The translations under genes and the position numbers were made by a program. A stretch of DNA of 63,947 nt, counting the filler, from Octopus bimaculoides (lineage: Eukaryota): NCBI RefSeq assembly GCF_001194135.2. It is 6 parts of 6 records of this genome, joined end to end, with 100 filler letters (N's around TTAATTAATTAA, not from the genome) between each part and the next. Parts side by side here need not be neighbours in the genome. Positions count along the whole stretch, not along the records: positions 1 to 26,703 come from NC_068996.1; 5 more parts are not named here. One strand, written 5' to 3'. The stretch's first letter is position 1, and the number at the start of each line of letters is the position of its first letter. Of this stretch, positions 1-63,947 are shown in pieces. A model generated the notes under the pieces. It worked only from the letters and a program-made list of their open reading frames with translations. It made no database searches and was not told the DNA's origin.

Positions 1-294
1 GATACATCATTTAGAAAGCATTTTTTTCCTTCATGATCTTTGACAACTATATCTGGTCTATTTGCCTTAATTTCTCTATCTGTGTGTATTGGCATATCCC
101 AGAGTATGGTTGCTTTCTCGTTTTCTGTGACCTTTTCTGGCGTGTGTTTATACCATCTTTTTTCTGTTGTTATTCCATAGTGTTGGCATAGCTTCCAGTG
201 TATATAGGTCCCAGCTCTGTCGTGTCTGTGAATATATTCCTTCTTAGCCAGGACTGGGCAGCCAGAGATAATATGATTTATTGTTTCTTGTCCA
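1..294 (-). mobile_element. R4/Dong-clade non-LTR retrotransposon, youngest family (Y), 5'-truncated C-terminal part (CCHC knuckle to RLE)
   Basis: The minus strand reads ETINHIISGCPVLAKKEYIHRHD...ATILWDMPIHTDREIKANRPDIVVKD. It is near-identical to 37619-37820 and to the reverse complement of 8559-8700. Homology to 37619-37820 stops at tcca (291-294). Confidence 0.9.
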
Positions 295-1415
295 AATTTT
301 ATTCCAAAATTCCTGAACTTCTTTTGATGGGGCAGACTTTACTGTAACTGGTATTTTCCCTATCTTCCTGTAAAAATTTTTTGGGTTATTTTTTAACATG
401 TTGTCCTCGAAGAATCTAATGTACTCTTCATACCATGCTATGCAAGCAGCTTTAGCACACACCTTTTGCTTGATGGTTTCTATGGTGGTATAGATGTCAA
501 ATATGGTTTTCATATTATATTTTCTTTAATTTTCGTGTTTTTGTTGGTTTGATAGTCTTGTTAAACTTCGGGATTTTTAACCCTTTAGCATTTAAACTGG
601 CCATATTTCCTCCATGTTTGATGTTTAAACTGGCCATATTTGGTCTTTCACACCTACCTAACAATGTCATTGTAAAAATAAAAAATTGAAATCTCAAATG
701 TATGATTACGAGATAATGCAGGATAAATTCAAAACAAGGCAATAAATAGACATTACATTTTACAAAGTAATCTGAACGCTAAAATGTTAAACATTGTATG
801 TCAAACCTAATTTGCTGAATTTGGTGTTGAATACGCTGTTGCTAAGAAGGCTTCTTGTGGGAATGTTGTCGTTTTCTAAACTTTTCACCACATAGAATCG
901 TTGAGATTTTCGTGGATGCATAATACAGGTGGTTGAGATCTGTAATATCAATATCATTAGCTGAAATTATATCCTTAAATGCAAGGTGGATTTTACCAAT
1001 TATTTTCAGGTTTTAATTTTCAGCTATTCAATAATGATTTAATTTTTTAGATTATGCAGTTCTGTTGGGTCAATTTCTGCGTGAATTTCTTCATCTATTT
1101 GATTTTCATCTGCCTTAGTGTTTATGGTTTCTACTGCACCACCTGCTGCAGGTCCATGTTGCTGGGGTGTGTGTAGCATTGTGTGTTAGTTTTTGTTACT
1201 GGGAGTGTGAAAACTCTTCCTGGTATTGTATTGCATCAATTTCTTTACTTTTTTGTTTCATAAGGTGTGGTGCAATCTTTTGTTGTATTAATATTTGTAT
1301 TGTGTGTTGTGTGTGTAATGCGTTGGGAATCCGGCTTGCTGGTGGTATTTAATTTCATTGGTTATTAGCTGTTCAGAGAGTATCGTGTGTTTGTGGATTG
1401 TTTTATTTTAGGTTG
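295..1415 (-). mobile_element. Older R4/Dong element (B), N-terminal pre-RT region, interrupted by a MITE
   Basis: ORF 244..513 (IETIKQKVCAKAA...FFEDNMLKNNPKNFYRKIG...VQEFWNKIW) matches the pre-RT region of the other Dong copies here. Removing 581-790 restores RFDIQCLKIPKFNK. Confidence 0.7.
577..790. mobile_element. piggyBac-like MITE with TTAA target-site duplication
   Basis: TTAA lies at 577-580 and 787-790. The ends are CCCTTTAGCATTTAAA and, reverse-complemented, CATTTTAGCGTTCAGA. The same family occurs at 15771-16603. Confidence 0.6.
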
Positions 1416-1417
1416 TA

Positions 1418-2644
1418 CGAGGAGTGTTCATTAAAAATTTCCCCTGACCCACTTCCCAAGGACTGGGATAAACGAAACTTGGTGTAATTATTAGTCCTTC
1501 TCTACATAATTACCACAATTGGCGACACACTTCTCATCGCTTTATGCAGTTGTGAAGACCGCGTCTGTAGAAGTCGGTAGGTTGCGTCTGGAGCCAAGGT
1601 TTTACCTCTGAAATCAGTTCATCACCATCGGAAAAGTGCTTCCCTTTCAAAAAAGACTTCATGGTGGAAATCAAATGGTGTGAGGTCGGGAGAGTAAGGG
1701 AAATGAGGAAGAATTTCATAGCCACAGCAGTATGCTTTCATCTGGGCAACATGCGCATTGTGAACTGGGGCATTGTCTTGGAGGAGGCGGACTCCTTTGG
1801 TCAGCATGCCACGCCTCTCTGTTTTGATGGCTTTTCGCAATTTCTGCAGAAGAGAAGCATAATATGCCCCATTATCACTACTCCACGCTGGTCCCAAAAG
1901 ACTGTGAGGATCACCTTGCCTGCTGAGGGTTGTACACGAGCTTTCTTTGGAGGTGGTGAGTTATCATACTTCCATTGCTTTGACTGGACTTTAGTCTCAG
2001 GACCAAAGTGATGGACCCATGTTTCATCTTCTTTGATAAGTCTGCCAAAAAAGTCCCCCTCGTTTTCTTGGCATGTTGCCAAAAGTTTCTGGGAGCAATT
2101 GACTCGTTCCTGCTTTTGAAAAGGTGTGAGCATCCGGGGAATCCATCAAACAGACAACTTCTACATGTACGAATTGTCATAAATGATTTTTTCCTATGGA
2201 TCCTACACTTATTTTCACTTCTTGGACCAGTTGCCGAATGGTTATGAGGCGATTCTCCAAAATAGCGGCTTCCACTTTATGGATGATATCATCAATGGCG
2301 GAATGTGGTCGTCCAAGAATAGGAGCGATGTCCGATCACATTGAACTGGAAATGCCCATGCTTGACTACGTCGTATGATGGTATATCGTCACCATAAACT
2401 TCTTTCATCTTATCGAAAGTCTCTTTTAGTGTACGACCTTTCAAGTATAAGAACCTGATCACTGATCTGCATTCAACTGCCTCCATTATTCCACTTCAAC
2501 AGCCATAAAAGACAAACGAATACTAGTGGAAAGTTGCAATTTACAATGTGACATGTAGAAACATATATGATTATACTAGTACAAGTTCCATTTCCTACAA
2601 TACCCGAAAGTGGGTCAAGGAAAATCTTTAATGAACACTCCTCG
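1418..2644 (-). mobile_element. Full-length degenerate mariner (DD34D) transposon, 1227 bp
   Basis: TIRs of about 37 bp (CGAGGAGTGTTCATTAAA[A/G]ATTT[C/T]CC[C/T]TGACCCAC) have 3 mismatches. TA TSDs lie at 1416-1417 and 2645-2646. Frameshifted transposase pieces are RSVIRFLYLKG, DETWVHHF, GKVILTVFWD, LLQDNAPVH and PYSPDLTPFDF. Confidence 0.95.
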
Positions 2645-2646
2645 TA

Positions 2647-4800
2647 TTATTGAACTGATAGTGTCCTGCATAGGATGTGGTCTGTTCCTAGCAGGGCTAT
2701 TTTTTGGAGAGTGTATAGTATTGAAGTTCCAGGTGTAGCTTCTACATTTTTGTTCATGTTTCTTTTCATGTTCAAAGCTCCAGTTATTACTGATATTGTT
2801 TTCACCTTCATGCCTCACATCATGAACACTTCAATTTCTAGGTCTTTGTACTTTGACAATTTCTTCACTTCTTTTTGTGGGGTAATATTTTCCTCAGAAG
2901 GGACTGCAATGTCTATCAGTAAGCAGGTGTTTTTTCCAATCCTTGATTATCATGTCTAGGCGATTAGCTTTTATTTTTCTTCTATTCCTAGATATTTGTA
3001 TGGGCGATTGTGACCTAATTCTCTAATTTCTGTGTCTATGTTAAGTGCAGTGTCTCCAGTGCTGAATAACTTGCCTCTTCTCAGTGTGACTTCGGCAAAT
3101 TTGTCCAGACCAGTGCTCATTCTGGTGCCATTGCTGAAGCTCTGGACAATTTTAATTAGATTTCTCTATTTTATGGTGCTTCTAGCGAAAAGTTTTAGGT
3201 CATCCATGTACAAGAGATGGTTTATTTTTTTGTTCATAGCACCTGTAACCCATAGTGGTTTCGTTTAACAAGTTTGTTAGCGGGTCAGGGAAAGGCAGAA
3301 AAGCAGGGATGACAGTGAGTCTCCCTAGAAAATCCCTCTTTTTATGGGTGTAGGGTAAGTTTTAATAACTTGTGAGTCATTTATTTTTAATGTTATACTG
3401 GTTTTCCAGTTTGTCATTGCATGTTTAATATATTTTAGTAATGGTGGGGATACCTTATTTGTGTGGAAAGATTCCAGTATCCATGAGTGTGGAACACTGT
3501 CGAATGCTTTCTGGTAATAAATCCAGGTCATGTTCATGTTTGTCTTTCTCCTCCTACAGCCCTCTTTAATGGCTCGGTTTACTAGAAGTTGCTCCTTACA
3601 GCCATATATCCCTCTCTGGCACCCTTTTTGTTCTAGTAAAACAGAGCTGGTTATTAGATGACTGATGCTAGGGTTTTGTAGGATGTTGTTAGGCATATTA
3701 TTGGACTGTAATTTTGTGTGTGTACGGTGTGCAGTTGGGTGTTGATTCTGGCTCACTCATCAATAAATTGAATGCTGCCGCTAACTGGTGAGGTGTTTAA
3801 AAATCAGAAGTTGGGAATTTTGTTTATCCCTGGAGTTTTTCAATTGCTGGTACTCCTCAGTTTGTTCATGATCTCTTGGCTTGTGATGGTAGGCCATATC
3901 TGTGGTTTTATTCTTCCTTTCCTTTTCCCTATTAATCCACTGGACATTATTCTTTTTTTTTTCTTTTTGGTTTGCTCCATATTGCTTCCCAGTTATAACT
4001 GAATCGCTGATGTTGTTAGCATGGCGTCTATTGATATAATTTTTCTGTTTAGCTTTCTGCAAAAAGTTTTTGTGTTTATTTTGAATCCTTTATTTTGTAG
4101 GAAGAAACGTTCCCGTTTTTCGTACCGTTTTATGCGGCAAGTTTTGCTGCTATACCCTGTTTAATTTTTTCCTTTAACTTCCGGGTATCTTCTTTATTTT
4201 TCATGTTGTATTGTTTTGTTATGTGGGCCTTTTTTTTCGTATTTGATCCTGCTTTCTCTAGTTCACAAAGTAGAGATAAGTCTTTCTTTTGTTTTTGAAT
4301 TTTATTTATTATGATCTGTTTCCATTTTGGGGTTTGAAATTTGGCTGGGATTTTTTTTATCTTGGTAAGGGTCAAGTCCAGTTTCCCCGGATATCGCTAC
4401 AGCTGTTGAGAAGATCAAGTCATTTAGTTTGTTGATATCGAGTGTATCTTTTGATATTGTCATTATTACCTGTGAGGCTCTGTTGAATCTCCTGTCTGCT
4501 GAATCTCCTTTATTTTTTCTGTAGCCTGGAGCCACGTTTACACTGGTCCATATTTATCGACTGTCTGATGTTTAGGTCTTCTAATTTTGTTATTTCTTCA
4601 GTCGGTTCGTCTCCGACCTCCGTTTTAGCTGCTCACTTATGGTGTGTGTTATTTTGTTTGTTGTTGTTAGGCGCTTCAGTATTTTCCTATCTATATGTGT
4701 TGATTGCTGTACTGTTCTATTATTTCTGGGTATAAATTTTACATTTATTTACCGTGTGCAGTGTTATATCTGTTGTGTTATTATTCTCACTATAGACGTC
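2647..4800 (-). mobile_element. R4/Dong element (C): N-terminus, RT and RLE, with an internal deletion of thumb and zinc knuckle
   Basis: Motifs include INKLNDLIFSTAVAI, EQKGCQRG...KAFDSVPHSWI, IKRGIF*GDSLS and HLLYMDDLKLF. YKYLGIEE is joined directly to ANRLDMIIK, followed by SKYKDLEIEV and the end LLGTDHILCRTLSVQ*. Confidence 0.85.
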
Positions 4801-4829
4801 GCACAGTATACAATATCGTGAGATATTGT

Positions 4830-7800
4830 GTCTACCGGAGGTTTGTACTGTTTGTCAAGTCACAACAAGGAACTTAGACAGACAGTACTTTACGCAATAT
4901 GCGTGCAGGTCCAACCAGTGCCAACTTTTACAATACACCTAGATTGTAGGGTATTTCTAAAGTTTTCAGATGTTTTTTTTTCAGATTGGGTAGTATTGAA
5001 CCCAATGTTCTGATGACAATAGGGATAACCTTTATGTTTGAGTCTCATAGCTGCCACATCTTAGCAATCTCAATTCTCAGGTCTCCATATTTATCAGTTT
5101 TCTCTCTTTCTTTCATGATGATATGTTGATCTCCTGGTACTGCCACGTCAATTATTAGGCACTCTTGTTTGTCCCTCCCCCATTTCCCGATGGGTGCACT
5201 ATAGCGGACTACAGCAACAGCCCATATGTTAATGACAGTCACAAGGTTCCTTGAGTTGAGTTTAGATTTCAAGAGAAGTTTGAGGCGCTTAAAATATGCA
5301 GTGATGACCTTGTCTTTCATTTCTCTATGCAAGATATTGTCCAGCTCCAGGGTCCCAAGGTACTTGTACTCATCATCATCCGGGTCTTCCATTCCCTCTC
5401 CGTTTGGCAATTCTATGCCCCTACAATTTATTCTTTTCCCCGCTTCAAAGAAAGCACCGCACACTTCGAGATACCGAATTCCATCCCTATATCCTTACTG
5501 CACATTTGCACATTCTCAACCAGCCTCTCCATTTCAGGCTCTGTTTTTACAAAAAGTTTTAAATCATCCATGAATAGAATGTGGTTGAGACGAGGTCCGT
5601 TCATTCTCAGCTCATAGTGCACGTTGATTTTACGTAGGGCTACAAAAGTGGGATCAATGCTATAACAAATAGCAGGGGTGAACAAGAGTCTCCTTGGAAG
5701 ATACCTCTTTTGACTGTTACCTCGGCTGAGTGCTGGTTGTTACAAGAAAGATGTGTTTTCCAACTAGGCATGCTGTTCTTAATCAGTACACACACGTTCT
5801 CAACTATTCTACACATGTCAAGTGTTTCCAAAATCCACGAATGCGGCAACATGTCGTAAGCCTTTTTGAAGTCTATCCAGGCCATGCATAAATTTTTTTG
5901 GTACCGTTTATAGTTCTTCATTATACCCGTCTCTATCACAAAGTGGTCCTTGGTGCCTTTGTATCCTTTTCGACATCCCTTTTGTTCTACTGGCAGAAGA
6001 TTGTTTTCAGCAAGCAACGTATATATTTTCCCTGCGAGGATGCCTGTTAATACTTTCCATAGGAGGTTAAGACAAGCAATGGGTCGGTAATTGCCAACCT
6101 CATTGCCCTTTGACCGATTTTTCATTAACAATGTTGTTCTTCTCTCTACTATCCACTCCGGAACTACACCACTCTGTAGGCAATTGTCTAATTACGACGC
6201 AATTCTCTTGTGTATTGACTTAAACCACTTGAGCCAGTAGCCTTGAATTCCGTCTGGTCCTGCCGCTTTCCAGTTCTGGGCAATGAGAACTTACGTTGTT
6301 ATGCGCACATGGTCCTGTCGTGGAAGCTCCAGGTGATGGAGTTCGAAACTCACGGAATGAATCCACTCAGCACCCAGATGTTATTCCAAAATTGGCGGGT
6401 TTCTTCTGCTTCAGGGGGTGTATTATCTTCTGTATTTCCTCTTAAGTCCTTAAGAAACTGCCTCTGGTTTGCTGGAACTGCGATATGCGATCAGTGTAAC
6501 GTTGCATCATTAATGTTTTAGCCCGTACACGTTGTTTTAGGGTTTCGATGACAGTTTGAAAGCCTTTCTTCTCTATTTGGCACCTCGCGTCAAGATATGC
6601 CCTTGCACTTTCGTTTCCATTTTTCCATTGCCCTTTTGACCATTCTTCTATGTGGCTCAGATCTTTACGCGAAGTTAGAATATCGCCTTCATTTCTCAGT
6701 TTCCACCATGTCTCCTTCCGTCTGTCTACTTTCCTCTCTTTCTTTCCAACCAGTTCGCCTACTAACATTGAAGTGGATCTGATCAAGTCTCTTGTTTCTG
6801 TTATTTGTCAGAATGTGTTTCAGAATCTCATCAACTTTTTGGGTCGCGCGTTTCACATTGTTACGGTTGAAGCTTCTTAGATTCACCAGCTTGGTCTCTG
6901 CTCTTGTAATTCTTATGTCCTCGAGTCTTTTCCTGAAGTTTCTTTGTTCCTCAGTCATATCCTCTCTTAATTCAGGGTTTTGTTCATTATATTGATTGGT
7001 CGGCCTTTCCTCCACTACAACTTCACCTTGCCTACGCATTCACTGATCTTCACCTATGTTATTCTCGAGATTTTCACCACTACAGAGGCTTTTCCTGATT
7101 GTCTGAATCTGGGCCTTTTGGTTCATATCAACAGACCACTTGCGTTTTCGAGCACGTTGCATAATTTGACCAGTACAAGGACTGTCTTCTAGTATGGCTA
7201 GCAGTTGTTAGATTACGACCGGGCCCACCTTGCTGCACAGTGGGGGCTCTGCCAGGTGCGGCACCTTCACCATTGGTTCTAGTTCCGTTTACACCGTTAT
7301 CGTCATTTATTTTGCTTGGCATTTTCACTCACAAATGAGGTGTGTTTTTAGGTTTCTACAAACCGGTATTTTTGTCGAGACACCATTTCTATCAAGGTAG
7401 TCCGCCAAGGCGGCAGGGTCCTTGCTCCTCTGGTTTTGGGCTTGGAGTGTTCCTTCTCCTAGGCTGCCTACCACCCAAGGCTAACGAGTACAGCCTATTC
7501 GGAGCACCGGTTATTTGGAGGCGCCAGATACTCGCCTGTTCCCAAACTTCTGTTGGTTTCGCGAAGGAGTCGGGCTTGCCCACTGTAAGTCCTATCTACA
7601 CCAGACTTGAAATCAGAGCATTCCTTCTCCTAGACAGACTGCCAACCAAGGATCACGAGTTTTGTCTACCCGTTTTCAGAATGGCCATTGACTCTTTTAA
7701 GTTCCTCTGCCCTTTGCCTGGTTTTGTTTTTAATCCTGCAGGGTGTCGAAAATCCACCTTCCTCACCAAGTAAGCTTAGTGGGGTTGCCGGTTTAATCGC

Positions 7801-7850
7801 CGACGTCTCAACGGTTCGACAACGCCACTTGTTAATCAGTCTGAGTAATT
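4830..7850 (-). mobile_element. R4/Dong element (D): GC-richer 5' leader, N-terminus, RT, RLE and 3'UTR, with an internal deletion
   Basis: ORFs 7128..7328, 6689..7039 and 6442..6786 (N-terminus), 5640..6131 (NYRPIACL, EQKGCRKG, DFKKAYD, RGIFQGDS), 5428..5685 (LFMDDLKLF) and 5045..5464 (YKYLG...IIDVAVPGD...KYGDLRIEI). The C-terminus is PARILRKVLSV*. Confidence 0.9.
7441..7672 (-). ncRNA. Candidate structured RNA motif, two tandem copies in the Dong-D 5' leader
   Basis: Copy 1 stem is UAGGCUG/CAGCCUA (7460-7497) and copy 2 stem is UAGACA/UGUCUA (7631-7668), giving two compensatory double substitutions. CUCGU, CCUUGG and AGGAGAAGGAA are conserved in both copies. Confidence 0.5.
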
Positions 7851-8074
7851 CTTGTTCACTATTATAGTTTCACTATTGCTACTATAATCTTTATCTTATT
7901 ATTTCTTAGTTCACGACTATAATTTCACCGAGGGGCCCTAATATTGTCTCTCTTGATTTCTTTAGACAACAAATGATGGCAGATTCACGATTGTTGGTTT
8001 AGCTGCTGCTGATGCTGCGGTGTTAGTTCTTAATTACTGGTTATTCTTTACTTGAAATTACCAAAGGTTTCAAG

Positions 8075-8449
8075 TAGTACCTTCTCCTGTGACTCAAAGA
8101 GACAATAGTCTCCTTAGAATGCGAGCTGTACCCGAAAATGCTGTCTTCTGGATCACTTCGAGCCTGACAGTAGCTCCAATATTCTTAATATGTTTTTCAA
8201 GGCCCTTGCAAACTGCTCCTAATGCTCCAATTACCACCGGTATCACCATTACTTTCCTCATACCCCATAACTTTCCTATCTCACCCCGCAGTGGCTGGTA
8301 TTTCTCAATCTTTTCTGTTTCCTTACATTTCACCCTCGAATCGCCTGGTATTGCAACATATACTATCTTACTTCTTTTTCATTTTCATGGATGATCACAA
8401 TATCTAACCGTCTCGCCTCTATCACTAACAATATGGCTTATACTGTCTC

Positions 8450-8450
<1 letters not shown>
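8075..8450 (-). mobile_element. R4/Dong 3' fragment (E; same subfamily as 29265-31985)
   Basis: ORF 8094..8333 reads EKIEKYQPLRGEIGKLWGMRKVMVIPVVIGALG...GTARILRRLLSL. An (ATT)n tract flanks it at 8451-8496. Confidence 0.85.
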
Positions 8451-8496
<46 letters not shown>

Positions 8497-8558
8497 NNNN
8501 NNNNNNNNNNNNNNNNNNNNNNNNNNNNNNNNNNNNNNNNNNNNNNNNNNNNNNNNNN

Positions 8559-9064
8559 GGTATAAACACACGCCAGAAAAGGTCACAGAAAACGAGAAAG
8601 CAACCATACTCTGGGATATGCCAATACACACAGATAGAGAAATTAAGGCAAATAGACCAGATATCGTTGTCAAAGATCATGAAGAAAAAAATGCTTTCTA
8701 ATTGATGTATCAATACCAGCAGATGACAATGTTTCTCTAAAAGAAACGGAGTAACTCTCAAAATTCAAAAACCTGAAAATAGAGGTAACTCGAATGTGGA
8801 ATCTAAAAACAGAAACAATTCCTATCATAGTAGGTGCCTTAGGTATAATAAAAAAATATTCAGACAAATACATAACAAAAACACCAGGACTTACAAATAT
8901 ATATAACATACAGAAAATTGCACTACTGGGCACTGCACACATCCTACGCAAAGCACTTTCAATACAGTAATCATAGGAGCATCACAGCAAACCACAGCAC
9001 ATACCCAAGGCACACAGAGCTGCGCTCGGTAGTGAAGTGAAAGCACTAAAAATAAGACTACTAA
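8559..9064 (+). mobile_element. R4/Dong young family Y, 3' end (RLE and 3'UTR)
   Basis: It reads TILWDMPIHTDREIKANRPDIVVKD...LIDVSIP...MWNLKTETIPIIVGALG...ALLGTAHILRKALSIQ*. The 3'UTR cacagcaaaccacagcacatacccaaggc...gtgaagtgaaagcac is shared with the other Y copies. Confidence 0.9.
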
Positions 9065-9119
9065 AGGAGGAGAAGAAGAAGAAGGAGGAGGAGAAGGAGG
9101 AGGAGAAGGAGGAGGAGGA

Positions 9120-9179
<60 letters not shown>

Positions 9180-9183
9180 GAAG

Positions 9184-9215
<32 letters not shown>

Positions 9216-9238
9216 AAACGACATTACCACCATCATCC
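9065..9238. repeat. Compound trinucleotide microsatellite: (GAG/AAG)n, (AAT)n, (CAA)n, (CAT)n
   Basis: Read directly from the sequence. Confidence 0.95.
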
Positions 9239-9239
9239 T

Positions 9240-9940
9240 GTAACGTCCGTTTTCCATGCTGGCATGGGTTGGATGGTTTGACCAGAGCTGGCAAGCAGGA
9301 GAGCTGCACTAGGTTCCATTCTGTTTTGGCATGGTTTCTATGGCTGGATGCCCTTCCTAATGCGAACCACTATACAGTGTGTGGTGGGTGCTTTTATCGT
9401 GGTAGTGGGACGTGCGCTTTAACGTGGGAGCGGCACAAACGATTTTTACATGGCACCGACACAAGGGTCTTGAAGGCCAATTCTCTTTCTCAAGAGGAGC
9501 GGCATTAACACTTTTGCTGTAGAGGACGGGTTTATTTGAGGACAGCAAGGTGCAAATATCTCGGTCATTTGTCATCTCTTCCACAAGGTTAAGTGCCCTG
9601 AGGTTCTTCCTCAGTACTTCGTCTTCTTTCGTCTCACTCTTCCACAAGTTTCATCCTCTTTGAATGGTACTTCTTTATAGAGCAGTTGTCATCCATTCGC
9701 ATCACATGACAAAACCTCTCTTGCATACTGCATCTAATTCCTCTTATGCCTAACTTTTTGCTCACCATGCTAGCACTCTGTCGCGCATGTACACTTACAT
9801 TGCACATGCAGTGGAGCATACTAGTTTTCATTCCTCTCTAGCCTTTGCATGTCTTCTGCATTCAGGGCCCATGTCTCACTACCGTGTAGCATCACTGTTA
9901 ATATACATGCGTCATATAACCTTCCTCTTAGAGAGAGAGT

Positions 9941-9976
<36 letters not shown>

Positions 9977-10499
9977 AAAAGATAGAGAGAGAGACCTTTG
10001 GTTGCCAACAGACGTAAAAGCTTTCAAAATTTTCATCTTTCTATTTTTTTCTAGCTATCACACCCTCCATACATCCCCCCCCACTACTAATTTGGTCCAA
10101 GTAACAGAAATTGTCTCCTACCTCTAAAGAGTCTCTGGAGGAATTAAAGAAAATTTGCCGAATATCTGTAATTTTTATGGCTCCTGTGCATCTTCTACAT
10201 ACGAACACTACTTTCTCTGACAACCTTCCTATTATTCCAATGCACCTCTTGTGTGTCCATAACTTGCACTGGATACACTATATGGAATTCCTACCTACAC
10301 CTTTCCTACAAATCGTGGCGGGTAGGATTCTGTCTGTTTTCTTGCTTACTAAAATCTTAGTCTTTGGTAAATGAACTTTAAAGCCCTTAGATTCCAGGTT
10401 TTGCTTCCACACCTGGAATTTCTTTTCTAGCTCTGATATAGAATCCCTTATAAAGGCAAGATCATCAACATACAGAAGTTCCCAGGGGCTGCTAATCTT

Positions 10500-10500
<1 letters not shown>
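9240..10500 (-). mobile_element. RTE-clade LINE, 3' part (RT C-terminus, Cys-rich insert and tail), with a (GA)n insertion
   Basis: The minus strand reads ELLYVDDLAFI, CIQCKLWTHKRC, FVCRRCTG, RGRLYDACILTVMLHGSETWAL and LRKNLRALNLVEEMTNDRD. The tail is aacccatgccagcatggaaaacggacgtt...gatgat. Confidence 0.85.
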
Positions 10501-10539
<39 letters not shown>

Positions 10540-10544
10540 TCTTT

Positions 10545-12190
10545 TATTCTATTATTTTCTTCCTTTTAGCCATGCGGTCATGCTGGAGCACCACCGTAAT
10601 TTTTTCACTTTTATATATGATTCTTCTTTGGCTGATAATTTTTTCAGGGTGATTGGGGTCACATCACCACTCCTGTATGTGCTTTTGCCCTTGTTGGGCC
10701 ATTTGATGTATGAGGGAGTTTGACACAGCTGCTCTCATGTCATGCTCTCATGTCATGCTCTCATGTCATGCTCTCATGTCATGCTCTCATGTACTTCATG
10801 TCAAACCATTGGTTCATCCGGCATTGTGAAGAGGAGGATGTCTAGTTCCTTTTTGAAGACATCTACTTCCACCTTATGCAAATTTCTTAATTTTTGTGGC
10901 AGGGCATTGAAGAGCTGTGGGCCTTTGGACCCTAGACTATTGCAATATCTAGTCCTGAATTTCGTTGGAATGGATGGTACCTTTGGTACAATACAATGGT
11001 GTCCAGTTCTGGCATTTGTATAACACTCAATGCCAAAGTTAAGTACTAGCCTTTCTAGGATTTTCCATACGTATATTATTGCATATCTCTCATGCCTTCA
11101 CTCCAGGGAGTAAAGCTGTAGTTTTCTCAGCCTATCCCTGTAGCTCATCCACTGCACTGTTTTAGTGTAGTGGTGCTGGACCACTTCAATCTCTGCTGTT
11201 GGTTTGTCACTATGTGGTGACCATAGCTCAGTCCAGGCGGCTGAGAACAAAGGTCCTCTACAGAGTCAACATAACTTTTCTTGGTCTCTTGTTTTGAAGG
11301 ACCTCAGTATCCATCCTGCCAGTTGCCCGCACCTTGCTGCCATCTTGGTAATGTGCATTTGAAATGATACATCATTGTACATACTGATCCCCAAGTCTCT
11401 CACTGCCTAAAACTCTGGAATTGTAGTGCTTTCGGGTCCTGTATATGCAGGCTGTGGTGCATTTGTGAGCTTGAAATTTTCCAGCATTAACCTGCATGCT
11501 GTTTACTTCAGTCCACTTGTATATCGCATTCAGCATTCTATATTACCAGTGATAATTTTATATCCTCGACGTAACTAGTGACAGTGGCTAAGTGAGTGAC
11601 CATGGACATGTATAAGAGGACTATTATAAACTGCAATGACTTCAAGACAGTTCCCTAGTGGACGCCCCTTAGAATTTGGGCTTTCTGAAAGAGAACACCA
11701 CTGGCTGCAACTGCCTCACTTCTGTCTTTAAGGAAGTCATGCAACAACTCATAGTTTAACAGCTATGCCAAGGTCTCGCGGCTTGCGACATATCATGTCA
11801 TGATCTACCTTATCAACAGACCTTTGCAAAGTCAAGCTATATCACACTGACATGCGAATGGTGAAATAACTGTTTCAAAACCCAGTCATAGTGCTGTAGG
11901 AGCTGTGTGAGGCAGCTTCTTCTTGGACAAAAGCTATGCTGTGTATTATTCCATAAGCCATTTTTTTCTAGGAACATTATAAATTTCTTTTTGATGATTC
12001 ATTCCATGACTTTACTGATATGTGAAGTCATAGAGTTCGGTCTGTAGTTTTCAGCCTCTACTCTGCTTCAGTCTTTGTGAATAGGGTATAGAATGCCTCC
12101 TTTTAGCTTTTAGGAAGTTTACCACTTGCAAGGAAACTCTGGAAAAGTATCTGAAGTGGTTTCTCTAAAGCCTACGTACGCGACTTCAGG
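10545..12190 (-). mobile_element. CR1-clade LINE, degenerate RT and 3' end
   Basis: The minus strand has a DKVDHD motif (AFDKVDH-like) near 11800, a degenerate GVPQG region near 11660, and C-terminal GPQLFNALPQKLRNLHKVEVDVFKKELD...PDEP. The 3' tail is ggtggtgctccagcatgaccgc. Confidence 0.8.
10731..10792. repeat. 13-bp tandem repeat (GCTCTCATGTCAT) x about 4.8
   Basis: Units start at 10731, 10744, 10757, 10770 and 10783. Confidence 0.95.
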
Positions 12191-12209
12191 AGAATAGCTC
12201 AGAAGCCAT

Positions 12210-12565
12210 TATCACACAAGTACCTGGTTTCAATGGCTGCTGCGCATGACTGTGCCTTTGAACTGGTTGATCAGCTTCCATATTCCCCTGATTTAGTCCA
12301 TTCTGGCTATCATCTGTTCCCCGACACGAAAAAAAAAAAACTTGGCTGGGAAGCAGTATTGCAGTGATAATGATGCCTTATCCATTGTTGATGACTTTTT
12401 TGAGTAACAGGATGAAAGCTTCTTCACCAAAGGGACGCAAGCACTGCAACACCGATGGAAAAAGTGTGTGAACTACAAGGGGGACTATGTTGAAAAATAA
12501 ACGTCATTTGGTGACATTCCATGAAAGTATCTTAGTCACCTTGTGTACTTTCCAGCCAACCCTCA
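12210..12565 (+). mobile_element. mariner 3' fragment with right TIR
   Basis: It reads FELVDQLPYSPDLVHSGYHLFP...LQHRWKKCVNYKGDYVEK*. It ends tactttccagccaaccctca followed by TA. Confidence 0.85.
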
Positions 12566-13543
12566 TATATATATATATANNNNNNNNNNNNNNNNNNNNN
12601 NNNNNNNNNNNNNNNNNNNNNNNNNNNNNNNNNNNNNNNNNNNNNNNNNNNNNNNNNNNNNNNNNNNNNNNNNNNNNNNNNNNNNNNNNNNNNNNNNNNN
12701 NNNNNNNNNNNNNNNNNNNNNNNNNNNNNNNNNNNNNNNNNNNNNNNNNNNNNNNNNNNNNNNNNNNNNNNNNNNNNNNNNNNNNNNNNNNNNNNNNNNN
12801 NNNNNNNNNNNNNNNNNNNNNNNNNNNNNNNNNNNNNNNNNNNNNNNNNNNNNNNNNNNNNNNNNNNNNNNNNNNNNNNNNNNNNNNNNNNNNNNNNNNN
12901 NNNNNNNNNNNNNNNNNNNNNNNNNNNNNNNNNNNNNNNNNNNNNNNNNNNNNNNNNNNNNNNNNNNNNNNNNNNNNNNNNNNNNNNNNNNNNNNNNNNN
13001 NNNNNNNNNNNNNNNNNNNNNNNNNNNNNNNNNNNNNNNNNNNNNNNNNNNNNNNNNNNNNNNNNNNNNNNNNNNNNNNNNNNNNNNNNNNNNNNNNNNN
13101 NNNNNNNNNNNNNNNNNNNNNNNNNNNNNNNNNNNNNNNNNNNNNNNNNNNNNNNNNNNNNNNNNNNNNNNNNNNNNNNNNNNNNNNNNNNNNNNNNNNN
13201 NNNNNNNNNNNNNNNNNNNNNNNNNNNNNNNNNNNNNNNNNNNNNNNNNNNNNNNNNNNNNNNNNNNNNNNNNNNNNNNNNNNNNNNNNNNNNNNNNNNN
13301 NNNNNNNNNNNNNNNNNNNNNNNNNNNNNNNNNNNNNNNNNNNNNNNNNNNNNNNNNNNNNNNNNNNNNNNNNNNNNNNNNNNNNNNNNNNNNNNNNNNN
13401 NNNNNNNNNNNNNNNNNNNNNNNNNNNNNNNNNNNNNNNNNNNNNNNNNNNNNNNNNNNNNNNNNNNNNNNNNNNNNNNNNNNNNNNNNNNNNNNNNNNN
13501 NNNNNNNNNNNNNNNNNNNNNNNNNNNNNNNNNNNNNNNNNNN

Positions 13544-13574
<31 letters not shown>

Positions 13575-13619
13575 GTGTATGTATCTATATATGTATATGT
13601 ATGTATGTATATATATATA

Positions 13620-15215
13620 GCCCTCCTCCGCTTGCTCCGCCGTTGGGGTCCTGATGTTGGTGTTTACTCGTGTTTAGTCTGGGACCTCATTCTCGACCTT
13701 GCCGCCATGAGTGGTCCCACCAGGAGTCTAAGACTCCAGACAGTATCGCCCCCAGAATCATTGGAACACACAAGCTCTTCCACCACAACAAAGGACGATC
13801 ATCGGAAGAGAGGGACGACCATCTCAAGCCCCCAAGGATTGACTCCGGCGGAAGAGGGCAACGTCTGGTGGGCAGGCGTGACAAAGGCGGATAGACTCCA
13901 GCAACTCGCTGCAACTAGCTTCAAGACTGCACATCTCAAGTCTTGAGCCGCGGTGGAGAAGTTCCTGGCCAAGTGCGTACGCGTGGCTGTCGCACAGCAC
14001 GATCACCTCAAACAATTTAATCAGTGAATGGCTTCGTCTTTCTTATCTGACTCAAAAATCCCAATGTCGATGTTATCGTGGGCACCAGAGAAAGGTCTGA
14101 AAAGCTGGAAGCCTCTAGTCCGTGACCACACATTCGCGGTGAATCTCAGATGGTTTCTCTCCAATGAATAGCCGTGACATTGAAGTTCGGCAGCTAGACT
14201 CGTGTCTGGGCTGGCCTCTTTAGGACTACCGCAGCCCACCCTTCAAGAGGAAGCCCCTAGAAAAGGTGGGGTAAACATCGGACACGGCAACTCGATCCGG
14301 CTAGCATGTCGCTGCTGGTAGTCCTACTACTTAGCAGTCGGAACTCTACTAAATTCTCTGTTTCACAACCTCTCACCTTCGGGGAATGGAACATCCGCAC
14401 TCTCCAGGACAAGAGTGACATTAATCGACCAGAGCGACGTCTGCAAGGAACGTTCCCGCTTCAACATCGACGTGGCAGCCTTGAGCGAGACTAAGCTTCC
14501 CAGCGAAGGCAGCATCAAAGATCTGGCTCCAAATACACCATCTTTTGGAAGGGAAAGAATCCTAATGAACCACGCACCCATGGAGTTGGCCTTGCCAACA
14601 AAACGCAAATCGTGAGCCAACATAGACTCGTCCCAACTACTGTCAGTCAGCGCCTGATGACTGTTCGGATCCCATTTATTCGGGACAGATTTCTTACGCT
14701 AATNNNNNNNNNNNNNNNNNNNNNNNNNNNNNNNNNNNNNNNNNNNNNNNNNNNNNNNNCGCATGACAAACCCGTCGTGTTGGGGCACTTTAACGGCAGA
14801 GTTGGCAGTGACCATTGTCTGTGGAATGACATTCTTGACCATCACGGCGTTGGTTAATGCGATGCCAATGGCCAGCTCCTCCTAGGCTTTTGCGCCAAGC
14901 ACGAACTCGTCATCACCAACACCCCATTTCGTCTCCCTACACGACAAAAAAATAAAACAAAAAAAAAACAACCTGGAAACACCCACGGTCTAAACACTGG
15001 CACATCCTCGACTACGTTCTGACAAGATCCAGGGACAGACGAGAATGTACGCATCACCCGCTCCATGCCTGGGGCAGATGACTGCTGGACGGATCACAGC
15101 CTTCTTATTTCTCCCCTTGACATCAAGATCCGCAGCCTACCAAAACGGGTCTCAGCAAACATTCCTTGCCGACGCTTCGACTGCGCCAAGCACCGGAACT
15201 CACCGGCATCTTAAG
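13620..15215 (+). mobile_element. RTE-clade LINE, 5' part (5'UTR and APE endonuclease); RT absent
   Basis: APE motifs are WNIRTLQD...RPERR, SRFNIDVAALSET, VVLGHFNGRVG, ELVITNTPF, HPRSKHWHILDYVL and DCWTDHSL. It starts immediately after a (TA)n tract. Confidence 0.85.
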
Positions 15216-15244
15216 ACTCCAGGACGATGGATGGATGGATATAT

Positions 15245-15415
15245 GTATAAAATGGGCTTCTTTCAGTTTCAAACCAAATCTACTGTCAAGGCTTTTATCG
15301 GCCGGGTGCTAAAGTAAAAGACACTTTTCCAAGGTTCCGCACAATGGTACTGAACTGAAAACCACATGTTTTGGAAGTAAGCTATTCAAGCGCATAGCCA
15401 TACCTGCACCTATAA
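15245..15415 (-). mobile_element. tRNA-derived SINE family 1, old partial copy
   Basis: It is homologous to 63000-63165 (gggcttctttcagtttc...aagacactt..ccaagg). Confidence 0.7.
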
Positions 15416-15770
15416 CCATGTGTTTATGTATTACGTAAATCATGAGAAAACCGCCCGGATGGCAGTGCTTCTCGTAGTTTGAATAATAGATGAAGCTATG
15501 TTCCGAGCACTTTAGATATTCTGTACAGATAACAGCATTTGATGACGACTATGCATTTCGATACACATGTATATGAATAGTAAAAATTTCTTTGTTTTTA
15601 AATCTACTCAGATTTGGGTGCAGTCTATTGTAGATGGAGTGGTGGGGGTTTTGTCCCCAATACATTATTCACGACAATTATATTTACATGAATAACTGTC
15701 AACGTTCGATGTGGTTAGTTAAAAAGATAACTTATCGTTTCTTTGCGAAATCGCTTCTTACGTATTTTCT

Positions 15771-16603
15771 TTAACCTTTTAGCATTTAAACTGGTCACAT
15801 CAGGCCCATATTTTCTACCTGTTTTATTCCTGATCAGAAGTACTAAGCACTGACTGAGAGACAAATAAACGTGATACCAGTTCAAATATGTTTGAAGGAT
15901 ATTTGGACCAGTAAGAAGACCTTTCACTGCAATCTGTCAGCGAGAGATATTCTCGCTGTACACAGTCAGATCTGAACACTTTCTTGTGGATTGATGGATT
16001 CATGCATTTTGAAGTGATTATCTGTCATCACTACCAGACAAACCTAGTCACTTAGTTTAGAACTGCCTCTCTTTAGTATTTGATGCTGATGAGAAAGATT
16101 AACACTTCAAAACCCACCAGTCCAACAAGGGATGCACTGAATTAACCATGGTGCTTTTACACTTTTTGTCTCCAATGAGAATACTTCTCCATGACAAATA
16201 GCAGCGAAAGATCATTTTACAGTTTCCAGTTTTATATTCAAACTGACCAGATCTAGCCTCTCATACCAACCATACAATGTCAGTTGTTTTTAGCATTTGA
16301 ATTGGCTATATCCAGTCCAGATATTCTATCTATTTTATGTTGAAACTGGTCAGATCTAGCCTCTCATATTTATCCTACAATGGCAGTTGTTTTTAGCATT
16401 TAAACTGACTATATCTGATATCAATATTCAACCTGTTTTATGTTGAAATTGGCCAAATCTAGCCTCTCACACCTACTCTACAGTATCATTCTAAGAATAA
16501 ATAATCCTATCATAGAAGCTATGAGAGAATGCATGATTAATTCAAAACAATATGAATAAATAAACATTATATGTGACAGAGAAATCTGAATGCTAAACGA
16601 TTG
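15771..16603. mobile_element. piggyBac-like MITE, longer copy with internal tandem repeats of about 110 bp
   Basis: It starts TTAA-CCTTTTAGCATTTAAACTGG. It ends AATCTGAATGCTAAACGATTGA, homologous to 770-790. The unit ttttagcatttaaactg...gatctagcctctca recurs at 16230-16475. Confidence 0.55.
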
Positions 16604-17125
16604 AACTAATACCGAATCTGTCACTAGTAACAAATATTTTCTGAGCTTGCTGGCTATTTGTGACAACGGTGATTTGTTATTCACTGCTTTTCTATATCAA
16701 AAGAGGTTACATTTGTCTAAGCATGCGGTTGATAAGTGAATACAGGCTGATGATAATGCTCATAGAAGCAGAAATCCCCGATCTAGTAATGTCACCATCA
16801 TCATTAAATATTTTTGTCTCCTATTGATATGCTTCTGTGCTTCTTAACATTATACATCCACACGAGATGTTGTTTTGAGACAAATGCTGCAGCTGTTTAG
16901 ATTTCTATAGTATATCAACATTCAGGAAGATACGCACAATGCTATTTTGAACCAATACTGTTTCTATCACTAACAAATTTGTAAATAAAAGCTTACTTCG
17001 TCCTTGACAACCTGCTAAACAAAGTATACAATATGTGCACTGAATTAATCAACATATTTTGTATGGCTTTTTATTGGTAAAGGACATTAGCATTTTGGGA
17101 GAAGTAGGTTAACAACATTTTCGAA

Positions 17126-17173
17126 GATGATGATGATGGTGATGATGATGATGATGACGACGATGATGGCTAC

Positions 17174-17231
<58 letters not shown>

Positions 17232-17290
17232 TTAATAATAATAATAATAATATTAATAACAACAACAACAACAACAACAATAATAATATA
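17126..17290. repeat. Compound (GAT)n, (AAT)n, (CAA)n microsatellite
   Basis: Read directly from the sequence. Confidence 0.95.
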
Positions 17291-17339
17291 CTTTTTTATT
17301 TTTTATTTTTCCTTTCTCTCTCTGTCTTCCCCTTTTTCT

Positions 17340-17505
17340 CTATCACATGACTATGTAAATGAACAATCTGGTGTGTTTATTTTCATGGCCTATCAATGTA
17401 TACAATGCATTTCTCTGCCCTAGGTATCAAGAAGACACTCAGCAAGAAATGGAAACAGGATTGAAAGAAGATGCTAAAGAAAATAATAATAATAAAATAA
17501 TAATA
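17340..17505 (+). mobile_element. Solo 3'UTR of the Dong-F family between (AAT)n tracts
   Basis: It is homologous to 18710-18860, which follows the stop codon of element F, and to 58960-59120. Confidence 0.65.
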
Positions 17506-17517
17506 ATAATAATAATG

Positions 17518-17582
<65 letters not shown>

Positions 17583-17584
17583 TG

Positions 17585-17792
17585 GCTTCAAAATTTAACA
17601 CGAGGCCAGCAATTTCAGGGGAGTGGGTAAGTCAGTTACATTGACCTCAGTGCTGAACTGGTACTTATTTCATTAACCACAAAAAGGATGAAAGGCTAAG
17701 TTGACCTCGGCGGAATTTGAACTCAGAACGTAAAGGCTGACAAAATGCCGCTTAGCATTCTGCCCAGCATTCTAGCGATGCTGCCAACTTCC
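17585..17792 (-). mobile_element. tRNA-derived SINE family 2
   Basis: Its reverse complement contains a B box (GAGTTCAAATTCC) and the core aagtaccagtt..gcactg shared with the 57975-58830 copies. It ends in (ATT)n on its sense strand. Confidence 0.75.
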
Positions 17793-17794
17793 TG

Positions 17795-18860
17795 CGCAGT
17801 TTTGCGCCGGAAGAGTACAAGCGCAGACTCGACAAAGCAGCCCAAAACTTCCACTGGTTACTGTGATGGAAGTGTGGCAGCTGTTGTAAAGAAATCAATA
17901 GCAAAGCAAAATGTATTTGAACAATTGGCTGATGGGTGGGAACAAAAGCCTCCGAATGGCAAATATGTGGTCCGTAGCAAACAAGCTGACGTAGACCAGA
18001 AGCACCCCGGTCGGTGGCTACGGAGATCAGGGCTAAAGGCAGAGAAGGCTTTATTGTGACTGCTCAAAATCAGAGCTAATTGACCCGGAACTACCAAGCC
18101 ATTGCCGATACTGCAACGATGGGATCGAAACAGTGGACCACCTATTCTCTGGATGTAAGGTTTTAGCACCCACAGAGTATAAATCAAAACATGACAGAGT
18201 TGGCCAATATCTACACTGGTTGATATGTCAGCATTATAAAATTAAAACTGCTGATAAATGGTCCAAACACCACTCTATGTAATGATTCTTTGGGACTTTC
18301 CAGTAAATACTGACCAGACCATCAAAGCTAATAAACCAGATGTTATTGTGAAAGACCAAAACAATAAAGTTATAATATCTCGGCAAAAGAATTTGTCAAG
18401 CTCAGAAAATATAAAGATTTTGCCAATTGAAATAAAAAAATGTGGCATTCCAAGACGTTTATGATACCAGTATTTGTAGGAACATTTGGAAGGATAAAAA
18501 AAGGAACTGAAGGTTATTTGAGGATGATTCCTGGCTTTCCATCTCTGCAGGAAGTGCAAAAGATTGTCTTAACTGCTACGTCACACGTATTCAGAAGGGC
18601 ATTGTAGAAGTAAATTTTCTTTCCTTTTTCCTTTTATTTTCTTTGTTTTCCTTTTTAATTTTTTTCTTTTTTTCTTCTTTCCTTTTACTCTGTCTTTTTT
18701 GCCTCTTTTTTATCACATGATTTTGTAAATGACCAATCTGGTATGTGTATTTTAATGGCCTACCAGTGTATAAAGTGAATTTCATTGTCCTAGGTGTTTG
18801 GAAAACACTCGACAGGAAATGTAAACCAAATTGAAAAAAGACAATGATAACAATAATAAC
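17795..18860 (+). mobile_element. R4/Dong element (F), 3' part (knuckle, RLE, 3'UTR)
   Basis: It reads EYKRRLDKAA, WLRRSGLKAE, EYKSKHDRVG, ILWDFPVNTDQTIKANKPDVIVKD and VQKIVLTATSHVFRRAL*. Confidence 0.85.
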
Positions 18861-18954
18861 AATTATAATAATACTAGATTTTTCCTGTCGCCTCCAAATT
18901 TAGACAAAGCAGCACAGTCAAGTGCAACACACGTCTCCTTCTAGATCATAGTTG

Positions 18955-20580
18955 TGGGATGAGCCAAACTAACAACACCAGCATCAAACGAGGCATCTTC
19001 CAAGGTGACTCCCTCACTTCATTATTCTTTTGCATGGCACTGATCCCACTTTCAAACGAACTGAATAGCAACATGTATAGGCACAAAATGTATAATAATA
19101 TAGTAAACCATCTGATTTATATGGACGATCTGAAGCTGTTTGCTAGAAATGACGAAGAGCTTGTAGGGCTGCTAACAACTGTCAAAGAATTCAGCAAGGA
19201 CATCGGAATGGATTTTGGTCTCGATAAGTGTGCTAAAGCAACTTTTGTAAGAGGCAAGCTCAAACAAGCAGCTTCCATTAAATTAGATATCAACACTACC
19301 ATCAAGGAACTTGACCCACAAGAATGTTTTAAATACTTAGGAATAAACGAAGATGGTACACATCACCCTACTATGAAGGAAAAAATAAGAAAGGAGTATT
19401 ATAGGAGAATAAGACTTGTACTGAAGACATCGCACCGAAGCCAATAACAACCTGGCACATCCAGTAGTCTTGTACAGTTTTAACATCATTAACTGGAATC
19501 CGACGGAACTCCAACGCCTGGACAGGAAGACAAACAACTACTAACATCTAAGCAGACGTTGATCGTCTGTACCCATCTAGAAATAATGGGAGAAGTGGAA
19601 TTATGCAGGTAAAACTGTGCTACAAGACCTCCACAATAGCAATGGACAGGTACTTACCTAGTACAGAGGACTGGATTCTACAGCTTGTGAGCAAACACAA
19701 AAGCAGCAAAACATCACATTCCAATGTCAAAGAAGCTTGCAAATTCGCAATGGAACTTGGCTTTAATCCTGAATTAGATGAAGAACCTGAAACCACTGTC
19801 GCCAAATAAGCAAAACAGACTGCAAAAAAGGACGGGCGGAAACAAATTGAGGGGCGGTGGAGCCAGTATATGCTGATGTAGACCATGTAACAACCCATCA
19901 GTGGCTGAGAAGTTCAAGACTGAAAGCAGAGAGTGACATCTTCATATTGGAAGAACAAGATCAAAGCTGGCTCACAAAAAACTACCAGGCTAATGTTCTT
20001 CAAAACAGTACTAGCCCTAAATGTAGATTTTTCTACACATTTGACGAAACAATAGACCATCACGTCTCGGTATATCCTCTGATTACACCAAAGGAATATA
20101 AAAATCTTCACGATAGGGTAGGATAGTATTTACACTGGAAAATATGTAAACACTACAAAATCAACACTCATTGAAGGTAAAAATGTCACCATCCTCTGGG
20201 GATTTTCCAGTCAACACTGACAGAACGATCCAGGCTAATCGACCAGACATAATCATTAAAGACAGGGAAGAAAATACGTGTAGGCTAATGTTCCTACTGA
20301 TAAAAATATATCTGTAAAGGTAGTAAATATAAGGACCTGAAAATTGAAATACAAAAGATGTGGCATCTTAAAACGAGAACTGTTCCTGTTTTTGTGGGTA
20401 CCCTAGGTATGATAAAAAAAAGAAACATCAGGAACATCTAGACAACATTCCAGGAGAACCATGTCTCTTTTCCTTTACTTGCCCTAGGCAGCTTGGTGTG
20501 TCTCGGCAAGTGATTGCAACAAATATGCAAATTAAAAGTAAATAAATAATAATGATAAAACAACAACAACAACAATAATG
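18955..20580 (+). mobile_element. R4/Dong element (G): RT to RLE and 3'UTR
   Basis: ORF 18959..19447 contains IKRGIFQGDSLTSLFF, HLIYMDDLKLFA and FKYLG. ORF 19857..20126 contains WLRSSRLKAE, and ILWGF...ANRPDIIIKD follows. Confidence 0.9.
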
Positions 20581-20589
20581 ATATTATTA

Positions 20590-21381
20590 TAATGCCGAGT
20601 ATTTGATAAATAGTGATGAAAACCTGCTGCAATACGCCGCGAAATATATGGGTGTAAATGCAGATGAAATGATGGGCAAGGAAGAGTTTAGCCAAAGAGG
20701 TGAGGAGAAGAGAAAAGATCTTGAAATGAGAATGCATGGACAGTTTGAGCGGAATACAGAAGACGTTAAGGTTAATACAGCATCGTGGGCATGGCTGGAG
20801 CGAGGTGAATTGAAGCGTACCACTGAGAGCCTGATCATTGCTGCATAAGACCAGGCTCTCGCTACCAATTCAGTGAAGTATAATATCTATACAACTTCTG
20901 ACACCCAGAAATGAAGACTCTGTTGGAAAGAGTGTGGAAAATGTGATCCACTTGGTAAGTGGATGTGGGAGCCTTGCACAAAAAGAATACAAGTGCCGCC
21001 ATGATAAAGTGTGCGTGTGTATCTTCGTTGGCTCTTATGTCGTAAATACCAAAATGAAGTAACAGAGAACTGGCATGAGCATGGACCAAATAAAGATATG
21101 CAGGAGGATGGAAAAGTAACGATACTCTTGGACTATGATTTTCAGACGGATCCTGTAATCGAACACCGTCGGCCGGATATTGTCATATTGAATAAGAGAG
21201 ACAAATACTGTCAGATCAGTGATGCAGCCACACCAAATGACATGAATGTTGTGAGTAAAGAGGTTGAAAAAAAATCACGAAGTACTCAGAATAGAAAGTG
21301 GAAATGGTAAGACTGCATGGAATGCGAGAGAGTAGTGTAAAAGTGATACCAGTGGTGATCGGAGCATTGGGCTTAATCCCA
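20590..21381 (+). mobile_element. R4/Dong element (H): thumb, knuckle and RLE (same subfamily as N)
   Basis: It reads WAWLERGELKRTTESLIIAA, LAQKEYKCRHDKV, QTDPVIEHRRPDIV and VKVIPVVIGALG. Confidence 0.85.
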
Positions 21382-21795
21382 NNNNNNNNNNNNNNNNNNN
21401 NNNNNNNNNNNNNNNNNNNNNNNNNNNNNNNNNNNNNNNNNNNNNNNNNNNNNNNNNNNNNNNNNNNNNNNNNNNNNNNNNNNNNNNNNNNNNNNNNNNN
21501 NNNNNNNNNNNNNNNNNNNNNNNNNNNNNNNNNNNNNNNNNNNNNNNNNNNNNNNNNNNNNNNNNNNNNNNNNNNNNNNNNNNNNNNNNNNNNNNNNNNN
21601 NNNNNNNNNNNNNNNNNNNNNNNNNNNNNNNNNNNNNNNNNNNNNNNNNNNNNNNNNNNNNNNNNNNNNNNNNNNNNNNNNNNNNNNNNNNNNNNNNNNN
21701 NNNNNNNNNNNNNNNNNNNNNNNNNNNNNNNNNNNNNNNNNNNNNNNNNNNNNNNNNNNNNNNNNNNNNNNNNNNNNNNNNNNNNNNNNNNNNNN

Positions 21796-22116
21796 AAAAA
21801 CTTTCAAAATACAAAGCCCTGGAAATAGAGATAACTCGAATGTGGAATCTAAAAACAGAAACAATTCCTATCATAGCAGGTGCCTTAGGTATAATAAAAA
21901 AATATTCAGACAAATACATAACAAAAACACCAGGACTTACAAATATATATAACATACAGAAAATAGCACTACTGGGCACTGCACACATCCTACGCAAAAC
22001 ACTTTCAATACAGTAAACATAAGAGCACCACAGCAAACCACAGCACATACCCAAGGCACACAGAGCTGCGCTCGGGAGTGAAGTGAAAGCACGTTATAAA
22101 AATAAAACTACTGAAC
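21796..22116 (+). mobile_element. R4/Dong young family Y, 3' end, followed by (AAT)n
   Basis: It is near-identical to 8760-9060. The 3'UTR ends actactgaac, followed by (AAT)n at 22117-22137. Confidence 0.9.
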
Positions 22117-22137
22117 AATAATAATAATAATAATAAT

Positions 22138-23690
22138 GAGGAACGCATTATTTATTATATATAGATAAAACAGTTCTACATGTAGTAAAAGCTAGAAATA
22201 AAAATCTATCAATATCATGGACAGATTATAGGAAAGCCTATGACATGATCCCACACTTTTGGATAAGTAAATGTCTGAGTATATTCAGTATAGCAGACAA
22301 CATAAGAGAATTAATTAGCTTTAGCATGAAGAAACGGAAAGTAAATCTCTACTCTGGTGACACATTCTTAGGGAAAGTTAATATAAAAAGAGAAATTTTC
22401 CAAGGGGACTTGTTGTCCCCTTTAATATTTGTCTTATGTTTGATCCCATCAGTTTAAGTGTTGAGGAAGGCAAAGGTAGGGTATCAGTTCAGAAATAGTA
22501 AGGGAAGGATCAACCATTTGCTCTACATGGATGATCTGAAGCTTTTTGGTAAGAATGAAAAAGAGATAGATTCCTTGATATAAACTGTAAGACTCTTCAT
22601 CAAAGATATAAGCATAGAATTTGGCATAGATAAATGTGCAATATTAGTGATGAGAAGGGGACAGGTAGTCAACAGTGAAGGCACCCAGTTACCAGATGGT
22701 CAGACATTAAATCATTGAAAGGAGGAGAGAGTTATAAGTGTATAAGAGTATTAGAATCTGACAGAGTACTAACTACAGAAATGAAAAGGAAAATTGAGAA
22801 GGAATGAATTAGAAGGGCGAGGAAGCTAATTAAGTCAAAGCTAAAAGGTCCGAATCTAGTGAAGGCTGTAAATACTTGGGAAGTATCATTACTTAGATAC
22901 TCAGCAGCTTTTGTAGATTGGACAAAAACTGAATTAGCAAAGCTAGTTAGAAGAACTAGGAAGGAATTTGATATGGATGGAGGACTCCACCCAAGAGTAG
23001 GAGTAGCAAGAAAGGAAGGAGGAAGAGGGTTAATATCAGTAGAAGACCACATTAGATATAGACTCCTATGTAGGTAATAGTGAAGAAAGTTTATTGAAAG
23101 CTGCTAGAGTGACAGCAAGATATAGGGAAACCAAAGACATTTGCAGCAAATAGTAGTAGTGAGACATGGTTATGGTAGCAGAATGGAAGGCTGAAGAGGG
23201 AGACAGAAAGTTTGTTAGTAGCTGCACAAAATCAATCATTTAGGACTAATTGGATAAAAGCCAAGATAGACAAAAACAAAGTAGATTCTCAATGTAGGTT
23301 ATGGAAATCAAAAGAGGAAAACGTTACTCATATAGAAAGTGAATGTTGCATGCTGGCACAGAAAGAATACAAGAAAAGACATGACAACCTAGGGAGAGTA
23401 ATCCACTGGGAGTTATGTAGAAAGCTAGGATTTGAACATACTGATAAATGGTATGAACATGAACAGAGTAAAGCATTAGAAAGTAAGAAATATAAGATGT
23501 TGTGGGACTCAGACTGCGAGACTAAAAGAAACTTGAAGGCTTGATTTAGTAGTTGTAGATAAAGAGATTAGAAAGTGCCAAGATAATAGCAAAGCACCAG
23601 GACCTATTCATTGACTTACAGAGGCTATGGAAAGTGTAGGTAAAATGTATCCCAGTATTTAGAGGTGTTTTGTGGTTATATATAGTCAGT
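22138..23690 (+). mobile_element. R4/Dong element (I): RT to RLE
   Basis: It reads DYRKAYDMIPH, IKREIFQGDLLSPL, HLLYMDDLKLF, GGRGLISVED and CRLWKSKEENVTHIESECCMLAQKEYKKRHDN. Confidence 0.85.
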
Positions 23691-24094
23691 ACCAGGTGTT
23701 GATGTGGCTGCGTGTATATTATTACAAGAGTTCATATTGATATGAGGAATACATTCAAGGACTATATATTTATTACATAAAAATATATTTTATTTAGTGG
23801 TCGATGATGATACATAATCAAAACGTAGAATCTACGTTTCGATTATGAAATTTCAGAGATAGGAAATATAATAGAAATAACAACTAAGTGGTGGCGTTCA
23901 GTCATGTGGCGTAGAGAAATAGACGGACATCGCAATGACGTGAATGGCTCAGAGTCTAATCGGTTAGCAAGCTGTTTTTATTAATGGAACACTAGACATT
24001 CTAGGAACATCCAAGAGCTTCTTGAATAATTAAGAATCCCGTCTTATGACACAGATTCTTCGAGAAACTCAGAAAGGGAGGTTACTCTATAATC

Positions 24095-24240
24095 TTTCTT
24101 GCAAGGGAGCTCATTCAACTATCTAGCTACCGCTACAGGTGCATTGGGAACGATCCCTAAAGATTTGAACAAATGGATAGAGGAAATAGACATTAAACCC
24201 AGTTTAGTACAGCTCCAGAAAACAGTATTAATAGGGATAG
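24095..24240 (+). mobile_element. R4/Dong C-terminal fragment (J)
   Basis: It reads GALGTIPKDLNKWIEEIDIKPSLVQLQKTVLIG. Confidence 0.7.
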
Positions 24241-24384
24241 AGGAGGAGGAGGACCTAAAGAAGATGGACAGGAAACTGACCGTACATTTTTTTTTACTTC
24301 CATGTTTTTTCTTTTTTTTTTGTTCATTTCTTATTTAAATTTTTCTTTAGTTACAAAATTTTCAGTTTTGATGACGCCGGCCTT

Positions 24385-25870
24385 CTTTCGGTGTTTCAAC
24401 AGTGGCTCCGCGGCATTTTTTTCATATACCACCTTAGGCTGTTTTCCTCTGCTTTGATACAGTCCTGGAAACTGATAAAACCTCTCCCACCCTTTCTTCT
24501 GGATAAGTACAGCCTATCGGTGTCACTCCTAGGGTGGAAGGATCCGTGTACTGTTAACATTTTTCTGGTTTTGGTATCCATTTTCTTCATTTCTCTCAAC
24601 ACCAACCTCAGTCTTCGGAAATACTCCATCCTCAGTTGCTCTTTCATTTCCTTTTCCATTATCTTGTTGAACTCTAGTACACCAGGGTATTTGTATCCGT
24701 CTGTTTCAATTTGTTTAATCAAGTCTCTATTCGGTAATTCTATTCCTGCTAGGAACTGCACCTTGCCTCTATTTTGGTAGATATTCCACACTTCTTGAGT
24801 CCAAATTCCATTTTAATATCAGTACTAAAATGATGGACCGTGTTCACTGAGGAACTCACTTGTATCTCATCTTTGCCATAAAGTTTCAAATCATTCATGA
24901 AGAGGAAATGGTTGATTATTTGGGATTTTCCCTTTCGTTGGTACCCCAGGTACATTTTCTAGAGTGCCAAGGTCAGGGTATCATGCAGAGAACAAAAAGC
25001 AACGGAGATAGGCTGTCACCCTGGAAAATTCTTTTTCTGATACATACCCACGGTGCCCAAGCCTTTTCCGTAAGATGTCAGTTTAATTTTCCATCCCACC
25101 ATATTTTCCTTCAGGAAATACGTTACATTCCTCGGAATTCCAAACAACTCTAAGCACTCGATGATCCACGAATGTGGAATCATCATAAGCTTTGCGATAA
25201 TAAATCCAGGCCATTCCTAAGTTCGTTCTCCTTCGTTTACAATCTTGAATTACCATTTAGTCTACCAATAGTTGATCTTTGATACGTCTGCATCTCCTTC
25301 TACAACCTTTTGGTTCCAATGGTAATATATCGTTCTCATCAAGAAATTTATACAGTTCTTCTGCAATTCCTCCTGACAGTAACTTCCATATTAACGGGAA
25401 GCAGGATATTGGTCTGTAATTGTCAGCAGCATTTCCCTTTGATGCATCCTTCAGACACCACATTGTTCGTCCTTTTGTCAGCCTGCCCGGGATTTCATTT
25501 TCTCGATTGATTAATGCTTTAAATTGTTCTGCGATCAATTTATGGCAACTGCTCAACTTTTTTAATCCAAAATCCCTGCACACCATCAGGTCCTGTTGCT
25601 TTCCAATTGCTTATCTGTTTACTCATATTTCTGATACTGTCTTCTGTGAAGTGGTTAAAAAGCTGGGGATAAGAAGCTGCAGTATTATGTTGTTCTTGCT
25701 TATTCCATATTTTATTCCCAAAACAGTCGACTTTCATCAGCATCAGGGACTAATCTTTCACGTCTTTTATCGTCATTAATCTCTTGATAAAATCTTTTTG
25801 GGTCGGTTTTAAACAATTCATTTTACTGGTATTGCTTAATCCTAGTTTGTTCAAATCTAGTTAGCTTTGC
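24385..25870 (-). mobile_element. R4/Dong element (K): pre-RT region, RT and thumb
   Basis: It reads [41 protein letters not shown] and HPRSDTDRLYLSRRKGGRG. Confidence 0.85.
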
Positions 25871-25899
25871 CTTTTCTGAATGTATGCGCTGCTTCAGTT

Positions 25900-26703
25900 C
25901 TTCAGACTGGAATAGACTGGACCAAAAACGAAATAAAGAAACTTAACAGAAAAACTAGGAAGTTGATGACGACGTATTAAGCCCACTATCCGAAAGCTGA
26001 TATCAACCGGCTGTACTTGGGGAGAGACTAGGGGTGGAAGAGACTTAACAACAGTAAAAGAATATGTACAGATGGAAAGTAAAAGTCTAGTAGAGTATTT
26101 ACAGAACAGCACAGACAAACTAATAAAGACAATAAAAAGCAGATGATGAAGCGCGTAAGAGGAGAAAAGGACAAGAATGAAATACAAAGAGAGCACGGCA
26201 GACAGATTGAAGAGAAACCTCTGCATGGCTAATTTTTGAAAGCCACTGAAGACGTATGTGGGACAAAATCCTGGGCTAGTTTAAAAAAAGGGGCAATTAA
26301 AAAAAGAAAAAGAAACAAAGAGCCTAATTGTAGTAGCCCAAGATCAAGCGATAAAAACAAACAACTTGAGAAAAAGTATATATGGAGAGAATGTGTCAGA
26401 AAAATGTAGAGACTGTAGAACTTGGAACAAGATAGTGGAACACATTGTAGCAGAATGCCACGAGTTGGCACAGGAAGAATATAAGAAATGAAGGCATGAC
26501 CAGGTTCTAAAAGTTTTGCACTGGAAACTGTGCCAGAAATGGGGATTTGAAGCTGGAAACACCTGGGACAATCATCGAGTCGAAAGAGTTCTGGAGTCAG
26601 AGAAATGTAAGATTTTGTGCGACTTTTAAATTCAAACGGACAATAAGTTAGAAAATAATAGACCAGGCATAACAATCATAGATAAAGAAAATTGAAGTTA
26701 CTT
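25900..26703 (+). mobile_element. R4/Dong element (K2): thumb, knuckle and RLE start
   Basis: The plus strand reads IDWTKNEIKKLNRKTRKLM, KADINRLYL, HIVAECHELAQEEYKK and LHWKLCQKWG. It is head-to-head with K. Confidence 0.75.
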
Positions 26704-26803
26704 NNNNNNNNNNNNNNNNNNNNNNNNNNNNNNNNNNNNNNNNNNNNTTAATTAATTAANNNNNNNNNNNNNNNNNNNNNNNNNNNNNNNNNNNNNNNNN
26801 NNN
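26704..26803. other. Artificial 100-bp scaffold spacer N44-TTAATTAATTAA-N44 (also at 48688, 54970, 59339 and 62446)
   Basis: The same 12-mer, which gives stops in all six frames, is centred in identical 44-N flanks five times. Confidence 0.92.
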
Positions 26804-26894
26804 ATATATATATACATCTAAATCCGTATTTAGGAGACGAGAAGGTAAATTTCAACGCAGTTATGCTGTAAGAAAAACAGATAAACAATTAGTT

Positions 26895-27610
26895 TTTACT
26901 CTTATGAGACGGGGAAAAAATATTGTCAGAAGGCAACCATAGGAACTCGAACCCATACCCCTCACACACCCTCTCTAACTGTTAAGCTAAATGGGTCCCC
27001 TGCAACACGTAGGGTCAAATTTAAGCTTAATTGTAGTTTTAGAACGTGTCAATATTTTACAAAGAAATTTTGGAACCGTCGAATGTATTTCGCATTTTGC
27101 AGACAAGAGAAAATTTCTAACGCAATACAGCTGTGAAAACAGTAGAGAAAGATTCGGTATTTAAAGTTAAATGACGAAAATAATTGCCAGAAGACGACTG
27201 TGGGACTCGAGCACATAGCCCCGGGATATTGCCTAGTATGTGTGTTGCTGACAAGCATATGGTAGTATTTTGTAACCGGTATCTGAGGGGCAGAGTTTCG
27301 AGTTTGCAGCCAATTTCTGGAAAATTTTTCCACTTATTAGGGTAAATACTGAATTTTCCTCTATTGTCCATACTGCTTTACAGTGTTCGAAATTTAATTT
27401 CTCGCCTGCAAAACACCAACCACATTCGACGCTTCCAGAATGTCTTTGTAAAATGACGTCGCATTCGAAAGCTATAATTTTGTATTAAATTTCATGGTAG
27501 TTGTTTTCGGAGACCTTTTAGTCTAATGGCTAAAACACTGAGTTGGTATATGAGGGTTATGTGTTCGAGAGCCGTAGCCAACGTCTGGCCATATTTTTAT
27601 CTTATAAGGT
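26895..27610. repeat. Long inverted repeat (arms of about 250 bp) with tRNA-like A/B-box heads at the outer ends
   Basis: The reverse complement of 26895-27150 aligns along its whole length with 27369-27610, for example acattcgacggttccaaaatttctttgtaaaat vs acattcgacgcttccagaatgtctttgtaaaat. B boxes are GGTTCGAGTTCC and GTGTTCGAGAGCC. Confidence 0.7.
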
Positions 27611-27957
27611 TAAATACCCAATTTTTCTTTGCACCGACCATGATACAAATTTGCATAACCAACAGTTAGATACAAGTTTGCATATCCGCAGTTGAAACAC
27701 CTGTAGGTCCGGAAAATCATATACAACAAAAACTTTTAAATAAAATTGACAACAGGTTTGGGTGTTTACATCAAAGTAACTAGCAGTCCAGCAAAAAACA
27801 CCGATATCATAATTACTGAAGTCAATTCGTTCGAATAAAATTCTTCAAAGCGGTGTCGCAACATGCCCGCAGTCTAATGACTGAAACGGATAGAAGATGT
27901 ACATATGTGTGTGTGCTTGTGTGTGTATACATCTATACATACACTCACACACACACA

Positions 27958-27999
<42 letters not shown>

Positions 28000-28046
28000 T
28001 ACATATATATATATATGTTGTCAATTTTATATATATATATATATAT

Positions 28047-28165
28047 GTTGCAGGGGACCCGTTGCAGGGGACCCAGTTTAATAGTTCGAGAGGGTGTGTG
28101 AGGGGTATTGGTTCGATTTCCTATAGCCGCCTACTGACATTTTCCCAGTCTCATAAATTCCTGTA
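28047..28165 (+). mobile_element. Short tRNA-like SINE/MITE (family 3) with a 14-bp head duplication
   Basis: GTTGCAGGGGACCC occurs twice (28047-28074). The copy is homologous to the reverse complement of 26895-27006 and is flanked by (TA)n. Confidence 0.7.
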
Positions 28166-28494
28166 TATATATATATTTATTTTGTGTGAGTGTGTGTGTG
28201 TGTGTGTATGCATAAAATGAGCGAGGTATAAAAAGGAATTCATGAGACTGTATTCAAAAAACACTACGATCGTTTCGACACACAATGCTCTGCTACCTTA
28301 CACCTGTGATGCTGTACACACATCTTGCACGCATCATATGTCCGGATGCATCACGTCGGGTGTCTTTTCAAAAGGACCGTCGATTTTTACTTGCCGTTTA
28401 CGATACTACTATAACAATTATTTTTGGTTTGTGTAGCATACTATCCGTAACATTCGCAAGCTTACCATTGCGTTTATCACCAATATTTCGATGA

Positions 28495-28690
28495 GGCCCT
28501 TACGATAGCTGGTTTCGGAGCTATTTTTAAAGGTTGGACTACTGCAATTCTCAGCGATATCTGTTCGGTGGTCAAAGTAAATGGCCACCATCTATCGGAC
28601 TCATGTATCACTGCACCTCCGGTCTGTGAAATATGCGCATTCTCGCGCCATCTCTACGTGTTGGCAGCCCTTGATCCATTACTGTAATAC
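28495..28690 (+). mobile_element. L1/Tx1-like RT fragment
   Basis: It reads AGFGAIFKGWTTAILSDICSVVKVNGH...LYVLAALDPLL, the segment around the L1/Tx1 QGCPLSP motif, which is degenerate here. Confidence 0.6.
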
Positions 28691-29264
28691 TAGTGAAATA
28701 GGGGAACAAGAATTAATCTGTGGAAGTGAATCACAGAAAATGTTAACAAGAGTTGGGAAATATTTCAGGGGACATTTCAGGGAAACTCACTGTTTCCCTT
28801 ACATATAGTGAATAATTTAATATCATTGACAACTATGTTGAATACAGGCCTGTCAGTGACCATGTTAAAACCAGATTAAAATATATCTATAAAATGTGGG
28901 TAAACTGAAACTATAAATCATAAATTAAATAAAAATAGGAAGCTGCTCAAAATACACAACCCGCACCACCCTCAAAGGAATAGCGACAGGCTCTACTTAT
29001 CATGAAAGGGAGAAAACATCGATTTTCGAAACACAGGAGACGCCATTTTGAGAAACCAGATTGTAAATACAAACTACGTACCAGATAGTGAAGGAAAGAA
29101 TATTATCTGCGGCCAGAAATATAGAAGTCACAGAAACAGACAATTTAACAATAGAAAGAAAAAGAAGGTAAATAGCTGTGAAGAAATAATTGCACGGCGA
29201 ATTCATACAACAGATAAATGACGTATAATGTAAAAAAAAACACTAGTCACCGCAGCTTTGAAGT

Positions 29265-31985
29265 AATGCCTTCTCATGTGACTCAAAGAGGCAATACTCT
29301 CCTTAGAATGTGAGCTGCACCCAACAATACTGTCTTCTGGATCACGTCGAGCCTGACCGCAGCTCCAATATTCATAATATGTTTTTCATAGCCCATGGAA
29401 GCTGCTCCTAATGCTGCAATTATCACCGGTATCAATATTACTTTCCTCATGCCCCATAACCCGTCCCGCAGTGGCTGGTATTTCTCAATCTTTTCTGCTT
29501 TCTTACATTTCACTCTCAAATTGCCTGGTATTGCAACATCCGTTATCATTACTTCTTTTTCATCTTTATGGATGAGTAAGAACATTTTGTAACGTTCATT
29601 TTCCATTACTCCCTCTGGCATGTGTTCAAACCATCGTTCGGCTCTCTCAAGGCTTGCTTTACCGCACAACAGCCAGTGGACATATCTGGCCACATTGTCG
29701 TGTCTCATTTTAGGATCGATGTGTGCGATCTTACTACACTCACTAACAATATGGCTTATGCTTGCTTTCTCCCATCTCAGAGAACATCCTATACCGTGGT
29801 GAGTCAGTGCTTTTATCAATGTGATATTTACAGATGTTAGTTCTGAAATCTTGTTCTTGTGCGCTGCACAATACTGCCTCAGAGGGCCCTTTTAAGTCTC
29901 CTTTCTGTAGTTATTGCCAGGTTATATTCCTATCAATCTCATTCCTATTCTTCAAGAACTGACAGTGCATTTTCTTGTCCTGCCAAATTTTCTTAATCTT
30001 CTCTTTTTCTGATCTTTCTCAAATGGTGTTGGATCTACGGCTTCGTTCACTTTTAAGATTCTCTGCATTTTCACTGATTCAATCATTTCTGATTTACTCC
30101 CCTTGACATACCAAGCCAGGCTATCCTCTCCATCCTTTACACAGCATTTACATAAAACTAATCCACGTCCTCCTTCCTTCCACTTTACACACCAGCTTGA
30201 CACATCGCTCTTGGGATGTAATTCCTTGTTCATTGCCATTAATTTACGTGTTCTCCGGTTTATCTCACGTATTTCATGCTTCTTCCTAGATACCATTCCT
30301 GACCTATATCTCATCAAAGCGACAGCCCACGTGTTAAATGCTCTAACCATATAGCGGTCATTTAGCTTCGATAGGAGCACAAGTCGAGTTCTCGTGAAGT
30401 ACACTTTACTGTACATTTCTTTCATCCTGTGTTCATTCATCTTAACTCATTCAATGATACCCATGTATTTTTATCCTTCTTCTCCGGCATCCTTTATAGT
30501 TTCACCACTCTCCAACTTGATCATGTGACTTTTCTTGATTTTCCCACTTTTAAAAATCATTACACCACATTTCTCGATCCCAAATTCCATGCCAATACAT
30601 TTGCTAATCATCTGCATAGTTGCCATCAAACAATTTCTTTCTCAGTTTTACCGAATAGCTTTAGATCATCCATAAAACACAGGTTGTTTACTTTCACCCT
30701 GCCTAGCATGTATACCACAGGCATCTTCCTTAAAACGTTCGTTAGTAGCAGTATTCAGACAACAAATAGGGGAGGTGACACACTGTCACCTTGAAAGACT
30801 CCGCTTTTGATATTTACCTCTCCTAGCTTATCTCCCCATGTTGTGAATTCAGTTTGCCACATTATCATTGACTTTTGTATTAACTTCAGGATATCGTGTG
30901 AGACCTTATGCAGTTTAAGGCATTCCACGAGTGTGGGATCATGTGATATGCTTTCCTGTAATCCACCCATATCATCGCCAAATGTTTGTGTCTCTTCTTG
31001 CACTCAGCCAGAACAGTCTTATCGATTAGTAATTGATCTTTCGTTCCTCTGCTCTTACGTCTTGAACCTTTTTGTTCAACTAGTAGTAGCTCGTTCTCGC
31101 CTAGGTAATTGTAGATGCTATTTGATATGATGCCCGTCATCAGTTTCCACATCAGTGGCAAACAATATATTACTCGGAAATGTCCAACCGCATTCCCTTT
31201 ACTTAGGGTCCTTCTGGCATAGTACCGTTCTTCCTTTTGTCATCGGTACTTGGATGTTACTACTAAGTATTTCCTCCAGATATCTCGCATCCTCTTGACA
31301 AGATTTTAAACTAAAATCCCTGTCCAAAATCTGTCAAGATTTTAAACCAAAATCCCTAGACCTCATTTGGGCAAGGCATTTTCCAGTTAGAAATTTTCCT
31401 ACACTAATCTCTAATCATCTCCTCTTTGAGTGTCTTTAATAATTCTGCTTCAATTTTGTGTTGTTTTTCCTGAGACAATGTCTAACCAGAATCGTTTGCT
31501 TTCTTCAGCATCCGGTACGGCCTTTTCACCTTTTTCTTTCCCATCCAGTTCCTGACACACGCGTTTCTGATTTAGATCGAAAGTCTGTTGAATCTATACT
31601 GCTCAATTCTCTGTTCATATCACTTTAATTAACGTGCTTTAGATTTCAACCTCTGTTTTAATTCCTCAATCAATACATTGATTCCCATTTCTATTCACCC
31701 TATACTTCCTCTCTAGCTCAACATATTTTTCTCACTGAACTTCATTTCTCTTTATGCCATTTTAGAACATTAATATGCTTTCTTCTCACGTTAATAGACT
31801 GCGTTATTCACCTTTTCCACCATGGTTCTTACAGGTTATGCTGACATTTACCTTTGAATTTCAAGCCTAAAGTCTGGGATATAAAGATGAAGATTGTATT
31901 TATCAGATTGTTGGTGTCTGTGATGTTGTCAGTCCTGATATCACCAATGATATCATTTATCTTCCTGACCCATTCATTGAGTTTC
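29265..31985 (-). mobile_element. R4/Dong element (L), 5'-truncated, from N-terminus to 3'UTR
   Basis: ORFs are 30886..31161 ([26 protein letters not shown]), 30755..31003 (GVFQGDSVSPPLF), 29952..30440 and 29283..29819 (HIVSEC...RHDNV, DVAIPG, GAAHILRRVLPL). Confidence 0.9.
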
Positions 31986-32010
31986 TTTCTGTGTTATTAT
32001 TATTATTATT

Positions 32011-32285
32011 GTTCAGTAGTTTTATTTTTATAACGTGCTTTCACTTCACTACCGAGCGCAGCTCTGTGCGCCTTGGGTATGTGCTGTGGTTTGCTGTGGT
32101 GCTCTTATGTTTACTGTATTGAAAGTGTTTTGCGTAGAATGTGTGCAGTACCCAGTAGTGCAATTTTCTGTATGTTATATATATTTGTAAGTCCTGGTGT
32201 TTTTTTTAGTTATTTATTTGTCTGAATATTTTTTTATTATACCTAAGGCACCTACTATGATAGGAATTGTTTCTGTTTTTAGATT
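32011..32285 (-). mobile_element. R4/Dong young family Y, 3' end
   Basis: Its reverse complement matches 21850-22116. (TTA)n flanks it at 31994-32010. Confidence 0.9.
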
Positions 32286-33040
32286 NNNNNNNNNNNNNNN
32301 NNNNNNNNNNNNNNNNNNNNNNNNNNNNNNNNNNNNNNNNNNNNNNNNNNNNNNNNNNNNNNNNNNNNNNNNNNNNNNNNNNNNNNNNNNNNNNNNNNNN
32401 NNNNNNNNNNNNNNNNNNNNNNNNNNNNNNNNNNNNNNNNNNNNNNNNNNNNNNNNNNNNNNNNNNNNNNNNNNNNNNNNNNNNNNNNNNNNNNNNNNNN
32501 NNNNNNNNNNNNNNNNNNNNNNNNNNNNNNNNNNNNNNNNNNNNNNNNNNNNNNNNNNNNNNNNNNNNNNNNNNNNNNNNNNNNNNNNNNNNNNNNNNNN
32601 NNNNNNNNNNNNNNNNNNNNNNNNNNNNNNNNNNNNNNNNNNNNNNNNNNNNNNNNNNNNNNNNNNNNNNNNNNNNNNNNNNNNNNNNNNNNNNNNNNNN
32701 NNNNNNNNNNNNNNNNNNNNNNNNNNNNNNNNNNNNNNNNNNNNNNNNNNNNNNNNNNNNNNNNNNNNNNNNNNNNNNNNNNNNNNNNNNNNNNNNNNNN
32801 NNNNNNNNNNNNNNNNNNNNNNNNNNNNNNNNNNNNNNNNNNNNNNNNNNNNNNNNNNNNNNNNNNNNNNNNNNNNNNNNNNNNNNNNNNNNNNNNNNNN
32901 NNNNNNNNNNNNNNNNNNNNNNNNNNNNNNNNNNNNNNNNNNNNNNNNNNNNNNNNNNNNNNNNNNNNNNNNNNNNNNNNNNNNNNNNNNNNNNNNNNNN
33001 NNNNNNNNNNNNNNNNNNNNNNNNNNNNNNNNNNNNNNNT

Positions 33041-33083
33041 TCTTCTTCTTCTTCTTCTTCTTCTTCTTCTTCTTCTTCTTCTT

Positions 33084-33114
<31 letters not shown>

Positions 33115-33135
33115 TTTGTTAGGTAGATTGATTTC

Positions 33136-33176
<41 letters not shown>

Positions 33177-33231
33177 GCTATGATTGTTGTTGTAATTACT
33201 ATTATTAGTGTTGTTGTTGTTGTCGTTGTTG
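33041..33231. repeat. Compound (CTT)n, (TTA)n, (TTG)n microsatellite
   Basis: Read directly from the sequence. Confidence 0.95.
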
Positions 33232-36200
33232 TTCCTTCGTAACACAGTGTAGGTAACAATGCACCGGAGCTTTTAGTCATCTGTCAAGTCATAACCAAGA
33301 CCTCAGACAGATAATACTTTCCTTAAGATGTCCGCTGTACCCAATACGACTGCTTTTTGTAAAATATCAATCTTGCATGGGATTTCCAATAGCCTTAAGA
33401 AGTATTGAAGTTTCAATGGGATTGAGCATTATACTCTGATCACCACCAGTATCAATTTTACATTACCGTCTCGCATTCCATACAGTCTTGCCATTTCAAC
33501 TTTCAATTTGCTTCATTCAACCTCTTTACTGTCAACATTCATGTCATTTGGTAAGTCTACATCAATGATCTGACAGTATTTGTCTCTCTTATTCAATGAA
33601 AATATCTGGCTGATGGTGTTCGATTACACCATCCATCTGAAAATTATACTCCCAGAGTAGCGTTACTTTTCCATCCTCCTGCATAACTTTACTTGGTACA
33701 TACTCATACCAGTTCTCTGTTACATCATGCTGGTATTTACGGTATAAGAGCCAATGAAGTTACTCACACACTTTATTGTAGCGGCGCTTGTATTCTTTTG
33801 GGGCAAGGCTCTCATATCCACTCAGCAAGTGGGTCACATTTTCCACACTCTTTTCACAGAGTCTGCATTTCTGTGTGTCAGACGTTTTATACATGTTATA
33901 CTTCACTGAATTAGTAGCCAGAGCTTGGTCTTGTGCAGCAATGATCAGGCTTTTGGTGGTACGCTTCAAATCACCTTACTGAAGCCATGCCCACGGCGCT
34001 ATATTATCCTCTTGTGTCTTCCTTTCCAACCATCCAGGCATTATCATTTCAAAAAGGGCTTCTTTTCTCTTCTCCCCAGCTGTTTGGTTAAACACTTCCT
34101 TGCCCATTATTTCATCCGCATTTATACCTGTCTTTCGCTGCATACTGAGCAGGTCTTCATCACTATTTATCAAATACTCGCCATGCGTTCTCATTTCACC
34201 CCTTGTACAATGGTCTATACTAATTAGTCCTCTGCCACTATTCTTTCATTTCATATAAAGTCTGCTTTATAGCACCCAATGTAGCGTCATCAACTTTCTC
34301 ATCCTTACATACAGTGTTGATATTTCCTCCTTAGTCCATTTGAGGATGGACGCACTATATCTGATCACCGCAACTGCCCAAATATTCATTGCGGTAATCA
34401 AAGTTTTTGCATTCAGGTTGGATTTCAACAACATCTTCACCCTTTATTGATACGCCTCGTTGACCTTGAGTTTCATTTCTCTGTGTAGGATGTCATCCAG
34501 CTTCAAAATCCCTAAATATCTATACCCACTTCCGTCAGTGTCATTCAGCTGCTTCCTTTCCTCCTTTCATATTAAGTAATTAAATACTGAGCATTTGGTA
34601 ATCCCAAATTCCATACCGTTATCCCTTCCACTTTTCTGGACTGTTTTTCTTAAGGAATCTATCTGTTTTTTTACATTTCCCAATCAATTTCAAGTCATCC
34701 ATAGACAGAAGATGGTCAATGATAGGCTTTTCTTCCCACATCGGTAACCTATCTTCACTTTCTTAAGTGTCTTTTTTATGGGTATTAGTACAATTGCAAA
34801 AAGTAACGGAGAAAACGGGTTACCTTGGAATATTCCCCTTTTAATATTAACTTCTCCAAGCAATATATTGAGTACAATTTGGTTTTCCACTCTTTAATGC
34901 TTTGTATCAGAAAATTTGTGATATTGTCAGCAACACCAAACATCTGCAGGCATTCAACGATCCAAGAACGTGGCACCTTATCATGTGCCTTTTTGAATTC
35001 AATTCAAGCCATAGACATGTTTTAATGATGCTTTTTTACAATGCCTCAAAACTCGTTTATCGATAACCAAGTGATCCTTCGTACCCTGAGAACTATTCCA
35101 ACATCGTTTTTCAACTTCGTAGTATTTCTTCCTGTGCGAGAAAAGTGTATGTCTTTGCCGCACATATTCCAGATTGTGTTTAAGCATGCTATAGGACGGT
35201 AGTTTCACACACCATTCCCCATTCTTCTATCTGTCATTACCAGTGTTGTCCTCCCAGTCACCATCTATGCGCTGACTGTATCTTTCTGGATACACTCATT
35301 CAACTGGGCTGCTAGTCTTTCATGCATTGCGTGGCATCTCTTTAGCCAGAAGTCATGAATACCCTCTGGTCCGCGGGCGGTCCAGTTAAGCACTTTACCC
35401 ACTTGTTCTTTCACATCACCTGTGCTTATGACAATATTCCTTTTGTTTCTTGCCCCCTTGTAATTATGTCTTGATAGTTTCTATCCACAATACATCCCTT
35501 TTATGCACTATATTGTTTACCCGTAATCCGCTCCAAAACTCCTTGTCTTGATTTGGATCGGGAGCAACATTTTCCCCATTGTCTCCTTTTAACGTTCGGA
35601 ACAATTGCTTCGGGTTACTTTTGAACAATCTGTTCTCCTCAAAGTGCTTGTTTCTGTTCAGAAATCATCTGATCTTCTGGCATTTTTGCCATAATTCCCT
35701 GTTTTAACTTCCCCATTACTACATCAAACCCGTATTTCTCTATTTTATATTTCTTAGACAATTACTATTTGTAAATCTTCACAGCGAGAGATATTCAGCA
35801 ACATTACTTTGGAGTAAAGATTGTTTGTCAACTTAACATGGCAGTTCTGGTTAAGGACCAATGTTGCTATAATATAGCTCCAGGAGATATTGTCTCCAGC
35901 TGGCTATACGACACGATCTGTGACCTTATATTTTCGAACAAGGGAATCTAGCATCTCCACTCAGCTCTCTAATTTTTCTCTGTCGGTCCTTTTCACATTT
36001 TTCCAGTTTCCTCTTAACCATTGCTCAATTTGTCCTAGATCTTGCATCGCCGGCATTATGTCCCGTTCAATGCGTCGTTTCCATCATGATTCTTTAGCTC
36101 CACCATTTTTTGTTCTCTTAAGTTGTAATTTCTCGTCAACAAGTAGCGCAATAACTCGGCGAAGATTCATTGTTTGTGTTATGTCCTCCGTCTGGATGTA

Positions 36201-36857
36201 TGGTATGACAGTTTTTATCTTTTGTGTCACTTTATGTATCATACTCCTATCTACCCTTCTCATTTTCATGTTTTTTTTTTTTCGAAGAATTCATCAAGTC
36301 GGTAGGTCCTCTTTGAATTTCAAGCAATTCATTATCTGATTGGTTGATTTTCCCTGGATGTCCACCCACTACAATATCAGAGTTCACTGTATAACGTTAC
36401 TTTTCCTCATCTTTAACAGCCCTATCTTTATTTTCCTGTTCCTCTTGTCTATGCATCTCTCTGCTTTTAACTACTATAACTTTGTTTCCAAATCCGACCA
36501 TCCTTTGTAGCCCACTTTGACTCTCACTAATCCGAGATATTTCTGCCCCAGTAAAGTAACCTTTCCTCTTAATTACTCTCAACTGGTTCATTAATATATT
36601 TTCTGACATTGGTCACATGTCCTTTTCCATCCAAAATTTCATGCTACATCGGCCTAGTCCGCGACTTCTTTCCATTTTTGCTCTTTCATAACGTTCAGTA
36701 AGTGTATCGTACTTTTTCTTCGTTCATTTATGTTTTTTTTTGTTGTTTTTTTTTTTGCACACACCGTGTATGTGATCTGTTGTGGCATAACGACCGTCCG
36801 AGACCAAATCGCTGCTTCTGATGCGGGCGGTTCCGGACATGCTGCCGGGAGGAAAAC
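33232..36857 (-). mobile_element. Apparently full-length degenerate R4/Dong element (N), about 3.6 kb, flanked by microsatellites on both sides
   Basis: The N-terminus includes LMNQLRVIKRKGYFTGAEI and IQTEDITQTMNL. RT motifs are KRGIFQGNPFSPLLF and HLLSMDDL. The knuckle reads CRLC...THLLSG, followed by the RLE region and a 3'UTR starting gttatgacttgacag. Confidence 0.85.
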
Positions 36858-36900
<43 letters not shown>

Positions 36901-36908
36901 GTAGTAGT

Positions 36909-39090
<2,182 letters not shown>

Positions 39091-39859
39091 TAAAATATAA
39101 CTTAGTTCATTTAATTTTTTCCCTGTCTGCTTCTTATATTTCTCCTCCTTTTTCTTAACCTCAGATTTCGAGGTTTTTGTTGCTGAAACCCACTTACATC
39201 TCGTTTCCTTTTCATTCTTCTCTCTTAGTCTATCTACACCCATTTAGTTGGCTTATTCTTTCCATTTTATTTTTTCCTTTTCTTCCTTTCTCCTTTTACC
39301 CTTTCCTATAAATTATTTTTATTTTTTTCATTTCTTCTTTATTTTGCTTCCTTTGACCGTCTTTAAGATTATCTTGAGCGTTTTTCTTTCATATTTTTCA
39401 GTTTAATTCACAATCAACTACGTTTTATATTCAAACTAAAACGAAATTCAAATACATTCTAAAAATGTTTTCGAACAAACACTAAAATATATTTTACAAT
39501 ATCTATTTTAATGATGGTTATTAATACCACTTAAGTTGTATTTCAATACTCTACATCAACAGACAATCTGTAGTTTTTATCGAAAATATATACATGTTTT
39601 TTTCTTTTGATTTAGATTGAAAGGGAAACTTTAGAAAATTACGTCTTTTAACCCACAGTTTGCAGATAGTCCATGTGTACCTATATGTATATCTGTGTGC
39701 TTATGCATTTGAGTAATAGTATATTACTTCAGAGAAGATGTCTTGCATACAGGATACAAGATTAAAAATACCATTATATTTTATCTTGTGCTTCATACAT
39801 TATTAATATTTTTCGTTCCTTTCTTCAATTTGCATAAACTACTGATTTTCGTTACAGCT

Positions 39860-40258
39860 ATATTACTCTTTTACTTGTTTCAGGCATTTGACTGCGGCCA
39901 TGCTGGAGCACAGCCTTTAGTCGAGAAAAGTACTTATTCTTTCTAAGCTTAGTACTTATCCTATCGGCATCGTTTGCTGAACCAGTAGGTGACGGGGACG
40001 TAAACACACCACCATCGGTTGTCAATCGATGTTAGGGGAAAAACACAGGCACATAAACATATACACACACGTACATATATATGCATACATATATACGACG
40101 GGCTTCTTTTAGTTTCCGTCTACCAAATTCACAAGGCATTCGTCGGTCCGAGGCTATAGTAGAAGACACTTGCCCAAAGTGCCACACAGTAGGACTGAAC
40201 CTGTAACCATGTGATTGGTAAGTAACCTACTTACTACACAGCCACTCCTGCACCTATA
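39860..40258 (-). mobile_element. tRNA-derived SINE family 1, near-complete copy
   Basis: The head reverse-complements to aggagtggctgtgtagtaagtag...ggttcagtcc (A/B boxes). It has an internal microsatellite and the tail gctccagcatggccgcagtc...aagtaaaagagtaa. Confidence 0.85.
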
Positions 40259-40684
40259 CATCATATTCTGTTAATATGTTTCATATATGCGCGAATGCAT
40301 ATATATATATGCACGCATGCACATACACGTATAAATACGCTCACCCATATACATNNNNNNNNNNNNNNNNNNNNNNNNNNNNNNNNNNNNNNNNNNNNNN
40401 NNNNNNNNNNNNNNNNNNNNNNNNNNNNNNNNNNNNNNNNNNNNNNNNNNNNNNNNNNNNNNNNNNNNNNNNNNNNNNNNNNNNNNNNNNNNNNNNNNNN
40501 NNNNNNNNNNNNNNNNNNNNNNNNNNNNNNNNNNNNNNNNNNNNNNNNNNNNNNNNNNNNNNNNNNNNNNNNNNNNNNNNNNNNNNNNNNNNNNNNNNNN
40601 NNNNNNNNNNNNNNNNNNNNNNNNNNNNNNNNNNNNNNNNNNNNNNNNNNNNNNNNNNNNNNNNNNNNNNNNNNNNNNNNNNNN

Positions 40685-40734
<50 letters not shown>

Positions 40735-40744
40735 TTTGTGTGTG

Positions 40745-41318
40745 TGTGTGTGTGTGTGATAATTTAGAACGAAAATTAAAAGATTGTCGTTATAGTACTC
40801 GGAGTTTTGAATGTCAGAGCGAAGGGTTACGATATATTCTCGTCGTCTTTGAATGGCATTAGACGCTATGAAAAACCGTTGAATCAAAGGGGGGTTATTC
40901 TAATAGGAAGAAAAAGAAAAAAGAAAGAAGGTACAGAAATAGAGGCAACCATATTCTGACAATACATAGACATAAACCTCCTGCGATCACACTATCTACA
41001 TACGTAAACACTCACACAAACATGTACATGTACATGTACGTACACATCACAAAGATATATGTGTATTACGTACTCATACATGCACGCTTATCGACACACA
41101 CACATGTACATATGTGTGTGTGTGTGTGTGTGTGTGAACATGTTTACGCAACCTCATCCTCATATACACATAGTTGTTTACATGCATACACGTAACATGA
41201 TACATATAGAATAGACATTTATACGTATAAATATTCGTATATATATATATATATATAGACAGACGTACTTTCACACTCTCACGTACACATATACATATAC
41301 ATACATATATATATATAT

Positions 41319-41371
<53 letters not shown>

Positions 41372-42760
41372 CATATATNNNNNNNNNNNNNNNNNNNNNN
41401 NNNNNNNNNNNNNNNNNNNNNNNNNNNNNNNNNNNNNNNNNNNNNNNNNNNNNNNNNNNNNNNNNNNNNNNNNNNNNNNNNNNNNNNNNNNNNNNNNNNN
41501 NNNNNNNNNNNNNNNNNNNNNNNNNNNNNNNNNNNNNNNNNNNNNNNNNNNNNNNNNNNNNNNNNNNNNNNNNNNNNNNNNNNNNNNNNNNNNNNNNNNN
41601 NNNNNNNNNNNNNNNNNNNNNNNNNNNNTACAATTAAACCTTGGGAGAGGCATTATGCCGGTAATAAACACACGCACTGGTTCACTCCTTTATTAATTTA
41701 TCAATCTTGCACACGAAATACACATACGAAATATATATATTTTTAATTATGTATATATTAATATTATCTTGGTTGAAAAAATTCGATAATGCAAATATGT
41801 TAATAGTCGCCAGGGTAGCAAAAATCACACATAAACAGGGATATCATTTATATAAATGTATGTGCATATACCAGCATCTCTCACTTCTTTGGAGTAGTGT
41901 GCGCATAATTTTTGAAACGTATGTAGGAATTAAAGGAACTTATTTATTATATGCGTTTTCCTCCATTTATTATTATTCTTTATATATATATACCCTCCCA
42001 TCAAACACCTACACCCGTACATATAAAAATATGCATATCCGTATTATTGAAGAAAACGTGTGCATGAAAGTCACATAAATGCACCCGACACAGTCTTAAA
42101 CTCATATACATACATATACGAATGCACATATATACACACGCACACATATATATATTAAATATATATATACATACTCATGTGTACACCCACATGCACATTC
42201 ACACAATTAAAAAGGTAAAGGAAAAATATATATATATAAAAAGTTAAAAATTAACAATAATTGGATGTTAGAACGTATGTGAAAGTTTGTACAGGAACAT
42301 ATTGAAAATATGAATTCCAGCCGTAGTCTCGGTGTTTCCAAAACCGTAAGAGGTATTTTGTGACATTTGGACATTATCCCAAAAGTTCAGTTCTTGAATT
42401 TAGACGTGTAGCGAAGTCCAAGGAACTTTTCCAAATGAGCAATTTTTCCGTATTACAAAGACCGCACTTGCCACTACCGTGAGTTTGTGTGAGGGTGAAC
42501 ATATGTAGATGTTGTGAACACAGGAGGTTTCTGTTTCCATATTGTGAAAATATGGTTGCCTGTATTTCTTTAGTCTTTCTTTTTCTTTTTTCTGCCTATT
42601 AGAGTCACTTCTCTTTTATTCAACGGTCTTAGCGTGCGTTGTCATAGATAACCGTCGAAAATGTAATGTAGCTCTCCGATCCGAAATTCGAAACTCCCTG
42701 TACTATAATGACAACCTTTTACTGTTTGTTCTAAATTATAACACACGCACACACAAATAC
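40745..42760. repeat. Inverted pair of repeats of about 280 bp (40745-41020 and 42483-42760), each ending outward in (CA)n
   Basis: The left arm (reverse complement) and the right arm share caggaggttt, aatatggttgcct, cctattaga, attcaacggt, gtactataa.gacaa.ctt and gttctaaattat. Confidence 0.7.
42330..42480 (-). mobile_element. Penelope-like element, ORF C-terminus fragment
   Basis: It reads GKCGLCNTEKLLIWKSSLDFATRLNSRTELLG*CPNVTKYLL, matching the CxLCxxEK...LNxRxE end of PLE GIY-YIG ORFs. Confidence 0.7.
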
Positions 42761-45054
42761 ACACACACACACATATGTATAATTGAGATTCCGTTGAATT
42801 AAGTACAAATAAATAGAATTTTAACCAGTTAGACACAATAGTATAATTTTTCTCAAATACTTTAATAGAACAAGAAGATGGACGAAATTCATGTTGTGGC
42901 TATTGTAGCTAAGAACAGACTACACTTCCAAGAATGGCATGAAGTCCACTGGGGTCATACCTTGTAAAGGATTGTGGTTTATTTCTAATTTATTTGTCTT
43001 TTAATCAGCTACTAAATCTAAGACTAGAGGACTGTGCCTGTTTAGAATGAAGGGCAAGAGTGAGTTGACAGCTCATGGCTAGGTTTTGGTCATAAATATT
43101 GTCATAGGTATACGTTTTCCTCAGGGAGGGAGAAAGAAATTAGGAGTAGTAAATTGGATATAGAGCAACTGTCTATAAAAGGATGCTGGGTAGCGGAAGA
43201 CTCCAAATCATGATGTCAATTGCCAGTTAAAGGGGCATGACGCTAATAAAACCTAGGATGCTAATACAGAGGACATTTTATCTTTGGGTACTCTGGGTGA
43301 TTGTTTGTAAACAATATTGTTACGTTGTATAAACATAAAATTTAAGACTATCTAAAATGATATCATAATCAAAATAGGTAAAATGTGTGTATGTGTCAAT
43401 TATCAACATTATAAAGGAAATATTACATAAAATTAGTTTAATGTTCATTGATGTACTTAATTCATTATTTACTAGATGGTTTCCATAATGAACGCTCATG
43501 CATTTACTTATAGAATACTGGAAAGATAAACATACTATTTATATATTAATCATAAACCAAGAATCATAAAAAAATAAAGATGTGTACAGATACACACACA
43601 TATATATATATATGCCAACATGCACACATACACATACACAAATAGTTATACGTTTATATGGATATATAGTATAACCATCTCGCATCAGCAAAGTATCTAT
43701 TTACGAACAAGAAATGTAATTTATAAGGGATAAGACTATAGAAGGTGATGCACATATATGCATATATACACATATACAAATATTTATACGTTTATATGGA
43801 TATAGTATAACCATCTCCCATTGACCTAACTAGATGCAAAATCTCTATTTAAGAACAGTAACATCTTATCAGAGATAAGAGATTAATAGGTAAAGATATC
43901 AAAATAAGAAAACACAATAATAAGAAATTATAGAAAATAATAAGAAATATATATAATCTACATTTAAAGAAACAGGGTATTAAAATTTGAGGTAGTGAAG
44001 AGTGAAATTAACCCGAAAATAGGAGGTAGTAGGTATAGGCGTAGTGAGGGCAGTTAGAGGTATTCAGACCAAAGAGTTTGTATAAGTTGTAATGTTACAG
44101 GTGCTATTATATATATGATCGTATAGTTTCTAGCAGGTATATAATGAGGAGACTTACATAAAAGACATTACAAATATACATAATATGATCAGTAGGGTAG
44201 AACTTCATAGACATGAAAAACAGTTTAATTACCAAAAACATAATGAAGTCAGAGTAACTAGGCAGTAGTTATCATGAGATCTTCTTTCTCCGTTAAAGTA
44301 TTTCAGAAAAATTATATTAATATGTCCAACTATTTAAAATTCCATTTATTTGTGCAGCTAATAATAGCACTGCATTTAAATTGGTGATTGCATTGTTCAA
44401 TTACATGGAGCCGCTCTAAACGGTCGTACTGCACCACGTCTTGATATCCTTTTCCTTATTTAGATTATATATATATATATATATATNNNNNNNNNNNNNN
44501 NNNNNNNNNNNNNNNNNNNNNNNNNNNNNNNNNNNNNNNNNNNNNNNNNNNNNNNNNNNNNNNNNNNNNNNNNNNNNNNNNNNNNNNNNNNNNNNNNNNN
44601 NNNNNNNNNNNNNNNNNNNNNNNNNNNNNNNNNNNNNNNNNNNNNNNNNNNNNNNNNNNNNNNNNNNNNNNNNNNNNNNNNNNNNNNNNNNNNNNNNNNN
44701 NNNNNNNNNNNNNNNNNNNNNNNNNNNNNNNNNNNNNNNNNNNNNNNNNNNNNNNNNNNNNNNNNNNNNNNNNNNNNNNNNNNNNNNNNNNNNNATATAT
44801 ATATATATAAGCACATTGATGCAAACAGGAATATTGAGCTGAAGATATGAGTATATATTTATATTCATTAATATGTAACTGAAGCAACAAGGACTCAATG
44901 TTCAAGAGCTTCGTGCGTTGGTACTTATCAAGTTGATAAGTGCCAACGCACGTAACACTTTGACCTAGAATCACCCTGCTACTTCTGCTAAATATTAATA
45001 AAAATATATTGATATATGTTAATATATTTCTTTCACTATTTCCAGCTAGAGAGA

Positions 45055-45335
45055 TGTGTCCATCCTGGAGCACCACCGGTAACTTTGCTACACTTTAATT
45101 GCTTGAAAACTCTTCTGCTACTCTGATATGCGACATTTGGTGAACGAGTGAGTTTGAAGTCGCTGCTCCAATCTGTGTTCCCTCTTGCGAGGTAGGTTCA
45201 CCTGAAACACTTGAAAGTAGGAGATCCAATTTTGTTTTAAAGACCCTTACTTTCACCCTAAGTAAATCTCTCGGGCTTTTTAGGATGATATTGAAAAGTT
45301 GTGGGCCATTGAGGCCCATGATGTTGCAGCGTCTG
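45055..45335 (-). mobile_element. CR1 3'-end fragment
   Basis: ORF 45095..45319 reads GPQLFNIILKSPRDL...VFKTKLDLLLSSVSGEPT...AATSNSL. The tail is ggtggtgctccaggatggac. Confidence 0.8.
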
Positions 45336-45339
45336 ATCT

Positions 45340-47720
45340 TCCGTCATTTAAAAATTAAATAGATCTAGATTTATGGTCTAACACGCAGAAGTCCTTAATT
45401 TGGTTTTATAATATTTAGCATAAATGCAAATACAGATTCCTGCAGATTCATGTTGAAAATTGCTATTTCTCTATAAATCCTACTATATGAGGTAGCGTTC
45501 TCTTATTTTTTAGAAGAAAAAGAGTATTTCCGTGAAGGAAATTAATGTAATTCTTACAGCACATAAATCAATTATAAAATTCGATAAATTATGGACTAGG
45601 GAGGATGCCCCTGACTGTTTTGTTCTAACAATGGGTTCTCCAGATTCTGCCAAGCTCTCTGACCTAGTAGGAATTTATCTTCTCTCTGTGCTACATGATG
45701 AATTCCCAGTGATTGGGGAGGGTTAAATAGTGGCCATGCATCGTTCATTATAAAACACCTCTCTAATAGACGTATGGAAGTTATTAAGAAACAGATGTAT
45801 AAATTCTTTAAGAAATTGATCTTACTATCACTATATATATAGAGAGAATATAACTCTATTAATTTCTTAGATGCTAACGTAAATTTAGTAACAGGGTCAG
45901 ATAAAACATTTAAAAACCCTAACTCTACTATTAAGTACATATATTCCTAAAGTAATCATCCATACTCATTTAAAAATGTACTAATTAAAAATATTAGCAG
46001 AAGAATTTCTTACATATAATCCACATATAGATAATATAGATCATTATAAAAGTAACAACTGTAGTAATAATAATAATTATTATTACAACGACACAAACAG
46101 AAATACCCCTAGAATAAAAACAAATGTACATAATGGCATTAACACTAATACTAAAGCTATAGAAATAAATTCTAACTATAAGAAAATTATATATAAAAAT
46201 ATAAATAATAATAAAAATAAGACTTAAATAAATATGAAACACTTGCTGAAAATAATTATAAGGGTAAAAGCTTAAATAGAACTAATACTAAGCTATATTG
46301 TAATTTGAAGGTTAAGAATATAAAGGCAATCATACCTGATAATAAAAATAAATAAAATAAATATATACATAAATATAAAGCTGGCAATAATAGCTCCACT
46401 TTTAATAGAAACGATGAATTATATCAGGAGCCGGAGTGGCTGTGTGGTAAGAAGCTTGCTTACAAAGCACGTGGTTCGGGTCAGTCCCACTGCGTGGCAC
46501 ATTGCGCAAGTGTCCTCTAGTGTAGCCTCGGACCGACCAAAGCCTTGTGAGTGGTTTTGGTAGACGGAATCTGAAAGAAGCCCGTCGTATATATATATAT
46601 ATGTATATGTTTGTGTGTCTGTGCTTGTCCCCACAACATCGCTTGACAACCGATGCTGATGTAGTTACGTCCCCATCACTTAGTGGTTCGGCAAGAGAGA
46701 AATAGTATAAATACTAGGCTTACAAAGGATAAGTCCTGGGGTCGATAAAAAGATAAAAGAATAAATGGCTGTTCTTTCTGGGGGTGGGGAGTCATTCCCT
46801 TTTAGTGCCTTAAAAGCATTTACCGGTAAAATTTCCACTCATTTCTGTTGCGTCTTGCAACCTTTTCAGTAGCTGTTGACTCTGTCCGTTATTCAAGCTG
46901 TGTTCTTTTTGTTTCTTTGTGCGCAAGTGTGTGGGTCAGGCTGTGTGCTCATACACATGTATGCATGTATATTACGGGTTAGTGTGTTAAATTATAAAGC
47001 ACTAAAAGAGTTGCTTCAATACACCAACTCATATAAAGAACCTTGCAAACCAAATCCAAAAACATAATATATGGTAGAGTTTGCCTTTTGCAATCAAATC
47101 AAAAGTAACTTGATAAAATCACTTCTTTCAATTATTAATAAGCATTTTAGTTATAGCAATAGGTATCATGAAATTGTCTATAATAAGACTATTCATATTG
47201 GATATAGTTTAACTCATAACCTTGCAACTAATACGTAATCTATAAATGATAGCAAATTAGAGATGTTCTGCTGGAATACAAGTAATTCTAACAGGAATGA
47301 TAACAATAGCGACATTTTAGACCACCCAGTAATTAACCCTAATAACAATAATAACACACTTCTGCTGAAAATACCAGTACTTACTATAGAGCGAATATCA
47401 ATATACTGTAACGGTACAAGGAATAAAAGATTCTCATGTGGGTTCGACACGAAATGAGGTTGAAAGACGAATTGCCACTTATCTCTACACTTTCAGGAAT
47501 CCACATAAATCTAATTCTACAGGAGAAGAATTAGATTTGGGAAATACTTGCTGCAGCACATTCCTATCAAATTTATATGAATAACTGTTATTTATGCTCA
47601 AATTAATTTTTCTTTTTATTCTCTCTGCAAAATACCCTATTCTTAACATCTGAGATGAACGCAATTTTCTTGCATGCACAAAACCAAATTTGTATTTTCA
47701 AAATATGGATAAAATATTAT
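45340..47720 (+). mobile_element. Fragmented Penelope-like element (RT and GIY-YIG)
   Basis: RT reads FVLTMGSPDSAKLSDLVGIYLL (FDVTMGSFDGAEVCELVG-like) and INFLDANVNL. The linker reads NQIKSNLIKSLLSIINKHF and IGYSLTHN. The endonuclease reads HVGSTRNEVERRIATYLYTFRNPHKSNST. Confidence 0.7.
46428..46745 (+). mobile_element. tRNA-derived SINE family 1
   Basis: It starts ggagtggctgtgtggtaagaagcttgctt and has the body cagtcccactgcgtggcac...gaaagaagcccgtcg. Confidence 0.85.
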
Positions 47721-48744
47721 ATCGCTATTTTATTCCAACATACTAACATGCGTGTTTAAGTTATATAACAGCTTACTTACCCATTTCCCTTGCTACTTTA
47801 TGTTATATAAACCCCACTCAACGGTTCCCATTTTATGTTTAATTTTTACCATGTATATATATTTATATATACATTATATNNNNNNNNNNNNNNNNNNNNN
47901 NNNNNNNNNNNNNNNNNNNNNNNNNNNNNNNNNNNNNNNNNNNNNNNNNNNNNNNNNNNNNNNNNNNNNNNNNNNNNNNNNNNNNNNNNNNNNNNNNNNN
48001 NNNNNNNNNNNNNNNNNNNNNNNNNNNNNNNNNNNNNNNNNNNNNNNNNNNNNNNNNNNNNNNNNNNNNNNNNNNNNNNNNNNNNNNNTATATATATAGA
48101 TACTCATCTATAGCTGCATGTATATTATAAACCTTTTGTGAGATGAAAGCAATGGCTCTATATTTGTAATTTTGATTTTAATACACAGATTTTAGTTATT
48201 TTAGTTATTCTTATTCCTGATGCTTATATGAATGTTTAAATTGTTTAACAGCTTATTACACCTTTTCTCCCTCTCACTATACTCTCTTTAACCCCTTTAT
48301 GGCTCCCCTATTATATTTATTCCTTACTATGTATACACATTTATTTGTATCAGTATTCATATTTTACGCTCTCTTATCCATATTGCTTATTAATTTAATA
48401 ACTATATGATTATAAACACCATATTTACTATGTACACATACTACGCTTACTGCATATCTTGCACATGCCTCATAATACTCTAACTTTATTGTTCCTCTAT
48501 TATATTTATTAATCACAATGTACATCTTTCTATTCATATCTATATTTTTAATGCTAAGCCTTTTCATTTTCTTCTGATTAATTGGCTTTACCATCTAAAT
48601 TATATTTGGTCCTAACTCCACCTATATATATATATATATATATNNNNNNNNNNNNNNNNNNNNNNNNNNNNNNNNNNNNNNNNNNNNTTAATTAATTAAN
48701 NNNNNNNNNNNNNNNNNNNNNNNNNNNNNNNNNNNNNNNNNNNA

Positions 48745-49458
48745 TGATGGGTGGGTGCTCCCCTGCCCCATCACTTTTTTCCGAACGAAAATAAGGGATT
48801 TGCAGCATATTGGGAGGTCAGGGTACTTGATTCCACGCAAGAAAAATCCGATTTTTATTTTTCTACCTTAGTAAAACTCGTGCGGGTGAAAAGTTTAATG
48901 AGGATGGGGGGTGAAGCTTCCGAGGCTTCCACCTCACTCACCCCATTTTTCAGACCCCAAACAGGGTCTTGTAACATATTACGTTACAGGAATTCATTCA
49001 ACAAAAAGAAAATTCCAATGATTCTGGGCTGGGGGCCTCGTCCAATCCCGCTTTTTTCCGAACCAAAATAAGAGATTTGCCGCATATTGGGAGTTCAAGG
49101 TACTTGATCACACGCAAAAGATCGTATATTTTTTTTTCTCAGTGAAAATCATGAGGGTGTTAATGTAAAATTTACCCTTTGTTTTTCTTTTCCGCCATTG
49201 CTAGACATAGGACTTAACTCCTGTTAGAAAACTTACAGATTTCACTGACGTGGAAATTGGTAAAAGTTATGGTTGAAAATAGGTTTTCACCACTATCCAT
49301 GGGTACCTCAGAGAAAATAAGTTGACAAAAATACAGCCATGGACGTGACCAATGTCCTCCTAAAATTGGAGCGACATGCATGCTAAATTGTGGACGTGCA
49401 TAAATTATATTCACGTACACATACATACACAACACATCCTGTCCTTAATAGATATAGA
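48745..49458 (-). mobile_element. Non-autonomous Helentron/HINE-like element with an internal direct repeat of about 73 bp
   Basis: The right end is atcctgtccttaatagatatagat (reverse complement ATCTATATCTATTAAGG), preceded by a short cacatacatacac tract. The direct repeats are 48775-48848 and 49052-49122. The family call rests on recalled terminal patterns. Confidence 0.4.
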
Positions 49459-49900
49459 TTTCTACTTTTTCTTTATCAACTTCATTTAAAGCAAGTTGCC
49501 GGAAAAATAAAATTCTGAAATCATTCATTTTTCTATTAAAATAAAAGCCTAAAGAAGCCGTTTCTTATTTTCGTTAGCTATGTGTTTCAGTTAACCCTAT
49601 TTTCCACTCTTATCACAAAATCAATTGCTGTATTTTGATTATTTATTCTCAATGTGGGATTACCAAACATATTTCTATTTCATTCCTTGTAGATATGAAT
49701 TTTTTTTTTTTCTGTGAGTATGCAGGTGAGTGCACTTATGCACACAATAAGATATACATATTTATATAGTCAAAGAGACGAGGCGAAAGAGATAGTGCTA
49801 CAAATATACGCAAATATGTTTACATTCAATTAATAGAGCTTATTTATAAAACACACATTTTTGAAGTACAAATACACATGCATCCATGCATATAGAAATT

Positions 49901-49930
49901 AGATAGATAGATAGATAGATAGATAGATAT

Positions 49931-49969
<39 letters not shown>
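49901..49969. repeat. (GATA)n tetranucleotide microsatellite
   Basis: Read directly from the sequence. Confidence 0.95.
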
Positions 49970-50994
49970 TATGAGGACTATTTTTAGATACACAAAGACA
50001 CATGCACACACACATTTGTTTCTCCAATGTCCCTTATAATGTACATATATGTGCATACAAGCATTTAATTATATTCCTATGCTTGTTTGAATATGTATAT
50101 TTCAAAGGATATGAGGTTTCTCCAAAGGCTAAAATTTATAACAAAAATATATAAGCATAATCATATTGCTACGTTTTATATTGTAACTATGACTGAATCT
50201 TCCAATTGAGAACTATATACTTTCGATAGATCATTCCCATATTACTTTCTTGATCCGAAATGCCTTCTGGAAATTTTTCTTTGAATTCATACGCGTTTCT
50301 CGAGTCGATTTTTCTTCGATTTCTTGTATTGTGAGAAATCGGTGGCCTACTAAGTTAGATTTAATATTTCAATATAGTGAAATATCCGCAGGAGTTTAAT
50401 CGGAGACTGCGGGAAGAGACTTGCTTTGTGATTCAGCGAAATGTCACAGATAAGAGGTGACGCGTGAGCTGTACGTTGTAGTAGCGAAGCAACGAGGCTT
50501 TTCTTGCCTATACGTCAGATCGCCCACTTTGTACTGCCTATCATACGCCTCAGAACTTCTAAGTAAATTTCTTGTATGCTAGTATGACCACTAGTAAGTA
50601 CATCATGATGGACAAATCACTTTAATTAAGAAAAACAATCAAATTTACTTTCATATTTGAAAGACACTGTGACGTATTTAATGATCAAACATAATGATCC
50701 ATCCTACTGTAACAAGTATGATGAGCTGCTTCGTTGTCACCCATGTGTAAGAGTACAGTTTTCTTTTGTGCATACATTTTGGTACACAACAACACACGCA
50801 CGCATCTAAATACTTGCAGGCGTGTGTAGATATAAATTCTGATATGTATGTATAGAAACTTACACACATCACATACGCACAGACATACATACAAATAAAT
50901 ACACATATGCATATGTGTGTGTATGTGTGTGTGTGCATGTGTGCGTGTATGCGTTTAACGTTGACTGTCTGAAGAAATTGTACTGCATACCATA

Positions 50995-51424
50995 CTCTTT
51001 ACTCTCTTTTACTCTTTTACTTGTTTCAGTCATTTGACTGTGGCCATGCTGGTGCACCGCCTTTAGTCGAGTAAATCGACCCCAGGACTTGTTCTTTGGA
51101 AGCCTAGTACTTATTCTATAGGTCTCTGTTGCCGAACCGCTAAGTTACGGGGACGTAAACACACCACCATCGGTTGTCAAGCGACGGTGGGGGGACAAAT
51201 ACAGACACACAAATACACACATATATATATATATATACAGTCTGTTAAAGTCTGTCATACCGGCCATGATGAAATACTACAAAGTATAGAAAATATGAAA
51301 TACCACAAGGAATATAAATAAAACATAAAAAACAGACAGTGTTGGAACTCTTTTAAACAAAATAATATATTCTTCTATACACAATCATATAAAAAAAGAC
51401 CCTTTTTTTGTATTTATTTTTACT

Positions 51425-51480
<56 letters not shown>

Positions 51481-51648
51481 TACGACGGGCTTCTTTCAGT
51501 TTCCGTCTACCAAATCCACTCACACGGCTTTGGTCGGACCGAGGCTATAGTAGAAGACACTTGCCCAAGGTGCCACGCAGTGGGACTGAACCCGGAACCA
51601 TGTGGTTGGTAAGCAAGCTACTTACCAAACAGACACTCCTACGCCTGC
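50995..51648 (-). mobile_element. tRNA-derived SINE family 1, complete copy with an expanded internal (TA)n segment
   Basis: The tail half (50995-51230) and head half (51480-51645) match 39860-40258. Confidence 0.85.
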
Positions 51649-51949
51649 CATAGTAGAGATTAATAATATTAATATTTTAACGTTGATTCGAAATACTATA
51701 TATATTCTTTTTAGTCTTTAATAATTGACTATCTGAGGGTCGCAGACATGCAAGGCCGCCACTTAACTTTGATGGGTGAGGAATTTGATGGCACTCCCCT
51801 TAGTCTCCCTCAAAGCTTGTACATTTGGATTCGCATATAAAGTGGTTTGTAAATTATTTACTAAGGAAAGTATCATCACGCACCACATTCGATTGATAGT
51901 GATGGTTGCTAGGAAGAACACGAATAGTGATTGGTGGAGAAAGAATCTA

Positions 51950-52529
51950 ACCCGTCAATACAAGTTCCTCAGTTTTCTTCATAGTTGAAATGTATATTCA
52001 TAGTATATAAGTACGCACTTCATATGGTCATTAAATGCTTTTATTTAAAGATGGTAGAAAGCGATTTCAGGAATATTTCGCAGCTTTTGTAGTGCAAGGA
52101 AGTTGGTGATTATATTGTTTGGACATTTAAACGCAAAAATGCATCATACGAAATGGGGTTTCTCAACTAGGGTCCGATTTAGAGTGTCATGTGTTTTGAG
52201 GAGGGTGTATCCACGATTTTACAAGAGAGCTGATGTATTCCACTAATTTAAATGGAAATATAGCTACCAAGTTGCACTATCCAAGAGAGTATTATGGATT
52301 CGCTGATTGTCGTTATACAATTAGAGCGATGATGGGTAACCGAGTTCTTAATGTTAATGGGGAAATTACTTCTGTTTTGTTTGTGGTTAGATTTCTTTGC
52401 TTGTACAATAAGGGAACATATGTTAATGAACCGTTGAGTGCAACGTTTGATACGGGCCATGATCACGTGCAAAATATTGAGGTATCATTTACCCAACAAT
52501 TATTTTGCTCCGCTTACAATTTAACATAA
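51950..52529 (+). pseudogene. Decayed CUB-domain-like coding remnant (possibly two tandem CUBs)
   Basis: It reads GC...GNIATKLHYPREYYGFADCRYTIRAMMGNRV, matching CUB G-x-I-x-S-P-x-YP-x8-C-x-W/Y-T-I-x-A-x-x-G-x-R-I/V with exact YP-to-C spacing. An upstream piece, GDYIVWTFKRKNASYEMGF, resembles a CUB C-terminus but is followed by stops. Confidence 0.4.
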
Positions 52530-53787
52530 TTTTTGTCATTACTTTATTGCTTCACGACGAAAGACTGGGAGAAAAAAACGCAGCAGCCCTAGCTTTCGTC
52601 AAAGAAATAATGTCAACAATATTACAGGAACAAATTGAACCCAGCGTGACAAACGTACGTGTTCGTGTGCTTTCATCATTACTCATTTTAAATTTGTCAC
52701 ATAGATTGGATAAAAAGCAATAAAAAGAAATATTTCCCAATTTTTTTTACCTTCTGCTATACTTTGATTTTTCGTTTTTTCACCTATTTCGCTTCCTTTC
52801 ATTCTCTATTCTATTTATTCTTTATTTATCAATTGAAAAATATTGAGACGCTTCGTGTAAATCTGAATTCTTTTCTGTTTAGTTTTATATGATATAATTC
52901 TAATACACAGAGAGACATATAAATAACAGACACATACACACATGTGCACACGCATGCGCGGGGATACACACACACCCACACGTGTGTGTATGTGTGTGTG
53001 TTGGTTTATCTTACTCTTTCATTGTTTCAACAATGTATCACGTATATTAAGAAAAATAAAACTAACATCTACATTACAACTTGGGAGTTCAGATATATTA
53101 GTTACACCGTTATTTTCTCATATAAAATATCTAACAAAATACTAGAACAAGCTACAATATGTATTGCATACAATATCAGTGTCACAACTCAGCTTTATAT
53201 CCATTGATTGTTGTATGCAGATGTAAAAGGGGTAACATAATAAATTTCTTCCATGTCGAAATTGTAGAGTTCAAATCGACAAATGCCAAAAAATGGAACA
53301 GCCTATGTTGTAATATATATTTATGTTTTATATTATGACAATAAAATAAATTGAATATCACATAATGGGTACAGTGGCATCGACCAACCTGTCCCCTAAG
53401 AGCTGATCGTTTTTGAAGTCCTTATATGACTGGAGAAGACCTATGTAAAATTTCGTGTAGCAGATTCTTAACTTTTCTATAAAATGTTTTGGTTTTCTTT
53501 GTTCATTACACACANNNNNNNNNNNNNNNNNNNNNNNNNNNNNNNNNNNNNNNNNNNNNNNNNNNNNNNNNNNNNNNNNNNNNNNNNNNNNNNNNNNNNN
53601 NNNNNNNNNNNNNNNNNNNNNNNNNNNNNNNNNNNNNNNNNNNNNNNNNNNNNNNNNNNNNNNNNNNNNNNNNNNNNNNNNNNNNNNNNNNNNNNNNNNN
53701 NNNNNNNNNNNNACATACATACGTACACACAACTAATAAAAAAGTGTTCATTCCCCATTACATTTGATATATGTAAATATGTATATA

Positions 53788-54915
53788 CTGGGGTTGGGCA
53801 AACTGATGGAAACACCATAAAATTTCAAACAAGTTTATTTTAATATGGGGTACGAACGCCTTTGGCAGTAATTACACCTTGAATTCTACGAGGTATAGAC
53901 CCGTACAAAGTTTGAATTGTTTCCGAAGGAATTTTTGTTCATTCTTCTTCTTCTGGTGATGATGGTGGAGGATATCGACTCCTTACTTGTTTTTCTAACA
54001 TGCACCATAAATGTTCAATAATATTGAAATCTGGTGACTGTGGTGACCCGATAAGATGTTCAACTTCACTACAATGTTCCTCGTTCCATTGAGTAACAAC
54101 TTTAGCTGTATGAATTGGTGCATTATCATCCTGAAAGATTGCGTTTCTTTCCGGAAACAGTTCCGCAAACATAGGAGGAATTTGATCATATAAAAAGTTG
54201 AAAGAAGGCAGTCTAGCTAAGCTGTTTCTTTTGGTTAGCTCCACACGTATAGTCGGCCGGTGTTCCGAAATAAGGTAAAAATGATTCGTCCGTGGAAATA
54301 AGATTCTTCCACTGCTCTAGGGACCAATTCTGTAAGTTTTTTACTCCACTCTACACGTTTTGCAATGCTTGTTTTTGAAAGTTGTGGTTTTGTGATTGCA
54401 GCCCTCCCGTGGAATCCGGATTTGTGCAGCTCCCGACGAACAGTTGTTGTGGAAACTGGGTTCTCGAGGTGGTCATTAATTTCTGCGGTAATTTTGGGAG
54501 CTGTACTTTTGTGACCCTTTCTAACAATTCGCCTAAGATTACGACTATTCCTATCTGAAAGTCCTGGATTTCTTCCGGAGTTTTCCTTTTTCTCAAAGGC
54601 AGTCATTACTTTCGAGACAGTACTTCTTGATACACCAAACATTTCGGCTGTTTTCATTATGCTAGCGCCTGCCATAGGGGCACCATCATTTTGATTTCTT
54701 TCAAAGACGGATAAATCTGCTATTTTAATGAATTTTAATTACATCTTTCTGATGATACCTGAAACGAAACAGCAATTTTAGGAAAATGTATTACGCAACA
54801 CTAATAATAAATTTTTAAAAAACATAAAAATAAACAAGTTTTTGACGGTTTTATAGATATTTCAAGATTATGATGTTATGATGCTAGGTGTTTACATTAT
54901 TTTGTTCAACTCCTT
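53788..54915 (-). mobile_element. Tc1-family (DD34E) transposon, degenerate, both TIRs present
   Basis: TIRs are CTGGGGTTGGGCAAACTGATGGAAACACC and, reverse-complemented, AAGGAGTTGAACAAAATAATGTAAACACC, with TA flanks. Transposase pieces are GVSRSTVSKV, TVRRELHKSGFHGRAA, FQDDNAPIH and PQSPDFNIIEHLW. Confidence 0.9.
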
Positions 54916-55025
54916 TATATATATANNNNNNNNNNNNNNNNNNNNNNNNNNNNNNNNNNNNNNNNNNNNTTAATTAATTAANNNNNNNNNNNNNNNNNNN
55001 NNNNNNNNNNNNNNNNNNNNNNNNN

Positions 55026-55062
<37 letters not shown>

Positions 55063-55199
55063 AAGAGATGCCAACAGAGGTAAAGAAAGAAACATATAAT
55101 GCTAGAGACAGAGAGACAGAGATGTAGAAGAAGAGAGAAACAGAAGAGAGAGACGGAGATGGAAAAAGAGAGAAAGGGAGGGAAGTTATAGATATATAC

Positions 55200-55233
<34 letters not shown>

Positions 55234-55550
55234 TGAGAGAGAGAAAAGGGTGAGACGGACAGACATAGAAAAAGGGATAAACAAACAGATAGAGGAGGTA
55301 GGGGAGAGAAAGAGAGACATAATGGAAGAGAAAGAGAAAGATAGTGAAAGTAAGGGAGAGAAAGAGAGGGAGAGAGAGAAAAAGGGTGAGACAGAGAGAC
55401 ATAGAAAAAGAAACAGATGCAGGAGATAGGGGGAGAGAGAGAAACATAATAGAAAAGAAAGAGAGAAAGTGAAAGTAGAAGAGAGATAGTGAAAGTAGAA
55501 GAGAGATAGTGAAAGTAGAAGAGAGAAAGAGAGAGAGAGAGGGAGAGAAA
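55026..55550. repeat. Degenerate (GA)-rich low-complexity tract
   Basis: Read directly. It includes tandem GTGAAAGTAGAAGAGAGATA units at about 55470-55525. Confidence 0.9.
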
Positions 55551-55653
55551 GGCGGAGCGTTTACGGCAGAGTCAGCTGGCAATTGGATAAACTTAACAAT
55601 ATATTAGACAAAATAATACATCGGGTGTGCACGTGTATGTGTGTACGTACGTA

Positions 55654-55696
<43 letters not shown>

Positions 55697-55901
55697 AAGA
55701 GAGAGAGAGAGAGAAAGTGTGTGCGTGCTTGTGTGTGTGTGTGTCTGCACGCCTGTTCCATCCAGCGCCACTGAGCGAGCAAGAGGCAAGGCATTCTCTG
55801 TGCGTATGTATGTCTGTATGTGTGGGTGTTACAATACGCGTGCACGTGTCTGTGTATACGTAAGTGTGTGCGCGCGTGTGTGCATGAGTGTGTGTGAGTT
55901 T

Positions 55902-55942
<41 letters not shown>

Positions 55943-56928
55943 TGTGGTGCATAAACAATTTGCGTTGCGTTTTGATGTTGCGTGTTGTACAGCGACGGCA
56001 GAGGGCGTGTTTCGCGCTGGTCATACCTCTATTGNNNNNNNNNNNNNNNNNNNNNNNNNNNNNNNNNNNNNNNNNNNNNNNNNNNNNNNNNNNNNNNNNN
56101 NNNNNNNNNNNNNNNNNNNNNNNNNNNNNNNNNNNNNNNNNNNNNNNNNNNNNNNNNNNNNNNNNNNNNNNNNNNNNNNNNNNNNNNNNNNNNNNNNNNN
56201 NNNNNNNNNNNNNNNNNNNNNNNNNNNNNNNNNNNNNNNNNNNNNNNNNNNNNNNNNNNNNNNNNNNNNNNNNNNNNNNNNNNNNNNNNNNNNNNNNNNN
56301 NNNNNNNNNNNNNNNNNNNNNNNNNNNNNNNNNNNNNNNNNNNNNNNNNNNNNNNNNNNNNNNNNNNNNNNNNNNNNNNNNNNNNNNNNNNNNNNNNNNN
56401 NNNNNNNNNNNNNNNNNNNNNNNNNNNNNNNNNNNNNNNNNNNNNNNNNNNNNNNNNNNNNNNNNNNNNNNNNNNNNNNNNNNNNNNNNNNNNNNNNNNN
56501 NNNNNNNNNNNNNNNNNNNNNNNNNNNNNNNNNNNNNNNNNNNNNNNNNNNNNNNNNNNNNNNNNNNNNNNNNNNNNNNNNNNNNNNNNNNNNNNNNNNN
56601 NNNNNNNNNNNNNNNNNNNNNNNNNNNNNNNNNNNNNNNNNNNNNNNNNNNNNNNNNNNNNNNNNNNNNNNNNNNNNNNNNNNNNNNNNNNNNNNNNNNN
56701 NNNNNNNNNNNNNNNNNNNNNNNNNNNNNNNNNNNNNNNNNNNNNNNNNNNNNNNNNNNNNNNNNNNNNNNNNNNNNNNNNNNNNNNNNNNNNNNNNNNN
56801 NNNNNNNNNNNNNNNNNNNNNNNNNNNNNNNNNNNNNNNNNNNNNNNNNNNNNNNNNNNNNNNNNNNNNNNNNNNNNNNNNNNNNNNNNNNNNNNNNNNN
56901 NNNNNNNNNNNNNNNNNNNNNNNNNNNN

Positions 56929-56979
<51 letters not shown>

Positions 56980-57155
56980 GCTTAATTGATTATTTGCATT
57001 ACTGCCATTTTCAATATCATAGCCTTCCCCGTTGTCGTCGTCGGCCTCATCCCCCTCAGCATCATCATGTTTCTCCACCTCCTCCTTTTACTTTCTTCCC
57101 CCTCCACTCGCCAATACCCTCATCATTATTTGTTATTATTATTATTATTATTATG

Positions 57156-57200
<45 letters not shown>

Positions 57201-57898
57201 GTCATTGTTATTGCAATTAACTTTGATTTCGTTCATTCGTTCGTTCGTTTGTTAGTCTGTTGTCGTTGGATATTTGTTTTTTTTTTTTGTCGTTTTCTTT
57301 TTTGTTTTATTTTGTTTTTGTTTGCTGCTGCTACTGCCGCCGCTTCTACTGCTGCTGCTGTTACGCTTGTTGTTGTTACTTCACATTTCTGTTCTGNNNN
57401 NNNNNNNNNNNNNNNNNNNNNNNNNNNNNNNNNNNNNNNNNNNNNNNNNNNNNNNNNNNNNNNNNNNNNNNNNNNNNNNNNNNNNNNNNNNNNNNNNNNN
57501 NNNNNNNNNNNNNNNNNNNNNNNNNNNNNNNNNNNNNNNNNNNNNNNNNNNNNNNNNNNNNNNNNNNNNNNNNNNNNNNNNNNNNNNNNNNNNNNNNNNN
57601 NNNNNNNNNNNNNNNNNNNNNNNNNNNNNNNNNNNNNNNNNNNNNNNNNNNNNNNNNNNNNNNNNNNNNNNNNNNNNNNNNNNNNNNNNNNNNNNNNNNN
57701 NNNNNNNNNNNNNNNNNNNNNNNNNNNNNNNNNNNNNNNNNNNNNNNNNNNNNNNNNNNNNNNNNNNNNNNNNNNNNNNNNNNNNNNNNNNNNNNNNNNN
57801 NNNNNNNNNNNNNNNNNNNNNNNNNNNNNNNNNNNNNNNNNNNNNNNNNNNNNNNNNNNNNNNNNNNNNNNNNNNNNNNNNNNNNNNNNNNNNNNNNN

Positions 57899-57934
<36 letters not shown>

Positions 57935-57974
57935 GTTATTGTTGTTGTTGTTGTTGTTGTTGTTGTTATTATTA

Positions 57975-58206
57975 ATTGGCAGAATCGTTAGCGCACGGGT
58001 TCAAATGCTTGGCGGCATTTTATCCGTCTTTACGTTCTGAGTTCAAATTCCGCCGACGTCGACTTTGTCTTTCATGCTATGCTTTCGGGGGGGGGGGCGA
58101 TGAATTAAGTACCAGTTGAGTACTAGGGTCCATGCAATCCGACTTAGCCCCTCTCCCAAAATTTCAGGCCTTGTGCCGATAGTAGAAAGGATTATTATCA
58201 TCATCA

Positions 58207-58259
<53 letters not shown>

Positions 58260-58311
58260 GTTATTATTGTAAATTATTATTATTATTATTATTATTGTTG
58301 TTGCTGTTATA

Positions 58312-58377
<66 letters not shown>

Positions 58378-58930
58378 ATGTTTATTAATAGCAGCAGCAG
58401 CAGCATTTCGTTCATCATCACGTTCTAAGCTCAAATTCCACCGAGGTCGATTTTGCCCTTTATCTTTCGGGTTGATAAAATAAGTACCAGTTGAGCACTG
58501 GGGTCGATCTACTCGACTTACTGCTTCCCCCGAAACTGCTGGCATTGTGCCAAAATTTGAAATCATTATTATTATCATCATCATCATCAACACCACCACC
58601 ACTAGCATCATCGTAATGATCATTATTATTAAGACAGCAAGCTGACAGGATCTTTATCATGTCGGCCAAAATGCTTTGCCGCATTTCCTCCGGTTTGTGT
58701 TCAAATCCGGCCGAGGTTGACTTTGCCTCTCTGTACATTCGGAGTTGATATTGGTACAACCAATTCAGCACTGGGGTCCTTGTAATCTAGTACTCTAGTC
58801 CCAATTTGCTTAGCTGGTGCTAAAATTTGAAAAGCGGCCAGCTAGCAGAATCGTTAGGTTCTGAGGTCAAATTCCGGCGAGATCGACTTTGCCATTCATC
58901 TAATCGGCATCGGTAAAAGAAGTAGCAAGT
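57975..58930 (+). mobile_element. Tandem cluster of four SINE family 2 copies, mostly separated by (ATT)n-type tracts
   Basis: Copies lie at about 57975-58190, 58400-58562, 58630-58830 and 58835-58925. They share gttcaaattcc.ccgaggtcgactttgcc, most retain aagtaccagttgagcactggggtc, and the first has the A-box-like tggcagaatcgttag. Confidence 0.8.
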
Positions 58931-58959
58931 GACTTTTAACAATAATAATAATTTTTTTT

Positions 58960-59120
58960 TTACTCACATCGCTTTAATTGATTTTGTAAATGAACAATCT
59001 GGTGTGTTTATTTTAATGAACTTTCAATGTTATACAGTGAGCTTCCTTGCTCAATGTGTCGGGAAGACACTCGGTAAGAAATGGAAACAAAATTGAAAGA
59101 AAAAAAAACTAAAAATAATA
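58960..59120 (+). mobile_element. Solo Dong-F 3'UTR followed by (AAT)n
   Basis: The sequence gtaaatgaacaatctggtgtgtttatttt...gaagacactc.g.aagaaatggaaaca..attgaaaga is shared with 17340-17505 and 18710-18860. Confidence 0.65.
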
Positions 59121-59125
59121 ATAAC

Positions 59126-59181
<56 letters not shown>

Positions 59182-59182
<1 letters not shown>

Positions 59183-59294
59183 CCTTCCTACTACAAGCAC
59201 ACGGCCTGAAATTTTGGGGGGTTGGGGCTGGTGGTGGCGGTAGGGACTAGTCGATTACATCGGCCCCAGTGTTTCACTGGTACTTATTTCATCG
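59182..59294 (-). mobile_element. SINE family 2, 3' part
   Basis: Its reverse complement reads aagtaccagtgaaacactggggccgatgtaatcgact...agtaggaagg followed by (ATT)n. Confidence 0.75.
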
Positions 59295-59394
59295 NNNNNN
59301 NNNNNNNNNNNNNNNNNNNNNNNNNNNNNNNNNNNNNNTTAATTAATTAANNNNNNNNNNNNNNNNNNNNNNNNNNNNNNNNNNNNNNNNNNNN

Positions 59395-60133
59395 CTCCTC
59401 CAGTATTGTTCCGACCTCATCTACAGAATTCACATTCTTTCCGTCCTAATGATTTTGAAGATTGCAGAATAAATGATAATCAGATGAGGTAATGTCCGGC
59501 GAATATCATGGGTGAGACATCCTTTCCCTGCTTCAGCCTTTGGAATGTCATCCTCGCTGTACGTGACCAGCATTTCAAGAACACCTTTCGTCTTGAATGG
59601 AAGAACACCTTTCGTCTTGAAACGAAAGCTGGTCGTTTTTTCTTCTAGCGCTGGTGTCGATGAATGGTTGAATGACCAAATCCAAGCTTTTCTGCTAGTT
59701 CCTCAATAGTTACGATGGGATTTTGTTCCACCAAGGTTTGCAGAACGTCCTCGTCGAGCTCTACAGATCTTCCAGGACGAGGCTGGTCTTCTAGGCTGTA
59801 GTTTCCGGCTCGGAATTTCTGGAACCACCGTCGACACTGGCCTACACTTATTGTCCGATCTCCATATACTACATTAATAATCCTTGCACTTTCCGGTGCG
59901 TTGTTGTCCTTATTGAACTCATAAAGCTAAATATGCTTCTTTGTCACTTCCATTATAGCTTTGAAAATATAACTGTTAAAATCGAACTACACTCTTCAAA
60001 ACTTGCACTAAAAAAATGAAAGTAAAATTACTACCTGCTCTTATAGCAAGTTGATTGAGGTAGTTTATCCCGTTTCCCTCCAACTTTTAGTTCATGCAAT
60101 TGAAAAAACCGCATTATTTATGGGATGACCCAA
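59395..60133 (-). mobile_element. mariner 5' half with left TIR
   Basis: TA precedes TTGGGTCATCCCATAAATAATGCGG (reverse complement of 60109-60135). The N-terminus reads LYEFNK...VYGDRTISVGQCRRWFQKFRAGNYSLEDQPRPGRS. A 24-bp internal tandem duplication lies at about 59577-59625. Confidence 0.85.
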
Positions 60134-60511
60134 TATATAAATATGTATGTGTGTATAGACATATCTTTTCCATCTAAAAGTGTTCTTCATACCACCATAC
60201 GAAATATGTCTTATAAATTGCATCAGATTATATTTTGTGATTTCAAACATAGAATCAATTAGTTGTGCTTATATATTTAGTGTGATCGGTATGTCCTAAC
60301 TGCATTCTACAACCCAAGTTTAAGTGCAGACGGGAGAAAATATTCGTGACTAAATGAATCATTCTATATTTACAGCATAATTTATTGGTATTTATTTTGA
60401 GTAGGTGCTTGATGAATTTAAACATGCACACATTTCACCTAGTTGTTTTTTATGAAAATTTTATGTGATCTTTCTGTATACACACTATTACAAAAATAAT
60501 CATAACTCTTA

Positions 60512-60586
<75 letters not shown>

Positions 60587-60608
60587 ACATACATCTTTAT
60601 TTTATATG

Positions 60609-60678
<70 letters not shown>

Positions 60679-62350
60679 CGTTAATATATGCGTATGTATA
60701 TGTGTGTATATATTTGCATAAACATATATATATGTGTCTGTGCGCGCGTGTGTATGTGTGTGTGTTTGTGTATGTGTGTGAGAGTGAGAGATAGAAAGAG
60801 AGAGAGTATGTGCGAGTGTGCCCATTTACAATCCTGTGTACATGTATGCATTGCTAATTCTCATTGCTCTTTGGTAGAACAACTAAGAAATATACCAAAA
60901 CTCACTAAACTTTTGGTTTTGTGTTTCGAAATTAATGAAGACTTCGATTGTGAATGAAATAACGAGTGTAAAAAGAAATTTACAATGGTATGATGTGAAA
61001 ATTTTACTTTAATAAAACGTCTTATACGCGGTTATCAAGGTATTGGCATATATTCTTGAAATATCTTCACTATATATGTCATGTATATCAATCCAATCAA
61101 CTTACATCACATATATATGTATTTCCAGCTGGATAACTTTTTCTTTTCCTTATACCTGTTTCAATCATTGCCCTGCGACCATGCTGAGGCACCGCCTTGA
61201 AGAATTTTTGCGGAAGGAGAAAGACATGCCACTTGTCACTCTGAATTATGTCTTTTGACTCACTTTTGCATAATTCATGCACACACACACACAAATGCTC
61301 ACATCACTACTTATATATACATGCATGGATACATAGATATACAAATATATAAAGACAGACATATATGCATATATACGCAGGAATGTGTAAATATGTGCGT
61401 GCGTATGTATACACAGCAATATACCTTGGAATGTGTGCATATGCCCGTGTGAGTACATATGAGTGTATGTCAATATTTATGTCCGTATTTATGAGTGTAC
61501 AAGTGCTATAAGTATGCCAGCTGGACCCAATAAGGTGCACCACAGAAAATGTGACTCCTCACCAAGAGGTATCATATCTCTGGCAGTAATAGGTACCGAC
61601 TTTATTAATACCTACTTAATTGTGTGTGCGAGCGTATGTGCGCCAGACCACGCGTGCATGTGTGTGCCTCTATCTGCGCGTGCGTTTGTACGAGCGAGTG
61701 TACGTGCTAGAAACTACGTTTGTGTGGGTGTTTGTACAACCATATCTACTAACGGTTATATATAATAATTTTTTCGCTGTATTGTGTATTTGTCTTTTTT
61801 TGTATCTTATCGTTGTTATGAATCTTCTATAAGAATGAAACTGCATCTCTAAGTTTGCTATTTCTATATACGAAGACCAAGAAGAAATCATGCAGAAATA
61901 AGTTGTGCAAAACAGAGTCTTATTTTAACGAGATGCTTTTCGAAATCACCTGAGAACATACATCTACACAGAGAGATACAACTAAATCAGTTGTACAGTA
62001 ACCTATCCGCGAGGGATCGAAGTTAGATGGGTCAAAACGATTGGAATGATCGATAAAGATTCTCGTATCTTCCATCATTCGTCTCTCTCGTTAATTGCAT
62101 ATATGAATATATACTCATGAAACTATGTCAGCCTGTCTGTGTGTGTGTGTCTTTCTTCCCAACCTTCTCTCTCTAATGGAGTAAGTGGAACAAGGACACA
62201 CACGAAAACGAAAAGTGTCGCGAAAGAGGTCATAGATATGTGACGAAAGATTTTCGGGTAATGGACAAGAGTTAAAATAATGAAATAAGAAGTGATAAAC
62301 GAGTGAAGAAAAAATATATAGTGTGTGTATTTATTTGGCAAAAAATATGA

Positions 62351-62401
<51 letters not shown>

Positions 62402-62501
62402 NNNNNNNNNNNNNNNNNNNNNNNNNNNNNNNNNNNNNNNNNNNNTTAATTAATTAANNNNNNNNNNNNNNNNNNNNNNNNNNNNNNNNNNNNNNNNNNN
62501 N

Positions 62502-62550
62502 AGATTTCATTATTCTCTTTAACCCGGGCAACGCCGGGTATGTCTGCTAG
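62502..62550 (+). mobile_element. Helitron 3' terminus
   Basis: The hairpin ACCCGG-gcaacg-CCGGGT (62522-62539) lies 7 nt upstream of the terminal CTAG (62547-62550), which is followed by T. Confidence 0.75.
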
Positions 62551-62706
62551 TTTTTTATATATATATATATATAGTTCATTATGTGTATATATATATATAT
62601 ATGTATACATAAATCATCACCACCCATGCTAGCATGGAAGGCGGATGTCAAATGCTGTGTGTGTGTGTGTGTGCATGAGTACATGTGTGTAGGTGTATAA
62701 GAATAC

Positions 62707-62741
<35 letters not shown>

Positions 62742-62999
62742 TTAACTTACAGTCATTTAATTGATGACAAGTTACTCAAAAATGCAAAGTCATTGCAATG
62801 TTTTATATGTGTGTAGGTGAGTGCATGCGTGTGCGCATGCACTTGTGTAACATTAAACAAAACCAAATGTGGAAACAAAGAAAGCAGGTGAAGTTCAGTG
62901 GCTACGCCTAGCTAGGTGCACGTATTCAATTAATATTAGCTGGGAAACAGGATGTAAAATTATGTTTTGTCGTATATATATATATATACATATACATAT

Positions 63000-63165
63000 A
63001 CACGACAGGCTTCTTTCAGTTTCCGTCTACCAAATCCACTCACAAGGCTTTGGTCGGCCCGAGGCTATAGTAGAAGACACTTGCCCAAGGTGCCACGCTG
63101 TGGGACTGAACCCGGAACCATGTGGTTGGTAAGCAAGCTACTTACCACACAGCCACTCCTGCACC
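63000..63165 (-). mobile_element. SINE family 1, head half
   Basis: It is near-identical to 51480-51645. Confidence 0.88.
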
Positions 63166-63194
63166 TTTTGATTAAAGTTCATTCTTTGTTTGAA

Positions 63195-63252
63195 AAAAAA
63201 ATGACTTTTATTTAACACTAAAAAACCGAAATTACTTTCTTGCCAACCCAAT
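63195..63252 (+). mobile_element. mariner TIR remnant
   Basis: The sequence aattactttcttgccaacccaa-TA reverse-complements to TA-TTGGGTTGGCAAGAAAGTAATT. Confidence 0.5.
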
Positions 63253-63581
63253 ATAAATGTATCACTTCTTCTTACAACATTAAGAGTCTTTTAACTCTTA
63301 TTTCTAGCAATATAGGTGCTTTAGCTTCCTTAGTCGTGCTGAGTGATGATTAAATATATATATTCTTTTATTCTTCTATACTTTTCTTTGTCTCAGTTAT
63401 TTGTAGTAGTAGTGGTGGTTGTAACGGTAGTAGTAGTAATAGTAGCTGCGCTACAACTTGTTGTAGTTGAAGTAGTAGCTGTAGTAGAAACTAGTTGTTG
63501 TGATGGTGGTGGTAGCTGTCATGTTAACATTAAGCAGAACCAAAATGCAACAGTTGAGGCTGTAGTTGGAAGTGTACCTAC

Positions 63582-63730
63582 CTGGTGACCAGGTGTTCGG
63601 TGTTCGAATTAGCGTCGTGGACTGGTGGGTAGAGCAGAAAGATGTAAGACTTGTCGGTGTCCACATCAGAATAGGAATTACAAGATTGGTTGTGGCCACC
63701 ACCTTGGATTTGACTGTCCAGTAGAAATAC
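63582..63730 (-). CDS. Candidate internal exon (149 nt) of an unidentified host gene
   Basis: The acceptor is ttactggcttgtctcctttcag|G and the donor is CAG|gtaggt. The segment is non-repetitive and GC-richer than its flanks. Two frames are open: VFLLDSQIQGGGHNQSCNSYSDVDTDKSYIFLLYPPVHDANSNTEHLVT and YFYWTVKSKVVATT...TWSP. Confidence 0.5.
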
Positions 63731-63771
63731 CTGAAAGGAGACAAGCCAGTAAAAGAAACTTCTAAATCATC

Positions 63772-63947
63772 AGTTACTCTTTTGCTTGCTTCAGTCTTTT
63801 GACTGTGGCCATGCTCGAGCATTGCCTTGAACGGTTTTAGTCAAACAAATCGACACCAGGACTTAGTAGTTTAAGCCTAGCATTTATTCTATCGGTTTCT
63901 TTTGCTGAACCGCTAAGTCATGGGGACGTAAACACACCAACACCAGT
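63772..63947 (-). mobile_element. SINE family 1, tail half (runs off the window)
   Basis: The sequence gactgtggccatgct.gagca..gcctt...ggggacgtaaacacacc matches 51030-51170. Confidence 0.85.

What the first reader, a model, noticed from the sequence alone, without database searches (positions are those of the whole stretch)
7381..7680. Tandem covarying RNA structure in the 5' leader of a Dong element: candidate ribozyme or translation-control module
Seen in sequence, on the element sense (minus) strand about 110-350 nt upstream of the ORF start: two copies of [stem]-CUCGU-x-CCUUGG-x-[stem']-GGAG-AAGGAANN-CUCY. The outer stem covaries (UAGGCUG/CAGCCUA vs UAGACA/UGUCUA; G-C to A-U and U-A to A-U). 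A second hairpin, GGAG/CUCC or GGAG/CUCU, is kept in both copies. The invariant CCUU in loop 1 is complementary to the invariant AAGG in loop 2, suggesting a pseudoknot or kissing interaction. A third GCCUUGG hairpin lies at about 7393-7404. Established: several non-LTR clades carry 5' self-cleaving ribozymes (HDV-like in R2, R4 and RTE; twister in a schistosome RTE). From memory, a similar motif lies in RTE 5'UTRs; this is unverified. I could not fit it to canonical HDV or twister folds. It may be an undescribed motif, possibly exchanged between RTE and RLE clades, since Dong-N in this window has no such leader.
Basis: partly seen in the sequence, partly recalled or inferred. Interest (0 to 1): 0.75.

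Follow-up and report, generated by a model that had tools for sequence, protein, structure and literature searches.

The report
Conserved stem-loop array in Dong leader
The repeated motif is a real, conserved folded-RNA module in the 5' leader of a lineage of Dong (R4-clade) jumping genes; it is not itself the self-cleaving ribozyme, which in the closest relatives is a separate HDV-like domain upstream of it, and its own job is still untested.

Summary
On the minus strand, two diverged copies (7668-7615 and 7497-7444) each carry a 6-7 bp hairpin with a near-invariant loop (CUCGUnAnCCUUGGnUGG). A 4-bp hairpin, GGAG-AAGGAAnn-CUCY, follows directly. Each copy is followed by a degenerate third hairpin of the same type.

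A covariance model built from the two copies found the same module in other Dong-like elements. It always lies on the sense strand, between the (TAA)n insertion site and the start codon. One carrier is Penaeus indicus; the rest are ENA assemblies and marine metagenome contigs. Across 13 instances, 96.7% of pair cells pair, against 42-47% in slid controls, and 11 of 14 pairs show compensatory changes.

It is absent from about 70 other Dong-like loci and matches no Rfam family.

The ribozyme reading is not supported. In the closest leaders (L020, L091) an HDV-like candidate meeting the structural criteria of my own descriptor starts at the first base after (TAA)n and ends about 50 nt before the module. 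HDV-like 5' ribozymes in Dong and R4 are already published. The window's copy is decayed and has no recognisable ribozyme core.

Most likely the module is a docking platform on the processed, presumably uncapped RNA, for translation initiation or for the element's own protein. This is inferred, not shown.

The parts
4785..7884 (-). Decayed Dong/R4-type non-LTR retrotransposon copy. It has frameshifts and an internal deletion between the RT and the endonuclease remnant. The 5' and 3' limits are inferred from degenerate TAA tracts.
   Evidence: Three-frame translation. Pfam RVT_1 on 6191-5643, E 1e-15. Homologs are single-ORF RT plus zinc-knuckle plus PD-(D/E)xK proteins. The 3' end reads ..GAGAATAATAAC.
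7885..7905 (-). Degenerate TAA-repeat remnant (AAATAATAAGATAAAGATTAT), taken as the insertion site and 5' junction.
   Evidence: Relatives start directly after (TAA)n.
7323..7884 (-). 5' leader (about 560 nt) of the element.
   Evidence: ATG at 7322-7320. The N-terminal peptide GRAPTVQQGGPGR is homologous to the N-termini of P0009 and L013.
7631..7668 (-). hp1-A. Outer stem TAGACA/TGTCTA; 5' internal loop AAACTCGTGA; inner CC/GG; apical TTGGTT.
   Evidence: Model R2 hit 7613-7673, 62.6 bits.
7615..7630 (-). hp2'-A: GGAG-AAGGAATG-CTCT (G.U closing pair).
7565..7593 (-). Degenerate hp1-type hairpin A2: AGGA...TCCT with inner GGGC-AA-GCCC (7581-7572).
   Evidence: read from the sequence.
7500..7558 (-). 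Linker AACCAACAGAAG..GGCGAGTATCTGGCGCC..TGCTCCG. It is homologous to L020 3501-3558, which is the J4/2 and P2-3' edge of that element's HDV-like candidate plus the spacer after it.
   Evidence: Local alignment score 54 against a shuffle maximum of 42.
7460..7497 (-). hp1-B. Outer stem TAGGCTG/CAGCCTA; inner GCC/GGT; apical TTGGGT.
   Evidence: Model R2 hit 7442-7502, 59 bits.
7444..7459 (-). hp2'-B: GGAG-AAGGAACA-CTCC.
7393..7424 (-). Degenerate hp1-type hairpin B2: CAAGG...CCTTG with inner CCGCC-TT-GGCGG (7413-7402). It aligns with the second hp1 unit of L020.
   Evidence: Weak R2 hit 7375-7429, 12.9 bits, E 2.9.
7366..7389 (-). hp2 GAAA-TGGTG-TCTC (one mismatch in this copy) plus GACAAAAATAC. 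This is the most widely conserved leader element.
   Evidence: The same motif is in 12 leaders, including Clytia hemisphaerica L092 and L007, which lack hp1. GAGA/UCUC against GUGA/UCAC is compensatory.
7351..7364 (-). hp4: GGTTT-GTAG-AAACC.
   Evidence: Relatives at the same position read GGUG..CACC, UAGGG..CCCUA and AGUU..AACU.
7328..7339 (-). Start-proximal hairpin CTCA-TTTG-TGAG, 5 nt before the ATG.
   Evidence: CCTCATTT(A/G)TGAGTGAAAATG is shared with L059 and L006.
8094..8451 (-). Context only: a 5'-truncated second Dong-like copy (endonuclease C-terminus) directly after (TAA)15 at 8452-8496. Its 3'UTR runs 8093 to about 7906.

Best explanation
SHOWN. The finding is two copies of a conserved structured RNA module, here called hp1 plus hp2. 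It belongs to the sense-strand 5' leader of one lineage of Dong/R4-clade retrotransposons that insert into (TAA)n.
- hp1 has a 6-7 bp outer helix whose sequence drifts freely.
- Inside it are a 9-10 nt 5' internal loop with invariant CUC, a 3-bp inner helix (GYC/GRC), a 6-nt apical loop UUGRNN and a 2-4 nt 3' bulge beginning with A.
- A 4-bp hairpin follows directly.
- Leaders carry one to four such units. They are followed by the hp2 hairpin GAGA-UGGUG-UCUC, an A-rich run, one or two more hairpins and the AUG.

SHOWN for the closest relatives L020 and L091. The module sits about 50 nt downstream of a separate candidate that meets the structural HDV-like criteria and starts at the first base after (TAA)n.

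INFERRED. The element is transcribed as part of a longer RNA. The 5' ribozyme cuts it free, which should leave a 5'-OH and no cap. The hp1/hp2 array then serves as a docking platform on that RNA. The most likely partner is the translation machinery, giving internal, cap-independent initiation at the nearby AUG.

The window's own copy is a dead element and has no recognisable ribozyme core. The A/B duplication was probably inherited from an active master copy, because the two copies keep their helices through compensatory changes.
For: - Model R1, built only from window copies A and B, hit leaders of distant relatives on the sense strand upstream of the ORF: L002 (E 7e-5), and L020, L013, L059, L012, L023, L006.
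- Model R2 added Penaeus indicus L086, plus L087, L088, L089 and L091 with two units.
- Covariation on a MAFFT alignment of 9 instances: 95.2% of cells paired against 41-46% slid, 11/14 pairs with both-side changes, 0/500 shuffles.
- Covariation on 13 instances: 96.7% against 42-47%.
- Outer stems include UAGGGGG/CCCCCUA, UAGGAGG/CCUCCUA, UAAGGGG/CCCCUUA, GGGUGG/CUACCC, GAAGGA/UCCUUC, AUGUAG/CUACAU and UAGGAGA/UCUCCUA.
- G.U pairs on the sense strand point to RNA read in that direction.
- The N-terminal proteins of carriers are only 34-40% identical, while the hp1 loop is nearly invariant.
- HDV-like candidate upstream in L091: P1 GGCUCU/GGAGCU with a G.U pair at +1, P2 CUCUC/GAGAG, P3 ACC/GGU, L3 UGCACGU, 2-bp P1.1, J4/2 CCAA. 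Only 1/500 shuffles put a candidate at the 5' end. L020 shows the same core under looser descriptors.
- Dong and R4 5' ends self-cleave in vitro (PMC3774820).
- Upstream AUGs are not depleted in 10 related leaders: 2-10 per leader, close to expectation. hp2 itself holds a conserved AUG. This fits non-scanning initiation.
Against: - No functional data exist for any copy.
- The 13 instances come from 11 loci that are related to each other, so covariation counts are not independent events.
- Only one host is named. If all carriers are crustaceans, the conservation is less striking.
- Strongly conserved loop sequence with drifting stems fits a sequence-specific protein site at least as well as ribosome recruitment.
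- The upstream-AUG argument is weak. The window's own leader has 3 against 9.6 expected.
- In L013-type leaders I could not place the ribozyme with my descriptor, so 'downstream of the ribozyme' is demonstrated only for L020 and L091.
Confidence: 0.4

Rival explanations
1. The array is a 5' regulatory RNA bound by the element's own protein. This would be the Dong counterpart of the R2 5' RNA, which binds the R2 protein and licenses second-strand cleavage, or it would ensure that the protein acts on its own RNA.
For: - Near-invariant loop with covarying stems and a variable copy number (1-4) is typical of protein-binding hairpins.
- R2, also a restriction-like-endonuclease LINE, needs specific binding of the 5' and 3' regions of its RNA (PMC4117753).
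- The R2 5' RNA is a multi-stem structure that grips the protein (bioRxiv 10.1101/2023.04.07.536001).
- In 'family X' leaders the repeated hairpins resemble the element's own 3'UTR end.
- GGAGAAGG also opens the 3'UTRs of L013, L059 and the upstream truncated copy in the window.
Against: - The RNA is far more conserved than the N-terminal half of the protein (34-40% identity). A co-evolving pair would be expected to drift together.
- The window element's own 3'UTR lacks the GGAGAAGG motif.
- No sequence or fold similarity to the R2 5' RNA was tested or seen.
Confidence: 0.3
2. The module is part of the 5' ribozyme, or a folding helper for it. It could act as a peripheral or P4-like domain, or as an insulator that keeps downstream sequence from misfolding the catalytic core.
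For: - Peripheral domains can speed HDV-like ribozymes by up to about three orders of magnitude (PMC4908430).
- Downstream sequence was needed for cleavage of silkmoth R2 (PMC3774820).
- In L013-type leaders the arms of hp1 (G-rich and C-rich) could alternatively cross-pair with the arms of the 5' stem-loop (L002 candidate).
- hp1 resembles that 5' stem-loop in layout: an outer helix, a 5' loop, an inner helix and a UUGG-containing loop.
Against: - In L020 and L091 the candidate core is complete without hp1 and ends about 50 nt before it.
- L012 (G-C to U-A) and L059 (G-C to A-U) changes keep the hp1 hairpin but break the cross-pairing.
- GAGA to GUGA is compensated inside hp2, not by the 5' GAGAC.
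- Copy number varies from 1 to 4.
Confidence: 0.12
3. Each hp1 unit is itself a self-cleaving ribozyme of an undescribed or strongly deviant HDV-like kind.
For: - A strongly conserved unpaired core sits inside covarying helices.
- The layout loosely recalls P1/P3/L3: an outer 7-bp helix, a 3-bp inner helix, a 6-nt loop and a small hairpin directly after.
- A conserved CAA lies downstream in the window/L020 subfamily.
Against: - No Rfam ribozyme match, even at E<=10.
- No strict HDV-like candidate in window 7700-7320.
- No conserved P2 partner, no P1.1, and no catalytic-C position shared by all instances.
- The units are internal. Cleavage at an internal unit would remove the upstream leader from the RNA that is copied back, yet that leader sequence is inherited.
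Confidence: 0.05
4. The repeats are DNA-level promoter monomers, like the tandem 5' monomers of mouse L1, or simply a neutral duplication in a dead copy.
For: - Two direct copies lie 171 bp apart in a 5'UTR.
- Non-LTR elements often carry internal promoters and repeated 5' monomers (own knowledge).
- The window copy is decayed.
Against: - Compensatory changes that keep hairpins, sense-strand G.U pairs and freely drifting stem sequence are not expected of transcription-factor sites.
- The module is single-copy in most relatives.
- The duplication is also present, with different spacing, in L020 and L091.
- A 5' ribozyme implies co-transcription from upstream rather than a precise internal start.
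Confidence: 0.06

Closest known systems
HDV-like self-cleaving ribozymes at the 5' ends of R2, R4, Dong, RTE, Baggins and L1Tc (PMC3774820; Ruminski et al. 2011, cited there)
   Same: - Same host element type and the same part of the element, the 5' leader.
- Close relatives of this leader (L020, L091, and L004 of another lineage) carry HDV-like candidates exactly at the (TAA)n junction.
   Different: - The hp1/hp2 module is a different, downstream structure.
- It is not at the 5' terminus and has no nested double pseudoknot, no P1.1 and no assignable catalytic C.
- It occurs in 1-4 copies.
R2 5' regulatory ('5' PBM') RNA (PMC4117753; bioRxiv 10.1101/2023.04.07.536001)
   Same: Both are multi-stem-loop sense-strand RNAs near the 5' end of a restriction-like-endonuclease LINE and are distinct from the 5' ribozyme. 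This RNA is a plausible functional analogue.
   Different: - No sequence or structural homology was shown.
hp1/hp2 lie wholly in the UTR, and no pseudoknot is supported.
- Protein binding is untested.
Tandem 5'UTR monomers of mouse L1 (own knowledge)
   Same: Tandem direct repeats in the 5'UTR of a LINE, with variable copy number.
   Different: L1 monomers act as DNA promoters. Here the constraint is on RNA base-pairing.
Viral and cellular internal ribosome entry structures (general knowledge)
   Same: - A structured leader with several unused AUGs ahead of the true start.
- The RNA is expected to lack a cap after ribozyme cleavage.
   Different: No homology to any described IRES. No Rfam hit. 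Activity is untested.

Membership tests
HDV-like ribozyme (applied to the hp1/hp2' motif of the finding) | Nested double pseudoknot: P1 and P2 cross, P3 closes L3, and the P3 3' strand abuts the P1 3' strand (PMC4908430). | tested here: not met
   - There is an outer helix and a 3-bp inner helix, but a 2-4 nt bulge separates them.
- No conserved P2 partner exists. The loop CUC / downstream GAG pairing is broken in L059 and L012, where the change is compensated inside hp2 instead.
- The strict descriptor finds nothing in window 7700-7320.
HDV-like ribozyme (applied to the hp1/hp2' motif of the finding) | [quoted passage not shown] | tested here: not met
   hp1 units start 60-390 nt inside the leaders, never at the (TAA)n junction.
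HDV-like ribozyme (applied to the hp1/hp2' motif of the finding) | Catalytic core: L3 with conserved U..C..G, 1-2 bp P1.1, and a catalytic C in J4/2. | tested here: not met
   - The apical loop is UUGRNN, with no C to form P1.1.
- hp2/hp2' abuts hp1 with no joining nucleotides.
- No C position after hp2 is shared by all 13 instances.
HDV-like ribozyme (applied to the hp1/hp2' motif of the finding) | Self-cleavage in vitro. | not testable with these tools
   Needs co-transcriptional cleavage assays.
HDV-like ribozyme (applied to the 5' termini of L091, L020 and L004) | All the structural features above, with P1 starting at the element's first base. | tested here: met
   - L091, under the strict descriptor: P1 1031 GGCUCU/GGAGCU, P2 CUCUC/GAGAG, P3 ACC/GGU, L3 UGCACGU, 2-bp P1.1, J4/2 CCAA. 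1/500 shuffles.
- L020 shows the same core under looser descriptors that accept any C in J4/2.
- L004, also under the looser descriptors: P1 GGCGGAA/UUCCGCC, P2 8 bp, L3 UUCCUGU, 0/300 shuffles.
- L020 and L004 fail the stricter J4/2 rule used.
- Activity was not tested.
Any described RNA family (Rfam 15) | A covariance-model match at or near the gathering score. | tested here: not met
   - No gathering-level hit in the window.
- Only chance-level hits at E<=10 in 7200-8000: ST7-OT3_4 at 20 bits against 80, on the other strand.
- None in six related loci.
Dong/R4-clade non-LTR retrotransposon (the host element) | A single ORF with an RT followed by a zinc knuckle and a C-terminal restriction-like (PD..(D/E)xK) endonuclease, and no N-terminal AP endonuclease. 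| tested here: met
   - RVT_1 on 6191-5643.
- Remnant ..CLIIDVAVPGD..EKTDKY.. at about 5150-5050.
- Full-length homologs P0039, P0081 and P0110 carry CxxC..H..C and RPD..D..E.K, and zf-RVT.
- The middle part is deleted in the window copy.
Dong/R4-clade non-LTR retrotransposon (the host element) | Insertion into (TAA)n repeats, as for Bombyx Dong. | tested here: met
   - Relatives abut long (TAA)n at both ends.
- The window has degenerate TAA tracts at 7885-7905 and about 4785, and the neighbouring copy follows (TAA)15.
R2-type 5' protein-binding RNA | Specific binding by the element's protein and control of second-strand cleavage. | not testable with these tools
   Only the positional and architectural analogy could be assessed.
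L1-type promoter monomers | Tandem 5' DNA repeats whose constraint is on DNA sequence and not on RNA pairing. | tested here: not met
   Stems drift while pairing is kept: 11/14 pairs are compensatory, and G.U pairs occur on the sense strand only.

The most novel reading that the evidence does not exclude
The hp1/hp2 array is a compact, modular entry platform. It lets a ribozyme-processed retrotransposon RNA, which should have a 5'-OH and no cap, recruit ribosomes, or ribosomes together with the element's protein. It is conserved across elements whose N-terminal proteins have diverged to 35% identity. That would make it a new class of structured translation or RNP element that works together with HDV-like ribozymes in animal genomes. 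The still more radical reading, that hp1 is a new self-cleaving motif, is not excluded, but I put it at about 0.05.
Probability: 0.35. Interest if true: 0.65.

Novelty: new variant of a known kind. Interest (0 to 1): 0.45.

Why it matters
HDV-like ribozymes explain how R2, R4 and Dong RNAs get their 5' ends. They should leave an RNA with no cap. How that RNA is then translated, and how it is handed to its own protein, is known in part only for R2.

This module is conserved, supported by covariation and variable in copy number. It lies directly between the ribozyme and the start codon, which makes it a concrete, testable candidate for that missing step in the R4/Dong clade. It is also a ready-made covariance model for annotating Dong leaders in crustacean and other marine animal genomes.

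It does not add a new ribozyme class on present evidence.

Tried and rejected
- **Rfam.** No family matched at the gathering threshold. Relaxed scans of 7200-8000 and of six related loci gave only chance-level hits: ST7-OT3_4 on the plus strand, MicF, ZFAT-AS1_3 and CrcZ over TAA repeats.
- **Stability.** Folding energies of the copies and of the whole leader are no better than shuffles. Stability gives no support, but short helices with large loops would not show up this way.
- **More copies in the window.** There are none.
- **Window ORFs in the protein collection.** Exact look-up found none.
- **hp1 as an HDV-like core.** I tried the outer stem as P1, GCC/GGC as P3 and hp2' as P4. This fails on P2, P1.1 and J4/2.
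- **hp1 as P4 of an L013-type ribozyme.** With P2 = GAGAC / GUCUC of hp2, J4/2 would lack a C, and L059 and L012 break the pairing.
- **Cross-pairing of hp1 arms with the 5' stem-loop arms**. L012 and L059 favour the hairpin.
- **RNAalifold on the L013-type leader.** It gave a G.U-rich alternative with almost no covariation.
- **Coding explanation.** The upstream AUG at CAUGGGUAG opens reading frames of different length and frame in different elements and is absent in the window and L020. The 143-aa antisense ORF 7342-7773 has no Pfam hit and is not in the collection.
- **Leader hairpins mimicking the element's own 3'UTR.** This is suggestive in some lineages but not for the window element's own 3'UTR.
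- **Ribozyme core in the window.** The L020 core has no significant match in the window leader: score 23 against a shuffle mean of 25.5.
- **Papers not held.** Ruminski 2011, Christensen 2006 and Kierzek 2009 could not be read.
Full report
**1. What is in the window**

On the minus strand there is a decayed non-LTR retrotransposon.
- The RT domain lies at 6191-5643 (Pfam RVT_1, E 1e-15).
- A remnant of a PD-(D/E)xK endonuclease lies near 5100.
- The copy has several frameshifts and an internal deletion.
- Its best protein relatives are about 45% identical overall and 62-65% identical in the RT. They are single-ORF proteins with an RT, a zinc knuckle and a restriction-like endonuclease, from sea urchins, shrimps, corals, jellyfish and many unnamed ENA assemblies.
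- The ORF starts at the ATG 7322-7320. Its N-terminal peptide (..GRAPTVQQGGPGR..) matches the N-termini of the relatives.

Upstream on the same strand lie (TAA)15 and a 5'-truncated second copy that ends at 8094. Its 3'UTR follows, then a degenerate TAA tract at 7905-7885. The leader of the element in question is therefore about 7884-7323.

**2. The observation**

Both core patterns occur only here and are far above chance: expected 0.07 and 0.01 times, observed twice each.

Aligning the copies confirms two compensatory double changes in the outer stem. It also shows that the similarity extends to a third hairpin with two more compensatory changes: GGGC-AA-GCCC against CCGCC-UU-GGCGG. That third hairpin sits inside a larger stem (AGGA/UCCU in copy A, CAAGG/CCUUG in copy B). 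It aligns with a true second unit in a relative, so each 171-nt repeat holds two hp1-type stem-loops.

Folding energy is not unusual, and no Rfam family matches.

**3. Is it conserved elsewhere?**

A covariance model built only from copies A and B (R1) hit the leader of L002. That element's protein is 41% identical to the window's, and the hit lies directly upstream of its ORF and about 60 nt after its (TAA)n junction.

A scan of metagenome contigs returned 80 Dong-like loci. R1 found the motif in six of them, always on the sense strand and in a 5' leader.

A second model built from nine instances (R2) recovered all of these. Using relatives fetched through their N-terminal proteins, it added:
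- Penaeus indicus (L086);
- three more ENA loci (L087-L089);
- L091, with two units.

About 70 other Dong-like loci, including Clytia hemisphaerica L092, lack the motif. It therefore marks one lineage.

**4. Structure**

On a plain MAFFT alignment of nine instances, the three helices pair in 95.2% of cells, against 41-46% when the partners are slid. 11 of 14 pairs show changes on both sides, and 0 of 500 shuffles reach the observed values.

On 13 instances aligned to the model, the figure is 96.7% against 42-47%.

The features of the module:
- The outer helix changes sequence freely.
- The inner 3-bp helix shows GCC/GGC, GUC/GAC and ACC/GGU.
- The adjoining hairpin shows GAGA/UCUC, GUGA/UCAC, GGAG/CUCC, GGAG/CUCU and AGAG/CUCU.
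- The unpaired positions CUC, A, CUUG and A-bulge are nearly invariant.
- G.U pairs occur on the sense strand, so the constraint is on the sense RNA.

Caveats: the instances are related to each other, and the second alignment was fitted to the model.

The N-terminal proteins of the carriers are only 34-40% identical. The leader module is therefore much better conserved than the adjoining coding sequence.

**5. Relation to the ribozyme**

Eickbush et al. 2013 (PMC3774820) showed that Bombyx Dong and Ascaris R4 carry HDV-like ribozymes at their 5' ends. Dong RNA cuts itself exactly after the TAA repeats. A ribozyme in a Dong leader is therefore known.

I wrote a descriptor for the HDV-like fold, using the features given in PMC4908430, and checked that it finds the human CPEB3 ribozyme. 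Results:
- **L091**, whose leader with L020 is the closest to the window's. The strict version finds P1 GGCUCU/GGAGCU starting at the first base after (TAA)n with a G.U pair at +1. It also finds a 102-nt J1/2, P2 CUCUC/GAGAG, P3 ACC/GGU, L3 UGCACGU (CPEB3 has UUCACGU), a 2-bp P1.1 and J4/2 CCAA. Only 1 of 500 shuffles gives a candidate at that position.
- **L020** has the same core under looser descriptors that accept any C in J4/2.
- **L004**, of another lineage, has an equally good candidate at its junction under those looser descriptors (0/300 shuffles).

In L091 the candidate ribozyme ends at about 1180, and the hp1 units lie at 1230-1355. The module is therefore a separate, downstream structure.

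No strict candidate exists in window 7700-7320. hp1 itself fails the defining features of the fold (see the membership test).

**6. The window copy**

Only L020 3501-3558 aligns significantly with the window, at 7558-7500. That stretch is the 3' edge of L020's candidate ribozyme plus the spacer after it. The ribozyme core itself has no match in the window.

The window's first 200 leader bases resemble none of the relatives. The copy is dead, and its 5' domain is lost or rearranged.

The duplication of hp1 plus hp2' is shared with L020 and L091, at a spacing of about 70 nt instead of 171. Copies A and B keep their helices through compensatory changes. This points to a duplication in an active ancestor rather than decay after insertion.

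**7. Wider leader architecture**

After the hp1 units comes hp2, GAGA-UGGUG-UCUC, followed by an A-run ending in YAC. This is found in 12 leaders, including Clytia and L007, which lack hp1.

A covarying hairpin (hp4) follows. A start-proximal hairpin then lies 4-8 nt before the AUG.

Upstream AUGs are as frequent as chance predicts in the 10 related leaders, 2-10 per leader. One sits conserved inside hp2.

**8. Mechanism**

*Shown:* a conserved, modular, sense-strand RNA structure lies between the 5' processing domain and the start codon.

*Inferred:* after ribozyme cleavage the RNA should lack a cap, and the array acts as a docking platform.

I rank the readings as follows.
- **Translation initiation (0.4).** The arguments are the position of the array, the A-rich unpaired linkers, the tolerated upstream AUGs, and an RNA conserved far beyond the element's own protein. 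The last point suggests a conserved host partner.
- **Binding by the element's protein (0.3).** R2 needs specific binding of its 5' RNA (PMC4117753). The R2 5' RNA is a multi-stem structure that grips the protein and activates second-strand cleavage (bioRxiv 10.1101/2023.04.07.536001). Conserved loops on drifting stems fit a protein site well.
- **Ribozyme accessory domain (0.12).**
- **DNA promoter monomers or a neutral duplication (0.06).**
- **A new ribozyme (0.05).**

It also cannot explain why CCUU is kept where AAGG is absent.

**9. Unresolved**

The L013/L002-type 5' domain begins GCUCCC, like Bombyx Dong. It has a pseudoknot-like topology: GAGAC/GUCUC, matched by CCAGUG/CACUGG in another leader family and CCAG/CUGG in Clytia. 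I could not fit a canonical catalytic core to it.

Six leaders carry a further conserved 125 nt between (TAA)n and this domain.

**10. Verdict**

The ribozyme interpretation is not supported, and the ribozyme that does exist in this element family is already known. The module itself appears undescribed, and its function is open.

Noticed in passing
L051 84-167: A tRNA-Gly-like sequence sits in the 5' leader of a Dong-like element right after its target repeat (ARAGORN; Rfam tRNA 30.3 bits against a gathering score of 29). L010 and L036 leaders have T-arm-like GGTTCRAWYCC but no tRNA call. This could be an alternative 5'-processing module (RNase P/Z) in place of a ribozyme.
   Followed up: partly
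L009, L011, L014, L016-L019, L025, L028, L029 leaders: A different leader family. After a 5' pseudoknot-like domain (GCGCCAGUG...CGCUUCACUGG) come 1-5 tandem hairpins CUA-AGGG-AGAAAA-CCCU-GACAGAAAA. These resemble the elements' own 3'UTR ends (..CAGCUGAAGAGCUGAGAAAAAUCAA) and loosely resemble the window's GGAG-AAGGAAnn-CUCY.
   Followed up: partly
L012 395-520, L013 3377-3492, L059 112-227, L087 1721-1838, L088 1215-1332, L089 1202-1324: A highly conserved extension of about 125 nt (GUCCUGGGYAUGAC...CACCCUUGAGCAAGGUG...) lies between (TAA)n and the GCUC(U)CCCC domain. If that domain cleaved at its own 5' end, the extension could not be inherited. Its role is unknown.
   Followed up: partly
L092 (Clytia hemisphaerica) 1465-1503; L053; L020 3806-3834; L091; L002 3978-4003; L089: A start-proximal hairpin with a constant GGCAGU loop lies 4-8 nt before the AUG. 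Its stems covary: CCUU/AAGG, UUCUU/AAGAA and AGUU/AACU.
   Followed up: partly
L001 1-10175: A head-to-tail array of Dong-like copies with a period of about 3340 nt, separated by A-runs and TAA repeats. These copies start inside the ORF and have no structured leader.
   Followed up: no
window 8452-8557 and 8094-8451 (minus strand): (TAA)15 lies next to an assembly gap of Ns. A 5'-truncated second Dong-like copy follows. Its 3'UTR opens with GGAGAAGGUAC...CCUUUGG, similar to the 3'UTRs of L013 and L059 and to the hp2' hairpin.
   Followed up: partly
window 3328-3756 (-), about 24400-26675, about 2000-2500 (-), 9060-9200: Further RT fragments of other LINE copies, a mariner-type transposase N-terminus, and long TAA / GGA-type microsatellites. 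The window is a nest of transposable elements and simple repeats.
   Followed up: no
window 12000-14000 and 21000-22000: Two very AT-rich stretches (GC 0.22-0.24) carry long mechanical ORFs (12487-13946). They were not examined.
   Followed up: no
window 7416-7494 (+): A weak Rfam hit to the sequence-only lncRNA model ST7-OT3_4 (20.4 bits against a gathering score of 80, E 0.018) on the antisense of copy B. I judge it to be chance.
   Followed up: yes
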